Of a stretch of 64,000 nucleotides of DNA, positions 1-64,000 are shown one piece after another; the stretch's first letter is position 1; every line of letters starts with the position of its first letter. The notes beneath the pieces were generated by a model that had not been told where the DNA came from, ran no database searches, and saw nothing but the letters and a program-made list of their open reading frames with translations. This DNA comes from Verrucomicrobiales bacterium. GTDB taxonomy: Bacteria; Verrucomicrobiota; Verrucomicrobiia; Limisphaerales; JAYPEY01. Made by a program: the position numbers and the translations under genes. Location of the stretch: contig JAYPFK010000034.1 in NCBI GenBank assembly GCA_038126235.1, positions 17,906 through 81,905 of the forward strand, given 5' to 3'.

Positions 1-260
1 TCCCGCATTTGGGCGACAACTGGCCGAAGGAACGGAACAACCCCGGCTACATTTCCGTGGTGGACCACGATTTCAAGGTTGTGGCCAACCTGGGCGGCGC
101 GACAGCCGAATACCGCGACGGGAAACTCCAGCGCATGCGGCACAACCAGCATGCCTTCTATCACCCGCACGGAATTCTCCTGGCGCGCGACGGCAGTCTT
201 TACGTTGTTCAGGATGCGTCGAACAACACGTGGCCGTTGAAGTTCCGGCCGCTGGAATAA
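1..260 (+). CDS. C-terminal fragment of a beta-propeller (NHL-like) repeat protein; the gene begins upstream of the window
   Basis: The open frame runs from the window edge with no upstream stop. The motif 'FYHPHGILLARDGSLYVVQD' resembles an NHL/beta-propeller blade. Stop at 258-260. Confidence 0.4.
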   Translation, partial: PHLGDNWPKERNNPGYISVVDHDFKVVANLGGATAEYRDGKLQRMRHNQHAFYHPHGILLARDGSLYVVQDASNNTWPLKFRPLE

Positions 261-323
261 GGCGGGACGGGGCCGGCGAAGGTCGGTTGCCGCAAGTCGA
301 AGGGGGGGGCGGAGCGGTCGGGC

Positions 324-785
324 TCAGATGCCCAGGTTGGACAGGATGTCACAGATCCGGCCGACTGCCTGCGTCAATTTCGGATGCGTCGATTCCAGCT
401 TGTCCACCGATTTGGCAAGGCCTTGCACCGAAAGGTCGAACAACTCCTGGTCTTTCTCTTCCCGCGTCGCCTCATTCGCCGAGGCTTCGGCAAAGGCGGC
501 GATGCTGCGGGCCCGCTTGTCGTCGGAGGCCGAAAGCTCATTGACCTCGTCCCTCAGTTCGGCCAGCAGGTCGAGCAGTTCCTGTTTGCGTTGCGCCTCG
601 AGGGGCTCGGCGCCGGCCAATTCGGCTTCCAGTTTGTCGATGGTGTCCCGGATCATGATGATTTCGCGGTCAGACCGCCGACCGCTGGCCAGAGCCTGCC
701 TTTGTCGGCGTCCTCGCTCAAGAGCGCTTTGCCCCAATTTACGCCTTTTCTTGTTTTCACGCCCGCTTGACACGCTCTCTGCCAA
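324..785 (-). CDS. Small coiled-coil hypothetical protein (DUF4404-like)
   Basis: 153-aa ORF with GC3 bias and helical E/K/L-rich composition. It sits divergent from acnA. Confidence 0.5.
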
Positions 786-842
786 TCCTCATTTTGTTCG
801 CTCCTTTTCGCCGGTTCACGGCCAAGGGATCACCACGATTTT

Positions 843-3572
843 ATGAGCGAAACACACAATCTCTTTGAGTCACGTCAGCAGTTCGACCTCGGCAACGGGG
901 AGCAGGGGGCCTTCTACTCGTTGCCGGCCCTGGAAAAGGCCGGTCTGGGCGCCATCTCCCGCCTGCCGGTTTCCATCCGGGTCGTCCTCGAATCCGTCCT
1001 GCGCAACGTGGACGGAATCAAGGTCTCTGAGGCCGATGTCCGCAATCTCGCGGCCTGGAACGCCAAGTCGCCGGCCAAGGAGGAGGTGCCCTTCACCGTC
1101 GCGCGCATCGTGCTGCAGGACTTTACCGGGGTGCCCCTGCTCGTGGACCTCGCCGCCATGCGCACCGCCGTGGACAAGCTTGGCCGCGATCCCCAGCTCA
1201 TCGAACCGCTCGTGCCGGTGGACCTGGTCGTGGACCACTCCGTGCAGGTGGACTTCGCCGGCTCCGCCGACTCTATGGCCCGCAACCTTGACCTCGAATT
1301 CACGCGCAACCGCGAGCGTTACGAATTCCTCAAATGGGGACAGCAGGCCTTCGAGACCTTCAGCGTCGTGCCGCCCGGCATCGGGATCGTCCACCAGGTG
1401 AACCTGGAATACCTCGCCAAGGGTGTGCTTTCGAAGGACGGCGTCTACTATCCCGACACGCTGGTCGGCACGGACTCCCACACGACCATGATCAACGGCC
1501 TGGGCGTCGTCGGCTGGGGCGTGGGCGGCATTGAGGCCGAGGCCGGCATGCTCGGCCAGCCCATCACCTTCCTGACCCCGGAGGTTGTCGGCGTGAATCT
1601 CACCGGAGCCCTGCGCGAAGGCGTGACGGCCACGGACCTCGCGCTGCACGTCACGCAGTTGCTGCGCAAGCACGGCGTGGTCGGCAAGTTCGTGGAATTC
1701 TACGGCGAGGGCGCGGCGGCGCTGCCCTTGGCCGACCGCGGCACCATTGCCAACATGGCCCCGGAATACGGCGCCACCATGGGCTTCTTCCCGGTCGATC
1801 AGGAGACCATCGACTTCATGGCCGCCACGGGTCGTAGCGAGGATGTCTGCAACGCCTTCAAGAACTACTTCGTCGCGCAGGGCATGTTCGGCATTCCGAA
1901 GAAGGGCGAGGTGGATTACTCGGTCGATATCGACCTGGACCTCGCGGAGATCCAGCCGAGCGTCGCCGGGCCGAAGCGTCCGCAGGACCGCATCGAGCTG
2001 CCGAACCTGAAGTCGCGTTTCAACCAGTTGTTCGAAACCGCGGCGAACGACGGCGGTTTCGGTCAGCCCGGAGCCGACCTTGCCGCCCGGCACGAGGCGA
2101 CCGTGGATTCGAAGGACGGCGTGAAGGACGGGATCGGACACGGCTCGGTCGTGATCGCCGCCATCACCAGCTGCACCAACACCTCCAATCCTTCGGTCAT
2201 GATCGCCGCCGGCCTGTTGGCGAAGAAGGCGAACGCGCGCGGCCTCAAGGTTCGCCCGTCGGTCAAGACCTCGCTGGCCCCCGGGTCGCGCGTCGTCACC
2301 GATTACCTGCAGAAGGCCGGGCTCGACAAGGAACTGGACCAGCTCGGCTTTCAGACCGTCGGTTACGGTTGCACCACCTGTATCGGGAACTCCGGTCCGC
2401 TGGACGCCGGCATCGAGTCGGTGATCGACGGGCAGAACCTCGTCGTCGCCTCCGTTCTCTCCGGCAACCGCAACTTCGAGGCGCGGGTGCATCAGAAGGT
2501 GCGCTCCAACTTCCTCATGTCGCCGCCGCTGGTCGTCGCCTTCGCAATCGCGGGCAACGTGGACACCGACCTTTCCACGGAACCGGTCGGGAAGGACGCG
2601 GACGGCAACGATGTCATGCTCAAGGATATCTGGCCGAGCCTCGACGAGATCCGCGACACGATGAAGTCCGCGCTGACGGCCGAGGCCTTCCAGCGGCTTT
2701 ACACGAACTTCTCGGAGCAGAATCCCAAGTGGAACGAGATCCCCGGCAAGACCGGCGCGGCCTACGATTGGGACGAGGACTCGACCTACATCCAGCATCC
2801 GCCGTTCTTCGAGGATTTCTCGATGGAGCCGCGCAAGATCGAGGAGATCAAGGGCGCGCGTCCGCTCGGCGTCTTCGGCGATTCCGTCACCACAGACCAC
2901 ATCTCTCCGGCCGGCGCGATCAAGGAGGATTCCCCCGCCGGCGCCTACCTGAAGGAGCGCGGCGTTGCCAAGTCCGACTTCAACAGCTACGGCTCGCGTC
3001 GCGGCAACGACCGCATCATGACGCGCGGCACCTTCGCCAACGTCCGCATCAAGAATCTCATGGTTCCCGGCACCGAGGGCGGCGTGACCAAGCATTACAA
3101 CGGCTCAGCGGAGGGCGAGGTCACCTCGATCTACGACGCTGCGCAGAAATACGCCGCCGAGGGAACGCCGCTGGTCGTGCTGGGCGGCGTCGACTACGGC
3201 ATGGGCAGCTCCCGCGACTGGGCCGCCAAGGGCACGCGCCTGCTCGGCGTCAGCGCCGTGGTGACCAAGAGTTTTGAGCGCATCCACCGGTCGAACCTCA
3301 TCGGCATGGGCGTCCTGCCGCTCAACTTCAAGAACCCGGACGACTACGACCGCCTCTCCCTCGACGGCTCCGAGACCTTCGACATCCTCGGACTGGGAGA
3401 CGACGTGCAGCCGCGCCAGGATGCCACGCTCGTTGTCCATCGCGCCGACGGCTCCAGCGAGGTGGTCCCCTTGGCGCTGCGGTTGGACACCCCGATCGAG
3501 GTGGAATACTACCGCGCTGGTGGCATCCTGCCCTACGTGCTGAAGGAGATCCTCCAGAAGGCGGACGGTTGA
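843..3572 (+). CDS. acnA: Aconitate hydratase A
   Basis: 909 aa with full-length similarity to AcnA, including the Fe-S cluster Cys region '[11 protein letters not shown]' and '[10 protein letters not shown]' and the C-terminal swivel domain. Confidence 0.95.
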
Positions 3573-3606
3573 GCCCGGAGCCGATTTCGTCTACGGTGTC
3601 GTCACG

Positions 3607-3867
3607 ATGAAAGTGACCGTCGAAGTATCCTCTGAAACTGCCGAAAAGATCCAGGCCATGCCGGATCCGGGCAAGGTCGTGGAGGAAGCGATCCTCCTGA
3701 AGGAGCATCGAGATTGGCAACAGTCTCGGATGACCGCTCAGGTTCAGGGCATTCTCAGGGATGCCATGAGAGAAGCGGAATCGCTGGAGGACAGGACCCG
3801 ATCCCAATTGCTTGAGGAGTTCGACGAGGTTGTCAGCCGAATCTCCCGCCAGACATGCCAAAGCTGA
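3607..3867 (+). CDS. Putative ribbon-helix-helix type II antitoxin
   Basis: 86 aa. The N-terminal beta-strand plus helix ('MKVTVEVSSETAEKIQAM') is typical of RHH antitoxins. It overlaps a downstream PIN-like remnant. Confidence 0.4.
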   Translation: MKVTVEVSSETAEKIQAMPDPGKVVEEAILLKEHRDWQQSRMTAQVQGILRDAMREAESLEDRTRSQLLEEFDEVVSRISRQTCQS

Positions 3868-4142
3868 CGGCCGTTCCGGACACGAATGTCGTTGTCGCGG
3901 TTCACCGGAGTGTCTCGGCGAACCCCTTCACCGGGGCTCCCAATACGGATTGGCACAGGCCGACTTCCGGGGAGCACACGCGCCTGGCGCGCGCGCTCCC
4001 CGGAAGTCTTTCACCCCGCTGCGAATCCCCATGCCAAGTCTTCATTCCACTGAGAATTGAAAATGTTGAAGAACCGCCTTTGGGATTGCGCATGGCGCCC
4101 GCAGGGAGCCTCATCAGGAATTACTGCCAAACCAGCAAATGA
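3855..4142 (+). pseudogene. Decayed PIN-domain (VapC-like) toxin remnant
   Basis: It starts 'MPKLTAVPDTNVVVAV', matching the PIN N-terminal 'DTNV' acidic motif. The remainder lacks PIN helices and the catalytic E/D residues, and the ORF is only 95 aa. Confidence 0.3.
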
Positions 4143-5068
4143 AAACCAGACTCTCCATCCTGATCCTGTGCTTGGCCGTGTCGGTTGCGGCAGCGGGTGA
4201 CTCCGCGGAATCAAAGTCAATCCAGACCGGCAAGGGGCATCGCTTTGCCTGCACCGATTACTCGGGCAAGAAGGCCTTCATCGTCAACGAGGCGGGGAGG
4301 GTCGAATGGGAGTATGAGGCGGGTTCCTGCAACGACCTCTGGGTTCTGCCCAATGGCAACCTCCTCTTCAACACCGGGCACGGCGTGAAGGAGGTCACGA
4401 GAGAGAAACAGGTGGTGTTTGAATACCGGTCCGAAGGCGAGGTCTACGCCTGTCAGCGGCTTCCCAACGGAAACACCTTTGTCGGGGAATGCACCTTCGG
4501 CCGCCTCCTTGAGATCAAGCCCGATGGAACCATCGAGAAGACCATCAACCTCCTGCCGAAAGGCGCGAAGGGCAGCCATGCCTATATCCGGAACGCCCGG
4601 GTCCTGAAGAATGGCAACTTCCTGGTCTGCCACTATGGGGAGGGCCTCGTGAAGGAATACGATCCCGAAGGAAAAGTGATCAGGGAGTTTTCGGCGCCCA
4701 GCGGTCCGCACAGCGCCGCGCGTCTGCCGAACGGGAACACGCTGATCTCGGAAGGCGACCGGACGAAGGAACCGCGCATTCGGGAGGTGAATCCGAGCGG
4801 AAACACGGTCTGGTCAGTTGGGAAGAACGACCTGCCCGGCATTGAACTGAAGTTCATGGCGGGCTTTCAACGTCTGGCCAATGGGAACACGGTGATGTCC
4901 AACTGGGTCGGACACGGCCAGTTCGGCAAGGCTCCCCACCTCATCGAGGTCACCCGGGACAAGCAGGTGGTGTGGACCTTCCAGGACCACAAGACGATGA
5001 GGACGGTGTCCAGCGTCTGCATCTTGGATCAGGCGGGCGATGCTGTCGGGATTGGGGGCGTTCACTGA
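4139..5068 (+). CDS. Secreted beta-propeller repeat protein with five 'LPNGN' repeats; hypothetical
   Basis: Signal peptide 'MKTRLSILILCLAVSVAAAG'. It has five roughly 50-aa repeats each containing L(P/K/A)NGN. Confidence 0.6.
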   Translation: MKTRLSILILCLAVSVAAAGDSAESKSIQTGKGHRFACTDYSGKKAFIVNEAGRVEWEYEAGSCNDLWVLPNGNLLFNTGHGVKEVTREKQVVFEYRSEGEVYACQRLPNGNTFVGECTFGRLLEIKPDGTIEKTINLLPKGAKGSHAYIRNARVLKNGNFLVCHYGEGLVKEYDPEGKVIREFSAPSGPHSAARLPNGNTLISEGDRTKEPRIREVNPSGNTVWSVGKNDLPGIELKFMAGFQRLANGNTVMSNWVGHGQFGKAPHLIEVTRDKQVVWTFQDHKTMRTVSSVCILDQAGDAVGIGGVH

Positions 5069-5133
5069 TGCGTTTCGCTGAGGGGGACATTCCTTGGAAG
5101 GGATGGAGTTTCCGACTACGCGCCAGCGTCGTG

Positions 5134-5287
5134 GACTGCGGCGCCGCGCGCCGCTTTGCCGGGCATTGCTCGTGAAATGGTCTGAAACACCGCAGAACGC
5201 CTTGCGGAGAGCCGGACGGTCCGGGTTGGGGAGGGCGGTTGTCTGGAGTGTTCTGCACGCTGCAAAGCGGCGCGCGGCGCCGCAGTC
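5134..5287. repeat. Perfect 26-bp inverted repeat with a roughly 100-nt spacer between convergent genes
   Basis: 5134-5159 reads 'gactgcggcgccgcgcgccgctttgc'; its exact reverse complement lies at 5262-5287. Likely a bidirectional terminator or palindromic element. Confidence 0.6.
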
Positions 5288-5409
5288 TCCCGCAGACGCG
5301 GGACTGGCGCGTGCGACATGACTCCAGGATGCTCCGGAAGCCGCTCCCATCCGGCCGCCAATGTGTTCCTCGGTAAACGTCGAAGTGCTCCTTTCTTCAA
5401 CCAGTGACG

Positions 5410-6375
5410 CTATTCGGAAGCGTTCGCCGGGACCTCTTTGCGTCCGGGAATCAGCGTCGAATGCGCGACGATTGAATTGAGGAAGATGCGGCGGATCGCG
5501 TCGTATCCGCGGTCGTTCGGATCTTCGATGTTGCTGAAGAACCAATAGTGCGGATCGTCCGGCGCGTAGGTCGATCTCCAGAACTGGCGGCAATGGGAGC
5601 CGTGGCCCAGGAATGTCTCGCGCAGCGGAACGACGTGAACGTTGGAACGCGCCCGCGCGCATTGGGCGATCACTTCGTTGTATCTGGCGAGAATGACAGC
5701 CGCGTCTTCCCAACGGGGCAGGGAGACGCTCGGCGCGTCGCCGACTCCGTCAGTCGGATCGTAGATGTTGCACAGGAAGATTTCGCAACCGCCGGGGAAA
5801 CGGGCTTCGATCTTGTCGAGCATCCCGTCGAGGCGGGTTCGGAAGTCCTCGATCCAGGGTTTCGCCTGTTCGAGGGTGGCGCCATACATGGCTCCTTCCT
5901 TCGGCGGTGTCCTGCCGTAGTTGTGGATCAGGTCGTTTCCTCCCGTGGTCATGACCACCAGTCCAAACACCTCGGGATCGTGCCGCTGGAGTTTCGTGTC
6001 GATCACAGCGATATGATCCAGGGAGGTTGAACCGGAAACCGCCATGTTCGTGGCTTCCAGATGAGGGAGGACTTGGGAAAGGCAGAGGCCCCGCATCTCG
6101 GGATACTCGTCCTCCGGATTCCTGATCAGCCGGTTGAAGTAGGAATGGGCCGGCGAGTCGGCTCCAAAGCCCGCCGTGACGCTGTCCCCGATCCCGATCA
6201 ACCGGACGGGGCGTTGTGTCCACTCACGCGAGAAAGCTGTCCGATCGACCGGCGGTCCGGCCGGTCCGGCTCCGATCGGTCGGGCGACGAAATACCGCTG
6301 GTGGAAAAGGACTGCAAAGACCAACAGGACTCCGACGGTCAGGATCGCGGCGGCTCGCTTGTGTCGTGAGGTCAT
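5410..6375 (-). CDS. SGNH/GDSL-family hydrolase, membrane anchored
   Basis: N-terminal TM helix. The motifs 'GIGDSVTAGFG' (GDS block), 'TTGGNDL' (GGND block) and a C-terminal DxxH-like block are present. Confidence 0.75.
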   Translation of the reverse strand: MTSRHKRAAAILTVGVLLVFAVLFHQRYFVARPIGAGPAGPPVDRTAFSREWTQRPVRLIGIGDSVTAGFGADSPAHSYFNRLIRNPEDEYPEMRGLCLSQVLPHLEATNMAVSGSTSLDHIAVIDTKLQRHDPEVFGLVVMTTGGNDLIHNYGRTPPKEGAMYGATLEQAKPWIEDFRTRLDGMLDKIEARFPGGCEIFLCNIYDPTDGVGDAPSVSLPRWEDAAVILARYNEVIAQCARARSNVHVVPLRETFLGHGSHCRQFWRSTYAPDDPHYWFFSNIEDPNDRGYDAIRRIFLNSIVAHSTLIPGRKEVPANASE

Positions 6376-6481
6376 GCCTTGTTTGCGGAAGGAGGTTGTC
6401 GGATGTCTGGATCAGACGCTGAACCGGGGACTGGTGCAATCCGAAAGGAGGTTCTTCCCCTTCGTGCGTCCACCAGATACT

Positions 6482-6919
6482 TCATGCCGAACTGGATGGG
6501 GCGGAATCCAAGGGCCGGAACCAACCTGTTTCGGGACACGCCAGCAACCAGGCGACAAGTCCCTCGTTGTGCGGCTGCGGCTCACGTTCGAGCAGGTAAT
6601 GCCCGGTCTCGATGCGCTCGATCTCAAATTTCTGCCCGCTGGCGATGCGGTCGCGGTCGCGCAAAGGGGCCGGCAGCACGATCTGGCCCTTGCTGGAAAT
6701 GACGGTTTTCACAAAGGGGAGGATGTTGTCTGGGAGGTGTTCAGGCAAGCGGGAGGGCTCGCCAATCGAAGCCAGGTGACAGGCCGGGTTTTCCGCTTCG
6801 GCAGTTCGACCCTGGAATGACGCTCCCACAGAGCGCTGGAGCCTATTCTCAAGGGCTGTTTGCGAATTGATTTTCAGGCCCGCAAAAAGTTGAATCCAGC
6901 CGTTCTCGGTCATGCTCAC
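6482..6919 (-). CDS. AbrB/MazE/SpoVT-domain protein; true start uncertain
   Basis: The segment 'VISSKGQIVLPAPLRDRDRIASGQKFEIERIETGHYLLE' matches the SpoVT/AbrB swapped-hairpin domain. The N-terminal 65 aa of the ORF are featureless, and a GTG at 6710-6712 is an alternative start. Confidence 0.4.
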   Translation of the reverse strand: MSMTENGWIQLFAGLKINSQTALENRLQRSVGASFQGRTAEAENPACHLASIGEPSRLPEHLPDNILPFVKTVISSKGQIVLPAPLRDRDRIASGQKFEIERIETGHYLLEREPQPHNEGLVAWLLACPETGWFRPLDSAPSSSA

Positions 6920-6989
6920 AGTCGGAAGGAAGAGTCACACAAAAGGGCGCGACGACGGCTGGTTCCTCGCCGTCCGGCGAATCGTAGGC

Positions 6990-9900
6990 ATGTCGCTCTG
7001 CGCCGCTTCGCTGCTGTTGCTTACGGCGGTTGGCTCCTTTGCCTCCGGGACGCTGAATTTTCGGACCTACAATACGTTTCAAGGTCCGTTCGTCCACGAC
7101 ACGGACGGCTCCACCAGGCTGGGCGCGGACTTCAAGGGGCAGATCTACGCGGGGCCGGCGGCGGACCAGTTGAGCGCGGTCGGGCAGGCGGCGCAGTTCG
7201 GCACAGAGAACGGAACGCCCGACTCCCTGTTTCTCGGGGCCATCGTTTCCGTCGCTTCCGAGGTTGTCGTGCCTGCCGTTGGCGACAATGCCGTGGGGTT
7301 TTATCAGATCCGCGCGTGGGACGGGGCCTATGCGACATTCGAGGCGGCGCGGGCGTCGGTTGGCGCGAAGATCGGCATGTCCGATGTCGTGCAGGTCACG
7401 TTCGGTTCGGACGGCGGGGGCGGCTCTCCTTCGGTCGGCCCGGATGTCAACGGATTCCAGTCCTTTTCCCTGGCGGCATCGACGGCGGAACCGACGTATT
7501 ACGTCATCGCCGGTCCGTTGGAGGTGACGGCCGGATTCGATGCGGGCGATTCGGATGGGATCCGCGGTTCGGCGAGGTTCAATGTCCCTCGGGGCGTCGC
7601 CGTTGACTCGGCGGGGAACATCCTGGTGGCGGACAGCAACAACCGGAAGATCCGAAAGATCGACCGGGAGGGCGTTGTCACGACGGTGGCGGGAAGCGGT
7701 GAAGAGGGAGTGGCCGATCTCACGGGAACGGCGGCGAGTTTTGTCAATCCCAGCGGTGTCGCCGTGGATTCGGCGGGGAACATCTACGTCGCGGGCGGAA
7801 ACAGCCACAAGATACGGAAGATCAGTCCGGCGGGGGAGGTCTCAACCCTGGCGGGAACGGGCTCTCCCGGGGCCGATGACGGTCCGGGCGCGTCGGCGAG
7901 TTTCAACAGGCCGCACGATCTCGCCGTGGATTCAGGCGGCAATGTCTACGTGGCGGACCACGAAAATCACAAGATCAGGAAGATCACCCAGGCCGGGGAG
8001 GTGAGCACGCTCGCCGGATCTGGCGCCGCCGTCTTTGCCGACGGCCAGGGCGCGGCCGCCGGGTTCAAGAATCCCTACGGCTTGGACATCGACGCAGCCG
8101 GGAACATCTTTGTGGCCGACAGGTACAATCACCGAATCCGGAAGATAACGCCTGCCGGAGAGGTTTCGACGGTTGCCGGGTCGGGAGGTTTTGGCGTGGT
8201 GGACGGTCCGGCCGCGTCCGCGGAGTTCCGGCATCCGCTGGATGTCGCCATCGACGCGCGTGGAGCCATGTACGTGGCCGACGAGGCGGACAATCTGATC
8301 CGGAAGATCGGAGTCGATGGACAGGTGAGCACGCTGTTTGGAAGCGGCGCGACAGCGGGGATTCTCCAGGACCCCTTCGGGATCTCGGTGGACGGGGATG
8401 GAAACCTGGTGGTGGCGGACTCAGGCAACAGCCGGATCGTGGGAATCCTGGTGAACGACGTGGCACCCATCGTCGAGGGGTTGCCGGAGACGCGGACGGC
8501 GACGGAGGGGGAAAGCGTGAGTTGGAGCGTGACCGTGCACAGCCTTTCCACCCCGACATTTCAATGGTTCTCGAATTCCGTTGCGATCGCCGGCGCGGAC
8601 ACGGCCAGTCTCAACCTTGGGCCGGCGCGGTTGGACTGGGCGGCGGAGTATTCCGTGGTCGTGTCCAACGCTTCCGGCAGGCGGACGAATTCGGTTTCAC
8701 TGACCGTGACGCCGGACTCTGGCGGGCAGGGCGGGATCGACCATGATTTTTACGTCGCCGAGGGACTGCAAGGGGCGGTGAACGCGATCGCGATCCAACC
8801 GGACGGCAGGGTTCTCATCGGCGGTGTCTTCGGGAACTTCGACGGGGCGTCTCCCCCGGAGAGGGTCAACCTTGCGCGGTTGAACGAGGACGGCTCTCTG
8901 GATGCGACTTTCGCGGTCGTCGTCAACAACGCGGTCAATGCCATCGCCCTGCAGCCGGACGGCAGGATCGTGATCGGCGGCGATTTCACTTCTGTCGGAG
9001 GCGTGCCCAGGAACCGCGTGGCGCGGTTGAACGCCGACGGTTCGCTTGACGCCTTGTTTTTGAACGCGCCGGCCAGCGGCTTCAACGGCGAGGTGAATTC
9101 GGTTCTCGTGGACGGTTCCGGCCGGATCGTGGTCGGCGGCGCGTTCACTGCAATCAACGGTTACGGCCGGAACCGCGTGGCGCGGTTGAACGCGGACGGT
9201 TCGCTGGACACGTCGTTCGATCCGGGAACGGGCGCTGACGCCGTGATTCACGACATGGAAGAGCTTCTGGAGGGCGGTTTTCTCGCGGGGGGAGCCTTCA
9301 CTTCCTTCGACGGGAATCCATCCTTTCGACGACTTGTGCGGTTGGGTTCGGACGGGAGTCCCGATGCTGGTTTCCTGACCGCCATCAATGGAACCGCTGT
9401 TCACGATATCGAGGTTCAACCCGACGGCAGGATCGTGCTTGGCGGGGACTTCAATGTTGTCACCGCGGTTCCAGCAGGCGTTTCGGGAAAGCAGGCGGTC
9501 GGTTACTGGTTGAATCTCATCCGGCTGAATTCCGACGGCAGGCCGGATGCGACTTTCGATACTGGCGGCAACCCCTCCGCCGCGGTCCGCGCCGTCGATC
9601 TGCTTGCCGACGGCCGCCTGTTGATCGGCGGCGATTTCACGTCCTACGACGGGACGCCGCGCCTGCGCGTCGCGCGCGTCAACGCGGACGGTTCGCTGGA
9701 CGCTGGATTCGATCCTCCGGGGCATGGGGTGAACGACATGGTGAAGGCCGTGGCGCAGGATGGCGGGCGGACGGCCTACATCGGGGGAGCCTTCACCGGG
9801 TTCAACGACGGCCGGCAACTTCCGTATTTTGCCCGGCTTCACAGCGGCGCCGCGCCGACGATCACTGTGCAACCGCAGTCGGCGACTGTTGCCGAGGGCG

Positions 9901-12683
9901 GGACGATCACCCTGGAGGTGGAGGCGTTCGCGTTCGGTTCGGAGAATCTGCTGAGCAACAGCGGTTTCGAGGACGGGCTCTCTGGATGGAGCGATGCGGG
10001 GGGTGTCGCGGGGACGACGACGGAAGAGGCCTACGTCTATCGCGGTTCGGCGGCGGGCTCGATCTCCAACACGTTCGGCTACGCGCGCCTCAGAAACGAC
10101 GCCCTTGTCGGCTTTCGCGCCGGCCGCAGCTACCGCGCCTCGGCCTTCGTCAAGGACGGGTATTCCGGCGTTGCCGAAGGTTTCGAACTGGATCCCTTCG
10201 CGGGTTTTGGGGCGGAGGTGTCGAGACGATGGTTCGGCGATTGGGAGCGCATCGGGGCCGTGCAGTCGTTCGACGAATACCGGGCCGCCCGCATCTGGCT
10301 GCTGAACTGGTCCGCCCCCTTGCCCTACCGGACCTATTTCGTGGATGACTTTGAGCTGAGGGAGATCGTGGTGGAGCCGTTTGCATACCAGTGGTTCAAG
10401 GACGGGGAGCCGTTGCCGGGAGAGACCGACGCCACGCTGACTCTTGCGGGTGTGATGTCGGCTGTGGCGGGAGTCTACACCGTGAAGGTAAGCGCCTCCG
10501 GGGGCGTTGCCACGAGCGAGGGCGCCACGTTGGCGCTCGCCCCCAGTCCCCCGGTCATCACCCTGCAACCGGTCTCGCGGACCGTGAACGCGGGGGAGTC
10601 GGCGACGTTTTCGGTGTCGGTTTCCGGCAGCGCGCCGATGACCAACCAGTGGCGGAAGGGCGGCGTCGATATTCCCGGGGCGACGGGGACGACACTGACA
10701 ATCAGCGACGCGGAATCGGGAGACACCGGGCTCTACTCGGTCGCCGTCAGCAACGCGGTGGGCAGCGTGACGAGTTCGATCGCGGGACTGAGAGTCTATC
10801 GGCCGGCCGATTCGCTCGCGATGTGGGGCGACGATGAGGAAGGCAAATCGACGCCGCCTCCCGGCCTGCCGCCGCTGAGGCAGGTGTCCGCGGGCGGGCA
10901 CCACACTCTGGTGTTGGGCGAGGACGGCGTTGTCAGGGGATGGGGACTCAACACCTTGGGCCAGGTCGATATTCCGGCGATGGGGAGCGTGTCGATGGTC
11001 GCGGCCGGCGGGTTCCACTCAGTGGCGCTGTTGGAGGGCGGATCGGTTGTCGCTTGGGGACAGATCCGCGCGGGAATGGAGATTCCGGCGTCAGAAGACA
11101 GTGTCTGGGCCGTGGTTGCGGGACCTGGATATACCGCCGTGTTGCGTCTGGACGGCACGGTGGGTTCCTACGTGGCGAACAACTTCGACTGGGGGAGCGA
11201 GCCGGCGCCGGATTTTGGGCAGCCCGTGAAGAAGCTTGCCGGCGGGACGACACATCTGATTGCGCTGCTGGAAGACGGCAGCGTGCGTGCGTGGGGAGAC
11301 AATTCGGGGGGGCAGACCGACGTTCCGCAGGGACTCCAGAATGTCGTCGATGTCGCCGGTGGGGTGGCGCATTCGGCGGCGCTGCTGGCGGATGGAAGCG
11401 TGGTCGTCTGGGGCGGCTCCTCCGGCGGCTGGGAGAATGAGCCGGTCTTCAAAGCGCCGCTTGTCGCGATCGCATCGGGCCACCAGCACGTTCTGGCGAT
11501 TGATGAAGAAGGCGAACTATACGCGTGGGGCGGGGACTTCTACGGGCAGGCCACCCCGCCGGCGAGTTATTCGGGTGTTGTGGGGATTTCGGGAGGATGG
11601 AATCACAGCGCCGCGATCTACTCGGGCCCCTACATCTCGCGGCAACCGCAATTCGTCCAAAGCGGTCCCTTCAACACGGGCGACACGGTCACGATCACGG
11701 TGGTCGCCGGCGGCGATCCTGCGCCCGGATTCCGTTGGCGGAAAGACGGCAACCCGCTTTCCGACGGCGGGAGCATCGCTGGAAGCGGATCCGCGAGCCT
11801 GACCATCTCTCCCGTGGCGCTGACGGATTCCGGGACCTACGACGTCGTGGTCGAAAACCAGTCTGGAATGGCGGCGAATGGCGTGCCGGTTGTGCTGGAG
11901 GTCGGTGAGATTCCGACTCTGGCATTGCAGTTGGCGCCGCAGTCCGTCTGCGCCGGGGCGGCGGCCGTCTTCATGACACAGGCTGCCGGGACGCCGCCGC
12001 CTTCCTTTGTCTGGCGCAGGGGGACGGTGGTGATTCCGGACGAAACCGGACCGACTCTGGCTGTGATGAACGCCGCCGCTTCCGATTCAGGAATCTACTC
12101 CGTCCAGGCCGTGAACAATCGCGGGGAGTCGGCTGTTTCGGCGGCAGCGCTGACGGTGGTCGGGAAACCGATGATTGTCGCCCAACCGGCGTTGGTCCAC
12201 GCGGACAAGGGCGGGACGGCGATCTTGGAAGTGAAGTCCGTCGGAGCCACCTCATTCAAATGGTTTCGTGATGGCGTTGAACTGGTCGGCGAGTCGGGAC
12301 CCACGTTGGTCATCGGGGACGTTCAACCGGCGAACGCCGGCGAATACACCTTTCAGGCCCACAACGATTGCGATTTTGCCGAGGGTTTGCCGATCCGGTT
12401 CTTGATCCGGCATTTACGCGCTCCCCGGTTCTCCGAAGGGAAGTTCGGCTTCAATCTCGACGGGGAATCGGGCCAGATCTGGATCTTCCAGGTTTCGAGC
12501 GATCTCACGACATGGACGGAAGTCGGGCGGGTTACGCTGGATTCCGAGGGCGTTCCGACAAGCATCTCGAGCGATCCCGGCATGACCTATTCCACGTCGC
12601 TGGTGATTCAGAACGGACGTGTGATGGACAGCGCGTCGGATCCGCAACAGACGACCCGGATGTATCGGATACTGAAGCCGTAG
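6990..12683 (+). CDS. Giant secreted multi-domain surface protein: NHL repeats, delta-60-type repeats, CBM-like domain, RCC1 repeats and several Ig-like domains
   Basis: Signal peptide at the ATG at 6990. There are at least 9 NHL blades ('NxPxGVAVDSAGNIYVAD..NHRIRKI'), 'DGSLDxxF..GG.F' delta-60-type repeats, a CBM4/9-like 'NSGFEDGLSGW' domain, RCC1 repeats ('GGHHTLVLGEDGVVRGWGLNTLGQ'), and Ig-like domains of about 90 aa. Confidence 0.85.
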   Translation: MSLCAASLLLLTAVGSFASGTLNFRTYNTFQGPFVHDTDGSTRLGADFKGQIYAGPAADQLSAVGQAAQFGTENGTPDSLFLGAIVSVASEVVVPAVGDNAVGFYQIRAWDGAYATFEAARASVGAKIGMSDVVQVTFGSDGGGGSPSVGPDVNGFQSFSLAASTAEPTYYVIAGPLEVTAGFDAGDSDGIRGSARFNVPRGVAVDSAGNILVADSNNRKIRKIDREGVVTTVAGSGEEGVADLTGTAASFVNPSGVAVDSAGNIYVAGGNSHKIRKISPAGEVSTLAGTGSPGADDGPGASASFNRPHDLAVDSGGNVYVADHENHKIRKITQAGEVSTLAGSGAAVFADGQGAAAGFKNPYGLDIDAAGNIFVADRYNHRIRKITPAGEVSTVAGSGGFGVVDGPAASAEFRHPLDVAIDARGAMYVADEADNLIRKIGVDGQVSTLFGSGATAGILQDPFGISVDGDGNLVVADSGNSRIVGILVNDVAPIVEGLPETRTATEGESVSWSVTVHSLSTPTFQWFSNSVAIAGADTASLNLGPARLDWAAEYSVVVSNASGRRTNSVSLTVTPDSGGQGGIDHDFYVAEGLQGAVNAIAIQPDGRVLIGGVFGNFDGASPPERVNLARLNEDGSLDATFAVVVNNAVNAIALQPDGRIVIGGDFTSVGGVPRNRVARLNADGSLDALFLNAPASGFNGEVNSVLVDGSGRIVVGGAFTAINGYGRNRVARLNADGSLDTSFDPGTGADAVIHDMEELLEGGFLAGGAFTSFDGNPSFRRLVRLGSDGSPDAGFLTAINGTAVHDIEVQPDGRIVLGGDFNVVTAVPAGVSGKQAVGYWLNLIRLNSDGRPDATFDTGGNPSAAVRAVDLLADGRLLIGGDFTSYDGTPRLRVARVNADGSLDAGFDPPGHGVNDMVKAVAQDGGRTAYIGGAFTGFNDGRQLPYFARLHSGAAPTITVQPQSATVAEGGTITLEVEAFAFGSENLLSNSGFEDGLSGWSDAGGVAGTTTEEAYVYRGSAAGSISNTFGYARLRNDALVGFRAGRSYRASAFVKDGYSGVAEGFELDPFAGFGAEVSRRWFGDWERIGAVQSFDEYRAARIWLLNWSAPLPYRTYFVDDFELREIVVEPFAYQWFKDGEPLPGETDATLTLAGVMSAVAGVYTVKVSASGGVATSEGATLALAPSPPVITLQPVSRTVNAGESATFSVSVSGSAPMTNQWRKGGVDIPGATGTTLTISDAESGDTGLYSVAVSNAVGSVTSSIAGLRVYRPADSLAMWGDDEEGKSTPPPGLPPLRQVSAGGHHTLVLGEDGVVRGWGLNTLGQVDIPAMGSVSMVAAGGFHSVALLEGGSVVAWGQIRAGMEIPASEDSVWAVVAGPGYTAVLRLDGTVGSYVANNFDWGSEPAPDFGQPVKKLAGGTTHLIALLEDGSVRAWGDNSGGQTDVPQGLQNVVDVAGGVAHSAALLADGSVVVWGGSSGGWENEPVFKAPLVAIASGHQHVLAIDEEGELYAWGGDFYGQATPPASYSGVVGISGGWNHSAAIYSGPYISRQPQFVQSGPFNTGDTVTITVVAGGDPAPGFRWRKDGNPLSDGGSIAGSGSASLTISPVALTDSGTYDVVVENQSGMAANGVPVVLEVGEIPTLALQLAPQSVCAGAAAVFMTQAAGTPPPSFVWRRGTVVIPDETGPTLAVMNAAASDSGIYSVQAVNNRGESAVSAAALTVVGKPMIVAQPALVHADKGGTAILEVKSVGATSFKWFRDGVELVGESGPTLVIGDVQPANAGEYTFQAHNDCDFAEGLPIRFLIRHLRAPRFSEGKFGFNLDGESGQIWIFQVSSDLTTWTEVGRVTLDSEGVPTSISSDPGMTYSTSLVIQNGRVMDSASDPQQTTRMYRILKP

Positions 12684-12901
12684 GGAATCGAGGGCGGCGA
12701 TGTGTCTGTGCCGGGGGGAGGGGGTGGTTCCTTTCTCACGAGGTTGAGTGAAAACTCCTCCGCTTGGTGGCAGACGAGGTGACGAGGCTCATTTGTCGAT
12801 GACTTACGACGGAGAATGAGCCTCCCCACGTCGGCTGCCACCCTTTTCAAACAGGGGCCATTGAGCGCCATCGGAGCGGGCCAACCACACTGGCCGATGC
12901 T

Positions 12902-13927
12902 TCACTTCGTCCGGATCTTCTTGGGCGGCTTGGCGGCGCTGGCACGGACGACGATTTCGGCGGGGAGGCGGCGGGGGGGAGGCGTTTCGCCGGCGAGGAG
13001 CTTCTGCATCGATTCCACGGCGGCGACGCCCATGCCGTATTTGGGCTGGCGGACGGTGGTCATCGGCACGCGGAAATACTCGCTGGTCAGGACGTTGCCG
13101 AAGCCGACGACCGAGACATCGTCGGGAATCCTGAAGCCCTGGTCGAGGAGGGTCGCGGCGGCGCCGATGGCGATGAGGTCGTTGGCGGCCTGGAGGGCGG
13201 TGAATCCGGGAGCTTCGCCAAGCATCTGAACGGCGGCGGCGCGGCCTTCTTCGACGGTCGTTCCCGACTGGAACACGAGGCGTTCGTCGAATTCGATCCC
13301 GGCGACCTGGAGCGCGCGGCGGTAGCCCTCGAAGCGTTCTTGGGCCTCGGGCGAGATCTGCGGGCCGGCGAGGAAGGCGATGCGCTTGTGGCCGAGTTCG
13401 AGGAGGTATTCGGTCGCCGCCTGCGAGGCCGAAATGTCGTCGATCTCCACGGTGTGGAAGTCGTTGCAGAAGGGAGCGGCCTGGCCGAGCAGGACGGTGG
13501 GGATTTTGGCGCGACGCAGGACGTCGTAGATCGGCGCCTTGGGCTCCATGCGGTAGACCGGGCGCATGAACAGTCCGTCGATGCGGCGGGAGAGGAAGCT
13601 GCGCACGAGCTGCTCCTCGCGTTCCGCATTGTTCAGGGTGAGCCCGAGCATTAGTTCGTAGCCCATCTCGCTTACGCGCTGCTCGATGGCCATGAGCATG
13701 CGCGAGAAGATGGGGTTCGTGGTCGTGGAGATGAGCAGACCGAAGAGCCGGGCGGAACGGTTGCGCAGGCCCCGGGCGTTGGAGTCCGGGACGTAGCCCA
13801 TCTCGCTGGCCAAGGCGCGGACGCGCGCCTTGGTGGCGGCCGAGATGTCGCGCGCGTCGCGCATGACCTTGGACACGGTCATGACGGACACGTTGGCGCG
13901 TTCGGCGATGTCTTTCAGGCGGACCAT
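12902..13927 (-). CDS. LacI-family transcriptional regulator
   Basis: N-terminal HTH 'VRLKDIAERANVSVMTVSKVM' plus a periplasmic-binding-fold C-terminal domain. Confidence 0.9.
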   Translation of the reverse strand: MVRLKDIAERANVSVMTVSKVMRDARDISAATKARVRALASEMGYVPDSNARGLRNRSARLFGLLISTTTNPIFSRMLMAIEQRVSEMGYELMLGLTLNNAEREEQLVRSFLSRRIDGLFMRPVYRMEPKAPIYDVLRRAKIPTVLLGQAAPFCNDFHTVEIDDISASQAATEYLLELGHKRIAFLAGPQISPEAQERFEGYRRALQVAGIEFDERLVFQSGTTVEEGRAAAVQMLGEAPGFTALQAANDLIAIGAAATLLDQGFRIPDDVSVVGFGNVLTSEYFRVPMTTVRQPKYGMGVAAVESMQKLLAGETPPPRRLPAEIVVRASAAKPPKKIRTK

Positions 13928-14118
13928 GTTCGGCGGGCGGGAAAGGGCTCAGGCCAAGAACGGCGGTTGAAAGGCGAGGTCTGGAGCAATCGGCTTGGAG
14001 CGGTGGAGTTGTGGAGTCGTGGAGTTGTTGGGATTTGCCCGAAAGCTGAGCGAATTCCAATACTCCAATCCTCCGCCACTCCATCATTCCGTTTGAGTTC
14101 GAGATGCATGCTTCAGGC

Positions 14119-15003
14119 TCAGATATTGGAGCCGCTCCAGTTGAGTTTCTGGTTGAGGGTCTTGAAAAAGGACGTCCCTTCCAGGCGCAGGAGGCGCACG
14201 ATGCGGCGGCTCTTGCGGATGACGATTTCGTCGCCGGCGGAGAGGTCGGAGATGACCTGGCCGTCGGAGGCCATGATGGTGGCGGGCTTGCGGTTCAGGA
14301 CCTTCACGCGCACGGCGGAGCTGAGGCTCACCAGCACGGAGCGGTTGGAGAGCGTGTGGGGGCAGATCGGCGTGATTGTGAACACCTCGGCGGAGGGGCA
14401 GACGATCGCGCCGCCCGCCGAGAGCGAGTAGGCGGTCGATCCGGTGGGCGAGCTGACGATCAGACCGTCGCAGCGGTAGGTGGTCAGGGCGACTCCGTCC
14501 ACGGCGACTTCCAGCTCAATCATCCTGGAGGCGGCGCCGCGGGTGATGACGAAATCGTTCAGCGCGTGTTGTGCCTCCTTTCTGCCGGCTCCGGGCACGA
14601 CGGCCTCGATCAGGTGGCGGGAGTCGATGTCGAAGCGGCCCTCCCAGACGAGGTTCAGGGCCGCGGCGGTCTGGTCGGAGGGGACGGCGGTGAGGAAGCC
14701 GAGGCTGCCGAGGTTGATGGCGAGAATCGGGGTGCGGCAGCCTTCGAGGTCGCGGGTCACGCCCAGCATGGTGCCGTCACCGCCGAAGACAAGGAGGAGG
14801 TCGGATTGTCGCGCGACATCGTGGCGGGAGTCGCAGGCGTGATCCTTGAGGCCGGTCATGCGGGCCGTGGCCGTGTGGACGAGGACCTCGCGGCCGGCCT
14901 TCCGGATGGCGGCGGCGGCCTTGCGGATCACGGCGGCGCCCTCGCGCTTGTCCGTGTTCGCGATCAGTCCGACGCGTTTGATGCTGTCAGCCAACTCTTT
15001 CAA
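14119..15003 (-). CDS. nadK: NAD kinase
   Basis: The 'GGDGT' motif and 'NxGxLGFL' are present. 294 aa. Confidence 0.9.
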   Translation of the reverse strand: MKELADSIKRVGLIANTDKREGAAVIRKAAAAIRKAGREVLVHTATARMTGLKDHACDSRHDVARQSDLLLVFGGDGTMLGVTRDLEGCRTPILAINLGSLGFLTAVPSDQTAAALNLVWEGRFDIDSRHLIEAVVPGAGRKEAQHALNDFVITRGAASRMIELEVAVDGVALTTYRCDGLIVSSPTGSTAYSLSAGGAIVCPSAEVFTITPICPHTLSNRSVLVSLSSAVRVKVLNRKPATIMASDGQVISDLSAGDEIVIRKSRRIVRLLRLEGTSFFKTLNQKLNWSGSNI

Positions 15004-15730
15004 TGTGGGTCAGGAATTCTTTGTTTCCGGCGGGGCCGTGCAGGGGGGATTCCGTGCAGCCCTTCCATTCCGCTTCGGGGAGGTCATCGACGAAGGACCT
15101 GAGCTCCGCGATCACCCGTTCGTGGACATCGGGGTCGCGGATGACGCCCGCGCCCTTGTCGGCCTCGGCCTTGCCCGCCTCGAACTGCGGCTTGATCAGG
15201 GCGGCGATGCTACCAGAGGGCCGGAGCAATGCAACCGCGACGGGCAGCAGCATGCGCAGGGAGATGAAGGAGCAGTCGATCACGATGAGGTCGACGGGAC
15301 GGAAGCCGGGCTCGAAGGACCCGGGCGTCAGCGAGCGGGCGTTGGTCTTTTCCATCACGACGACGCGGGGATCCTGCCGGAGTTTCCAGGCCAGTTGGCC
15401 GCGGCCGACATCCACCGCGTAGACCTTTGCGGCTCCGCGTTGGAGCAGGCAGTCGGTGAAGCCCCCGGTCGAGGCTCCCAGGTCGATGGCCGTGACTCCG
15501 TCAGCGGAGATCCTGAAATGCTCCAGCGCGCGCTCGATCTTGAAGCCGCCGCGGCTGACGAACTTCTCCGTGGTCTTGAGGGCGACGGAATCATCGTCCC
15601 GCACCTTGTCGCTGGGTTTGTGGGCGAGTTGGCCGTTGATGAGGGCCTGGCCGGCGAGGATGAGGCGCTTGGCTCTTTCCCGGCTTTCGCTCAAGCCGCG
15701 ATCCACCAGCGCCTGGTCGAGTCGCGACAT
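14987..15730 (-). CDS. tlyA: TlyA-family rRNA 2'-O-methyltransferase (S4 domain plus FtsJ fold)
   Basis: S4 domain 'RLDQALVDRGL..SRERAKRLI' and SAM-binding 'DLGASTGGFTD'. It overlaps the nadK start by 17 bp. Confidence 0.85.
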   Translation of the reverse strand: MSRLDQALVDRGLSESRERAKRLILAGQALINGQLAHKPSDKVRDDDSVALKTTEKFVSRGGFKIERALEHFRISADGVTAIDLGASTGGFTDCLLQRGAAKVYAVDVGRGQLAWKLRQDPRVVVMEKTNARSLTPGSFEPGFRPVDLIVIDCSFISLRMLLPVAVALLRPSGSIAALIKPQFEAGKAEADKGAGVIRDPDVHERVIAELRSFVDDLPEAEWKGCTESPLHGPAGNKEFLTHIERVG

Positions 15731-15776
15731 GGCGGCGAAGTCGGGAAGGGGAAGGGTCGGTTCCGGGCGACGAGGC

Positions 15777-16235
15777 TCAGCTCTCCGCGAGCTTCTTTTG
15801 AACGTCGAAGTAGGTGCGGAGGAAGGTTTCGTTGTCGCCGATCACCTTCTGCAGCAGCGGCTTGATGTTCTCCAGTTCCGCCGGGTTCACGACCGCGTGG
15901 ACGCTTTGCCTGAAGCCCTGCATGGGGTTCAGGGTTTCAAAGGCGGAGCCGATCAGCAGGAGGGTGCAGTGCCGGCGCAGCGCCATCTGCATCGTCTGGA
16001 CGCCCTCCAAGGTCTTGTTTTCGGCAATGGAGCCGCCGCCGAAGTTCTCCTCGATCACCATCACCTCGTAGCTCGCCTGGGCGAACTGGGAGGGGAACTT
16101 CTCGTGGTTCTCGACGTTGTGGACGACATAGCCGAGTTCCTGAAGGGCGCCATCGACCCTGGCCCGGGTTTCGTCGTTCTGGATGGCCGTCAAGGCGGGT
16201 TTGTCGTCCGCGCTGAGAAATGCAAAGTCTGACAT
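15777..16235 (-). CDS. Receiver-like (pseudo-response-regulator) domain protein; hypothetical
   Basis: Alternating beta/alpha pattern resembling a CheY fold, but the phospho-Asp position is Glu. It is co-oriented directly downstream of the pilT paralogs. Confidence 0.4.
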   Translation of the reverse strand: MSDFAFLSADDKPALTAIQNDETRARVDGALQELGYVVHNVENHEKFPSQFAQASYEVMVIEENFGGGSIAENKTLEGVQTMQMALRRHCTLLLIGSAFETLNPMQGFRQSVHAVVNPAELENIKPLLQKVIGDNETFLRTYFDVQKKLAES

Positions 16236-16244
16236 GATGTAACC

Positions 16245-17489
16245 TTACTTGAGTTTGAGTTTCATTCCGCCGCCGCCGCCGCCGCCGGAGGGTTTGGCGC
16301 CGCCGAGGCCCGGGGAGGCCGCGGGTTTGGGCGCTTCTTCCTCCTTCAGCTTCAGTTCGTCGCCGGAGGAGGTGGCCTCGCCGCGCTCGGTCTTCACGTT
16401 GTCGATCAGGCGGCTGACCACACCCTTCTTCGTGCAGTAGAGGGCGGCGTTTTCCTCGGTGATCTCCCCGGCCTTGTAGGCATCGACGCAGGCGCGATCG
16501 AAGTGTTTCCAGCCGAAGACCTCGGAATCCTGGATGATCTCGTAGAAGGAGCGGCCCTCGGCCTCGCCCTGGGTGATGGCATCCTTGATCCGGAGGTTGC
16601 TGCCCATGATTTCCAGCAGGGCCTTGCGGCCGCCGCCAATCCTGGGAGCCAGACGCTGGGAGACGACCCACCGGAGGGTGTCCGCCAGACGCAGCCGGAT
16701 CTGCTCCTGCTCGTCGGTGTCGAACATGCCGAGAATACGGTTGATGGTCTGGCCGGCGTCAATGGTGTGCAGGGTGCTCATGACCAAGTGGCCCGTCTCT
16801 GCCGCGCTGAGGCCCAGTTCCACGGTCTCGCGGTCGCGCATCTCACCGACAAGCACGACCTTGGGAGCCTGGCGCAGGGCGGCGCGAAGTCCGCTGGCAA
16901 AGGAGTCGAAATCCGTGCCCATCTCGCGTTGGTTGAAGGTCGCGGTCTTCTGCGGATGCACGAATTCGACCGGGTCCTCCAGCGTGACCACGTGGACGGA
17001 CTTGGTCTCATTCACGTAGTTCAACAACGCGGCCAGCGTGGTGGATTTACCGGAGCCGGTGGCTCCAGTGACGAGGACCAGACCGGTTTTTTCCTTCGCG
17101 ATCTTGTCCGCGAAGATGCCAGGGAGTTTGAGCTGCTCGATGGTGGGGATCTCCGTGTTCAACTTACGCAGGACGCAGGAGTAGTTGCCCCGTTGGGAGA
17201 AGATGTTCACACGGAAGCGGGCGACTCCGGGCACGAAGTAGGAAGAGTCGCAGGAACCGGTGCGTTGCAGGTCCTCAGTGAGGCGCCGGACGCCGCCGAC
17301 GAGGTTCAGCGCAACCATCTCGGTCTGGAAGGGCGTCAGTTTCGCAACATCGGGTTCGATGTCCACCTTGACGAGTTGGCCGGAATTCTCGACCTGCAGG
17401 GGTTTGTCGACCGTGATGTTGAGGTCGGACACGTCGTCCTGCGAATGCAACATCGTGGTGAGGATGTAATTCAGTTCGTTTGCGCGCAT
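16245..17489 (-). CDS. pilU: Type IV pilus retraction ATPase, PilT/PilU family, with a Gly/Lys-rich C-terminal tail
   Basis: Walker A 'GATGSGKSTT', Asp box, Walker B and His box are present. The C-terminal extension ends 'GGAKPSGGGGGGGMKLKLK'. Confidence 0.85.
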   Translation of the reverse strand: MRANELNYILTTMLHSQDDVSDLNITVDKPLQVENSGQLVKVDIEPDVAKLTPFQTEMVALNLVGGVRRLTEDLQRTGSCDSSYFVPGVARFRVNIFSQRGNYSCVLRKLNTEIPTIEQLKLPGIFADKIAKEKTGLVLVTGATGSGKSTTLAALLNYVNETKSVHVVTLEDPVEFVHPQKTATFNQREMGTDFDSFASGLRAALRQAPKVVLVGEMRDRETVELGLSAAETGHLVMSTLHTIDAGQTINRILGMFDTDEQEQIRLRLADTLRWVVSQRLAPRIGGGRKALLEIMGSNLRIKDAITQGEAEGRSFYEIIQDSEVFGWKHFDRACVDAYKAGEITEENAALYCTKKGVVSRLIDNVKTERGEATSSGDELKLKEEEAPKPAASPGLGGAKPSGGGGGGGMKLKLK

Positions 17490-17532
17490 AAGCCTGGGTG
17501 GGTTGAACGTCTGGGGCGGTCGCGGGTTCAGG

Positions 17533-18645
17533 TCATTCCATTTCGCCCGATTCCTTCGCCGCCTGCTGGTCCTCCGGCGTGAGGAAGGTGAAGAACTTCT
17601 TCTTGTCGAGGCACTTGTCGAAGGCCTCCTTGGGGGAGATGCGGCGGTTGCGCAGGTGCTCCATGATCGAATCGTCCAGGGGCGTGTTGCCGAGCTTCTT
17701 GCCGACCTGGATCATGCCCGGGATCTGGTGGGTCTTGCCTTCGCGGACGAGGTTCGCGACGGCCGTGGTGAACACCAGGATCTCCAGCGCGGCGACACGG
17801 CCCTTCTTGTCGATCCGCTTGAAGAGGTTCTGCGCGACGACGCCCTTCATGGCTTCGGACAGGGTTGCGCGGATCTTGTTCTGCTGGTCGGCCGGGAACA
17901 CGTCGATGACACGATCGACGGTCTTGGCGGCGGACTGGGTGTGCAGGGTGCCGAACACGAGGTGACCCGTGCTGGCGGCCGTCAGGGCCAGTTCGATGGT
18001 TTCGAGGTCGCGCATCTCACCGACGAGGATGATGTCCGGATCTTCACGCAGGGCTCCTTTGAGCGCCGAGGCGAAGGACACGGTGTGCAGCCCGACCTCG
18101 CGGTGGTTCACCAGGCTGGCCTTGGATTGGTGCACGAATTCGATGGGGTCCTCGACGGTGAGGATGTGGTCCTTCCGGTTTTTGTTCGCGTAGTCGATGA
18201 TCGCGGCGAGGGTGGTGGACTTGCCGGAGCCGGTGGGGCCGGTCACGAGGACCATGCCCTTGTTGAGCATGGCGAACTTCTTGAGCACGGGCGGCAGCGG
18301 CGCGTCGAAGCGTTCGAAGTCCTCGAAGGAAAGCACAGTCGAGGGAATCTGGCGGAAGACGGCGGCGACGCCGTTGCGCTGGTTGAAGAAGTTGGCGCGG
18401 AAGCGGGACTTGCCGGGGATCTCGTAACCGAAGTCCACGTCTCCGGTTTCCTCGTAGACCTTCACCTTGTACTCCGGGGTGATCTCGTAGAGCATCTCCT
18501 TGAGGTTGTCGCTTTCCAGCGGTTCCATGTCCAGGCGCTGCAGTTCGCCGCTGATGCGGACGATCGGGGGGCTGCCGGCAGCGAGGTGAAGGTCGGACGC
18601 GCCCTGATCGAGCATGAAATTGAAGAATTGATCGATTTTCGCCAT
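17533..18645 (-). CDS. pilT: Twitching-motility ATPase PilT
   Basis: 370 aa. 'GPTGSGKSTT' and 'ILVGEMRD' are present, with PilT-like N- and C-termini. Confidence 0.9.
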   Translation of the reverse strand: MAKIDQFFNFMLDQGASDLHLAAGSPPIVRISGELQRLDMEPLESDNLKEMLYEITPEYKVKVYEETGDVDFGYEIPGKSRFRANFFNQRNGVAAVFRQIPSTVLSFEDFERFDAPLPPVLKKFAMLNKGMVLVTGPTGSGKSTTLAAIIDYANKNRKDHILTVEDPIEFVHQSKASLVNHREVGLHTVSFASALKGALREDPDIILVGEMRDLETIELALTAASTGHLVFGTLHTQSAAKTVDRVIDVFPADQQNKIRATLSEAMKGVVAQNLFKRIDKKGRVAALEILVFTTAVANLVREGKTHQIPGMIQVGKKLGNTPLDDSIMEHLRNRRISPKEAFDKCLDKKKFFTFLTPEDQQAAKESGEME

Positions 18646-18707
18646 GGTGTTCCCTTTCGCAGAATGACCGCGTTCTTGTAGACCAAACCTCCCGTCCGCG
18701 CAAGCAA

Positions 18708-19796
18708 TTGAACCCGCTTCATGACATCATCGCCGGGGAGATCCGAGAGAAGGGGCCGATCCCGGTTTCGCGGTTCATGGAGTTGTGTCTTTACCACCCG
18801 GAGCACGGCTATTACGAACGCGACGATACGGTGATCGGGCGGGAAGGGGATTTCTACACAAGCGTCAGCGTCGGGCCGGTTTTCGGGGAGATGCTGGCCT
18901 GGCGGTTCGCGCGTTGGCTGAAGGAATTGGAGCCGCCGTTTCAGATCGTGGAGGCCGGCGCGCACGACGGGCGGCTGGCGAGGGATATTCTCGACTTTCT
19001 TTCGAGCCAGGAACCGGAGTTGGGGAACGATTTGGACTACGTCATCCTCGAACCTTCATCCCGCCGTTGCCGCCGTCAGCGGCAGATGCTCTCCGGACTC
19101 GGCGAGCGTGTCAGGTGGATCAAGGATTGGGACGAGGTGACCGATGCCGGTGTGAACGGGGTCATCTTCTCGAATGAACTGTTGGATGCGTTCCCCGTGG
19201 ATCAGGTGGGATGGGATGCGGCCAGTAACACTTGGTTCGAATGGCGGGTGACCCTGAGCGACGGACGGTTCGAGCGTATGCGCGGACCGGACGTTCCAGC
19301 GTTGTTTACCGTGCCCATATTCGGGCGTCGTAGAGGGGGATATGAGGAGGGATTCACCATGGAGATTCGAAACCCTTCCTTTCGGTGGTGGAGCTGCGCG
19401 GCAAAGGCGCTTTGTACGGGACGTTTGTTGACTCTGGATTACGGTCTGGAATTCGAGGAGTACAGCTCGCCGGACCGCAAGGCAGGCACGCTGCGCGGTT
19501 ATCGGGGGCACCGGATGGCCGATGACATTTTCGCCGATCCCGGCGAGCAGGATCTGACCGCCCATATCGACCTGACCCAACTCAGGGGCATCGGCGAGGT
19601 CAATGGACTCCTCTCGGAGCCGACGATCTCGCAGGGCAGGTGGCTTACGCGCCTGTTGGCGGAGATGCAGGAAGAGCCGGGTTCCTTCCCTGAGTGGACG
19701 CCAAAGCGGCTTCGCCAGTTCCAGACCCTGACGCACCCGCAGCATCTCGGGGAGAAATTCCGGGTTCTGGAGCAGCGGCGGCCGGCGGAACCTTGA
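18708..19796 (+). CDS. MidA/NDUFAF7-family (DUF185) SAM-dependent methyltransferase
   Basis: The hallmark 'FMELCLYHPEHGYY' and a Rossmann-like core are present. Confidence 0.75.
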   Translation: MNPLHDIIAGEIREKGPIPVSRFMELCLYHPEHGYYERDDTVIGREGDFYTSVSVGPVFGEMLAWRFARWLKELEPPFQIVEAGAHDGRLARDILDFLSSQEPELGNDLDYVILEPSSRRCRRQRQMLSGLGERVRWIKDWDEVTDAGVNGVIFSNELLDAFPVDQVGWDAASNTWFEWRVTLSDGRFERMRGPDVPALFTVPIFGRRRGGYEEGFTMEIRNPSFRWWSCAAKALCTGRLLTLDYGLEFEEYSSPDRKAGTLRGYRGHRMADDIFADPGEQDLTAHIDLTQLRGIGEVNGLLSEPTISQGRWLTRLLAEMQEEPGSFPEWTPKRLRQFQTLTHPQHLGEKFRVLEQRRPAEP

Positions 19797-20225
19797 CTAC
19801 GGCTGTTCCGTGGGAGGCGGCGGTTTCTTCTGGGCCATCTTGACGACCTGCAGGGGGATGCGGGCCTTGATCTCCTCGTCGATCGACACGTCGATGGAAT
19901 ACTGGCCGGTCTTCTCGAATTTCAACCGCTGCAGGCCGATGACGATGTTGCGGGAGAAAAAGAAGAGGCTGTCGGGCATCCGGACCTCGAATTTGGATTC
20001 GATCTCCACGGGCTTCACCACCTGGCCGTCTTCATCGATCATCCGCACGGTCAGCGTATGGTGTCCGCTGTCGGTGTCGGTGAATACGATGCGGAGGGCC
20101 ACCGAGCAGTGGGGGTGCTCGGCGGGGAGCTTGGCGACGCCGATGGTGTCGAACGCGCCGAGGATGCACAGCTTGGCGTTGTAGTCCGTGGCCGCGTCGC
20201 AGAGGGTTGCGACTTGAATTTCCAT
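19797..20225 (-). CDS. Hypothetical protein
   Basis: 142-aa ORF with good codon bias and no recognisable motif. Confidence 0.45.
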   Translation of the reverse strand: MEIQVATLCDAATDYNAKLCILGAFDTIGVAKLPAEHPHCSVALRIVFTDTDSGHHTLTVRMIDEDGQVVKPVEIESKFEVRMPDSLFFFSRNIVIGLQRLKFEKTGQYSIDVSIDEEIKARIPLQVVKMAQKKPPPPTEQP

Positions 20226-20427
20226 GGGCCCTGTTTAGGGGCGGGGTCCGGGCTTGTCCATGGGGAATTCCTTGTCGACGCCTTCGGCAGAAGCGGGATG
20301 GTTGTCGCGGTTGATGGCCTCGTCGGCGTTTTTGCGGGCGAAGCCGAGCTGTGCGCGCCCGTTTCGGCGTTCGAGGAAGAGCGCGCGCTTGCCAAGGATC
20401 GGGCTCGACCTTAGCGTTCCGCCCCTT

Positions 20428-21360
20428 ATGGAAAAAGTAGTCATCATCGGAAGCGGTTGCGCCGGTTATACGGCCGCCGTCTACACCGCCCGCGCCAACC
20501 TGAATCCGCTCCTGCTCACCGGCCAGATGCCGGGCGGCCTGCTCACCACGACCACAACCGTGGAAAACTACCCGGGATTCCCGGAAGGCGTGGATGGCTT
20601 TGAACTGATGATGAACATGCAGAAACAGGCGGAACGCTTCGGGACGCGCGTGCAATTGGGCGTCACGGTCGATGAGGTGGACCTGTCCGGGCGGCCGTTC
20701 AAGGTGACGGCCGGCGGCGAGACGATCGAGACCGAGACGCTGATTGTGGCGACGGGCGCGGGGCATCGGCGGTTGGGGCTGGAGAGCGAAGACAAGCTGG
20801 AGAATCACGGCGTCACCTACTGCGCGACCTGCGACGGGGCGTTCCCGCGCTATCGCGACAAGCCTCTGGTCGTGGTGGGCGGCGGGGATTCAGCCTGTGA
20901 GGAGGCCAATTACCTGACCCGTTTCGGTTCGGTGGTTTACCTGATTCACCGCCGCGACGAACTGCGGGCCTCGAAGATCATGGCCGAGCGAGCCCTTTCA
21001 AACCCGAAGATCAAGCCGGTCTGGGATTCCGTTGTGACCGAGATCCTGGATGTGGAGAAGCAGGACGTGAGCGGCGTGCGACTCAAGAACGTCAAAACCG
21101 GCGAGGAATCCACGCTGGACTGCACCGGGGTGTTCATCGCCATCGGGCACGTTCCGCACACGCAGATCTTCGAGGGGCAGTTGGACATGAACGACGAGGG
21201 CTACATCAACCGGACGGAGGGTTCGAAGACCAACGTGCCGGGCGTGTTTGTCGCGGGCGACTGTTCGGACCATGTCTACCGGCAGGCGATCACGGCCGCG
21301 GGCATGGGATGTCAGGCGGGCATCGATGCCGAGCGATATCTGGCGGACTTGGAGAGATGA
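20428..21360 (+). CDS. trxB: Thioredoxin-disulfide reductase
   Basis: FAD motif 'VIIGSGCAGYTAA', redox-active 'CATCDG', and NADPH motif 'VVVGGGDSA'. The start is taken at the internal ATG at 20428. Confidence 0.9.
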   Translation: MEKVVIIGSGCAGYTAAVYTARANLNPLLLTGQMPGGLLTTTTTVENYPGFPEGVDGFELMMNMQKQAERFGTRVQLGVTVDEVDLSGRPFKVTAGGETIETETLIVATGAGHRRLGLESEDKLENHGVTYCATCDGAFPRYRDKPLVVVGGGDSACEEANYLTRFGSVVYLIHRRDELRASKIMAERALSNPKIKPVWDSVVTEILDVEKQDVSGVRLKNVKTGEESTLDCTGVFIAIGHVPHTQIFEGQLDMNDEGYINRTEGSKTNVPGVFVAGDCSDHVYRQAITAAGMGCQAGIDAERYLADLER

Positions 21361-21374
21361 TGAGGCTGGGGAAT

Positions 21375-21600
21375 GGGCGTATAAGGGTATGAGGGTATGG
21401 AGCCTTCCGGGACTCCAAAGCCGTCGTCCTCGTCCTCGGACGATTCGATGCTCCTTTGCGGCCCGAGGGCGATTGCATCCTCTCAACCGCTTGTTTCCCG
21501 TAACTTGATCGAGCACGAGGACGAGTAGGAGGACGAGGACGAGGACGAAAGACCCTCCCACGCTCATTCCCCGATACCCTCATACCCGAATACCCCACCC
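21375..21600. repeat. Long imperfect palindrome with roughly 80-nt arms, carrying GGGTATGAGGGTATGG and (GAGGAC)n blocks
   Basis: Left arm at about 21375-21455 and right arm at about 21500-21600 are reverse-complementary: 'gggtatgagggtatgg' pairs with 'ccgataccctcatacc', and 'cgtcgtcctcgtcctcggacg' pairs with 'gaggacgaggacgaggacgaaag'. It occupies the trxB-rhodanese intergenic region. Confidence 0.55.
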
Positions 21601-21601
21601 A

Positions 21602-21916
21602 ATGACCCCCACCGAACTTTCCGAACGGCTCGCTGCCGGTGATGACCTTGCGCTGCTCGACGTCCGCGAGCCCAACGAGCATGAGTTCGTGTCCCTGCCG
21701 AACTCCGTCCATATTCCCCTGCGTGAACTTCCCGCACGGATCGCTGAATTGGAGCCCCTTCGCGATCGCGAGACGGTGGTCTATTGTCATCACGGGGTTC
21801 GAAGCGCCCATGCCATCGGTTACCTTCGGCAGCTCGGATTTGAGCGGCTCCACAATCTTGCCGGAGGGATCGACCGCTGGAGCTTGGAGGTGGATCCGAC
21901 GCTGCCGCGTTATTGA
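21602..21916 (+). CDS. Rhodanese-domain sulfurtransferase (single domain)
   Basis: The active-site loop 'VYCHHGVRS' and the rhodanese fold are present. Confidence 0.8.
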   Translation: MTPTELSERLAAGDDLALLDVREPNEHEFVSLPNSVHIPLRELPARIAELEPLRDRETVVYCHHGVRSAHAIGYLRQLGFERLHNLAGGIDRWSLEVDPTLPRY

Positions 21917-22011
21917 GGAGCGGGGAGTCGCGACCGGGTTGTGAAATTCTTGCCCGGATCGCGCAACGATTCCTTTATTTCGAGGGACAAGCCGTGTTAA
22001 CTCGCTCGCTC

Positions 22012-22671
22012 ATGGCCCGAAAATCCCAGATCAAACGCGACACGTCGGAGACGCGCATCTCTTTGCGGCTCAACGTGGATGGCACGGGAAAGTCCCGCAT
22101 CCGGACCGGTATCGCGTTTTTCGATCACATGCTGACGTTGTTTGCCAAGCATGCGGTGATCGACCTGAGCCTGACCTGCAAGGGGGACTTGGAGGTGGAC
22201 GCGCATCACACGGTGGAGGACTGCGGCATTGCCTTGGGGGAAGCGTTTCTGGAGGCTTTGGGGGACAAGAAAGGCCTGCGACGGTATGGGACCGGTTTTG
22301 ATCCGCGAAACCCTTTCACCGGGGAAGCCTATCTGCCGATGGACGAAACGCTGGCGCGCTGCGTGATCGATTTCAGCGGTCGTCCCTACCTGGTCTGGCG
22401 GAAGTTGGACAAGTTGAGCCACAAGAAGATCAGCGAGGAGGAACGGACGCAGGACATGTCCTCGGCCTTCCGCTTTGGACTGGCGCGCGAGTTTTTTCAG
22501 GGTTTTGCCAATGCGGCGCGGTGCAATCTGCATCTGGAGCTGTTGTATGGCGAGGAGCCGCATCACGTGGTGGAGGCGTTGTTCAAGGCTTTTGCCCGGG
22601 CGACGGATTTCGCGTGTCAGGGCGACCCGCGGATTGCCGGCCAGATTCCCAGCACGAAAGGCAGGCTCTGA
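22012..22671 (+). CDS. hisB: Imidazoleglycerol-phosphate dehydratase
   Basis: 'RDTSETRISL', 'HHTVED' and other IGPD motifs are present. Start taken at the ATG at 22012. Confidence 0.9.
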   Translation: MARKSQIKRDTSETRISLRLNVDGTGKSRIRTGIAFFDHMLTLFAKHAVIDLSLTCKGDLEVDAHHTVEDCGIALGEAFLEALGDKKGLRRYGTGFDPRNPFTGEAYLPMDETLARCVIDFSGRPYLVWRKLDKLSHKKISEEERTQDMSSAFRFGLAREFFQGFANAARCNLHLELLYGEEPHHVVEALFKAFARATDFACQGDPRIAGQIPSTKGRL

Positions 22672-22712
22672 GCCGGATTGACTGAACCGGGGTCAAGAAT
22701 TTCACGTCCACC

Positions 22713-23315
22713 ATGTCCGACACAATCGACTACAGCCAGGCCGAGGATACGGAGCTGGTGCAGCGGTCCAAGGAGCGGGACATGCAGGCCTACGAAGAGT
22801 TGGTGGCGCGGCACCGGGACAAGATCTACGCCCGTGCCTTCAGCATGATGCGGAACGAGGACGAGGCCCTCGACATCTCGCAGGAGGCCTGGGTGAAGGG
22901 CTGGCGGCGGTTGAAGCAGTTCCATGGGCAGGCCAGTTTTGCGACCTGGATGACCCGGATCACAATCAACCTCTGCCTGGACCTGATCCGTAAGAAAAAG
23001 CGGCAGCGCGCGGAGTCCATCGAGCAGTTGGACGATGATTTGGGCGGGGTCGAGCGGCAGATGGACGTGGTGGAGGTCAACCCCACGGCCGGGCTGGAGC
23101 GGCAGGAACTGCGGGAGAAGATCGATCAGGCCCTGGAGCAGCTGTCCGATTCACATCGGACGGCGATTGTGATGCATGAATTCCAACAACTTGAATACAA
23201 GGAGATCGCGAAACGTATGAACTGTTCTATAGGAACGGTCATGTCGCGGTTGTTTTACGCGAGGCGGCGGTTGGCGTCGCTCTTGGCGGGCTTGAGAAAG
23301 AAAGACGAACTCTGA
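22713..23315 (+). CDS. ECF-subfamily RNA polymerase sigma-70 factor
   Basis: Region 2 'YARAFSMMRNEDEALDISQEAWVKGW' and region 4 HTH 'EYKEIAKRMNCSIGTVMSRL' are present. Confidence 0.9.
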   Translation: MSDTIDYSQAEDTELVQRSKERDMQAYEELVARHRDKIYARAFSMMRNEDEALDISQEAWVKGWRRLKQFHGQASFATWMTRITINLCLDLIRKKKRQRAESIEQLDDDLGGVERQMDVVEVNPTAGLERQELREKIDQALEQLSDSHRTAIVMHEFQQLEYKEIAKRMNCSIGTVMSRLFYARRRLASLLAGLRKKDEL

Positions 23316-23809
23316 TGAAACTGGAAACACAACTGAGCATTCAGGCATTGATCGACGGTGAGCTGTCGGACGCAAAGAGGCGCGAAGTCGAGCGGTTGCT
23401 GGCGGCGGACGCCGGGGCCAAGGCCCTGCACGCGGAGCTGGCAAACACGGTCGGCGCCCTGCGCGACGGAGAACTGGCGCGCGAGTTGCCGGAATCGCGG
23501 GAATTCTTCTGGTCCAAGGTCGCCGACGAAATTGAGGCGGCCGAACGGAGCGAGGCCCGATCGGTGCGCTCCCCGGGAGCCAAGGCCTGGTGGACCCGGT
23601 TGCTGGCCCCGCTCGGCGCCGCGGCGGCGTTGGTTGTTGCATTCACGGTATTCCAATCCGGCGGGCCGCAGGGTGGTCCGCATGTGGTGCGGCCGGGCGT
23701 GGAGACCGTGGCTGACACCGAGCTGGAACTGCCCAATTCCGTTACTTTGCACCTTTTTCAGGAGGATGCCACCGTGATCTGGGTGGATACCACTGCCGAC
23801 CTGAATTAG
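23315..23809 (+). CDS. Anti-sigma factor (single TM, zinc-less)
   Basis: Its start overlaps the sigma stop (ATGA). An N-terminal sigma-binding helix 'IDGELSD' is followed by a TM segment 'LGAAAALVVAFTVF'. Confidence 0.6.
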   Translation: MKLETQLSIQALIDGELSDAKRREVERLLAADAGAKALHAELANTVGALRDGELARELPESREFFWSKVADEIEAAERSEARSVRSPGAKAWWTRLLAPLGAAAALVVAFTVFQSGGPQGGPHVVRPGVETVADTELELPNSVTLHLFQEDATVIWVDTTADLN

Positions 23810-23850
23810 CAGTTTACGCACCGGAAAGCAGCCTTTAGAGTCTGATCCCC

Positions 23851-24366
23851 ATGGCACGTTTCAGGATACAATGGATGGTCTTTTCCCTTTTTGTGGCGAC
23901 CTTGGCCCTTTCTTCGTTCAGCGCACACGCGGGAAAGGACGCTCCCAAGGGCTCGGAGGTGAAATTCCAGGGGCAGCTCGTCTGGGGGACGAATGATGAC
24001 CCGACAAAATACCCCCACTTCAAGGAGGTTGACGTCAAGAACCAGAAGATTCTCAAGAATTTCAAGTGGAAGCATTATCTGGTCACGAACAAGAAGAATT
24101 TCGCGCTGAGCCCCGGAGAGCAAAAGAGGGTGCAGATGAGCGACAAGTGTGAAATTGTCGCCAAACACCGAGGAGCTTCACCCACCCCCGGCAAACGGGA
24201 CCCCCAGATGATCGCTGTCACGCTGATGGGAGAGGGCAAGCCGGTGGCCCGTCACAGCAAGGCGGTTTGCGAGGGGCATACCATCGCGCTTGGCGGAGAC
24301 TTGAAGAACGGGACGGCATGGTTTGTCCTGCTTAAGCGAGTTCCCGCCAAACCAGCCTCTGAGTAG
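23851..24366 (+). CDS. Secreted hypothetical protein, a likely ECF-regulon target, in a lower-GC segment
   Basis: Signal peptide 'MVFSLFVATLALSSFSAHA', lysine-rich and AT-richer than the flanking sequence. It is followed by a canonical terminator. Confidence 0.5.
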   Translation: MARFRIQWMVFSLFVATLALSSFSAHAGKDAPKGSEVKFQGQLVWGTNDDPTKYPHFKEVDVKNQKILKNFKWKHYLVTNKKNFALSPGEQKRVQMSDKCEIVAKHRGASPTPGKRDPQMIAVTLMGEGKPVARHSKAVCEGHTIALGGDLKNGTAWFVLLKRVPAKPASE

Positions 24367-24555
24367 ACCGTATCCGGCTTGACAGCTGGTTCGCAAACCT
24401 ATCCCGATTCGACATGTTTCAGGGGTGATTCTCTAGCGCGAAAAGGGTCATTCTGACTCAATTTTGCTTCCATGAGCGCCGTGAGTTTCACGGCCTTAGC
24501 GGTTTCCGACGTTCTTGAAGGGGGCAACACAACAGATTTGAAGTTGTCTGTATTG

Positions 24556-24581
24556 AACCACAACCGGTTGTGGTTTTTTCT
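24556..24581 (+). terminator. Rho-independent terminator
   Basis: Perfect palindrome 'aaccacaaccggttgtggtt' followed by 'ttttct'. Confidence 0.55.
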
Positions 24582-24629
24582 CGAAAAACACTCCAATTCT
24601 ACGTTGTGTTCCACATGGCGAATCGATAG

Positions 24630-27218
<2,589 letters not shown>

Positions 27219-27273
27219 GTCGGGGCGGACCGGAGAATTTCCACGAACGGACCCAAGGACAGATCGGCGAGAT

Positions 27274-29985
27274 ATGGCTGACGAGAACGAAGAAAACCAG
27301 GATGCCGGGCAGGAGTCGGCCCCGGAGAACAGTCAGGTGCAGCAGCCGCAACAGCTGCCGGTGACGAACACGCCGCTGTTTGCCGCGAATGAGAACGTCG
27401 CCAAGATCAATGTCGCCGACGAGATCAAGAACTCGTTCCTGGACTATTCGATGTCCGTCATCGTGTCGCGCGCTTTGCCGGATGTCCGTGACGGTCTGAA
27501 GCCGTCCCAGCGGCGGCTGCTCTATGCCATGAATCAGTTGGGCGTCCAACCCAACAAAAAGCACCTGAAGTGCGCCAAGATCGTCGGTGAGACGATGGGC
27601 AACTACCACCCGCACGGCGACCAGGCGATCTATCCCACGCTGGTTCACATGGCCCAGCCTTGGGCCATGCGCGACACGCTGGTTGACGGCCAGGGCAACT
27701 TCGGTTCCGTCGAGAACGATCCTCCCGCCGCCATGCGTTACACCGAGGCCCGGTTGACGCACCTCGGCTCGGTCATGATGGAGGACATGGACAAGGACAC
27801 GGTCGATTTCATGCCGACCTACGACGAGGCCAACACCGAGCCTGTCGTCCTCCCGTCCGCGTTCCCGCAACTTCTCGCCAACGGCGGGACCGGCATCGCG
27901 GTCGGCATGGCCACCAACATGGCCCCGCACAATCTCGGCGAGGTCATCGACGGCATCTGCGCGGTGATCGACCGGCCGGAGATCTCGATCGACGAGATCA
28001 ACGCGGATTACATCAAGGGGCCGGATTTTCCGACCGGCTGCATCATCTGCGGCACGGCGGGCATCAAGAGTTACTTCCATACCGGGCGGGGCAGCGTGAA
28101 GGTCAGGGGGCGCGTGGGCGTTGAGCAGCTCAAGGGCAACAAGGAGCAGATCGTCATCACCGAGATCCCGTTCAACGTGAATCGGGCCAACCTCGTCTCC
28201 CGCATTGCGGAGCTGGTCAACGACAAGACCCCGGGCTTCACGGATATTTCCGCCGTTCGGGATGAGTCGGACGAGAACACCCGTGTGGTTGTGGAGTTGA
28301 AGCGCGATGGCATCCCCAAGGTGGTCATCAACAATCTCTACAAATCCACGGCGCTCGGATCGACCTTTTCGGTCAACGCGCTGGCGATCGATCACGGCCG
28401 GCCGAAGACCCTGAATCTCAAGGAGCTGATCAACTGCTACATTGAGCATCGTCGCGAGGTTGTGCTGCGTCGCACGCGCTACCTGCTCAAGAAGGCGGAG
28501 GATCGCGCCGAGGTGCTGGAAGGTTACCTGATCGCGCTGGCCAACCTGGACGAGTTCATCCACATCATCCGCAGTTCCAGCAACCGCGAGGAGGCCAAGG
28601 TGAGATTGCTGGCCTTCGAATGGAGCAAGGAGCAGGTGCAGAACTGGGGCATCTTCCTGCGCAAGGAGGCGAACATCGATGAGACCGGCCAGTACGCGCT
28701 GACCGAACGCCAGGTCAACGCGATCCTTGAACTGAGGCTCTACCAGTTGACCGGGCTGGAAATCGACAAGGTCGAGGCCGAGTACAAGGAACTTCTCGAG
28801 ACCATCAAGGACCTGCTGGACATCCTCGCCCGCGAGGAACGCGTGCTGCAGATCATCAAGGACGAACTCAAGGTCATCCGCGACAAGCACGCCACGCCGC
28901 GGCGGTCGGACATTGTGCCGGACGAAGGGGAGATGGCGATCGAGGACCTCATCGCCAACGAACCCGTCATCATCACGCTCACCCACAATGGTCTGGTCAA
29001 ACGCACGAACATCAGCTCCTACCGCGCGCAGCGTCGCGGCGGCAAGGGCGTGATCGGCATGGAGACCCGCCAGAAGAGCGCCGTCGAGGGAACGGATTCC
29101 GATTTCATCGAGCATCTGTTCACGGCCAGCACGCACGACTATCTCATGTTCTTCACGAACACCGGGCGCGTCTACGTCGAACGGGTGCACGAGATTCCGG
29201 ACCTGGGGCGGGCGTCGAAGGGACGAAGCATCGCCAATGTCCTGGAAATGCAGTCCGGTGAGAAGATCGCCGCCATGAAGCGGGTCATTGGCAAGTACGA
29301 TGAGGAGAAGAATGACGTCACCTTCAAGCAGCCGGGCCACATCTTCTTCTCCACGCAGAACGGCACTGTCAAGAAGACCGAGCTCAGCGATTTCTCCAAT
29401 GTCCGCAAGGGCGGCATCATCGCCATCAAGATCGTGGAGGGCGACGACCTCATCGACGTCAAGCTCACCTCCGGCCACAACGAGGTGGTCCTGATCACGC
29501 GCAAGGGCCTGAGCATCCGCTTCAACGAGGAGAACGTCCGTTCGATGGGGCGCGCCACCACCGGCGTGCGCGGCATCAACCTGACCTCGGGCGACGAGGT
29601 CGTGGCCATGGCGATCGTCGAGGAGGATCACACCCTGCTCGTGGCGGGCGAGAACGGCATCGGCAAGCGCACGCCCTTCGACGACTACCGCGTTCAGAGC
29701 CGTGGCGGCAAGGGCATCATCACCATGAAGACCACCGGCAAGACCGGCGGCGTGGTGGGCGCGCTCAGTGTGCGCGACACCGACGAGATGATGCTGATCA
29801 CCTTCAAGGGCCAGATGGTCCGCACCCGCGTCCACGACGTCCGCGAATGCGGGCGGAACACCCAGGGCGTGAAGCTCATCGAACTTTCTTCCGGCGACAA
29901 GCTCCAGGCCATCGCCCCCGTCATCGACGAGGATCGGCCGGCAGAGGCGGGAGACGAGGCAAACCTGGAATCCGGCGAGGACTGA
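27274..29985 (+). CDS. gyrA: DNA gyrase subunit A
   Basis: Active-site Tyr region '[10 protein letters not shown]', the QRDR 'HPHGDQAIY', and C-terminal beta-pinwheel repeats are present. Confidence 0.95.
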
Positions 29986-30053
29986 AGCGGAGAGGCCGGG
30001 CTCTCTTTCCTTTCCGCTTTACCTTTCGGACTCCTGTTCCATAAATCCCGCCC

Positions 30054-30863
30054 GTGCCGAATCCTGTCATATCCATTGCGAATCAAAAGGGCGGGGTGGG
30101 AAAGACCACCACGACCATCAGTCTGGCCGCCTGCCTGGGCGCGCAGGGGAAACGCGTGCTCGTGGTCGATATCGATCCGCAGGCCAATGCGACTTCCGGG
30201 CTGGGGCTGGAAAAGCAGCCCGGCGGCAGCGTGCTCGGGCCGCTCATGGAGGAGGCTTCCGTTGCCGATCGCATCAAGTACACGGTCTTTGAGAACATCT
30301 ACGTGCTGCCGAGCGAGATCGATCTGTGCGGCGCGGAGATTGAACTTTGCAGCCGTGAGAATCCGGCCGGGCAGTTGACCCGTGTGCTGGAGCCGCTGCG
30401 CGAGAGTCCGGATATCGATCTGATCCTGATCGACTGCCCGCCGTCGCTGGGCATCCTGACCTTGAACGCCTTTTCCGCGTCGGACTGGCTGATCGTTCCG
30501 CTGCAATGTGAGTACTATGCGCTGGAGGGCATCTCGACCCTGATGAACACCCTGGAGCAGTTGAAGAGCAACGGCGTGACGTCGAGGCTGGAGCTGCTGG
30601 GCATCGTGATGACCATGTTCGACGGCCGCACGAACCTGTCCAACATGGTGGTTGACGAGGTGCAGAGCCACTTCGGCGACAAGGTGTTCGAGACCGTGAT
30701 TCCGCGCACCACGAAGCTGGCCGAAGCCCCCAGTCATGGGAAACCGATCCGCGAATATGACGGCTACAACGCCGGCGCCGCCGCCTACGACGTGCTGGCC
30801 GAGGAGGTGGCGCGACGGTTGGAGGAGGCCAGGGAGCCCCGGAACGAAGCTCCGGGGCAATAG
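30054..30863 (+). CDS. parA: ParA/Soj-family ATPase, orphan with no adjacent parB
   Basis: Deviant Walker A 'KGGVGKTTT'. 269 aa. No ParB/Spo0J ORF follows. Confidence 0.9.
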   Translation: MPNPVISIANQKGGVGKTTTTISLAACLGAQGKRVLVVDIDPQANATSGLGLEKQPGGSVLGPLMEEASVADRIKYTVFENIYVLPSEIDLCGAEIELCSRENPAGQLTRVLEPLRESPDIDLILIDCPPSLGILTLNAFSASDWLIVPLQCEYYALEGISTLMNTLEQLKSNGVTSRLELLGIVMTMFDGRTNLSNMVVDEVQSHFGDKVFETVIPRTTKLAEAPSHGKPIREYDGYNAGAAAYDVLAEEVARRLEEAREPRNEAPGQ

Positions 30864-30935
30864 GGCGACGCCGCAAAACTTCGCAGGTCGGGCCGGTATG
30901 GAAGGAAGGCGGAACCCGCCCGGCCTCGCGCCGCG

Positions 30936-33230
30936 TTACTGCTGCGCGGTCTCGCGAACGAGGAATACCGGGATGGCTCCGTATTTCTTGGCGAGTTGCT
31001 TGGTGCCGACGTAGTCGCAGGTGAATTCCTTTACGCCGTCGGCGGTCGCGATGGCGGCGAAGGCCTCGCTGGAGTAGATCTGACCTTCTTCCGCGACCGG
31101 TTCGATGCGCGCCGTGCGGTTGACGTGGGCGCCATTGAAGGTGCGTTTCTTGAGCACCGGATCGTAGCAGGGGAACACGGGGCCGCAGTGCAGGGCGATG
31201 CGGATGCTGAGATCGGGCAGGTCCCATTTGCTCCAGTCCGAACCCCGCACGAGGGCGCGCAGCCTCAGGGCGAAGATGCCGGCGTCGGTGACGGTGTCGA
31301 AGACGCACATGACGGCGTCGCCCCAGGTGTTGTGGTGGACGGGCGGATGTTCAAGGTTGAACATGATGTCCGCGACCTGCCCGAGGAAGTGTTTCACGAA
31401 GCCGGGGATCTGGACCTCGGATAGCTTGGTGAAACCGACAACATCCGCGAACACCATCGCCTTGATCTCCTGCTTGGCCGAACTCTCCAGCTCGGAAACC
31501 TCGGCGCCGGCGGGAGGGCGGGCTGGCGAGGTCGTGACTTCCGGGGAATCTTCCGAGGGCGGCGCCAGGTCTTCTTCCGTGCCGTTCCCCACGTGGATGA
31601 CGTGGACCTCGCTGCGCTGCTTGTTGCGCCAATAGTCGACACAGCTTTGGGTGCCGCCCGCGCCGTCACCCCGTTTGCCATCCCAGACAAACAAGGGGGT
31701 GACGTCCATGCCGAGGAACTGGCTCTTGAGCAGGGCCAGGCCGCTGATCGCCTGATTGCAGAAATCGAAGGCCGCGGAGTCCTGCGCGTCGCCCAGTTCG
31801 CTGAGCATGGTCACGGTGGCGGCCTGCTTGAGGACGTTGTCGAACCGCTCCCCCCAGTCCGTTCCGGGCACGATGTCAACGCTGGCTTTCTTGAAGTCGT
31901 CCACCAGGAAGGGAAGGACGATGTTGACCTCGCCTCCGTGGGCGAGGAGCGATTCAGCGAAGATCTGGTCCGCGCCGCAGGCCAGCGAGGAATACCCGAC
32001 GTGAACGTTGGACTTTTTGACGAAGGCATCAATCTGGGCCCGCACTTCGGCCTCCTTGGCGACGGGAAAACGCGGGGTCTCGCGGTCGGGACGGTCGAAC
32101 ATGTGTCCCGAGAAGACCGCGATCTTGGGCAGGTTGAAGCATTGGTCGAGGCGATGGATGTCCTCGCCGAGATACTCGAGGATCATGCGGGCCTGGGCGC
32201 GGGTGCGGCTGAGGACGACTGAACCGACGCCGCCATCCTCGCTGCCTTTCCGGTAATAGCTTTCGGCGCCTTCGAAGTCGCCCATGATCAGGAGGGCTTC
32301 CGCGAGCGTGGCTTCCAGCCAGTAGCGTTCGCCGGATTCGGGGCTGATGTAATCCAGTGTTGCGGAGCAGATTTCGCTCACCTCCTTGGCCAGCTTCTGG
32401 GCGTTTTCCTTGTCGCCGTAGAGCAGGCCGGTGGTGGCCGCATTGATGCCGGAATAATACCCGCCGTTGCGTTCGTAGGCGTCTGCGTAAAGTTCGTAAC
32501 TGCGGCGGAGGTGCTCCTTGCCTTCCTCGGGATTCATCGACAGCTGCCAGAAGTCCTTGTAGGTGCGGGCCAGGATTCCGAGGGTTTCCTCGTCCTTGTG
32601 CCCGGACTGGCTGAGCTGTTCCAGGATGGCATTGGCGCGGCGGGTGGCGCCGGTGCGGGCGAGGGCGAGGGCTTGCAACTGCAGCAGCCGCAGGTCGTCG
32701 GTGAACTTGTGGATGCCTTCGTCGGCAATGTCGAAGGCGACAAAACCTTCCCCCTGTTTCAGGGCGACATCCGTGGCGCGACGGTAGATTTCCACGTCCT
32801 GCGACCAGATGATCGGAATGCGCTCGGTCCAGAGCTGTCTCAGGCCGGCCGTGGTGATCTTGGGGCTCTTGATCTCGCGCAGCACCGCCTGTGCCTGGTC
32901 GTCCCTTTCCTTCTGATCCAGGAACAGGGCGTCGCTGACTGTGGGGTCCTTGCGGTAGCCCAGGGAGATCAGCGTCTTGATCGTCTCAGTGGCGGAGGTG
33001 CGGTCCATGTCCCGCTCGTGTTCAGGCAGGTCCTTGAAGGGGACGAGGCAGGGATGAAGCTTGTTGGCGTCGTCGCGCGAGGGACCGTATCTCCAGCCTT
33101 GCCGGACGCGCTCGCGCGCCCAGACTTCATGGTTGTTCTCTGCGAACACTTCAGCCAGGGCAAGCACGTCCTGGGACAACTGGATGCGCGAAGTGTCGAG
33201 AGGTCGGGGTTCGTAGGTTCCTTCGCTCAT
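30936..33230 (-). CDS. Multidomain signalling protein: RyR domain, TPR-like helical repeats, SLOG (DprA/LOG-like) domain, and class III nucleotide cyclase domain
   Basis: Residues 22-95 match the RyR domain ('HEVWARERVRQGWRYGPSRDDANKLHPCLVPFKDLPEHERDMDRTSATETIKTLISLGY'). Residues 368-540 match the SLOG/DprA pattern ('IAVFSGH..VGYSSLACGADQIFAESLLAHGGEVNIVLPF..GDGAGGT'). Residues 590-760 match a class III cyclase ('FADVVGFT','TWGDAVM','IRIALHCGPV','GAHVNRTARIE'). Confidence 0.8.
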   Translation of the reverse strand: MSEGTYEPRPLDTSRIQLSQDVLALAEVFAENNHEVWARERVRQGWRYGPSRDDANKLHPCLVPFKDLPEHERDMDRTSATETIKTLISLGYRKDPTVSDALFLDQKERDDQAQAVLREIKSPKITTAGLRQLWTERIPIIWSQDVEIYRRATDVALKQGEGFVAFDIADEGIHKFTDDLRLLQLQALALARTGATRRANAILEQLSQSGHKDEETLGILARTYKDFWQLSMNPEEGKEHLRRSYELYADAYERNGGYYSGINAATTGLLYGDKENAQKLAKEVSEICSATLDYISPESGERYWLEATLAEALLIMGDFEGAESYYRKGSEDGGVGSVVLSRTRAQARMILEYLGEDIHRLDQCFNLPKIAVFSGHMFDRPDRETPRFPVAKEAEVRAQIDAFVKKSNVHVGYSSLACGADQIFAESLLAHGGEVNIVLPFLVDDFKKASVDIVPGTDWGERFDNVLKQAATVTMLSELGDAQDSAAFDFCNQAISGLALLKSQFLGMDVTPLFVWDGKRGDGAGGTQSCVDYWRNKQRSEVHVIHVGNGTEEDLAPPSEDSPEVTTSPARPPAGAEVSELESSAKQEIKAMVFADVVGFTKLSEVQIPGFVKHFLGQVADIMFNLEHPPVHHNTWGDAVMCVFDTVTDAGIFALRLRALVRGSDWSKWDLPDLSIRIALHCGPVFPCYDPVLKKRTFNGAHVNRTARIEPVAEEGQIYSSEAFAAIATADGVKEFTCDYVGTKQLAKKYGAIPVFLVRETAQQ

Positions 33231-33451
33231 GATTGAAACTGAGATGTTCCTGGCGTCTTGATGACCGATTTGGCGGCCGTGGTGAGCGCCCCCGGGGTTC
33301 CGGAACGTGGCGGCTCGCCGCTGTCGAGGGGCGTTCTTAGGCCATATGCGGTTGGATTTGAAGCCAATTCTTGGAGAAACGGCGTTCCCGCGGGCGGTTT
33401 TCGGGACTGCGGATTGACCCGCCGGACGAATCGAGGCAAATACAGGCGCCC

Positions 33452-34126
33452 ATGAGTTCTACGAGCATTCTCGAAGCCTCCCGTCTCACCAAGACCTACC
33501 GCGGTGGAGCCGGCGAGTTGACGGTCCTGGACAGGGTGGATCTGTCGGTGGGGGCGGGCGAAAGCTGCGCGATAGTCGGGCCGTCCGGGAGCGGCAAGAC
33601 GACCCTGTTGGGTCTTTGTGCGGGGTTGGACACCCCGACCTCCGGGACGGTGAGGTTGAACGGGGCTGACCTGGCCGGGTTGGACGAGGACGGCCGGGCG
33701 CGCCTGCGGAATGAATGCGTGGGTTTCGTGTTCCAGAGTTTCCAGTTGATTCCGACCCTGACCGCCTTGGAGAACGTCATGGCCCCGTTGGAATTGCGCG
33801 GGGAACGGGGCGCGCGCGACCGGGCTGTTGAATTGCTGGAGCGGGTGGGGCTGGCCGGCCGGCCGGAGCACCATCCCAGCCAGCTTTCCGGAGGCGAGCA
33901 ACAACGCGTGGCCTTGGCGCGCGCCTTCATCAACCGTCCCCGGATACTCTTTGCGGATGAACCGACCGGGAATCTCGATGGCGAGACCAGCCACAAGATC
34001 GTGGACATTCTCTTCGGGTTGAACGCCGCTCAGGAAACGGCGCTTGTCCTGGTCACCCACGACAACGAACTCGCCGCGAAAGCGGGCAAGGTGGTGCGCC
34101 TGCGGGATGGCCGGGTGGTCGATTGA
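33452..34126 (+). CDS. ABC transporter ATP-binding protein (LolD/MacB-type)
   Basis: Walker A 'GPSGSGKTT', signature '[14 protein letters not shown]', Walker B '[11 protein letters not shown]'. Confidence 0.9.
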
Positions 34127-34136
34127 GCGGCCGAAC

Positions 34137-36824
34137 ATGAAGGATGAAGCCTCAGCCCTGAACTCTTCGCCCGGATCGGCGACCGGAGCAGGCGGGGCGT
34201 CGATCCCTCTTCTGGGATCCACCATCCTCGGGGCGCTGTTCCAACCCTGGGTCTGGCGGATGGCGTGGCGGGACAGCCGGAGCAGTCGACGCCGGATGCT
34301 GTTCTTTTCGACGTCGATCATGTTCGGGATTGCGGCGTTGGTGGCCATCGGTTCGTTCGGTCACAATCTGAGGCGCAACGTCGATCTCCAGACGCGGACC
34401 TTGATCGGCGCGGACGTGGCGGTGACCGCGCGGCAGCCCTTCACGGAGGAGGAATGGCGGGGACTGGAGGCGGCCGGCGGGGAGCTGGCCCGGGAGACCA
34501 GCCTTTCCTCGATGGTTTTCTTCCCGAAGGGGGAACATGTGCGGTTGATTCAGATCCGCGCGGTCGAGGGCGGCTTTCCCTTTTATGGGGAGCTGAAGAC
34601 GCGCCCGGCGGCCGCCGCGGCCGAGTTCCGGGCGGGCCGCGGCGTCCTTGTGGAGGCAAGCGTGCTGGAACAGTTTGGCATCGAGCCCGGCGACCGGATG
34701 CGCCTGGGACAATGGGAGACAACCGTGGCGGGGAGCCTGCTGGACGCGCCGGGCGCCAACATCGCTTTCGAGATGTTGGCGCCGACCGTGTTCATCCCGC
34801 TGGCGGACCTTGAGAAGACGAAGCTCCTGGGCGCGCGCAGCCTGTCCCGGCATCACGCCTACTTCAAACTGGGCGAGGGCATGACCGTCGGGGATCTGGT
34901 CAGGTCGGCGAAGGACGTCGTGCAGGAGCGCGCGCGGTATGACACGGTCGAGGAGCGGAAACAGCAGTTGGGCAGGACGCTCGGCCACCTGAACCGCTTT
35001 CTGAATCTCACCGGCTTTGTCGCGTTGTTGTTGGGGGCGGTTGGGACGGCGAGCGCGATCCGGGTGCACGTGAAGCAGAAGCTGGCCACGATCGCGGTGT
35101 TGCGGTGTCTCGGATGCGGAACAGGACAGACCTTCGCCATCTACCTGATCCAGACCGTGGCCTTGGGAATGACCGGAACCTTGCTGGGGACGCTTCTGGG
35201 CTTGCTCGTGCAACGGCTTCTGCCGGCGGCGGTGTCCGGGGTCGTGCCGTTTGAGATCGAGGTTTCGGTGGCCTGGCCGGCGGTGTTTGAGGCGATGGCG
35301 ATCGGCTTCGGCGTCTCTTTTCTCTTTGCCCTGGCCCCGCTGTTGAGCGTGCGTCGGGCGTCCCCCCTGGCGGCGATCCGGGGGCTGGCGGAAGACGGTG
35401 CCGGAGGCAGGTTCGATCCGCTGCGGGCGCTGGTTCAGGTCGGCATTGCGGCTTCGGTGGCGGCCTTCGCGATCGCGCAGACCGAGCGTTGGGAGTTCGG
35501 GGCCGCTTTCGCGGCGGCGATCGGAATCTCGCTGGCGGTCCTGGCCGGCCTCGCGAAGGCGATCACCGTCATCGTGCGACGAACGATTCCAGCGACGCTG
35601 CCTTACGTCTGGCGGCAGGGTTTGGCCAATCTTTACCGGCCGAACAATCGCACCGTCCTGTTCATGGTCTCCATCGGTCTGGGCGCCTTCCTGGTCCTGT
35701 CGCTCTACCTCACCCAGCATGTTCTGGTGACGAAGCTCTTTCCGATGGAAAAGGCCAACACCCCGAATGCGATCCTGTTCGAAGTCTATCCCGATCAGAA
35801 GGCGGGCGTTGTCGAGGTGATGGAGTCGATGAAACTGCCGTTGTTGCAGGACGTGTCGATCGTGAACATGAAGCTGGCGGCGATCAAGGGGACGCCGGTC
35901 GAGGAGGTTCCGCGTTGGCGGGGGAGACCGCGAAGCAAGGGCGGACGCGGTCCCGGTCCGGACGGGGACGGTCGCCGGTTGGGCGTGCCCCGTTGGGTTC
36001 TGGAACGGCAATACCGTTCGACCTACCGCGACCACCTGGAGGATTCCGAGGAGCTTGTGGCCGGCGAACTGCACGGCCCGTTCACCGGGGGAATTGACGA
36101 TGTGATCCCGGTTTCCGTCGAGGAGAAAATCGCGGAGGACCTGGGCGTGACCTTGGGGGACGAATTGGCCTGGGATGTCCAGGGCATGCCGATCAGGACC
36201 AGGGTGAGCAGCCTGAGAAAGGTGGACTGGCGACGCGTGCAGCCGAATTTCTTCGTGGTGTTTCCGACCGGATCGCTGGACGAGGCGCCGGCGCAGCACA
36301 TCCTGACGACGCATGTGAAGGACAGCCCGGAATCGGCCGCCCTGCAACGCGAGGTGGTCAAACGTTTTCCAAACGTCTCCGCGATCGACCTCACCTTCAT
36401 CGTCCAGACCATTGAAGGGATCGTGGACCGGGTGACGTATGTGATCCGGTTCATGGCCATGTTCACGGTGGCGACGGGCGTGTTCGTGCTCGTTGGAACG
36501 GTGATGACGGGGCGGTATCAACGCATTCGGGAGAGCATCCTCCTGCGGACGCTGGGCGCCTCGCGGAAACAGGTGCAGCGCATCCTGCTTTCGGAATACC
36601 TGTTCCTCGGCGTCTTTGCGGGCGCGACGGGCGCGGTCCTGGCTGTCGGTGGGAGTTGGGCCTTGTCGAGGTTTGTCTTCAAGGTCGATTACGCCTTGGC
36701 ATGGGGACCGTTGTTCGTGGCGCTGGCGGTCGTGGCGGTGATGACCGTGGCGGTCGGCCTGCTCGGCAACCGCGGGGTGGCGACGCACCCTCCGCTGGAA
36801 ATCCTGAGGAATGACGGGGCCTGA
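34137..36824 (+). CDS. FtsX-family ABC transporter permease with duplicated FtsX domains (MacB/LolE-like, about 895 aa)
   Basis: Two FtsX TM bundles, each preceded by a large extracytoplasmic domain. The start is at the ATG 11 bp after the ATPase stop. Confidence 0.85.
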   Translation: MKDEASALNSSPGSATGAGGASIPLLGSTILGALFQPWVWRMAWRDSRSSRRRMLFFSTSIMFGIAALVAIGSFGHNLRRNVDLQTRTLIGADVAVTARQPFTEEEWRGLEAAGGELARETSLSSMVFFPKGEHVRLIQIRAVEGGFPFYGELKTRPAAAAAEFRAGRGVLVEASVLEQFGIEPGDRMRLGQWETTVAGSLLDAPGANIAFEMLAPTVFIPLADLEKTKLLGARSLSRHHAYFKLGEGMTVGDLVRSAKDVVQERARYDTVEERKQQLGRTLGHLNRFLNLTGFVALLLGAVGTASAIRVHVKQKLATIAVLRCLGCGTGQTFAIYLIQTVALGMTGTLLGTLLGLLVQRLLPAAVSGVVPFEIEVSVAWPAVFEAMAIGFGVSFLFALAPLLSVRRASPLAAIRGLAEDGAGGRFDPLRALVQVGIAASVAAFAIAQTERWEFGAAFAAAIGISLAVLAGLAKAITVIVRRTIPATLPYVWRQGLANLYRPNNRTVLFMVSIGLGAFLVLSLYLTQHVLVTKLFPMEKANTPNAILFEVYPDQKAGVVEVMESMKLPLLQDVSIVNMKLAAIKGTPVEEVPRWRGRPRSKGGRGPGPDGDGRRLGVPRWVLERQYRSTYRDHLEDSEELVAGELHGPFTGGIDDVIPVSVEEKIAEDLGVTLGDELAWDVQGMPIRTRVSSLRKVDWRRVQPNFFVVFPTGSLDEAPAQHILTTHVKDSPESAALQREVVKRFPNVSAIDLTFIVQTIEGIVDRVTYVIRFMAMFTVATGVFVLVGTVMTGRYQRIRESILLRTLGASRKQVQRILLSEYLFLGVFAGATGAVLAVGGSWALSRFVFKVDYALAWGPLFVALAVVAVMTVAVGLLGNRGVATHPPLEILRNDGA

Positions 36825-37051
36825 ATCAATGCCTTGGGCTGCTCCCCGTCGGCGTTTGTCATTTGGGGCGTAGGGTATGTGAAAGACAACGCCGAGGCGG
36901 TGATGGGGCGAGCAGTCCCATGTGAGCTTCGCTGGGGCATGCTCGGGGCGGCTCATTGAGGACAGTTCGCCCTACCGTTTTGTATGGTTGTAATTCCTCG
37001 AACTCCCTGTTCGGAGTCGCCTTTCCGTGGATTGTTGCCCACGATATTCCC

Positions 37052-40000
37052 ATGAATGACATGTCGCCAGACGAGAGCTTTCCCCGTTCCGCCGAGTTGC
37101 GGAGCCGGGACTGGATTCTCTTCGGCGTCTTCTTCCTGTCGGGCGCCCTGGCCCTGGTCTATGAGATCTGCTGGATCCGGAAGGCTTCGTCGGTGTTCGG
37201 TTCGGAGAGCTTTGCGTTGAGTTGTGTGCTCGCCGTGTTCTTCGGAGGGTTGGCCCTGGGGAGTTTCCTGATAGGAAGACGGACCCCCGGATGTCGTTCC
37301 CCTCTGAAATGGTATGGAGCCCTGGAGATTGCGGTGGGGGTGTTTGCGATCTTGAGCCCGGCCCTGTTCGCGCTGGCCGATCGTGTCTACGGACCGGCCT
37401 ACGCGGCGTTGGAGAATCGCTTTGCGGCGTTGACCTTTGTTCGCTGCCTGCTGCTGACGGCGGTGATGTTGCCGCCGACGGTCGCCATGGGCGGGACGTT
37501 TCCCGTGATGTGCCGCTGGTTCGTCACGGCGCGTGAGCACGTATCAGGCAGGGTGGGCGGTTTGTTCGCCTTGAACACCTTTGGAGCCTGCCTGGGCGCG
37601 TTGGCCTGCGGTTTCTATCTGATTCCCAAGGTTGGAATCGACGCCTCCATCTATTTCGGTGGCGCGATCAGCGTGGCTCTGGGCGTGGTCGTGATGAGAC
37701 TTTCGAACGACGGAGGGGAGGTTGTGACGGAAGAGGAGGAAGGGGGGAAGGCGAAGGAAACTCCGGCCGCTTCCTCCGGAAGCGTCGGGGCGATCGAAGC
37801 CTTGTTTTTTGCCTCGGGGTTCGTCGCCTTGGGCAATGAGATCCTCTGGACGCGTTTCCTGTCCCTGATCCTGTTGCGCAGCGTCCATACCTACACCCTC
37901 GTCCTCGCGGTCGTCCTGTTCGGCCTGGTCGTCGGGGCGGCGGCGACCTCCCGCATGTTTGACGGAAGCCAGCGCCGGGGAGCCTGGTTTGGCGCGCTGC
38001 AGATGGCGAACGGTGTCTTTGTCCTGATGGTCCTGCTGGCTCCGGCGGAATTCTGGACGCGGTGGCTGGATGCGGATGGGGTGGCCAGGCAGGCGTCATT
38101 GGCCGTGTTGATCCTCCTCGGACCCGCGTGCCTTTCCGGGGCGGCGTTTCCGTTGGCGATGCGGATGGCGGTGGAGGATCCGGCGCGTGCGGGCGCCGGC
38201 GTCGGACGCATGACCGCCTTGAACACCGTGGGGGGGATACTGGGATCGATCGTTTTTGGATTCGTGTTGTTGCCCGGCCTGGGGATGCACGCGACAGCCC
38301 TGCTTTCCACCGGCTTGAGCGTGGCGGCCGGGGTCACGGCGGTCCTGGCGGTGGAGCGCAACATGCCGAAAAGCGGCAGGCTGGCGTTGGTCTTCGCCGG
38401 AGTGGCGCTTTGGGGCGGGTTGGCCGGCGGGATGAAGACCCGGTTGCCGGCGGATTATCTGGGGCGCGGAGGCGCGTTGGTGGATTACCGGGAGGGGGTG
38501 AACGCGTTTGTCTCCGTCGTGGATTCGGAGGGCGGTGTGCGACGGTTGATGATCGACCGGCTATGGCAGGGTTTCAACCGCCGGGGGCACCAGGTGATGG
38601 CTGCGCACATCCCGATGGCGCTGCATCCCGATCCCCGTGAAATCGCGGTGGTCGGCATGGGAGCGGGGCAGACCCCGAGCCGGTTCCTGATGTACGATAT
38701 CGACCGCCTGGACTGCGTCGAAATCGAGGGTGAGACGCTGAACATGATCCGCGAGCATTTTGCTGCGGAGTGGATGGACGATCCCAGGACTCATTTCATC
38801 GTGGATGACGGCCGGAACTACCTGGCGCACACGCGGCGTTCCTACGACCTGATCTCGATCGAGGTCGGCCAGACCTACCGTCCGGGGGTGGCGTCCTTCT
38901 ATACGCGGGAGTTTTATGCGGCGGCGGGAAAGCGGTTGAAGCATGGCGGCCTGCTGTGCCAGTTCCTGCCGATCGCGTTCTTTTCCGTCGAGGAGCTTGA
39001 GGTGTTGACCGCGACGTTTCTGGAGGAGTTTCCCGACAGCGTGCTCTGGTACAACACCGCGGAGTTGCTGCTGATCGGCCGGCGCGATGAGCGACCGATG
39101 ATCTACACCGCGCGGTCCCAGGCGTTGGGGACGAATGTCGCGGTCATGCGCGACCTGCAGTTCTCCTACTGGGGCGGGGTGAATTACTTTCTGGTTCATC
39201 CGCACGTGTTCCTCGGCGGATTTCTGCTGGGCCCGGAGGGGCTTCACAAGCTCGCTGAAGGCGCCGCGATCTACCGGGACAACCGGCCATGGCTCGAGTA
39301 TTCGAGCGTGCGGGCCCGTCGCCCGGAGACGGATCTTGTGCAGCGGCTCCGGCCGCTGCTGGATCCGTTGGCTCCATTGCTGGAATTCAAACCAGGGTCG
39401 CACGAGATCGCGGCGAGCGAGCGCGTCCGTGATCTGAATCTGCGGGACATCGTGGCCTCCTCGATGCAGGACGATATTCACGCGGCCTTCAGCGCGGGAG
39501 ACCGTGAGCGGGGACTGCGACTCGCGCGCGAGGCGGCGAACTGGAATCCGGAGAACCTGTTTTTGAAGATGTTGCTGGCGGATGAACTGAGCGAGGAGAA
39601 ACGGTATGAGGAGGCGGTGGAGCTTTATCGTTCGGTGATTGAGGCCAAACCGGGTTTCGCGGTGGCGCACAGCAATCTGGGGTCCGCGTTGGCGGCGCTT
39701 GGCCGCCTGAACGAGGCTGTCGCCTGTTTTCGCGAGGCCCTGAAGCGGGATCCTTCGCTGGAGTCCACGCGCGCGAGCCTCAAGCAGGCCATCGAGACGC
39801 GAGGGCGGACCGGACCCAGCCTGGCCGAACTCAAGGAGACCGCCCGGAGAAATCCGCACAACACCTTCGCCATGCTGGATCTGGCGCAGGGGTTGTTCGA
39901 CGCCGGGGATTACCCGGGGTGCATTGCGGAATACCGGAAGCTCCTGCGCATCGAACCGGAATCGCCAACCGCGTTGAACGATCTGGCCTGGGCTTTGGCG

Positions 40001-40261
40001 ATTGCCCCGGAAGGACAGGGACGCAACCCGTCCGAGGCGGTCGCGTTGGCCGAACGCGCGGTGCAGTTGACCGGCCGGAGCAGCGCCATCGCGCTCGGCA
40101 CCCTGGCGGCCGCGCACGCGGCGAAAGGCGACTTCGCCAAGGCCCGGGATCTGTCGCGGGAAGCGATTGCCATGTCGCGCCGGGAGAAGGAACCGGAGGT
40201 GGAGCGCCTGTTGGCGGAACGGTTGAAGCTGTTCGAACAGGGGCGGGACCTGCGGAGGTGA
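37052..40261 (+). CDS. Fusion protein: polytopic membrane domain, spermidine/spermine synthase-like domain, and C-terminal TPR repeats
   Basis: Multiple TM helices are present. The spermidine-synthase motif 'IAVVGMGAGQT..YDLISIEV' is present. TPR repeats lie in the last roughly 300 aa. Confidence 0.75.
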   Translation: MNDMSPDESFPRSAELRSRDWILFGVFFLSGALALVYEICWIRKASSVFGSESFALSCVLAVFFGGLALGSFLIGRRTPGCRSPLKWYGALEIAVGVFAILSPALFALADRVYGPAYAALENRFAALTFVRCLLLTAVMLPPTVAMGGTFPVMCRWFVTAREHVSGRVGGLFALNTFGACLGALACGFYLIPKVGIDASIYFGGAISVALGVVVMRLSNDGGEVVTEEEEGGKAKETPAASSGSVGAIEALFFASGFVALGNEILWTRFLSLILLRSVHTYTLVLAVVLFGLVVGAAATSRMFDGSQRRGAWFGALQMANGVFVLMVLLAPAEFWTRWLDADGVARQASLAVLILLGPACLSGAAFPLAMRMAVEDPARAGAGVGRMTALNTVGGILGSIVFGFVLLPGLGMHATALLSTGLSVAAGVTAVLAVERNMPKSGRLALVFAGVALWGGLAGGMKTRLPADYLGRGGALVDYREGVNAFVSVVDSEGGVRRLMIDRLWQGFNRRGHQVMAAHIPMALHPDPREIAVVGMGAGQTPSRFLMYDIDRLDCVEIEGETLNMIREHFAAEWMDDPRTHFIVDDGRNYLAHTRRSYDLISIEVGQTYRPGVASFYTREFYAAAGKRLKHGGLLCQFLPIAFFSVEELEVLTATFLEEFPDSVLWYNTAELLLIGRRDERPMIYTARSQALGTNVAVMRDLQFSYWGGVNYFLVHPHVFLGGFLLGPEGLHKLAEGAAIYRDNRPWLEYSSVRARRPETDLVQRLRPLLDPLAPLLEFKPGSHEIAASERVRDLNLRDIVASSMQDDIHAAFSAGDRERGLRLAREAANWNPENLFLKMLLADELSEEKRYEEAVELYRSVIEAKPGFAVAHSNLGSALAALGRLNEAVACFREALKRDPSLESTRASLKQAIETRGRTGPSLAELKETARRNPHNTFAMLDLAQGLFDAGDYPGCIAEYRKLLRIEPESPTALNDLAWALAIAPEGQGRNPSEAVALAERAVQLTGRSSAIALGTLAAAHAAKGDFAKARDLSREAIAMSRREKEPEVERLLAERLKLFEQGRDLRR

Positions 40262-40328
40262 GACCGGGGGCTTGGGCGGATTCGATCCTTGAACGCGGCG
40301 GCGCCCGCGGCAATGATCCGAGTCACCG

Positions 40329-41444
40329 ATGAAGATCCGCTGCGTTCACTGCAATCAGAAGCTCAACGTCGAGGACGACTTGGCCGGCTCGGAGATCCAC
40401 TGTCCGTCCTGCAACCGCAAACTACAGATCCCGGATGCCTTCGAAGAAGAGGAGGGCGGGGAGGTTAGCGAAGAGGAAGCCGCGTCGCGGAGGCCCAAGC
40501 TGCGGAGCGCCGCCTTGCGCGGCGGGGGCAAGGCGGAGTTCACCAATGTCAGCGCCTTGTGGTCAGGATTGATCGCCCTGGGGATCACCGTGGTCTTCTA
40601 CCTTGGCGTTTTTGTGATCAAGGACACCTACTTTGGGGGCCTGTTCGCAAAGCGTGGAGCCATCCCCTACGCGGAGACGCTCCTGATGTTCTGGTCGGCC
40701 GTCATCCTTTTCTGGAAATGGCGCAAGCTGCAGAAGCAGCAGCGCGGCATGCATTTCGACCTGCTGCCCGACGAAATCTCCCCGAAGATCACGAGCGGGA
40801 ATGTCGACCAGTTCCTCGACCGCGTCACGGAACTGCCGGTGCGTCCGACCGAGAGTTTCCTGATCATGCGGGTGTTGCGGGTGCTGGAGCATTTTCGCGC
40901 GCGCAACAACAACAGCGAGGCCGCGGGGTTGCTGGCCACGCAGTCGGACATCGACGCCAACGCCGTCGCCTCCAGCTACAGCCTGGTCAAGGTGTTCATC
41001 TGGGCGATCCCGATCCTGGGGTTCATCGGCACGGTCTACGGCCTGGGCAATGCCGTGGGCGGTTTCGCCGGGAGCATCGACGCGGCGAACGACATCAGCG
41101 TGGTGAAGGATTCCCTGACAAGCATCACCGGCGGTTTGGCGACGGCGTTTGACACCACCTTCGTCGCCCTGATCATGAGCCTCCTGCTGATGATTCCGAT
41201 GAGCACGCTGCAGAAGGGCGAGGATGAACTGCTGAATTCCATCGATGAATACTGCAACGAATACGTGCTGCGCCGGTTGAGCGATTCCACCGGACTGACG
41301 CTGGACGAGCAGCAGGCGGGTGTGGATGTTTCCGCCGCCCTGCTGAAGCAGTTGGACAGCATCGAACGCACGCTGGCCCAGTTGAACGGCACCCTGGCCG
41401 CATTGGGTTCGGCCGCTTCCGGAGACGGTCATGGCCAGGCGTAG
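40329..41444 (+). CDS. MotA/TolQ/ExbB-family proton channel with an N-terminal 4-Cys zinc ribbon
   Basis: Zinc ribbon 'CVHCNQKL...CPSCNRKL'. Three TM helices, including 'IWAIPILGFIGTVYGL' and 'GGLATAFDTTFVALIMSLLLMIP'. Confidence 0.8.
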   Translation: MKIRCVHCNQKLNVEDDLAGSEIHCPSCNRKLQIPDAFEEEEGGEVSEEEAASRRPKLRSAALRGGGKAEFTNVSALWSGLIALGITVVFYLGVFVIKDTYFGGLFAKRGAIPYAETLLMFWSAVILFWKWRKLQKQQRGMHFDLLPDEISPKITSGNVDQFLDRVTELPVRPTESFLIMRVLRVLEHFRARNNNSEAAGLLATQSDIDANAVASSYSLVKVFIWAIPILGFIGTVYGLGNAVGGFAGSIDAANDISVVKDSLTSITGGLATAFDTTFVALIMSLLLMIPMSTLQKGEDELLNSIDEYCNEYVLRRLSDSTGLTLDEQQAGVDVSAALLKQLDSIERTLAQLNGTLAALGSAASGDGHGQA

Positions 41445-42228
41445 GAAAGGCGACGAGGAAACGATTTCGCTGTTTCCTTTTCTCAGCATCCTCACCTGCG
41501 TCATCGGGATCCTGACGATGATGATCGCCGGCCTGGTGCTGGCGCAGGTCAGCAACTCGGTCGACCGTAACGACGCCGAGGCGGTCAAGCAGGCGGAGGC
41601 GAGGCAGAATCGTCTGGAGGCGGCGAAGAAGGAGGCGGAGGCCCGGGAGAAGGAGCTGGCGGAACTGCGCAAGCAGGTCGCCGCCGCGAAGGCCTTGGAG
41701 AAGGACCCCGCAAAGCTTGCGGAGTTGAAGCGCCGCCGCGCCGCGAGTGAGCGGGATCCGGCGGAGGTGAAGGCCGCCGAACAAGTCCTCGCCCAGGTGG
41801 ACGACCTGAAGAAGGAGATTCCGGAGATCGACGCGGACATCCGCCTGATGGAGGAATCTGTCCAGGATCTGACCGTGGAGTTGCAGAAGATGCGGGATCC
41901 CCAGCCGGCCAACAAGATCATCTCCGGCGGCACCGGGCGGTTCCTGAAGCCCACCTTCATCGAGTGTGGAACGAACCATGTCGTGCTGTTTCACGCGGCG
42001 GAGCCGGTCAAGGTGGAGACGAAGGAACTGGCGAAGAGCGAGGCGTTTCAGGGGATCGTGAAGCGGGTCGCCGCCGAGGAACAGTCGACCATCGTATTCC
42101 TGGTGCGACAGGATGGGGCGGACGCCTTCTACGCAGCGCGTCGGTTGGCGGACGCGGAGGGGGCCCGCAACGGCAAGCTTCCCCTGGTGGGCAGCGGCGA
42201 CGTCGATCTGAGCTTCTTCAACAAATGA
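41431..42228 (+). CDS. ExbD/TolR-like (or TolA-like) membrane-anchored protein with an A/K/E-rich coiled coil and a C-terminal globular domain
   Basis: The N-terminal TM 'FPFLSILTCVIGILTMMIAG' is ExbD/TolR-like. It overlaps the upstream stop. The C-terminal domain is paralogous to that of the next gene. Confidence 0.55.
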   Translation: MARRRKGDEETISLFPFLSILTCVIGILTMMIAGLVLAQVSNSVDRNDAEAVKQAEARQNRLEAAKKEAEAREKELAELRKQVAAAKALEKDPAKLAELKRRRAASERDPAEVKAAEQVLAQVDDLKKEIPEIDADIRLMEESVQDLTVELQKMRDPQPANKIISGGTGRFLKPTFIECGTNHVVLFHAAEPVKVETKELAKSEAFQGIVKRVAAEEQSTIVFLVRQDGADAFYAARRLADAEGARNGKLPLVGSGDVDLSFFNK

Positions 42229-42237
42229 CCCCGGGCC

Positions 42238-43347
42238 ATGCGCAGACGCGGAAACAGTGAAGTCGGTTTGAACCTGGACAGCCTGCTGGACACGCTGACC
42301 AACGTGATCGGCTTCCTGCTGATCATGCTGGTGTTGATGCGCCTGGGCGTTAGTCAGGCCGTGGAGCGCATTCGGGAGCTTGATCCCATGGCCTTCGCGA
42401 TCACCGAAGCCGAGGTCGAGCAGGCCGAAGAACAAGCCAAAGCGCGGACGGAGGAGTTGGCGGAACTCAAGCAAGACGCCGAAGACCTGGCGGAGGAACT
42501 GGCGTTGCTCGAGGATCCGGCCAAGGATGCGCCCCAGGTGATGCCGCTCGATCAGGCGAAAAAGCTGCTGGCGGACCTGAAGAGCAAGAAGGACGAGCTC
42601 GACAAGCAGGAGAAGATCAAGCAGGCCGAAGTCGCGCGATTGAAGGAGCGGATGGGACGGACGCCGCGGGCCGCCGCGCCGGCCCCGCACGAGATTCGCA
42701 TGCCGGACCCTCGCGCCGCGCCTCCCGGGACGACCGCGATGTGGGTCATGTGCAAGGACAACCGGGCGGTGATGCTCGATGTCGATGCCGCGCGCGCGGC
42801 GATCAAGAAGGAAATGAAGGACCCGCGCACCCGGCAGTCGTTGATGTATCGGGCCATGGTCGGCGGCGGTCCCGCGCAGCCCGGGCAGAGCGTTGATGGC
42901 AGCGCCTACGATCCCGACAAGGTGATGGCCTGGTTTCGCCGCAACCCGGTAAAGACCCGCGATTATGCCGTTGCCGTGAAGACTTTCGACAACCGCCCCT
43001 ACGCCAACATGGAGTTCGCGATGCTCAAGGATGGCGGCGAGGACATCAACCGGATGAAGCGGGACACTTCCAAGTTCCGGCGCGCGTTGAAGCTGGCGGA
43101 GGAGAAGAAGAACTACGTTCGCTTCCTGGTCTACCCGGACAGCTTTGAGGCCTATCTGACCGCGCGGTCGCTGACGGACGAGGCCGGCGTCGCGGCCGGT
43201 TGGGAAATCATTCGCAGTGATACCTGGCAGACGGGTTTGGGAGGCGATATCAAGATCTTCCAGAAAAAGAAGCCGCCGCCGCGTCCCAAGACCGCCTCGA
43301 AACCCGATCCCAAGAAGAAGACCCCTCCGCCGCGGGTGATCGATTGA
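42238..43347 (+). CDS. ExbD/TolR-like membrane-anchored protein with a coiled coil, a large C-terminal domain and a Pro/Lys-rich tail
   Basis: N-terminal 'LDSLLDTLTNVIGFLLIMLVLM' matches the ExbD/TolR TM signature. Acidic coiled coil. Tail 'KKKPPPRPKTASKPDPKKKTPPPR'. Confidence 0.6.
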   Translation: MRRRGNSEVGLNLDSLLDTLTNVIGFLLIMLVLMRLGVSQAVERIRELDPMAFAITEAEVEQAEEQAKARTEELAELKQDAEDLAEELALLEDPAKDAPQVMPLDQAKKLLADLKSKKDELDKQEKIKQAEVARLKERMGRTPRAAAPAPHEIRMPDPRAAPPGTTAMWVMCKDNRAVMLDVDAARAAIKKEMKDPRTRQSLMYRAMVGGGPAQPGQSVDGSAYDPDKVMAWFRRNPVKTRDYAVAVKTFDNRPYANMEFAMLKDGGEDINRMKRDTSKFRRALKLAEEKKNYVRFLVYPDSFEAYLTARSLTDEAGVAAGWEIIRSDTWQTGLGGDIKIFQKKKPPPRPKTASKPDPKKKTPPPRVID

Positions 43348-43991
43348 CGATTGCGGCAATTCCACCCCAGGGGATGAAATTGCGGCGTTTCTTGCCAATC
43401 TTGGAGCCAAATCCGAGTGACTGCGCGGCAAGATTCGTCAGGACCGCGTTGGAGAAGGGGGGGAGATTTTCCAGTATGAGCTTTCCAGTGGAAGCGCTGA
43501 CATCGGGCGGCGCCGCGTTGTGCGTGAAGAACCTCGCCGGGATGGTCCTTTATCAGAATGACGCCTGCCGGGATTTGTGCGGGGAGCAGGTCTGCGCAGT
43601 CTGCGAGAAGAATTGCATGCAGTTGTATCGTCGGCAGCCGGAGGCTCCGCGACGAGAGGAAGGGACGCAGTATTTTCCGAATCAGAAGATCGAGGATCGT
43701 TCCTTCGATGTCATCCTGATCAACAACGGCAGTTACCTGAACACGATCCTCTATCCCTTGGAGAGAAAGCGTCGCGCCGACGTGGATTATCTCGCGCGCT
43801 GGGGGCTTTCCAGGCGCGAAAAGGAAATCGCCCTGCTGGCGATCGAGGGCCTGACCAACGAACAAATTGCGAAGCGGCTGTTTGTCTGTCTCGCAACGGT
43901 CAAGACCCACTTGAACAACATCTACAAGAAGTTGCCCGAGCATCAGTTGGCCAGTTGGCGGGATGGGGGCTCTCAAGCGCCGGAGTCTTGA
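43344..43991 (+). CDS. LuxR-family transcriptional regulator with a Cys-rich N-terminal sensor-like domain
   Basis: C-terminal HTH 'LSRREKEIALLAIEGLTNEQIAKRLFVCLATVKTHLNNIYKKL'. N-terminal 'CRDLCGEQVCAVCEKNC'. The start overlaps the upstream stop; an alternative start lies at 43476. Confidence 0.75.
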   Translation: MTIAAIPPQGMKLRRFLPILEPNPSDCAARFVRTALEKGGRFSSMSFPVEALTSGGAALCVKNLAGMVLYQNDACRDLCGEQVCAVCEKNCMQLYRRQPEAPRREEGTQYFPNQKIEDRSFDVILINNGSYLNTILYPLERKRRADVDYLARWGLSRREKEIALLAIEGLTNEQIAKRLFVCLATVKTHLNNIYKKLPEHQLASWRDGGSQAPES

Positions 43992-44121
43992 GCGGAGAGG
44001 GGGTGGGCGAGTGGAGGACTGACAACCAAGCCGCGTGTTGCCGGCGGTCTGTGAGGGGCGTCACTGAAGGCATTGAAGTGGGACGCCTGCGGCGAGGCGT
44101 CCCTACCTTGGGAAGGTAGAT

Positions 44122-44442
44122 GTAGACGACGCCAAAGCCTCCCTCGCCAATTTCCTGCAGGAGCTTGTAGTTGCCGATGATCGAGCCCGCGGGTTCGTGG
44201 GATGGAGGGGAAAAGGCGGTGTTCAGCAGGCTTGAGGCGGAAGCCGGTTGCCGGGTGGCCATGAAGCGGTTGGCATCGGCAAAGGCCGCTACCAGATCCT
44301 CGACGCGCCTGAGAAGATCGGCGTCCCCGGCGCACTCCCGTTTGATGAAGGCTGCGCGCGCTTCTTCATCCTGAATCTCCAACGCCGCGTCGAAGATTTC
44401 ACGCTGTGATTTCTCTGGTTCTCGCACCGGGTGAAACACCAA
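44122..44442 (-). pseudogene. Truncated Ser/Thr protein kinase remnant: N-terminal region through the Gly-rich loop only
   Basis: 'IIGNYKLLQEIGEGGFGVVY' is a kinase subdomain I Gly loop. The frame decays immediately after it, with no VAIK, HRD or DFG motifs. The remnant abuts the 3' end of luxR. Confidence 0.6.
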
Positions 44443-44557
44443 AGTTGCCGTCGGTCCCGACGGGCGAAGAGAGTGACCGCAACGTCCCTTGCATCACAAA
44501 CACAAAAAAGCCCCTTTCCGGACGGTGCGGAAGGGGGCTTGTAAGGGAGCAAGTTCC

Positions 44558-45583
44558 TTATTTCAGGATCGACTTGCCGACGCCGTTGAGGTCGCGCACC
44601 GCTTCGATGACGCGGTTCTTCATGTTCTCGCGACCTTGGGCCAGGTACTTGCGCGGGTCGAAGCGTTTCTTGTCCGCGACGATCTCGTCGGTGTGGAAGA
44701 GGACGCCCTGGTGTTCGATCATGTGCTTGGCCACGGGTTCGGTGAAGGCGTATTGGGTGTCGGTGTCGACGTTCATCTTGATGACGCCGTAGTCGAGGGT
44801 CTCGTGGATCTTCTCCTTCTCGGAGCCGGAGCCGCCGTGAAAGACGAGGAAGAGGGGGTTGTCCTCGGTGTTGTGCTTCTCCTGCACGGCCGTCTGGCCG
44901 TTCTTGAGGATCTCGGGGGTGAGCTTGACGTTGCCGGGCTTGTAGACGCCGTGGACGTTGCCGAAGGTGGCCGCCAGCATGTAGGTCCCCAGCGGCTCCA
45001 GGGCCTCGTAGGTGGCCAGCATGTCGCCCGGGGTGGTATAGAGTTTCTCCTTGGCCACGCCGGAGGTGTCATGGCCGTCCTCCTCGCCGCCGACCACGCC
45101 GATCTCGACCTCGAGGATCATGTTCAGCTCGGCCAGTTCCTTCATGTACTTCTTGGAGACCTCGAGGTTCTCGGCCAGGTCGAGTTCCGAGCCGTCGAAC
45201 ATGTGGCTGTTGAAGAGCGGCTTCTGCCCGGCCTGGACCCGCTTGCGGCTGATGTCGATCAGCGGATCCATGAAGGGCGCGAGATTCTTCGGATGGCAGT
45301 GATCGGTGTGAAGGGCGATCAGGATGTTGTATTTGTCCGCGAGCTTGTGGGCGGCCTCGGCCAGGATCTCGGAGCCGAGGACCATGTCCTTGAGGCCGCC
45401 GGAGGCGTGCTGTCCCGCGCCGGTGGAGGCCTGGATGATGCCGTCGCTTTCGGCTTCGGCGAAGGCCTCGATGGAGGCGGCGAGGGTCTCGAGATTGCTG
45501 ACGTTGATGGCCGGGTAGGCGTATTTGCCCGCGCGGGCGGAGGTCAGCATCTGCTTGTACTGGTCAAAATCGGCGATTGGCAT
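44558..45583 (-). CDS. fbaA: Fructose-bisphosphate aldolase, class II
   Basis: 'HTDHC', 'HGGSGS', and metal-binding His residues are present. 341 aa. Confidence 0.95.
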   Translation of the reverse strand: MPIADFDQYKQMLTSARAGKYAYPAINVSNLETLAASIEAFAEAESDGIIQASTGAGQHASGGLKDMVLGSEILAEAAHKLADKYNILIALHTDHCHPKNLAPFMDPLIDISRKRVQAGQKPLFNSHMFDGSELDLAENLEVSKKYMKELAELNMILEVEIGVVGGEEDGHDTSGVAKEKLYTTPGDMLATYEALEPLGTYMLAATFGNVHGVYKPGNVKLTPEILKNGQTAVQEKHNTEDNPLFLVFHGGSGSEKEKIHETLDYGVIKMNVDTDTQYAFTEPVAKHMIEHQGVLFHTDEIVADKKRFDPRKYLAQGRENMKNRVIEAVRDLNGVGKSILK

Positions 45584-45907
45584 GGCTTTGTCTGTGGTTC
45601 TCTGGTTGTCGAAATTCCTGTTTGGCGACCCGTTTTGCGGGGCAAACGAGCGCGCAGATTAAAGTTTCGCGTGGGAATGGCAAGCCGGGTTTGTGCGCAT
45701 TTGCACCTTGGATTGCCACGACGATGGCGACCCGGGGTAATGACAGGGATGAGCCGGGCAGGGAGAGGCTTGGATTTGGGGCCGAGGCAAGGGCAGACCG
45801 GTCTCGCAAGCCGGGGAAGGGCTGGAGCGGGGGGATTCATGAATTTGGAGATCCTCCCGGAACGCTGCCATGAGGACGGCGAGGGGAGGCTCGCATCCCG
45901 GAGCTGA

Positions 45908-46963
45908 TTGCGGAACACTGCCGCGCGTATGACGAATCTGGATGAGTATTTCCCCAAGCGGGTCAACACAGGCCGATTTCTTCCGGGCTACACGTTCGAC
46001 GAACTGGAGCGTCGCATTGCGGACGAGGAGATGGCGCTGCCAATCTGCTCGCTGGGAGTGAAGGCCGAGCAACTGGCGTTTCTCGCTCCGTTGACCCTGC
46101 CGCCGCTCTATCTGGAGGCCATGGACGACGATCTGCGGGAGAGCATCGTCAACCGCATCCTGCTGACATTCCCCTATTATGGAGGGACGAGGAAGCGGGC
46201 GTCGTTCGGGGGACGGTTCTCGATTCGCGAATGCCGGCCGCAGAAGGTCGAATCGCCGGGCTCGCCGAAGATCCTGGCATTCAGTGTGGACACCGCCGTG
46301 GAGGAACATGGGCCGCACCTGCCGTTGGGCACGGACACCCTGCAAAGCTACGCCGTGCTGAACCGGTTGGCCGCCGAGACCGACGGTTTGCTGGTGGGGC
46401 CGCCCGTGGAATACGGCCAGCTCACCTGGGGGCTTCCTTTCGGCTTGAGCGTGGACCTCACCGCGCCTTTGTTGACCCGATACGTGCGGGGCTTTGTGAA
46501 TGCGGTGATGAAATGGATCAAGCCGGCCGCGCTATACGTCGTCGATGTGCATGGCTCAATCGTGCATCGCAATGCGATTCAGGAAGGACTTCGCCTCAGC
46601 GACTGCGGGCATTGGGCGTTTCGCTGGTTGCACGAACCCCTGGTGGAATTCGCTGGCGAGCGGGGGGACCAGCATGCCGGCGGAGTCGAGACCGCGTTGA
46701 TAAATCACATCAACCCGGAACTTGTCGATCGCCGCTGGTGGCCGGACAAGGTGGACGAACTGGCCGGCGGTCAGCTGCCGCTGGAGGCCGCGGTCGAATT
46801 GGCCGGTGACTTGTTCCGGTTCATCGACGAAGTGGAGGCCAACCCCTTGAACGGCATTGTCGGCGACGTGCGCAATTTCTTTGAATTGGACGCGGCGCTC
46901 TTGTTTGAGCGGATGATGGAGACAGCAAGGGCCGATGTGAAGGCCTTGACGGCAAAGCTGTAA
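45908..46963 (+). CDS. Creatininase-family amidohydrolase with an N-terminal extension
   Basis: 'EEHGPHLPLGTD' and 'HAGGVETAL' match the creatininase family. Confidence 0.7.
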   Translation: MRNTAARMTNLDEYFPKRVNTGRFLPGYTFDELERRIADEEMALPICSLGVKAEQLAFLAPLTLPPLYLEAMDDDLRESIVNRILLTFPYYGGTRKRASFGGRFSIRECRPQKVESPGSPKILAFSVDTAVEEHGPHLPLGTDTLQSYAVLNRLAAETDGLLVGPPVEYGQLTWGLPFGLSVDLTAPLLTRYVRGFVNAVMKWIKPAALYVVDVHGSIVHRNAIQEGLRLSDCGHWAFRWLHEPLVEFAGERGDQHAGGVETALINHINPELVDRRWWPDKVDELAGGQLPLEAAVELAGDLFRFIDEVEANPLNGIVGDVRNFFELDAALLFERMMETARADVKALTAKL

Positions 46964-47053
46964 GCCTGATCCGGAAATGCCTCGCCTCCGTCCCGTTGCC
47001 GGAATCCATCCCCGGGGTGGAGAACCCGGGCAAAATTGAGCGGGCTCCAGTGG

Positions 47054-47341
47054 CTAGCTGAGATATTTGATCTCGACCAGTTGGGGCGCGTCGATGCCGA
47101 GCCGGGAGGGCAATGAGGCGTAGGCGATGCCGACGATGAACAAGACGACCAAAGGAGCCGCAATCATCCAATTTGTGGACAGCATGGCCACGACAATTGT
47201 CATATCGGGCGGAGGCGGAACAATTTCGAGATTCGTCAGGCGCTCGGGGCTGTAAAGCAGCGCCGCGCTTTTTTGAAGTGCGATTCCCAGCAAAATGGGG
47301 ATCGCCATCAAGGCCAAGCCGATCTTCTGGTGGAGCTTCAT
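47054..47341 (-). CDS. Small two-TM membrane protein; hypothetical
   Basis: 95 aa with two hydrophobic helices. Confidence 0.4.
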   Translation of the reverse strand: MKLHQKIGLALMAIPILLGIALQKSAALLYSPERLTNLEIVPPPPDMTIVVAMLSTNWMIAAPLVVLFIVGIAYASLPSRLGIDAPQLVEIKYLS

Positions 47342-47949
47342 AACGGCAAAATAAGCGCCATTAATGGCAATTCAAGATTTTCTTGGGAAAGTTTTGCGCT
47401 TGGACGGAATTTGTCCAAGCGGGTTGGTTTGAATGGGCGCATGAAATCAACCAGTCAATGCACACCCAAGCAGCTCAAACAGTATCTGGCGGCCCGGTTC
47501 GGGCGGATCCGTCTCCTGCGGGACCGATCAGGCATCGGAGTCCTCGCGGACTGCGACAAGCCAACCCCCACCGAGGTCAAGGAGTGGATCGCGATGTTCG
47601 GCGACGATATCGTGCTGGGGCCGCCGAAACGCGCTGCGGGCCATTGATTCAGTCCCCTTGCAACGATCGTTCGATGAACCGGATGCGTGGTGAACCAGCC
47701 GGCTGGTCGGCGTCGGGGAAAAGCAAGCCCCGGCGGGCGATTACAGCGCGCCCGCCAGGACTTGCAACTCGTGATCGGACTTCGGGGGTATGAAGATCGA
47801 CGCCCGACCGGAACTATGAGCGACATGCGCGGGGGCAGATTCCGTGCCAAGCGTGTTCGATGGCCGCGTCAAATTTTTGGGGGTGCTTGAGGGCGCGGGG
47901 GAGAACGTGAAGGACGACCGCGCTCTGAAGTGGGTGTTCCCCGGGCGAA

Positions 47950-48894
47950 TCAGCGGGGAATCGTGGTATAAGGCCCCTGTTCGGTGAAGCGGAACTGATT
48001 ATTGAAGCGGAATCCAGAGGCAGGGGCAGGTTGAGGGGGCGGACAGGCTGTCGCAATTGACAAGGGGCCGAGCGTGGCCTGAAACCGTGGAATCGTCGGC
48101 CGCCACCATGCTGAGGAACTGTAATATGACGGGGAGGAATACCCGTAGACCGGCTGAGCGGTCCAGACAGTGGACGGATATGGGTAGATTGGCGTGGTAG
48201 TCGGCTGCTGGATGGTGATGTGGGTGGTTTGTGTTGCCGGGCCGCTGGCCGCCTCGGGTTGCTGGAGGGGCTGTCGTTGCGCGGCCTCGGCTGCCGCGCG
48301 CAACCTTGTTTCCTGGCGTCTGGCCGCTGCTTCCGCCAAGGCCCGGCGGTTCGCGCGGTCCCGCGCATCTTCGGCGAGAGCCTCGTCGAGGTTGATTCCG
48401 AGGTGTCCGAGAACTCCCGGATGAACGCTTTCGATATCGACGGCGAACGGGCGGTTGTCGGCGTCGCGGAAGGCAAGCCGCCGGCCGTAGAGCGCGCGGA
48501 ATTTCACGTTGGCGGCGAGGGGCTTCCGGTCGGGCCCGGGGAGAAGGGCGAACACGCGCGCCGGGCTGCCTGGCACGGCTGTCGGGGCGTCGATTTCGGC
48601 CATGAAGCGGGCCATGTCATCGTCGCTGATGCGAGGCGGGGCGGGGGCTGGGGGAGAAGCGGGGCGGATGGCTTCGTCGAGTCGCGCGGTGGTTTCCTTC
48701 AGTTCCTCGTTGAGTCGGCGGATTTCGAGCTTCAACTCGTCGATCGCCTGTCCTGAATCCGGGAGGGGAAGGCTTTCTTGGGCGAATGTTCCGGAATCCG
48801 GGGGGGAGAGAGCCTCGAAAGAACGATGCGCCGCGAAGGCGATGACGCTCATGGCGGCAATTGCGGCGGGAAGGGTCATCTTGGCTTGGCTCAT
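47950..48894 (-). CDS. Secreted coiled-coil protein with a Tyr/Ser/Pro/Thr-rich low-complexity C-terminus; hypothetical
   Basis: Signal peptide 'MTLPAAIAAMSVIAFAAHRS', coiled coil 'IDELKLEIRRLNEELKETTARLDEA', and tail 'YPYPSTVWTAQPVYGYSSPSYYSSSAWW'. Confidence 0.5.
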   Translation of the reverse strand: MSQAKMTLPAAIAAMSVIAFAAHRSFEALSPPDSGTFAQESLPLPDSGQAIDELKLEIRRLNEELKETTARLDEAIRPASPPAPAPPRISDDDMARFMAEIDAPTAVPGSPARVFALLPGPDRKPLAANVKFRALYGRRLAFRDADNRPFAVDIESVHPGVLGHLGINLDEALAEDARDRANRRALAEAAARRQETRLRAAAEAAQRQPLQQPEAASGPATQTTHITIQQPTTTPIYPYPSTVWTAQPVYGYSSPSYYSSSAWWRPTIPRFQATLGPLSIATACPPPQPAPASGFRFNNQFRFTEQGPYTTIPR

Positions 48895-49074
48895 GGCGAT
48901 CTTGAATCGAGGGTGAGACGACGCCGGATGGGCGGTTCATTCAGTCAACCTCGGAATCAGAGTCTGTCAAGCGGCGGTTTCCGTGAACGCGGCCGGTGTT
49001 GAATCGGGGCGAAACCTTGTAATCGCGTGTTGTTGGTGAAACCGTATCTTTCCACTTCAAAACGGATACACAAC

Positions 49075-49479
49075 ATGAACGCTCCAACGAAAGACACCCA
49101 CAGCAAACTGATCGGCTACATCGTCTGGATCTTCGGGTTCTTTGGGGCTCACCGATTCTACTTTGGCAAGGTCAAGACAGGCGTGCTCTGGTTTTTTACA
49201 TTGGGGCTGCTCGGCATTGGCTGGCTGGTCGACCTCTTCCTCATTCCGTCCATGGACAGGGAGGCGGATCGGCGGTTCGCCTCGGGACCGAATGACTATA
49301 CGGTCGCGTGGATTCTGCTGGCGTTCCTCGGGGTGTTTGGCGCGCATCGGTTCTACCTGGGAAAATGGATTTCCGGGCTCATTTACTTCTTTTCGGCCGG
49401 CCTCTTCGGCATTGGGTGGCTTTATGACCTCTGCACCTTGAACGATCAGGTGGATGAGCTGAATCGGGGCGGGGCGTAA
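49075..49479 (+). CDS. TM2-domain protein
   Basis: Two TM2 repeats: 'GAHRFYFGK' and 'GAHRFYLGK'. Confidence 0.75.
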   Translation: MNAPTKDTHSKLIGYIVWIFGFFGAHRFYFGKVKTGVLWFFTLGLLGIGWLVDLFLIPSMDREADRRFASGPNDYTVAWILLAFLGVFGAHRFYLGKWISGLIYFFSAGLFGIGWLYDLCTLNDQVDELNRGGA

Positions 49480-49657
49480 GTGAATTCCGGCGGACGGCGA
49501 GGCGGTTTCATACGATATCGTACGGGGCCGTATGCTCGTCCCCGATTCAGTCCCGGAGTCGGGGCCGAAGAGCGGGATGGTTCACCGTTGAAAGGGACGT
49601 GTTCTTCCTTCTTTCCGCTTGCTCTTTCGGGGCGGATTCGGCTTGTTCTCCCGCCTT

Positions 49658-50761
49658 ATGTTGAAAGCCGGCATCGTCGGGTTGCCCAATGTGGGCAAGT
49701 CCACCCTCTTCAACGCCGTCACCCGCACGCGCAAGGCGGAGTCGGCGAACTATCCCTTTTGCACCATCGACCCGAACGTCGGTGTGGTCACCGTGCCGGA
49801 CGCGCGGTTGGAGGAACTGGCGAAGATCGAGCCGTCCGAGAAGATCATTCCGGCGGCGTTTGAGTTTGTGGACATTGCCGGCCTGGTCAAGGGCGCGGCG
49901 GAAGGGGAAGGGCTGGGCAACAAGTTTCTCAGCCATGTGCGCGAGGTGGACGCGATCATCCAGGTGGTGCGCTGCTTCGAAGACTCGGACATTCATCACG
50001 TGGCCGGTTCGATCGACCCGATCCGCGATATTGAGACGATTTTCACCGAGTTGGTCCTGGCGGACCTGGAGTCGGTGAACAAGCAGTTGCACCGCATTGG
50101 CAAGGAAGCCCGGCGCGGCGACAAGACGGCGGCGGCGCAGGAGGCCGTGCTGAACAAGCTCCAGCCGCACCTCGACGCCGGCAAGCCCGCCATCACGCTG
50201 GAACTGGCCGACGAGGAGAAGGTCCTGGCGAGACAGTTCTTCCTGCTGACCATCAAGCCGACCATCTTCGCCGCCAATGTGAAGGAGGGGGACCTCGCCG
50301 ATGCCGACAACAACCCCCACGTTCTGAAGGTCAGGGAATACGCGGACACCCACATGGCATGCGGCACGGCCGTGATCAGCGCCCAGATCGAGGCCGATCT
50401 GATCGACCTGGCCCCCGAGGAGGCGGCCGAGTTCCTGGCCGACCTGGGCGTCGAGGAATCCGGCGTCGGCGCGTTGATCAAGGCTTCATTCGACCTCCTG
50501 GGATTGCAGACTTACTTTACGGTTGGACCGAAGGAGGCGCGGGCCTGGACCATTCACAAGGGCGATACCGCTCCGAAGGCCGCCGGCGTGATCCACACCG
50601 ATTTCGAGCGCGGTTTCATCAAGGCGGAGACGGTCTCCTATGACGACCTGATGGCCTGCGGTTCCACGGCGGTGGCGCGGGAACGAGGGCTCTACCGGCA
50701 GGAGGGCAAGGAGTACGTGGTCAAGGACGGCGACGTGATCCTGTTCAAGTTCAACGTGTGA
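49658..50761 (+). CDS. ychF: Redox-regulated ATPase YchF (Obg-family)
   Basis: '[16 protein letters not shown]', a TGS domain, and '[10 protein letters not shown]' are present. Confidence 0.95.
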
Positions 50762-50836
50762 TTTCTTTGGATTGACTCTTCGTTGGGAGCGATGTTCGTC
50801 AATTTATGCTTTCTTGACAGCAATATCTTAGGTGTA

Positions 50837-51097
50837 ATGATGCCATACATGAGAACGACGGTCACCATTGATGCGGATACGGAATCATTGCTTCGTGAAG
50901 AAATGGCGAGGACGGGAGTGTCTTTCAAGCAGGCGTTGAACCAGGCCGTGCGGCAGTCGCTAGGGCGTCGTGGAGGCAGGGTGAGCGTGGAGCCGGTGTT
51001 TACCGCGGCGTTTCCCGCCGCGTTGAGCGGTCAGAGCTTCAATCGGTTGGCGGACGAATGGGATGACGAAGACACACTGAGGGAACTGGCGTCATGA
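50837..51097 (+). CDS. vapB: VapB-like antitoxin (RHH/CopG-like)
   Basis: 'MRTTVTIDADTESLLREEMARTGVSFKQALNQAV'. Its stop overlaps the vapC start (ATGA). Confidence 0.6.
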   Translation: MMPYMRTTVTIDADTESLLREEMARTGVSFKQALNQAVRQSLGRRGGRVSVEPVFTAAFPAALSGQSFNRLADEWDDEDTLRELAS

Positions 51098-51528
51098 TTT
51101 TGCCGGATTTGAATCTCCTGCTCTACGCCTACAACCCGAATGTGCCTCAACATGCGCCCTCCAAACGTTGGTGGGAAGGGGCGATGAACGGCGATGAATT
51201 GATCGGTCTGCCTCGTGAGGTTCAGTTTGGCTTCGTTCGCATCGCGACAAATCCGAGGTTGGGACCCGCGGCAGTGTCGGTCGAGATCGCGCAGTCCGTG
51301 GTGGAAAGTTGGCTGGACCTGCCGCAAGCGCGTTCGCTTACCGCGGCTCCCGATCACTTCGCCCGTGTCATGGGACTCCTGAGATCCGCCATGGCGGCGG
51401 GGGCGATGGTGTCGGATGCGATCCTGGCGGCCTACGCGATTGAGAACCGGGCGTGCCTCTGCTCGAACGACGGGGACTTTGCTCGTTTCCCGGGGCTCGA
51501 TTGGAGGAATCCTCTTGCTCAGGCGTGA
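51094..51528 (+). CDS. vapC: PIN-domain toxin VapC
   Basis: 'ILPDLNLLLYA' carries the N-terminal acidic residue. 'DAILAAYAIENRACLCSNDGDFARF' carries the C-terminal catalytic Asp residues. Confidence 0.8.
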   Translation: MILPDLNLLLYAYNPNVPQHAPSKRWWEGAMNGDELIGLPREVQFGFVRIATNPRLGPAAVSVEIAQSVVESWLDLPQARSLTAAPDHFARVMGLLRSAMAAGAMVSDAILAAYAIENRACLCSNDGDFARFPGLDWRNPLAQA

Positions 51529-51750
51529 ATGCTCAACGAGCAGGGCGTGCGGCGAACGGCGATTGGGCTCGTGGCCGGGATGTGGAGTTGGCTCTGTGAG
51601 CCGAAAAGCGCGGGTTTCGCAATAGCAAGTCCATGCGCTCACAGAGCGCACGCTACAGCCCCGACATTACTGGTTGAGTTCTGCGCTCATGCGGCAGCCT
51701 TGGCTCAGCGAGATTGATCCTGTCGTCGTCTCCGGCTACAGTCCCCACCC

Positions 51751-52836
51751 GTGAACCAAAAACTCCTCCTTCCCTTTCTCGTCGCCTTTTCCCTTTCCGC
51801 CTCCGCCGCGCGGTGGCGCACTGAGACCATTGCCGGCACGGGTGTTCCCGGGCATTCCGGGGACGGCGGTCCGGCGACGCGCGCCATGGTCAACAACCCC
51901 TTTGGCGTTTTGCGTGGCCCGGACGATCTGATCTACTTCTGCGAGTACGACGGGCAGGTGATCCGGCGAATCGATTCGAAGGGAAACATCACCACGATCG
52001 CGGGCACGGGGAAGGTTGGCTACACCGGTGACGGCGGCCCTGCCTCGAAGGCCACGATGAACAAGCCGCACGAGATCCGTTTCGATGCGAAGGGCGATCT
52101 TTATTTCACAGACATGGCGAATCATGTGATCCGCAAGGTGAACATGAAGTCCGGCGTCATCTCCACGGTCGCCGGAACGGGGAAGCCGGGTTTCTCGGGT
52201 GACGGCGGTCCAGCGACGAAGGCGGCGCTGAAGCAGCCGCACAGCCTGGCGTTCGGGCCGGATGGCCATCTTTACATCTGCGACATCGGCAACCATCGCA
52301 TCCGTCGAGTTCACAAGGACACCGGCGTCATCGAGACGATCGCCGGCAACGGACAACGTTCCAAGACGCCGGACGGGGCGAGATTCAAGGGCGCGCCGCT
52401 TAACGGGCCGCGCACCATCGACTTCGACAAGAAGGGAAACCTGTGGCTCGCCCTGCGCGAGGGGAATCAGGTCTTCCGCCTCGACATGAAACGCGGGACT
52501 ATTCACCACATCGCCGGGACGGGCAAAAAGGGGTTCACCGGGAATGGCGGACCGGCAAAGAACGCGACGCTTTCGGGCCCCAAGGGAATTGCCATCGCTC
52601 CCAACGGCGACGTCTACCTTTGCGACACGGAGAGCCACACCATCCGCATGATTGACGCCCGGACAGGCAGGATGGAACTGGTCTGCGGCACGGGCCAGAA
52701 GGGGGATGGTCCCGACGGCGATGCCTCCAGGTGTCGGATGGGTCGGCCCCACGGCGTGTTTGTGGATCGTGACGGTTCGCTGCTGGTCGGCGACAGCGTC
52801 GCGCACCGCGTCCGCGTGCTTCGGCGCGTCGATTGA
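51751..52836 (+). CDS. Secreted NHL-repeat beta-propeller protein
   Basis: Signal peptide, then six blades of the form 'IAGTGxxGxxGDGGPAxxAxLxxPxGxAxxxxGxLYxxDxxNHxIRxV'. Confidence 0.8.
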   Translation: MNQKLLLPFLVAFSLSASAARWRTETIAGTGVPGHSGDGGPATRAMVNNPFGVLRGPDDLIYFCEYDGQVIRRIDSKGNITTIAGTGKVGYTGDGGPASKATMNKPHEIRFDAKGDLYFTDMANHVIRKVNMKSGVISTVAGTGKPGFSGDGGPATKAALKQPHSLAFGPDGHLYICDIGNHRIRRVHKDTGVIETIAGNGQRSKTPDGARFKGAPLNGPRTIDFDKKGNLWLALREGNQVFRLDMKRGTIHHIAGTGKKGFTGNGGPAKNATLSGPKGIAIAPNGDVYLCDTESHTIRMIDARTGRMELVCGTGQKGDGPDGDASRCRMGRPHGVFVDRDGSLLVGDSVAHRVRVLRRVD

Positions 52837-52927
52837 GGCATTGGCCAGGGAGGGGCGAATTGTCCCCGATGAGCTGGCGCGAGTATGTTTGGTTGCCGCG
52901 GCCGTCAGAGGCGGCTGGACGGTATTC

Positions 52928-53107
52928 TCACCACACTTGCACGGAGTCCGCTTCGAAGAGTTCTTCCAGGAGTCGGTCGTAGTCCGGGGGGGCGCTGGTC
53001 AGGTCAGTCACCATTAGATTGATCTCGGCGAAACCGCTTTGCTCCCTGATCACCCGCTCGGCCAGGCTGTTGTCGGGGCGGGTCAGAATGTGCAGGATTC
53101 GCGGCAT
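52928..53107 (-). CDS. DsrH/TusB-like small sulfur-relay protein
   Basis: 59 aa, 'MPRILHILTRPD...QVW'. Positioned immediately after the DsrE and DsrF homologs. Confidence 0.4.
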   Translation of the reverse strand: MPRILHILTRPDNSLAERVIREQSGFAEINLMVTDLTSAPPDYDRLLEELFEADSVQVW

Positions 53108-53121
53108 GGAACTTCGTGACT

Positions 53122-53478
53122 TCAAAAACGAAGCATCTGCGTCGCGTGGGCGGAAAGGGCGGCGAGTCCGGCGGCATCGATGACTTCGAACGCGATCGGC
53201 GGATGAAGGGCGCCCCTTGCCCCTGCGGGCGATGTGTCGCTGTAGATGCCGCCGCCGGCTTCGACGAGGGTGGGCAGATAACGTTCGAAGTTCCCGCCGT
53301 CCTGCAGGTCCTCCGGCCATTCGGTGAGAGCGTTGACCGCCGGGCCGAGCAGGCAGACGGAGACGTTGGCCTCGCGCCAGGCGGCGATGCCCGCCGCGAT
53401 CCGCACCGCCTCCGCCGGGCGATGGCTTTCGCGCGGATCGCTGTCGATCACAAACAGGACTGAGGGGCTTTCGGACAT
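53122..53478 (-). CDS. DsrF/TusC-like protein
   Basis: DsrE/DsrF fold. The C-terminus 'QMLRF' and 'VCLLGPAV' parallel TusC. Confidence 0.6.
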   Translation of the reverse strand: MSESPSVLFVIDSDPRESHRPAEAVRIAAGIAAWREANVSVCLLGPAVNALTEWPEDLQDGGNFERYLPTLVEAGGGIYSDTSPAGARGALHPPIAFEVIDAAGLAALSAHATQMLRF

Positions 53479-53491
53479 GGCGTGCGACGGA

Positions 53492-53836
53492 TCAGTTGAA
53501 ACTGAGAAAGCGGTCGGTGTTGGCGATCAGGTCGCTGACGATGGTGAGTCCGGAGAAAACAGCCGAATCGTCCATGGGGATGCCCCGTTTCTCGGCGCCG
53601 AAGGCGCAGACGTGGAGCTTCATGCCCTTTTGGCGCAACGCCTGAAACCGTGGGGCTCGGGCCGCGCAAACTCCGTCGTCTATGCAGTAGCAGAAGACAT
53701 GGATTCCGGCGTTCAGCGCCGCTTCCGCCAGTCCGGCGCAGTGGTGGAAACCGGGGGATTCCGGGGGCGCCGACAGCAGTAATCCGAGTTTCTTTCCGGC
53801 GAGATCCATTGGGGGAGATTGGGGGGGCTTCCGCAC
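53492..53836 (-). CDS. DsrE/TusD-like protein
   Basis: 'LHVCAFGAEKRGI' parallels the TusD active-Cys region. 'FSGLTIVSDLIANTDRFLSF' is also present. Confidence 0.65.
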   Translation of the reverse strand: MRKPPQSPPMDLAGKKLGLLLSAPPESPGFHHCAGLAEAALNAGIHVFCYCIDDGVCAARAPRFQALRQKGMKLHVCAFGAEKRGIPMDDSAVFSGLTIVSDLIANTDRFLSFN

Positions 53837-53973
53837 CGAGTCAATTTCCCGAATTTTGTTGACGGGAATGGGCCGAAATCAATTTGATCGGCGATGCCAT
53901 TGTCCGAACCGCATGCCATTCAAAAGCCGAATTTCCGGCGCGCAACCCTTTTCCTGACCCTCGCTCTGAATTG

Positions 53974-56037
53974 ATGATGGGAACGGCGCAGAAAAAACGG
54001 CCCGGGGGCAGGCGGAAGAAGAAAAATGCCGCCGATCCGCTGGACGCGGCGATCGCGAGGGCTCTCGAGTGGTCAGATGAGGAGCAGCACGAGCAAGGTT
54101 TTTGGTGCGGCAATCTGGAGTCCAATTCCTGCATGGAGGCCCAGTGGGTCCTGGCCATGCACATCATGGGGCTCAAGGACGATCCCAAGTATGACGGCGT
54201 CATCCGTTGCATCCTAAACGAACAGCGGGAGGACGGATCCTGGGCCATCTACTACGGAGCGAATCTCGGCGACATCAACACGACCGTGGAATGCTACGCG
54301 GCCCTGCGTTCGGCGGACATCGATCCCGACAGCGAGCCGATGGTCAAGGCGCGGGAATGGATCTTCGCCCACGGAGGTCTGAAGGAACTGCGTGTCTTCT
54401 CCAAGTACTGGCTGGCCTTGATCGGGGAATGGCCATGGGAAAAGACCCCGACGTTGATTCCCGAGTTGATCTGGTTGCCGCCGTGGCTGCCGTTCAACAT
54501 CTACGATTTCTCCTCCTGGGCCCGCGCGACCCTGGTCCCATTGTGCCTGCTTTCGGCGCGGCGGCCCGTGACGCCCCTGGCCCCGGAGCACAGGCTGGAC
54601 GAGCTTTTCCCCGAGGGACGCGGCAACTTTGATTTCTCCATCCCGGCCAAGGCCGGCTGGGTTTCCTGGGAAACGGTGTTTCTGGGCTTGGACATATTTT
54701 TCGGGCAGGTCTACCACCGGTTGCCGTGGAAGCCGGGGCGTTCGCTGGCCATGGCGCAGTGCCGCGACTGGATCGTGGCGCACCAGGATGCCGACGGCGC
54801 CTGGGGTGGCATTCAGCCGCCGTGGATCTACTCGGTCATGGCCCTGTATTTCGAGGGCTGGCCCGTTTCGCACCCGGTCTTGCAGAAGTCCCTGCGGGCC
54901 TGGGACACGCATTGGTCCTACGAGAAGAATGGCGGGACCTACATCCAGGCCTGCATGTCGCCGGTCTGGGACACCGTCCTGACGCTGTTGGCGCAGGAGG
55001 ATTGCGACGAGACCATCGAGGGCCGCGAATCAATGAAGAAAGCGCTGGAGTGGACCCTGGGCAAGCAGGTCATGACCGGCGGCGACTGGCAGGTGCGCGT
55101 CAAGAACGTCGAGCCCGGAGGCTGGGCCTTTGAGCATGAGAACGCCGCCTATCCGGATGTGGACGACACCTCGGTGGCGGTGATCGTGTTGACCCGAATC
55201 CTGGAGTATTTGAAGGAGAACGACGGGGATGCCGAGACGATCGCCCGCATGGAAGAGGCGATCGACAAGGCCGTGAGATGGATGATCGGTTTCCAATGCC
55301 GCAACGGGGGGTGGGCGGCCTTCGACAAGGACAACACCTCGGAATGGGTGACCAAGATTCCGTTCTGCGATTTTGGCGAGGTGCTCGATCCGCCTTCGGT
55401 GGATGTCACCGCCCACGTTTTGGAGGCCTTGGGATTGAACGGCTACACGGCGGCTGATCCGGTCGTGGCGCGGGCTTTGGAGTATGTGCTGGAGGAACAG
55501 GAGGATGACGGAAGTTGGTTCGGTCGCTGGGGCGTGAATCACATTTATGGCACGGCTGCCGTGTTGCCGGGCCTGGAGGCCATCGGTGAGGACATGAATC
55601 AGGCTCATGTCCGCAAGGCTGCGGACTGGGTTGCCTCCAAGCAGAACAAGGACGGAGGCTGGGGCGAAACCTGCGCCTCCTACATGGACGACAATCTCCG
55701 CGGCGTCGGCGATTCCACAGCCTCGCAGACCGGATGGGCCTTGATGGCCCTGATCGCCACCGGCTCAGACGATTACAACGATTCGATCCGACGCGGTGTC
55801 GAGTGGCTTCAGGAAACGCAGTTGGAGAACGGCTCTTGGGACGAGCCCTACTACACGGGAACCGGTTTTCCGGGATACGGTGTGGGCCATCGGATCGACC
55901 TGCAGGGCGATCCCAATACACACCAAGGCCGGGAGCTCGCGCGCGGGTTCATGATCAACTACAACATGTACCGCCACTACTTTCCGCTCATGGCCCTTGG
56001 CCGCGCCCGACGGCATTTGGCCGGAGATGGGGAATGA
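53974..56037 (+). CDS. shc: Squalene-hopene cyclase
   Basis: The DxDD motif 'DVDDTSVAVIV', multiple QW repeats, and a length of about 690 aa. Confidence 0.9.
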   Translation: MMGTAQKKRPGGRRKKKNAADPLDAAIARALEWSDEEQHEQGFWCGNLESNSCMEAQWVLAMHIMGLKDDPKYDGVIRCILNEQREDGSWAIYYGANLGDINTTVECYAALRSADIDPDSEPMVKAREWIFAHGGLKELRVFSKYWLALIGEWPWEKTPTLIPELIWLPPWLPFNIYDFSSWARATLVPLCLLSARRPVTPLAPEHRLDELFPEGRGNFDFSIPAKAGWVSWETVFLGLDIFFGQVYHRLPWKPGRSLAMAQCRDWIVAHQDADGAWGGIQPPWIYSVMALYFEGWPVSHPVLQKSLRAWDTHWSYEKNGGTYIQACMSPVWDTVLTLLAQEDCDETIEGRESMKKALEWTLGKQVMTGGDWQVRVKNVEPGGWAFEHENAAYPDVDDTSVAVIVLTRILEYLKENDGDAETIARMEEAIDKAVRWMIGFQCRNGGWAAFDKDNTSEWVTKIPFCDFGEVLDPPSVDVTAHVLEALGLNGYTAADPVVARALEYVLEEQEDDGSWFGRWGVNHIYGTAAVLPGLEAIGEDMNQAHVRKAADWVASKQNKDGGWGETCASYMDDNLRGVGDSTASQTGWALMALIATGSDDYNDSIRRGVEWLQETQLENGSWDEPYYTGTGFPGYGVGHRIDLQGDPNTHQGRELARGFMINYNMYRHYFPLMALGRARRHLAGDGE

Positions 56038-56145
56038 GCGTGGAGCGGTGGGGCGAGCTGTCCTCGGTGAGCCTAAGCGTGCTTGGTCAAGGCCGGCTTA
56101 CTGAGGACAGTTCGCCCCACCTTCACGGCTTTCGATCGGTTTCTT

Positions 56146-57657
56146 CTATCGCCTCCGAAACAATCGTCTCCGCTCTTCAGCCGGAATTGAATCGATGGCG
56201 GCGCGGCGTTCTTCCTGGCTGAGCTTTCCGTCGCCGTCCTGGTCGTAGCGCGCGACCAGTCGCTTTAACAGGCTGCCTGCGGCTCCGCCATTCTTGCCCC
56301 GGTCGGCGAAGCGGTTGCGGATGGCCTGGGTCCCGGCCTCGCGACGGTGCTGATTCACCGCTGTGCGCAGTCTGCGGAGTTCCTCGGAGGTCCGCGTTGT
56401 CGCCATCAACGTGACGCTCCCCATTTCGTCAGTCGATTCCTTGCCCCATTTGACACGGCGGGGCGGGCTGAAGGGGTTGAAGACGTTGTTCTCCGAGTTG
56501 TCCCAGACAACCTTGGCGTCGAGTCGCGTGCCCGCCGGCAGTTCGACGAAGTCCGAGTAGTTGTATTGTTCCTGCCAGGAAAAATCCCACTTGCGGATCC
56601 AGAGCAGTTCCTTCGTTTCACCATTGGGCAGGGTGGCGGTCATGCGGATTTCCTTGCCCAGGTAGTGCGCGTGCGCCGCGATGGCGAACCCTTGGACGTC
56701 CACCGGCAGCTCGATGGAATCGGTCTTGGTGTAGTTCGTCGCCCCCGCGGGTATGTCGATGCCGGCCAACGCGCCGAATACGGGCGGCAGTTGGATGGCG
56801 GTGAAGTCGTTGGCGGGGGGCTTGTCCGAGAAATACAACCCCAGCGTCGAAACCTCGGTCTCTTCCTTGCCTGAGGGGTGGAAGTGCGAGGAGAGGATCA
56901 GGTCCGAGCCCTTGGGCAGCTTGTATGCGAGCCCTTCGGGCAGTCTGTTGGGAGTTCCTCCGACCGCCCAACCGCCCAGGCTCCCGCCGCGTTGCAAAGC
57001 CAAACCCATGCGCTTGAAGCCGGGGACGGGGTCGTCGGCGTCGAGTTGTCGGGCTTCGCCGGTGAGGTCGAGGAAGAACAGCGAATGATGCATTACCGAA
57101 CGTGCGCCGGGCCGGAATTCCACCGCCTTCACCCACTTGTCTTCCTTCAGGTCCAGCGGGACGACGAAGTTGCGGTAGATGTCCGGCCCGTCGGCCGGCA
57201 CGGTGTAGCCTTGGGGCATGCGGACGATGAGATCCGGCGTTCCCAACTGCCAGCCGTCGATGAACTTCGGCATCGGCGGGAGCTTGGCGGGATCGCCCTC
57301 GGGCGCGCCGTTCTTGTGCCAGTTCTGCAGCGTCTGGATCTGGAGGTCGGTGAGGCGGCGTTCGTCGGCGAAACGGTAATCGGTTGATTCGGCGTGCCAG
57401 GGAGGCATGTAGCGGTCCTCGGTGACGCGCGCGATCAGTCGGGCCCGCTTTTTGACGTCGTTGTAGTCCATGAACGTGAACGGCGCGGCCTCGCCGGGGC
57501 GATGACAGGACGTGCAGCGGTTGAAGACGATCGGCGCGACATGCTCGGTGAAGGTGGGGTTCTCCGGGACTGCGGGGGCGGCGGCAGCCAAAGGGGCGGC
57601 CAGCGGGAGCGCCGCAAGAGATGCGGGAAGAAACGGGAGAGAGGAGATCCTTTTCAT
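56146..57657 (-). CDS. Secreted fusion: c-type cytochrome motif, copper type II (PHM/DBH-like) monooxygenase-like core, and EF-hand
   Basis: Signal peptide. Heme motif 'CTSCH'. His clusters 'MHHSLFF', 'SHFHPSG' and 'AHAHYLGKEIRM', with spacing like the CuH/CuM sites of PHM. EF-hand 'DQDGDGKLSQEE'. Confidence 0.5.
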   Translation of the reverse strand: MKRISSLPFLPASLAALPLAAPLAAAAPAVPENPTFTEHVAPIVFNRCTSCHRPGEAAPFTFMDYNDVKKRARLIARVTEDRYMPPWHAESTDYRFADERRLTDLQIQTLQNWHKNGAPEGDPAKLPPMPKFIDGWQLGTPDLIVRMPQGYTVPADGPDIYRNFVVPLDLKEDKWVKAVEFRPGARSVMHHSLFFLDLTGEARQLDADDPVPGFKRMGLALQRGGSLGGWAVGGTPNRLPEGLAYKLPKGSDLILSSHFHPSGKEETEVSTLGLYFSDKPPANDFTAIQLPPVFGALAGIDIPAGATNYTKTDSIELPVDVQGFAIAAHAHYLGKEIRMTATLPNGETKELLWIRKWDFSWQEQYNYSDFVELPAGTRLDAKVVWDNSENNVFNPFSPPRRVKWGKESTDEMGSVTLMATTRTSEELRRLRTAVNQHRREAGTQAIRNRFADRGKNGGAAGSLLKRLVARYDQDGDGKLSQEERRAAIDSIPAEERRRLFRRR

Positions 57658-57683
57658 GGCTCAGCTGTGGGGGAGGGAATGGA

Positions 57684-58319
57684 TCAATTTGGTCTGGGGA
57701 TGAAGCAGCCGAGAGCTTCGGTTCGCGGCGTCGTGACTGGCTTGCCCGCAAGCAAGGCGTCGATGGCGTCGCGCAGGTCGTGCTGGGTCGCCTTGCGGCG
57801 ACGCTTGCCGTAGTCCGCGTAGAGATTGCTGATGCGGCCGCGGTAGGCGATGCGGCCCTTTCCGGCGATGACAACGGCTTCGGGCGTCACGTCGGCGGCG
57901 GTGGCGTTCGCCAGCGCGAAGTCCTTGTCGAAGTATGCGGAGCAGCCGTCGTGGCCGTATTCCTTGCGGTGCTTCCCGATATCCCCGGGTTTCAGGTCGG
58001 GGTCGACATAAACCAACGCAAAGCGCACGGGCTTGTTCTTGTAGTCGACCGTCATGCGCCGGATCTCTGGCGCATAGGCGTTGGCGATTGGACAGTCGGG
58101 CAGGACGAAGATCAGGACCGAGGCCTTGTCCTCGCCGGGCAGGAGGGGATGGCGTTCCTTTCCGTCGACGTCCTTCATGGCCAACCCTGGATCGGCGACC
58201 GTTTTGATGTCGGGCCGTTTGTCGTCGGCGAGGCAGGAGAGCGCGGTAAAGAGGAGACTGAGCGCGGTCGCTGCGGCGACCAAGCGGCGGTTTGCGAGAT
58301 GGCGCTTGTCGAAGAACAT
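57684..58319 (-). CDS. Thioredoxin-fold lipoprotein-like protein; hypothetical
   Basis: Signal peptide 'AAATALSLLFTALSCLA'. 'VLIFVLPDCPIANAY' resembles a redoxin but has a single Cys. Confidence 0.45.
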   Translation of the reverse strand: MFFDKRHLANRRLVAAATALSLLFTALSCLADDKRPDIKTVADPGLAMKDVDGKERHPLLPGEDKASVLIFVLPDCPIANAYAPEIRRMTVDYKNKPVRFALVYVDPDLKPGDIGKHRKEYGHDGCSAYFDKDFALANATAADVTPEAVVIAGKGRIAYRGRISNLYADYGKRRRKATQHDLRDAIDALLAGKPVTTPRTEALGCFIPRPN

Positions 58320-58548
58320 CGTTCTCAGGGACGGGTTTTCTGACGTTCTGTCTTGAGCCGAGGTTACGCCCGCATTCGGGAATGTGGAGCGGAAACGCGA
58401 CCCTTTCCCGCTTGCCTTACAATCGTTTTGCCCAATTATACGTGCGCATCGACCCCAGCGGTGGTTTGATGCAGCCCGGTTGTGAAACCCTGATTGAATC
58501 CTCGACTGGGAAGAGGGGTTTCAGCCGCCACCTCAAGGCAACCAAACG

Positions 58549-59223
58549 ATGCTCGAACTCTGGCAACACGCGATCTCCCCGATCAATCTCCCGTTCACGG
58601 TGTTGTTTGCCATCGTCATGGCCTACTGGTTGATGGTCATTTTGGGTTTTCTGGACCTGGACCATGCGCACGCGGATGTCGGGGGAGATGGCCATTTTGA
58701 AGCGCATCCCGACGGCCACGCGGATGCCGATGTTCACTTGGAGCATCCCGGCTTGGTGAGCAGTTTCTTCCAGTTTCTTCATATGGGGGAGATGCCCTTC
58801 ATGATCGTGGTTACGATCCTGTCCGTGATTCTTTGGATGGGGTCGATGTTGCTGAATTACTATTTCAATCCTGATGCGATCTTGACGAAGGCCGTGATGA
58901 TCTTTGTTCCGCTTTTCGCTGGAGCCGTGGTTGCGACCCATTTTGCCTCGATACCTTTCAAGAAGATGTATCAACTGATGGAGAAGGATTACGACAGTCA
59001 CCAACCGATTGTCGGCCAGGTGGGCAAGGTCGTCACCATGGAGGTGACCTCGGAATTTGGACAGGTTCAGATCATCCGCAACGGCGCCCCGGTGACGATC
59101 AATGCGCGGACAGCGGTTGGAAAGACGTTGAAGAAGGGCGACGAAGCCCTGGTGGTCGAGGTTTCCAAGGATCGAAGGACTTTTTCTGTAATCAAACACG
59201 AACCAACTGAACTGGAGGAATAG
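58549..59223 (+). CDS. YqiJ/NfeD-like membrane protein (flotillin partner) with a C-terminal OB-fold
   Basis: N-terminal TM helices, a His/Asp-rich loop 'DLDHAHADVGGDGHFEAHPDGHADADVHLEH', and a C-terminal OB-like beta domain. It lies 5 bp upstream of the flotillin gene. Confidence 0.65.
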   Translation: MLELWQHAISPINLPFTVLFAIVMAYWLMVILGFLDLDHAHADVGGDGHFEAHPDGHADADVHLEHPGLVSSFFQFLHMGEMPFMIVVTILSVILWMGSMLLNYYFNPDAILTKAVMIFVPLFAGAVVATHFASIPFKKMYQLMEKDYDSHQPIVGQVGKVVTMEVTSEFGQVQIIRNGAPVTINARTAVGKTLKKGDEALVVEVSKDRRTFSVIKHEPTELEE

Positions 59224-59227
59224 AACT

Positions 59228-61360
59228 ATGTTAGCATTCGCACAAGAAGTCGCCCTGTTTGGCGTCGGGAGCATCGTTGTTGTTGTGATGGGCTTTGCCG
59301 CGCTGTCGCGGTTCTACCGGAAGGTTGAACAGGGCGAGGCGTTGGTCAGGAACGGCGTGGGAGGCACGGTCGTGTCGTTTACCGGCAAGTTCGTCATTCC
59401 CATCATGCACAAGGTGGAGTTCATGGACATTTCCGTGAACCGACTCGAGGTGTCTCGAATGGGCAAGGACGGGCTGATCTGCAAAGACAACATGCGGGCG
59501 GACATCCAGGTGAACTTCTTCATCCGGGTGAACAAGACGCCGGCGGATGTCATTGCGGTGGCCACCACGATCGGTTGCGAACGCGCCTCGGACATCAACG
59601 CGATCCGGGACCTGTTCGACGCCAAGTTTTCGGAGGCCCTGAAGACCGTCGGTCGCCAGTTCGACTTCATCGAGCTCTATGATTCCCGCGAAAGCTTCCG
59701 CGACCAGATCATCAAGATCATCGGCACCGACCTGAACGGTTATGTGCTGGAGGATGCCGCCATCGACTACCTGGAGCAGACCAAGATCGAGGACCTGAAT
59801 CCCGAGAACATCCTCGACGCCGAGGGCATCAAGAAGATCACCGATTTGACCGCCGCGCAGGCAAAGCTCACCAACCAGATCGAGCGCGACAAGCAGAAGA
59901 TCATCAAGCAGCAGGACGTCGAGGCCCGCGAGGCGATCCTCGAACTGGAACGTCAGCAGGCCGAGGCTGAGCAGAAGCAGGCCCGCGAGATTGCCACCGT
60001 CACCGCCCGGGAACAGGCGGAGGCGAAGAAGGTCGAGCAGGAGCAGCGGCAGAAGGCTGAGCAGGCCCGGATCGCCGCCGAAGAGGAGATCAATATCGCG
60101 GAGCAGAACAAGGACCGGCAGATCATCGTCGCCCGTAAGAACAAGGAGCGCACCGACGCCGTCGAGACCGAGCGCGTCGAGAAGGACCGCTTGCTGGAGG
60201 TCACCGAACGCGAGCGTATCGTCACCCTGGCCCAGATCGAGAAGGACAAGGCGGTCGAGGTCGAGCAGAAGAAGATCCAGGACGTGATCCGCGAGCGGGT
60301 GATGGTCGAGAAGGCCGTCGTCGCCGAGAAGGAGAAGATCAAGGACACCGAGGCCTTCGCGCAGGCCGATCGCGCCAAGCAGGTCAAGATCACCGCCGCC
60401 GAGATGGAGGCCCAGGACCAGTTGATCCGCGAGACCAAGGCGGCTGAGGCCGCCAAGCGCGCCGCGGAACTGGCCGCCGACCAGGATGCCTACACGGTGG
60501 TCAAGAAGGCGGAGGCCGCCAAGACCGCCGCCGAGCGCGAGGCGGAGCAGATCGTCATCAAGGCGGACGCCGAGCAGGAGGCCGCCGAACGCCAGGCGAA
60601 CGCGAAGAAGCAGTTGGCCGAGGCCACGACCGCTGAAACCGCGGCTCCGGGACTGGGCGAGGCCCAGGTCATCACTGCCAAGGCGGGAGCCATCGAGAAG
60701 CAGGGCACGGCCGAAGCCAAGGTCACCGAGTTGAAGTTGGCTGCCGAGGCCTCCGGCACGGAGAAGAAACTGTCAGCCGAGGCCGCGGGCGCCGAACGGA
60801 AGTTTGCCGCGGACGCCAAGGGCATCACCGAGAAGGCCGAGGCCATGAAACTGTTCGACGGCGTGGGCCGCGAACACGAGGAATTCAAGCTGCGACTGAA
60901 CAAGGACCTGCAGGTCGAACTGGCCCAGATCAACATCCAGAAGGACATCGCGGCCGAGCAGGCCAAGGTCCTGGGCGAGGCCCTCAAGTCGTCGAACATC
61001 GACATTGTCGGCGGCGATCAGGTGTTCTTCGACAAGATCGTCAACTCCATCACCGCCGGTAAACAGGTGGATCGCCTGATCGGCAACAGCGAGACCCTCG
61101 TCGATGTGAAGGAAACCTTCTTCAACGGCGATGGCGACTACTTCCAGGATCAGGTGAAGGCCTTCATCGACAAGTTCGGCCTGTCTTCCGATGACCTGAA
61201 GAACCTGTCCATCTCCGCGGCCTTGGGCCAGTTGATGGCCGCAGCCGAGGACGGACAGTCCAAAGGCGCCATCGGGCGCCTGATGGAGATCGCCGAGAAG
61301 GCAGGGTTGAAAGACAAGCCGGTTTCGACGCTGCTGAAGGGTGCGAAGGCGAAGAAGTGA
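59228..61360 (+). CDS. Flotillin-family SPFH/band-7 protein (YqiK-like) with a long A/E/K-rich coiled coil
   Basis: N-terminal TM, an SPFH core 'KVEFMDISVNRLEV..GLICKDNMRADIQVNFF', and an extended 'AEAEQKQAREIA' coiled coil. 710 aa. Confidence 0.85.
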   Translation: MLAFAQEVALFGVGSIVVVVMGFAALSRFYRKVEQGEALVRNGVGGTVVSFTGKFVIPIMHKVEFMDISVNRLEVSRMGKDGLICKDNMRADIQVNFFIRVNKTPADVIAVATTIGCERASDINAIRDLFDAKFSEALKTVGRQFDFIELYDSRESFRDQIIKIIGTDLNGYVLEDAAIDYLEQTKIEDLNPENILDAEGIKKITDLTAAQAKLTNQIERDKQKIIKQQDVEAREAILELERQQAEAEQKQAREIATVTAREQAEAKKVEQEQRQKAEQARIAAEEEINIAEQNKDRQIIVARKNKERTDAVETERVEKDRLLEVTERERIVTLAQIEKDKAVEVEQKKIQDVIRERVMVEKAVVAEKEKIKDTEAFAQADRAKQVKITAAEMEAQDQLIRETKAAEAAKRAAELAADQDAYTVVKKAEAAKTAAEREAEQIVIKADAEQEAAERQANAKKQLAEATTAETAAPGLGEAQVITAKAGAIEKQGTAEAKVTELKLAAEASGTEKKLSAEAAGAERKFAADAKGITEKAEAMKLFDGVGREHEEFKLRLNKDLQVELAQINIQKDIAAEQAKVLGEALKSSNIDIVGGDQVFFDKIVNSITAGKQVDRLIGNSETLVDVKETFFNGDGDYFQDQVKAFIDKFGLSSDDLKNLSISAALGQLMAAAEDGQSKGAIGRLMEIAEKAGLKDKPVSTLLKGAKAKK

Positions 61361-61403
61361 CCCGAGTCGTCCCGGCCTGCGACTGACAGCAAGTTGCCAC
61401 GAT

Positions 61404-61429
61404 GGGGACGCCTCGAACGGGGCGTCCCC
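61404..61429 (+). terminator. GC-rich hairpin downstream of the flotillin gene, with no T-tract
   Basis: 'ggggacgcc-tcgaacgg-ggcgtcccc', a 9-bp stem. Confidence 0.35.
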
Positions 61430-61580
61430 ACCATGGGCGGCCGGGAATCCGGAAGGATTGAATGCTGCACGCCATGAATAGTGTGATGCGCCAGACGCCC
61501 TTGGGCAGGACGCATGCCCCCGTTTCGCGCGTGTCTCCGCGACCAAGTGCCAATCACATGTTTCCAATCACCAACCTGAT

Positions 61581-64000
61581 CCATGCCTGAGGAACCTGAC
61601 ATTCAAGAGGGTCAGCAGACGCCGGAGGGCGGCGAGCAGGCTGTGCTGGAGGGCGGCACCTACGAGATCATTCGGAGCCGCCTCAACGCCCAGGCCAAGG
61701 ACCTGCGTGATCGCGTCGGGAAGCTGAATGACGCCCGCAAGGACGTCTTTGGCGCCATCCCGACGACGCTCATCGCCACCGAGCGCATCACCACGGTGAA
61801 CAACTGCGTCCCGCGCGACATGATCGCCATCGGGAAGGGGCGTTTCCTGTTCGGTTACAACGTCCGCTTCGGCCTGAAGACCGAGACCAAGCTGGAGGAT
61901 GTTCTCGCCGGCTACCACTACAATGCGGAGGATCACACCTTCGCCGAGATCCCGCTGGATTTCATCGGCGACGAACGCTTCCACAGCGATTTCGCCCAGC
62001 TCTACAAGTACTACAAGAAGACGGCCTTCGTTAAGTTCTCCAAGATCGGACCGAACCTCTTCATGGTCTTCCGGATCGGTGACGCGGTCACCGACATCAA
62101 GACCTTCAAGTGGGCGTTCCAGGATGGGGAGTTGCACTACGTCGGCAATCGGAGCGACCACGAGTTCGTTTATCCGCCGCAGCACGAGTTCGAATGGACC
62201 CGCACCCATCGCGACCTGCATCGCGCCGGCGAGCATCCGCACATCTCCATTGAGGATCGTGTGTTTGTCGAGTGTGTCGGCGGCGACCTGACCATCAAGA
62301 TCGAGGACAACACCTCCAGCGGGGAGGGGATCTACCAGGAGCCGGTCGATGAAAAAGACCAGACTTTGGACGACGCCGAGATCTTTTACGCGGTTGTCGG
62401 CAACCTGATCCTGCTCAAGATTCGCCCCTACCAGGAAAGCCAATGGCGGCACTTCGTCTTCAACGAGAAGCTGAGCGAGGTGAAGCGCATCGACGCCATC
62501 GAGCATTCCTGCATCCTGCTGCCGGACGACCAGGGCATCATCTTCTCGAATGGCTACTACCTGCAGTTGGGCGAGTTCAAGCAGTTCCCCAGCGACCTGC
62601 GAGACATGATGTTCGAGCGGCGCACCCAGGCGCCCAACGGGGAGGATCACCTCTACGTGTTCTACAACCGTCGCGACGGCGTCTACATGCTGATGTCCTA
62701 CAACATCATCGCGCAGCAGGTGGAATCTCCGATCGTCTGCCACGGCTTCACCACCTTCGACAACGGGGAGTTGGCCTACTTCAAGTCCGCGGACGATCCG
62801 CAGAAGCACCACACCATCCAGGTCTGGCGGACGCCCTACGTCGCCACGGAGCAGGTGGTCGTGGAGAAGCAGGACTCGCATCTCTACAAGATAGGCAACC
62901 CCTCCATCGTGCGCTGCATGTCCGAATGCCAGGAGATCCTGACGCTGCTCGGCAAGGAGGACACCTACGCGGACCTCTACATCGACATTGTCAAGAAGGC
63001 CGCCGACATCGTGGACGCCTATTTCTGGGTGGATCACGCGGAGGCGTTCAACCTCAAGGAGACGCTGAACGCCATCAAGGACGCGGCGGCCGGCGCCATC
63101 GATGAATTCGAGAAGGTCAAGCGGCTCAAGAAGAATGCCGCCGACCAGCTCAAGGCGATCTCCGCCAAGGGCCGCAAGCTGCTGGATGAGATCTCCTATG
63201 GGCAACTCGGCTCGATCAACGACTTCGTGGAGCAGCTCGCCGGCTTGCGCACGGTGCGCGGCGAACTGATTTCGCTCAAGGAGGTCCGCTACATGGATCT
63301 CGCGGCGGTCGAGGCGTTGGAGGTCGAGGTCAGCGAGCGGGCGGAGGAGCTTTCCAACCGTTGTGTCGAATTTCTGCTCCAGGAGGACGCGCTCAGTCCC
63401 TACGAGGAGAAGGTCAAGGGACATGAGGCCGAGATCGAAAAGCTGACCAAGGTCACCGAGGCCAGGGAATTGGAGGAGGCGATCGTCAAGACCGGGCAGG
63501 AGCTGGAGATGCTGATCGAGATCGTCAGCAACCTGAAGATCGAGGACGCCACCCAGACGACCCGGATCATCGACAACATCTCGGCGATCTACGCGCCGCT
63601 GAACCAGATCAAGGCGACCCTGAAACGCCGCAGACTGGACCTGCAAAAGGTCGAAGGCGCGGCGCAGTTCACTGCGCAACTGCGCCTGCTGGACCAGAGC
63701 GTCGTCAACTACCTGGAGATCTGCGACACGCCGGACAAGTGCGAGGAGTATCTCACCAAGATCATGATCCAGCTTGAGGAGCTGGAGGGGAAATTCGCGG
63801 ATTTCGACGACTACATCCTGCAGCTCTCCGAGAAGCGCGACGAACTCTACTCCGCGTTTGAAAGCCGGAAGCTCGCCCTGGTTGAGGCGCGGAACAAGAA
63901 GGCGACCACGCTCATGTCCGCCGCGGAACGGATCCTCAAGGGCATCCAGCATCGCGTGGAGAACATGGAGTCGATCAACGACATCAACGGCTACTACGCC
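61581..64000 (+). CDS. Large hypothetical protein, 3'-partial at the window end: predicted beta-propeller N-terminal region plus an extended coiled-coil region
   Basis: The ATG at 61581 opens a frame with no stop through 64000 and strong GC3 bias. The ORF track omits it because it lacks a stop. Repetitive roughly 45-aa beta units ('FMVFRIGDAVTD', 'VFVECVGGDLTIKIED', 'LYVFYNRRDGVYMLMSYN') are followed by heptad-rich sequence. Confidence 0.7.

Follow-up and report, generated by a model that had tools for sequence, protein, structure and literature searches.

The 64-kb DNA window analysed here (that is, the whole stretch under study) encodes on its minus strand a protein that joins a ryanodine receptor (RyR)/Repeat12-type domain, a TPR-S helical array, a SLOG Rossmannoid domain and a class III nucleotidyl cyclase. 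In our estimation there is about an even chance that this protein is a receptor for ADP-ribose (ADPR) signals derived from TIR proteins or NAD, which it would answer with the synthesis of a cyclic nucleotide (cNMP), serving as a relay in most of its relatives. The domain checks upheld the four-domain architecture proposed in an initial annotation of this DNA, and with it the broad notion of a second-messenger synthase coupled to a sensor. The extent of the 764-aa ORF was likewise confirmed; its location on the minus strand had been left unstated (Table 1).

Table 1. Features of the RyR-TPR-S-SLOG-cyclase gene and their positions in the window
Feature	Residues	Window position (nt)	Strand	Evidence or remark
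Whole ORF		30936..33230	minus	764 codons + stop, ATG start, uninterrupted
RyR/Repeat12-type domain	6-93	32952..33215	minus	PF02026, E 4.5e-33
All-helical TPR-like array	96-353	32172..32945	minus	Pfam, full-length model
TPR-S core	174-266	32433-32711	minus	PF20308, E 7e-22
SLOG Rossmannoid domain, YpsA-like clade	366-548	31587..32135	minus	
Linker from SLOG to cyclase	553-583	31482..31574	minus	Pro/Ser/Glu-rich, pLDDT < 50 (full-length model)
Class III nucleotidyl cyclase catalytic domain	588-760	30951..31469	minus	PF00211, fold match
Metal Asp	D596	31443-31445	minus	aligned to reference cyclases
Base-position residue	N634	31329-31331	minus	aligned to reference cyclases
Metal Asp	D638	31317-31319	minus	aligned to reference cyclases
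Base-position residue	T697	31140-31142	minus	in 'RTFNG'
Transition-state Asn	N704	31119-31121	minus	aligned to reference cyclases
Transition-state Arg	R708	31107-31109	minus	aligned to reference cyclases

The RyR assignment of the initial annotation was corroborated by the Pfam match and by phmmer matches to the repeats of RyR1-3 and to the Bacteroides RyR-domain protein 3NRT (PDB). RyDEP (DyoEdafos gp78), a phage RyR/R12-domain 2'/3'-cADPR glycosidase or sponge described in 2026, has H75, W78, H100 and D117 as its cADPR-binding and glycosidase residues, and the majority of its tested homologues bound cADPR isomers without cleaving them (PMC13232231). Over 46 aa the RyR domain studied here is 48% identical to gp78 (BLASTP, E 4e-12), and all four of these residues have their counterparts in the alignment, namely H34, W37, H59 and D76. 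Among the aligned RyR-bearing relatives, H34 is found in 47/47, W37 in 43/47, H59 in 41/47 and D76 in 34/47 sequences. The clade of the window protein, the members of which have no TIR gene nearby (see below), has also kept all ligand and catalytic residues except at position 76, where two members have Asn or Tyr. Both proteins carry a PF02026 domain with a common core and common ligand and catalytic residues; however, RyDEP is a small viral protein that stands alone and serves anti-defence, whereas the RyR domain here lies at the N-terminus of a multi-domain host enzyme and is presumably a sensor.

The helical array that follows, first described simply as TPR-like, was identified specifically as TPR-S (PF20308, 78-80 bits against a cut-off of 27.6). 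A weaker second match of the array was to MAP3K_TRAF_bd/DUF4071. TPR-S was reportedly defined by Burroughs et al. (2015, NAR). The next domain has the Rossmannoid fold of the SLOG superfamily, the definition of which is credited to the same article in PMC6459960, and it is closest to YpsA. No curated SLOG family profile matched it, either in Pfam (residues 350-570, E<=10) or in a PDB profile search (E<=10). Residues G375-H376-M377-x-D379, R383, R387-F388-P389, S415, A417, G419-x-D421, G521 and G525-G526-T527 are invariant family-wide, while C418, D522 and G523 recur in 90% or more of the sequences. G419-A-D421 corresponds to the GxD/E signature of the predicted nucleotide pocket of YpsA, a motif defined in PMC6459960, with the G and D invariant in 54/54 sequences. 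The 3'cADPR sensor of ThsA belongs to this YpsA-like SLOG clade (PMC9503650). B. subtilis YpsA itself (PDB 2NX2) differs in being a stand-alone protein of 180 aa that is only 16% identical, and the GHMxD and RFP motifs are specific to the cyclase-fusion family; furthermore, YpsA has been tied to oxidative stress and cell division, not to defence (PMC6459960).

The SLOG domain could also be catalytic instead of sensing. The main job of the protein could be to process or terminate a signal, with RyR (via an H34/D76 dyad) and/or SLOG hydrolysing TIR-made nucleotides, and the cyclase being independent or a dimerisation module only. Conservation of the RyDEP catalytic His/Asp dyad would be consistent with this, as would the extreme conservation of the SLOG pocket residues, given that LOG-type SLOG domains are N-glycosidases. 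The catalytic Glu of the LOG motif PGGxGTxxE is, however, not conserved (the sequence is GGTQSC here, and the position varies across the family), and most of the RyDEP homologues tested only bind cADPR isomers (PMC13232231). Moreover, the cyclase catalytic residues are strongly conserved, which would be needless for a mere scaffold. We consider a signal-terminating enzyme quite improbable.

The cyclase domain recognised in the initial annotation scored 35.1 bits with PF00211 in the context of the whole protein and 39.3 bits alone (cut-off 21.9), and its best 50 Foldseek matches in the PDB were all ordinary class III adenylyl/guanylyl cyclases. The catalytic fold is that of CyaC, Cya2, Rv1264, Rv1900c and CyaB (Foldseek target-normalised TM-score 0.65-0.83). 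The metal Asp pair and the transition-state Asn/Arg are intact, as had been reported, and together with the layout of an N-terminal regulatory part and a C-terminal cyclase they are common to canonical bacterial class III cyclases. In contrast to these enzymes, the domain is preceded by a RyR-TPR-S-SLOG sensor module that is absent among characterised regulators, and by a disordered linker instead of a helical transducer, no coiled-coil element being predicted in residues 553-583. The base-recognition pair is different as well. Asn634 aligns with the specificity position occupied by Lys in adenylyl and Glu in guanylyl cyclases, in agreement with the initial annotation; the second residue, which had been read as Ala701, proved to be Thr697 once a four-residue misalignment was corrected, with Cys at the aligned position in sGC-beta (3ET6) and Asp in Rv1264. 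Taking Lys/Asp(Thr) as the canonical pair of adenylyl and Glu/Cys(Ser, Thr, Gly and others) as that of guanylyl cyclases, the realigned Asn/Thr pair is still non-canonical, matching neither Lys/Asp or Lys/Thr nor Glu/Cys.

Among the relatives, N634 is kept in 53/54 sequences, and position 697 is Thr in 39/54 and Asn in 13/54. D596 and D638 are each present in 53/54 and R708 in 54/54, while Asn704 is replaced by Ser in 18/54, suggesting that activity may vary. The active-site variants are Asn/Thr in Verrucomicrobiota and Asn/Asn/Ser in Acidobacteriota. A non-canonical N634/T697 pair might also mark a pseudo-cyclase or inactive relic, in which loss of the base-binding Lys/Asp pair would have ended cNMP production, and in one relative (P0058) the catalytic positions are clearly degenerate (E, Q, S, A). 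Against this, D596, D638, N704 and R708 are all retained here and in almost the whole family, and the mycobacterial cyclases Rv1900c (Asn/His) and Rv0386 (Gln/Asn) are active despite non-canonical pairs. The second specificity position is, in addition, naturally variable in guanylyl cyclases (PMC4215837), and we find an inactive protein hardly credible.

Members of the family occur in at least 589 species genomes, where they are annotated as 'TRAFs-binding domain-containing protein' or 'class 3 adenylate cyclase'. Gene neighbourhoods were counted at those unique related loci, 57 in all, where each flank extends for 3 kb or more; a TIR gene lies within 6 kb at 38 of the 57 loci (within 2.5 kb at 34), and is often accompanied by an nSTAND1 NTPase gene. 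This linkage was found across Acidobacteriota, Verrucomicrobiota, Gemmatimonadales and Bipolaricaulia, and with five TIR architectures, suggesting that it is ancestral or was repeatedly selected. The catalytic Glu is kept in all seven TIR neighbours sampled, and the sensor-type parts of the TIR neighbours are WD40, TPR, Sel1, STAND partners or transmembrane (TM) ectodomains. Examples are the TIR-TM protein beside the cyclase at a Pyrinomonadaceae locus (L002) and the TIR+DUF4062 and nSTAND1 genes at locus L078; motifs of the linked TIR subfamily include 'FISYSH..W..WLH' and 'FRDR[DE]ELP'. When scanned with PADLOC, the TIR and STAND neighbours were assigned to no known system, and the TIR neighbours did not match PycTIR. 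In a systematic Thoeris survey, operons containing PF00211 were discarded as Pycsar, so the family would have been filtered out there; nothing resembling the motifs of its TIR neighbours was present among the TIR sequences listed in the portion of that survey used for comparison.

The conserved TIR/STAND neighbourhood of the relatives and the recently found cADPR-binding role of RyR domains, both missed by the initial annotation, constitute the most informative evidence. Some relatives (P0235 and P0253) have a STAND NTPase fused directly to TPR-S-SLOG, and others have GAF, cNMP-binding or REC sensory input domains in the N-terminal slot. A cluster of 'ABC ATPase' neighbours (20 loci) was rejected as a functional link, as it mixes different ABC families and orientations. 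As to the earlier remark that the combination is not a described system, each module is a described family and the family as a whole is large, but we found no paper describing the combination or its TIR linkage; the tables of Burroughs et al. (2015) could already list TPR-S-SLOG-cyclase.

In the window, the cyclase gene is solitary, with a convergent ParA-like gene and a divergent ABC-transporter operon, and the setting is one of housekeeping genes (including gyrB and gyrA), not a defence island. No TIR or STAND gene is present within ~30 kb on either side, and tblastn searches of the window with seven TIR queries gave noise only, the best match (E 0.036, positions 54484-54615) sitting within a squalene-hopene cyclase gene. 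Similarly, a TIR or STAND gene was found at none of the 10 loci of the window's own clade (at least 61% identity). No flanking gene is shared at E<1e-20 with the relatives of 83-90% identity (loci L029, L007 and L008), which makes the local context uninformative on function. An overlapping minus-strand ORF at 33227-34348 (373 aa) was considered as an upstream operon partner and rejected, because it has no Pfam match and shares its position with an ABC ATPase gene on the plus strand that is strongly supported.

This raises the question of a housekeeping metabolic sensor, i.e. an ordinary regulated cyclase reading the cell's own NAD+/ADPR, another metabolite or stress and having no part in TIR signalling or conflict, with the TIR linkage elsewhere being a lineage-specific recruitment. 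A solitary gene amid housekeeping genes, a clade devoid of TIR neighbours and a lack of synteny even with 90%-identity relatives would all be expected of such a sensor, and ordinary signalling cyclases typically exchange their N-terminal domains in the way seen here with GAF, cNMP-binding and REC; the non-defence role of B. subtilis YpsA (PMC6459960) points the same way. It is harder to reconcile with a TIR linkage that spans several phyla and five TIR architectures, or with RyR ligand residues that are still intact in the TIR-less clade, and we regard it as unlikely. Given these intact residues, a cADPR-like ligand would still be the most economical guess for the window protein.

The initial annotation had seen in the base-specifying residues a resemblance to Pycsar, which was not borne out. 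In Pycsar and in Pucsar, the latter reported recently, cyclases of the class III type are partnered with TIR effectors. The PADLOC model of PycC matched the protein marginally (E 0.0045, 14.1 bits), no PycC structure was among the 50 PDB entries ranked highest by Foldseek, and no adjacent effector gene with a cyclic-nucleotide-binding domain was found, the window neighbours being the ParA-like and ABC-transporter genes. Neither was a downstream cNMP receptor linked to the cyclase gene. Pycsar membership was judged unsupported, given the marginal match, the fold neighbours and the missing receptor partner. What the family has in common with PycC and PucC is that all are cyclase-superfamily enzymes and that TIR proteins are genomically associated in some relatives. 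PycC is not known to carry large sensor domains such as those of the RyR-TPR-S-SLOG cyclase family.

The signal could nevertheless run in the reverse direction, as it does in those two systems, the TIR neighbours being effectors instead of signal generators: cNMP would activate a neighbouring NAD-depleting TIR protein, and RyR and SLOG would only regulate or clean up TIR products. Pycsar and Pucsar provide a precedent, the PycC match, weak as it is, fits, and the catalytic Glu of the TIR neighbours is compatible with an NADase effector role too. However, no receptor domain for cyclic nucleotides, be it cNMP-binding, GAF or another, is recognisable in the TIR neighbours examined; they have sensor-type parts instead and did not match PycTIR. 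Three ADPR-ligand-type domains reside on the cyclase protein itself, and its fold neighbours are ordinary cyclases, not PycC. A reversed direction is therefore improbable in our view.

Following the receptor reading, the protein would be a sensor nucleotide cyclase of the cytoplasm, probably acting as a homodimer. The input half, made up of the N-terminal RyR/R12 domain, the TPR-S helical scaffold and the YpsA-clade SLOG domain, would bind an NAD+-derived ADP-ribose-type nucleotide, e.g. one of the cADPR isomers or a similar product of TIR proteins. Once occupied, the input half would activate the class III cyclase at the C-terminus, probably via ligand-driven dimerisation or oligomerisation across the flexible linker, and the product would be a 3',5'-cNMP with a base that the Asn634/Thr697 pair does not allow one to predict. 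In most relatives, we infer that the ligand would be supplied by the adjacent, catalytically competent TIR protein, which brings sensor parts of its own (TM-receptor-like, WD40 or Sel1, or an nSTAND1 NTPase as partner), so that in this family a TIR signal would be passed on as a cyclic-nucleotide signal. As the gene is solitary in the window's genome, the source of the ligand may there be encoded elsewhere or be endogenous NAD metabolism. A more elaborate version, put forward tentatively, is a two-tier cascade in which an ADPR-type signal made by a sensor-coupled TIR protein is perceived by the host RyR/TPR-S/SLOG module and converted into cNMP, possibly with an unusual base because of the Asn/Thr or Asn/Asn pair. 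Such a cascade would be Thoeris-like, with a messenger synthase as its 'effector', and the RyR domain, its His/Asp dyad being intact, could also hydrolyse the cADPR isomer, making the response self-limiting.

If this model is true, bacteria would turn TIR/NAD-derived immune-type signals into classical cyclic-nucleotide signalling, and conflict or danger sensing would be tied to general cell physiology, not to cell death. RyR/Repeat12 would be a module for cADPR-type ligands in cellular and not only in phage proteins, with implications for a possible action of cADPR on the ryanodine receptors of animals; with the cascade, bacteria would have their own version of the cADPR-RyR connection long debated in animals. 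The configuration is widespread (hundreds of species, several phyla) and may have gone unexamined. Moreover, the Asn/Thr and Asn/Asn/Ser active-site variants offer a clean test case for substrate choice by class III cyclases.

The family would then represent a new Thoeris-like signalling variant. Thoeris effectors with SLOG or TPR sensors include ThsA (SIR2-SLOG, type I), a type III SLOG effector and ThsI (CMP hydrolase + TPR, type VIII). The types of sensor domain are alike (YpsA-like SLOG and probably TPR-S), and at the level of domain homology both SLOG and RyR, and presumably TPR-S, are of a type that binds TIR-made ADPR signals. A catalytically competent TIR gene adjoins in most relatives, whereas the window copy has no TIR neighbour in the 64 kb and lies outside a defence island. 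Unlike small ThsB, the TIR partners of the family are large sensor proteins (TM-receptor-like, WD40 or Sel1, or with nSTAND1), and the cyclase family has an additional RyR domain. The output is also different, that is, a class III cyclase making a messenger, not a toxic NADase, a pore or a nucleotide hydrolase. The logic expected is nevertheless that of Thoeris, in which a TIR-made ADPR-type signal is sensed and translated into an enzymatic output.

The cyclase gene is a single unbroken ORF of 764 codons, and the encoded protein begins with MSEGTYEPRPLDTS and ends with FLVRETAQQ. Its domains were delimited with Pfam profiles and in a full-length predicted structure (pLDDT 86, pTM 0.77). When the cyclase domain was searched alone the Pfam E-value was 6.7e-10, and a phmmer search of the PDB matched nothing other than RyR repeats and 3NRT, a bacterial RyR-domain protein. 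That this is a real, conserved, four-domain protein is established; the initial annotation, which had proposed this architecture, was largely right, with its strand now corrected to minus and one residue reassigned. The window has a G+C content of ~62%. A minus-strand ORF abutting the gene was taken as spurious, as it had no family match and is overlaid by the ABC ATPase gene, and the cyclase gene is therefore solitary, among housekeeping genes. The nearest relatives (89-90% identity) are encoded by Verrucomicrobiales/Verrucomicrobiota MAGs, and no flanking genes are common to the window and these relatives.

Features of the window (nucleotide positions) and of the window protein (residues)
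Feature	Position	Strand	Remark
gyrB	24651-27218	+	flanking gene
gyrA	27274-29985	+	flanking gene
ParA-like ATPase	30054-30863	+	convergent with cyclase gene
Cyclase gene	30936-33230	-	filled by the ORF
Abutting ORF	33227-34348	-	rejected
ABC ATPase	33371-34126	+	divergent from cyclase gene
MacB/FtsX permease	34044-36824	+	divergent from cyclase gene
1101-aa ORF	36956-40261	+	spermidine-synthase-like methyltransferase-fold domain (residues 546-669), C-terminal TPR array
Squalene-hopene cyclase	53884-56037	+	717 aa
RyR	residues 6-93		Pfam E 4.5e-33
RyR	residues 20-89		full-length model
TPR-S	residues 174-266		Pfam E 7e-22
MAP3K_TRAF_bd/DUF4071	residues 177-313		Pfam E 3e-7
13-helix array	residues 96-353		full-length model
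SLOG	residues 369-546		full-length model
Disordered linker	residues 553-583		full-length model
Guanylate_cyc	residues 591-745		Pfam E 1.3e-8, whole protein
Cyclase	residues 588-760		full-length model

Alignment of the family profile to solved cyclases placed the metal positions at D596 ('FADVVGFT') and D638 ('NTWGDA') and the transition-state positions at N704 and R708 ('HVNRTAR'), confirming the intact catalytic residues noted initially. N634 aligns with the position held by Lys in adenylyl cyclases and by Glu in guanylyl cyclases, as had been proposed, and T697 ('RTFNG') with that held by Asp in Rv1264 and by Cys in sGC-beta. Because T697 occupies the second specificity position, the earlier choice of A701 (the A in 'NGAHVN') was a four-residue misalignment, and the correct pair is Asn/Thr. 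Among 54 relatives, D596, N634 and D638 are each kept in 53 and R708 in all; position 697 is Thr in 39 and Asn in 13, and position 704 is Asn in 36 and Ser in 18. This variation is clade-wise: positions 697/704 are mainly Thr/Asn in Verrucomicrobiota, and in Acidobacteriota 704 is occupied by Ser and 697 mostly by Asn, which hints at a coordinated change of the predicted active site. A class III cyclase with a predicted complete catalytic set and non-canonical specificity residues is established; the enzyme looks competent, and its base preference is not readable from sequence. The mycobacterial Rv1900c (Asn/His) and Rv0386 (Gln/Asn) are active purine cyclases. In guanylyl cyclases the second specificity position is naturally variable (PMC4215837). 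The suggested analogy with Pycsar (PycC cyclase plus cNMP-activated effector) was not borne out: the best 50 Foldseek matches of the full model in the PDB were all ordinary class III adenylyl/guanylyl cyclases (among them CyaC, RhGC, Cya2, CyaB, Rv1900c, sGC and GC-A), and the PADLOC PycC model gave an E-value of only 0.0045. One 946-aa relative with an extra receiver domain, P0058, has degenerate cyclase residues (D596E, N634Q, D638S, T697A) and is likely a pseudo-cyclase inside an otherwise conserved family.

Phage RyR-domain (PF02026) proteins bind 2'cADPR and 3'cADPR, according to a May 2026 preprint (PMC13232231). The founding member, RyDEP (gp78 of phage DyoEdafos), is a homodimer that turns both into ADPR, with H75/D117 as catalytic dyad, W78 stacking on adenine and H100 contacting the phosphates, and the remaining homologues are for the most part non-catalytic sponges of nanomolar affinity (PMC13232231). 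In a pairwise alignment gp78 was 48% identical to the window protein over a 46-residue core (E 4e-12), and H34, W37, H59 and D76 fall exactly at the positions of H75, W78, H100 and D117. These residues are kept in 47, 43, 41 and 34, respectively, of 47 aligned RyR-bearing relatives, and an intact, RyDEP-type predicted ligand site is established. An acidobacterial subclade (P0107, P0113, P0117 and P0120; locus L004 and relatives) has lost the pocket (W to R, H to S/A, D to Y) and lies in another neighbourhood: upstream is a gene for a receiver-domain protein, and downstream come genes for an O-methyltransferase and then a TIR protein. DyoEdafos gene 89 (L087:10387-10803) carries the annotation 'DprA-like DNA processing chain A' and may encode a SLOG domain of the virus, of interest given the RyR and SLOG domains of the window protein.

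A 2015 comparative-genomics paper reportedly defined SLOG and TPR-S. Comparison of the SLOG domain gave 18.0 with YpsA (2NX2), about 12.4 with ShosA/DprA, 10.6 with LOG, 10.2 with Moco carrier protein, 9.8 with TRPM2 and 8.0 with the ThsA SLOG bound to 3'cADPR (7UXS). The family-invariant G419-x-D421 corresponds to GxD/E, the signature by which the YpsA clade's predicted nucleotide pocket is defined, and the Glu of the LOG motif 'PGGxGTxxE' is not kept (GGTQSC). Membership of the YpsA clade, with an extremely conserved pocket, is established; the cADPR-sensing SLOG of ThsA falls in the same clade (PMC9503650).

Full-length relatives of the same architecture are abundant (397 matches in a 90%-clustered database), under names such as 'TRAFs-binding domain-containing protein', 'DUF4071 domain-containing protein' and 'class 3 adenylate cyclase'. 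The family occurs in at least 589 species-level genomes, of Verrucomicrobiota, Acidobacteriota, filamentous cyanobacteria, Desulfobacterales, Gemmatimonadales and Bipolaricaulia, and the SLOG profile matched 5081 of 1.84 billion cluster representatives at E<=1e-3, 945 of them at <=1e-30. The constant core is TPR-S-SLOG(-cyclase); the N-terminal slot holds RyR in the window protein, GAF in P0209, a cNMP-binding domain in P0218 and a receiver domain in P0058, and is empty in a 660-aa marine Verrucomicrobial clade. In two representatives (P0235 and P0253) a STAND NTPase is fused directly to TPR-S-SLOG. L016 and L017 are paralogues from a single Verrucomicrobiota MAG (CAYQCZ01), 62% and 60% identical to the window protein. 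A 62% identical protein on a 'Chitinophaga pinensis' MAG contig (L010) has a downstream ABC ATPase matching that of Verrucomicrobial loci, and the contig may have been wrongly binned or labelled.

When the flanking ORFs of 87 loci were clustered, the dominant conserved neighbour was a TIR-domain protein, in five recurrent architectures: TIR-TM-C-terminal domain (~635 aa; Pyrinomonadaceae; same strand, immediately upstream or downstream), TIR-TM-coiled-coil-WD40 (~1400 aa; Verrucomicrobiota; divergent), TIR+DUF4062 (~500 aa), after which comes an nSTAND1 NTPase bearing TPR or WD40 repeats, TIR-nSTAND1-WD40 abutting the cyclase gene (L030), and TIR-Sel1 (~470 aa). Of the 57 unique loci that have 3 kb or more of sequence on each side, a TIR gene lies within 6 kb in 38 and within 2.5 kb in 34. 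By identity to the window protein, the 6-kb fraction is 29/33 below 46%, 2/6 at 46-55%, 7/8 at 55-61% and 0/10 in the window's own clade (at least 61%). A TIR-query search of the 64-kb window found no TIR gene, the best match being a weak, spurious one inside the squalene-hopene cyclase gene. The Glu aligned with the catalytic Glu of SARM1 is kept in 7/7 sampled TIR neighbours, and PADLOC assigned none of the TIR neighbours to ThsB, PycTIR or another catalogued component. A strong, cross-phylum genomic link to TIR proteins, predicted to be catalytically competent, and nSTAND1 NTPases is thus established.

The TIR neighbours at L018:5386-9588 (also L020-L023, L025 and L028; Verrucomicrobiota) have an N-terminal TIR, one predicted TM helix, a long coiled coil and a WD40 propeller, and that at L002:5966-7849 (Pyrinomonadaceae) has an N-terminal TIR, one predicted TM helix and a ~400-aa unannotated domain, layouts that resemble Toll-like receptors. 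Between these two phyla the TIR domains are 60-68% identical, more than either clade's cyclase protein is to the window protein (43-60%). In Pyrinomonadaceae and other Acidobacteriota (L036, L038, L040, L041, L047, L053 and L061) a conserved trio lies downstream on the opposite strand: a 154-aa protein, a 363-aa protein similar to sigma-70 region 2 and, close to them, a subtilase S8. The RyR-less marine Verrucomicrobial loci (L054, L056, L057, L065, L077, L080 and L082) are flanked by a ~790-aa ankyrin-repeat protein; in most of them a Na+/H+ exchanger bearing TrkA-C and a glycosyltransferase of family 2 are neighbours too.

Given the complete cyclase, the intact RyDEP-type site, the YpsA-clade SLOG pocket and the TIR/nSTAND1 linkage, we infer that the input half would sense a TIR/NAD-derived ADPR-type nucleotide and control cNMP synthesis; the initial reading as a sensor-coupled messenger synthase is supported. 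The modelled sensor-to-cyclase linker, disordered and not helical, suggests that activation would be by ligand-driven dimerisation or oligomerisation, a mode supported by the need of class III cyclases to dimerise, the activation of ThsA by oligomerisation on its SLOG domain and the homodimeric state of RyDEP. The window's clade keeps nearly every functional residue without an adjacent TIR gene, and either the TIR partner of the window copy is encoded elsewhere or the protein senses the cell's own NAD-derived metabolites. The reverse direction, with the cyclase upstream and its cNMP activating a TIR effector, is kept alive by analogy with 'Pucsar', in which, according to a 2026 preprint, a TIR effector is switched on by cGMP from a cyclase related to that of Pycsar; no cNMP-binding domain was seen in the TIR neighbours examined.

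Turning to Thoeris (TIR-made ADPR signal plus sensing effector), a December 2025 preprint defines types V-XI, and the TPR that it describes is probably TPR-S. That study set aside, as presumed Pycsar, any multi-gene system in which PF00211 occurs, and TIR-plus-cyclase pairs of this kind were therefore never considered in it. The 2015 SLOG paper may already list TPR-S-SLOG-cyclase, and the family is best placed with TIR/Thoeris-like nucleotide signalling, as a form of it whose output is a cyclase.
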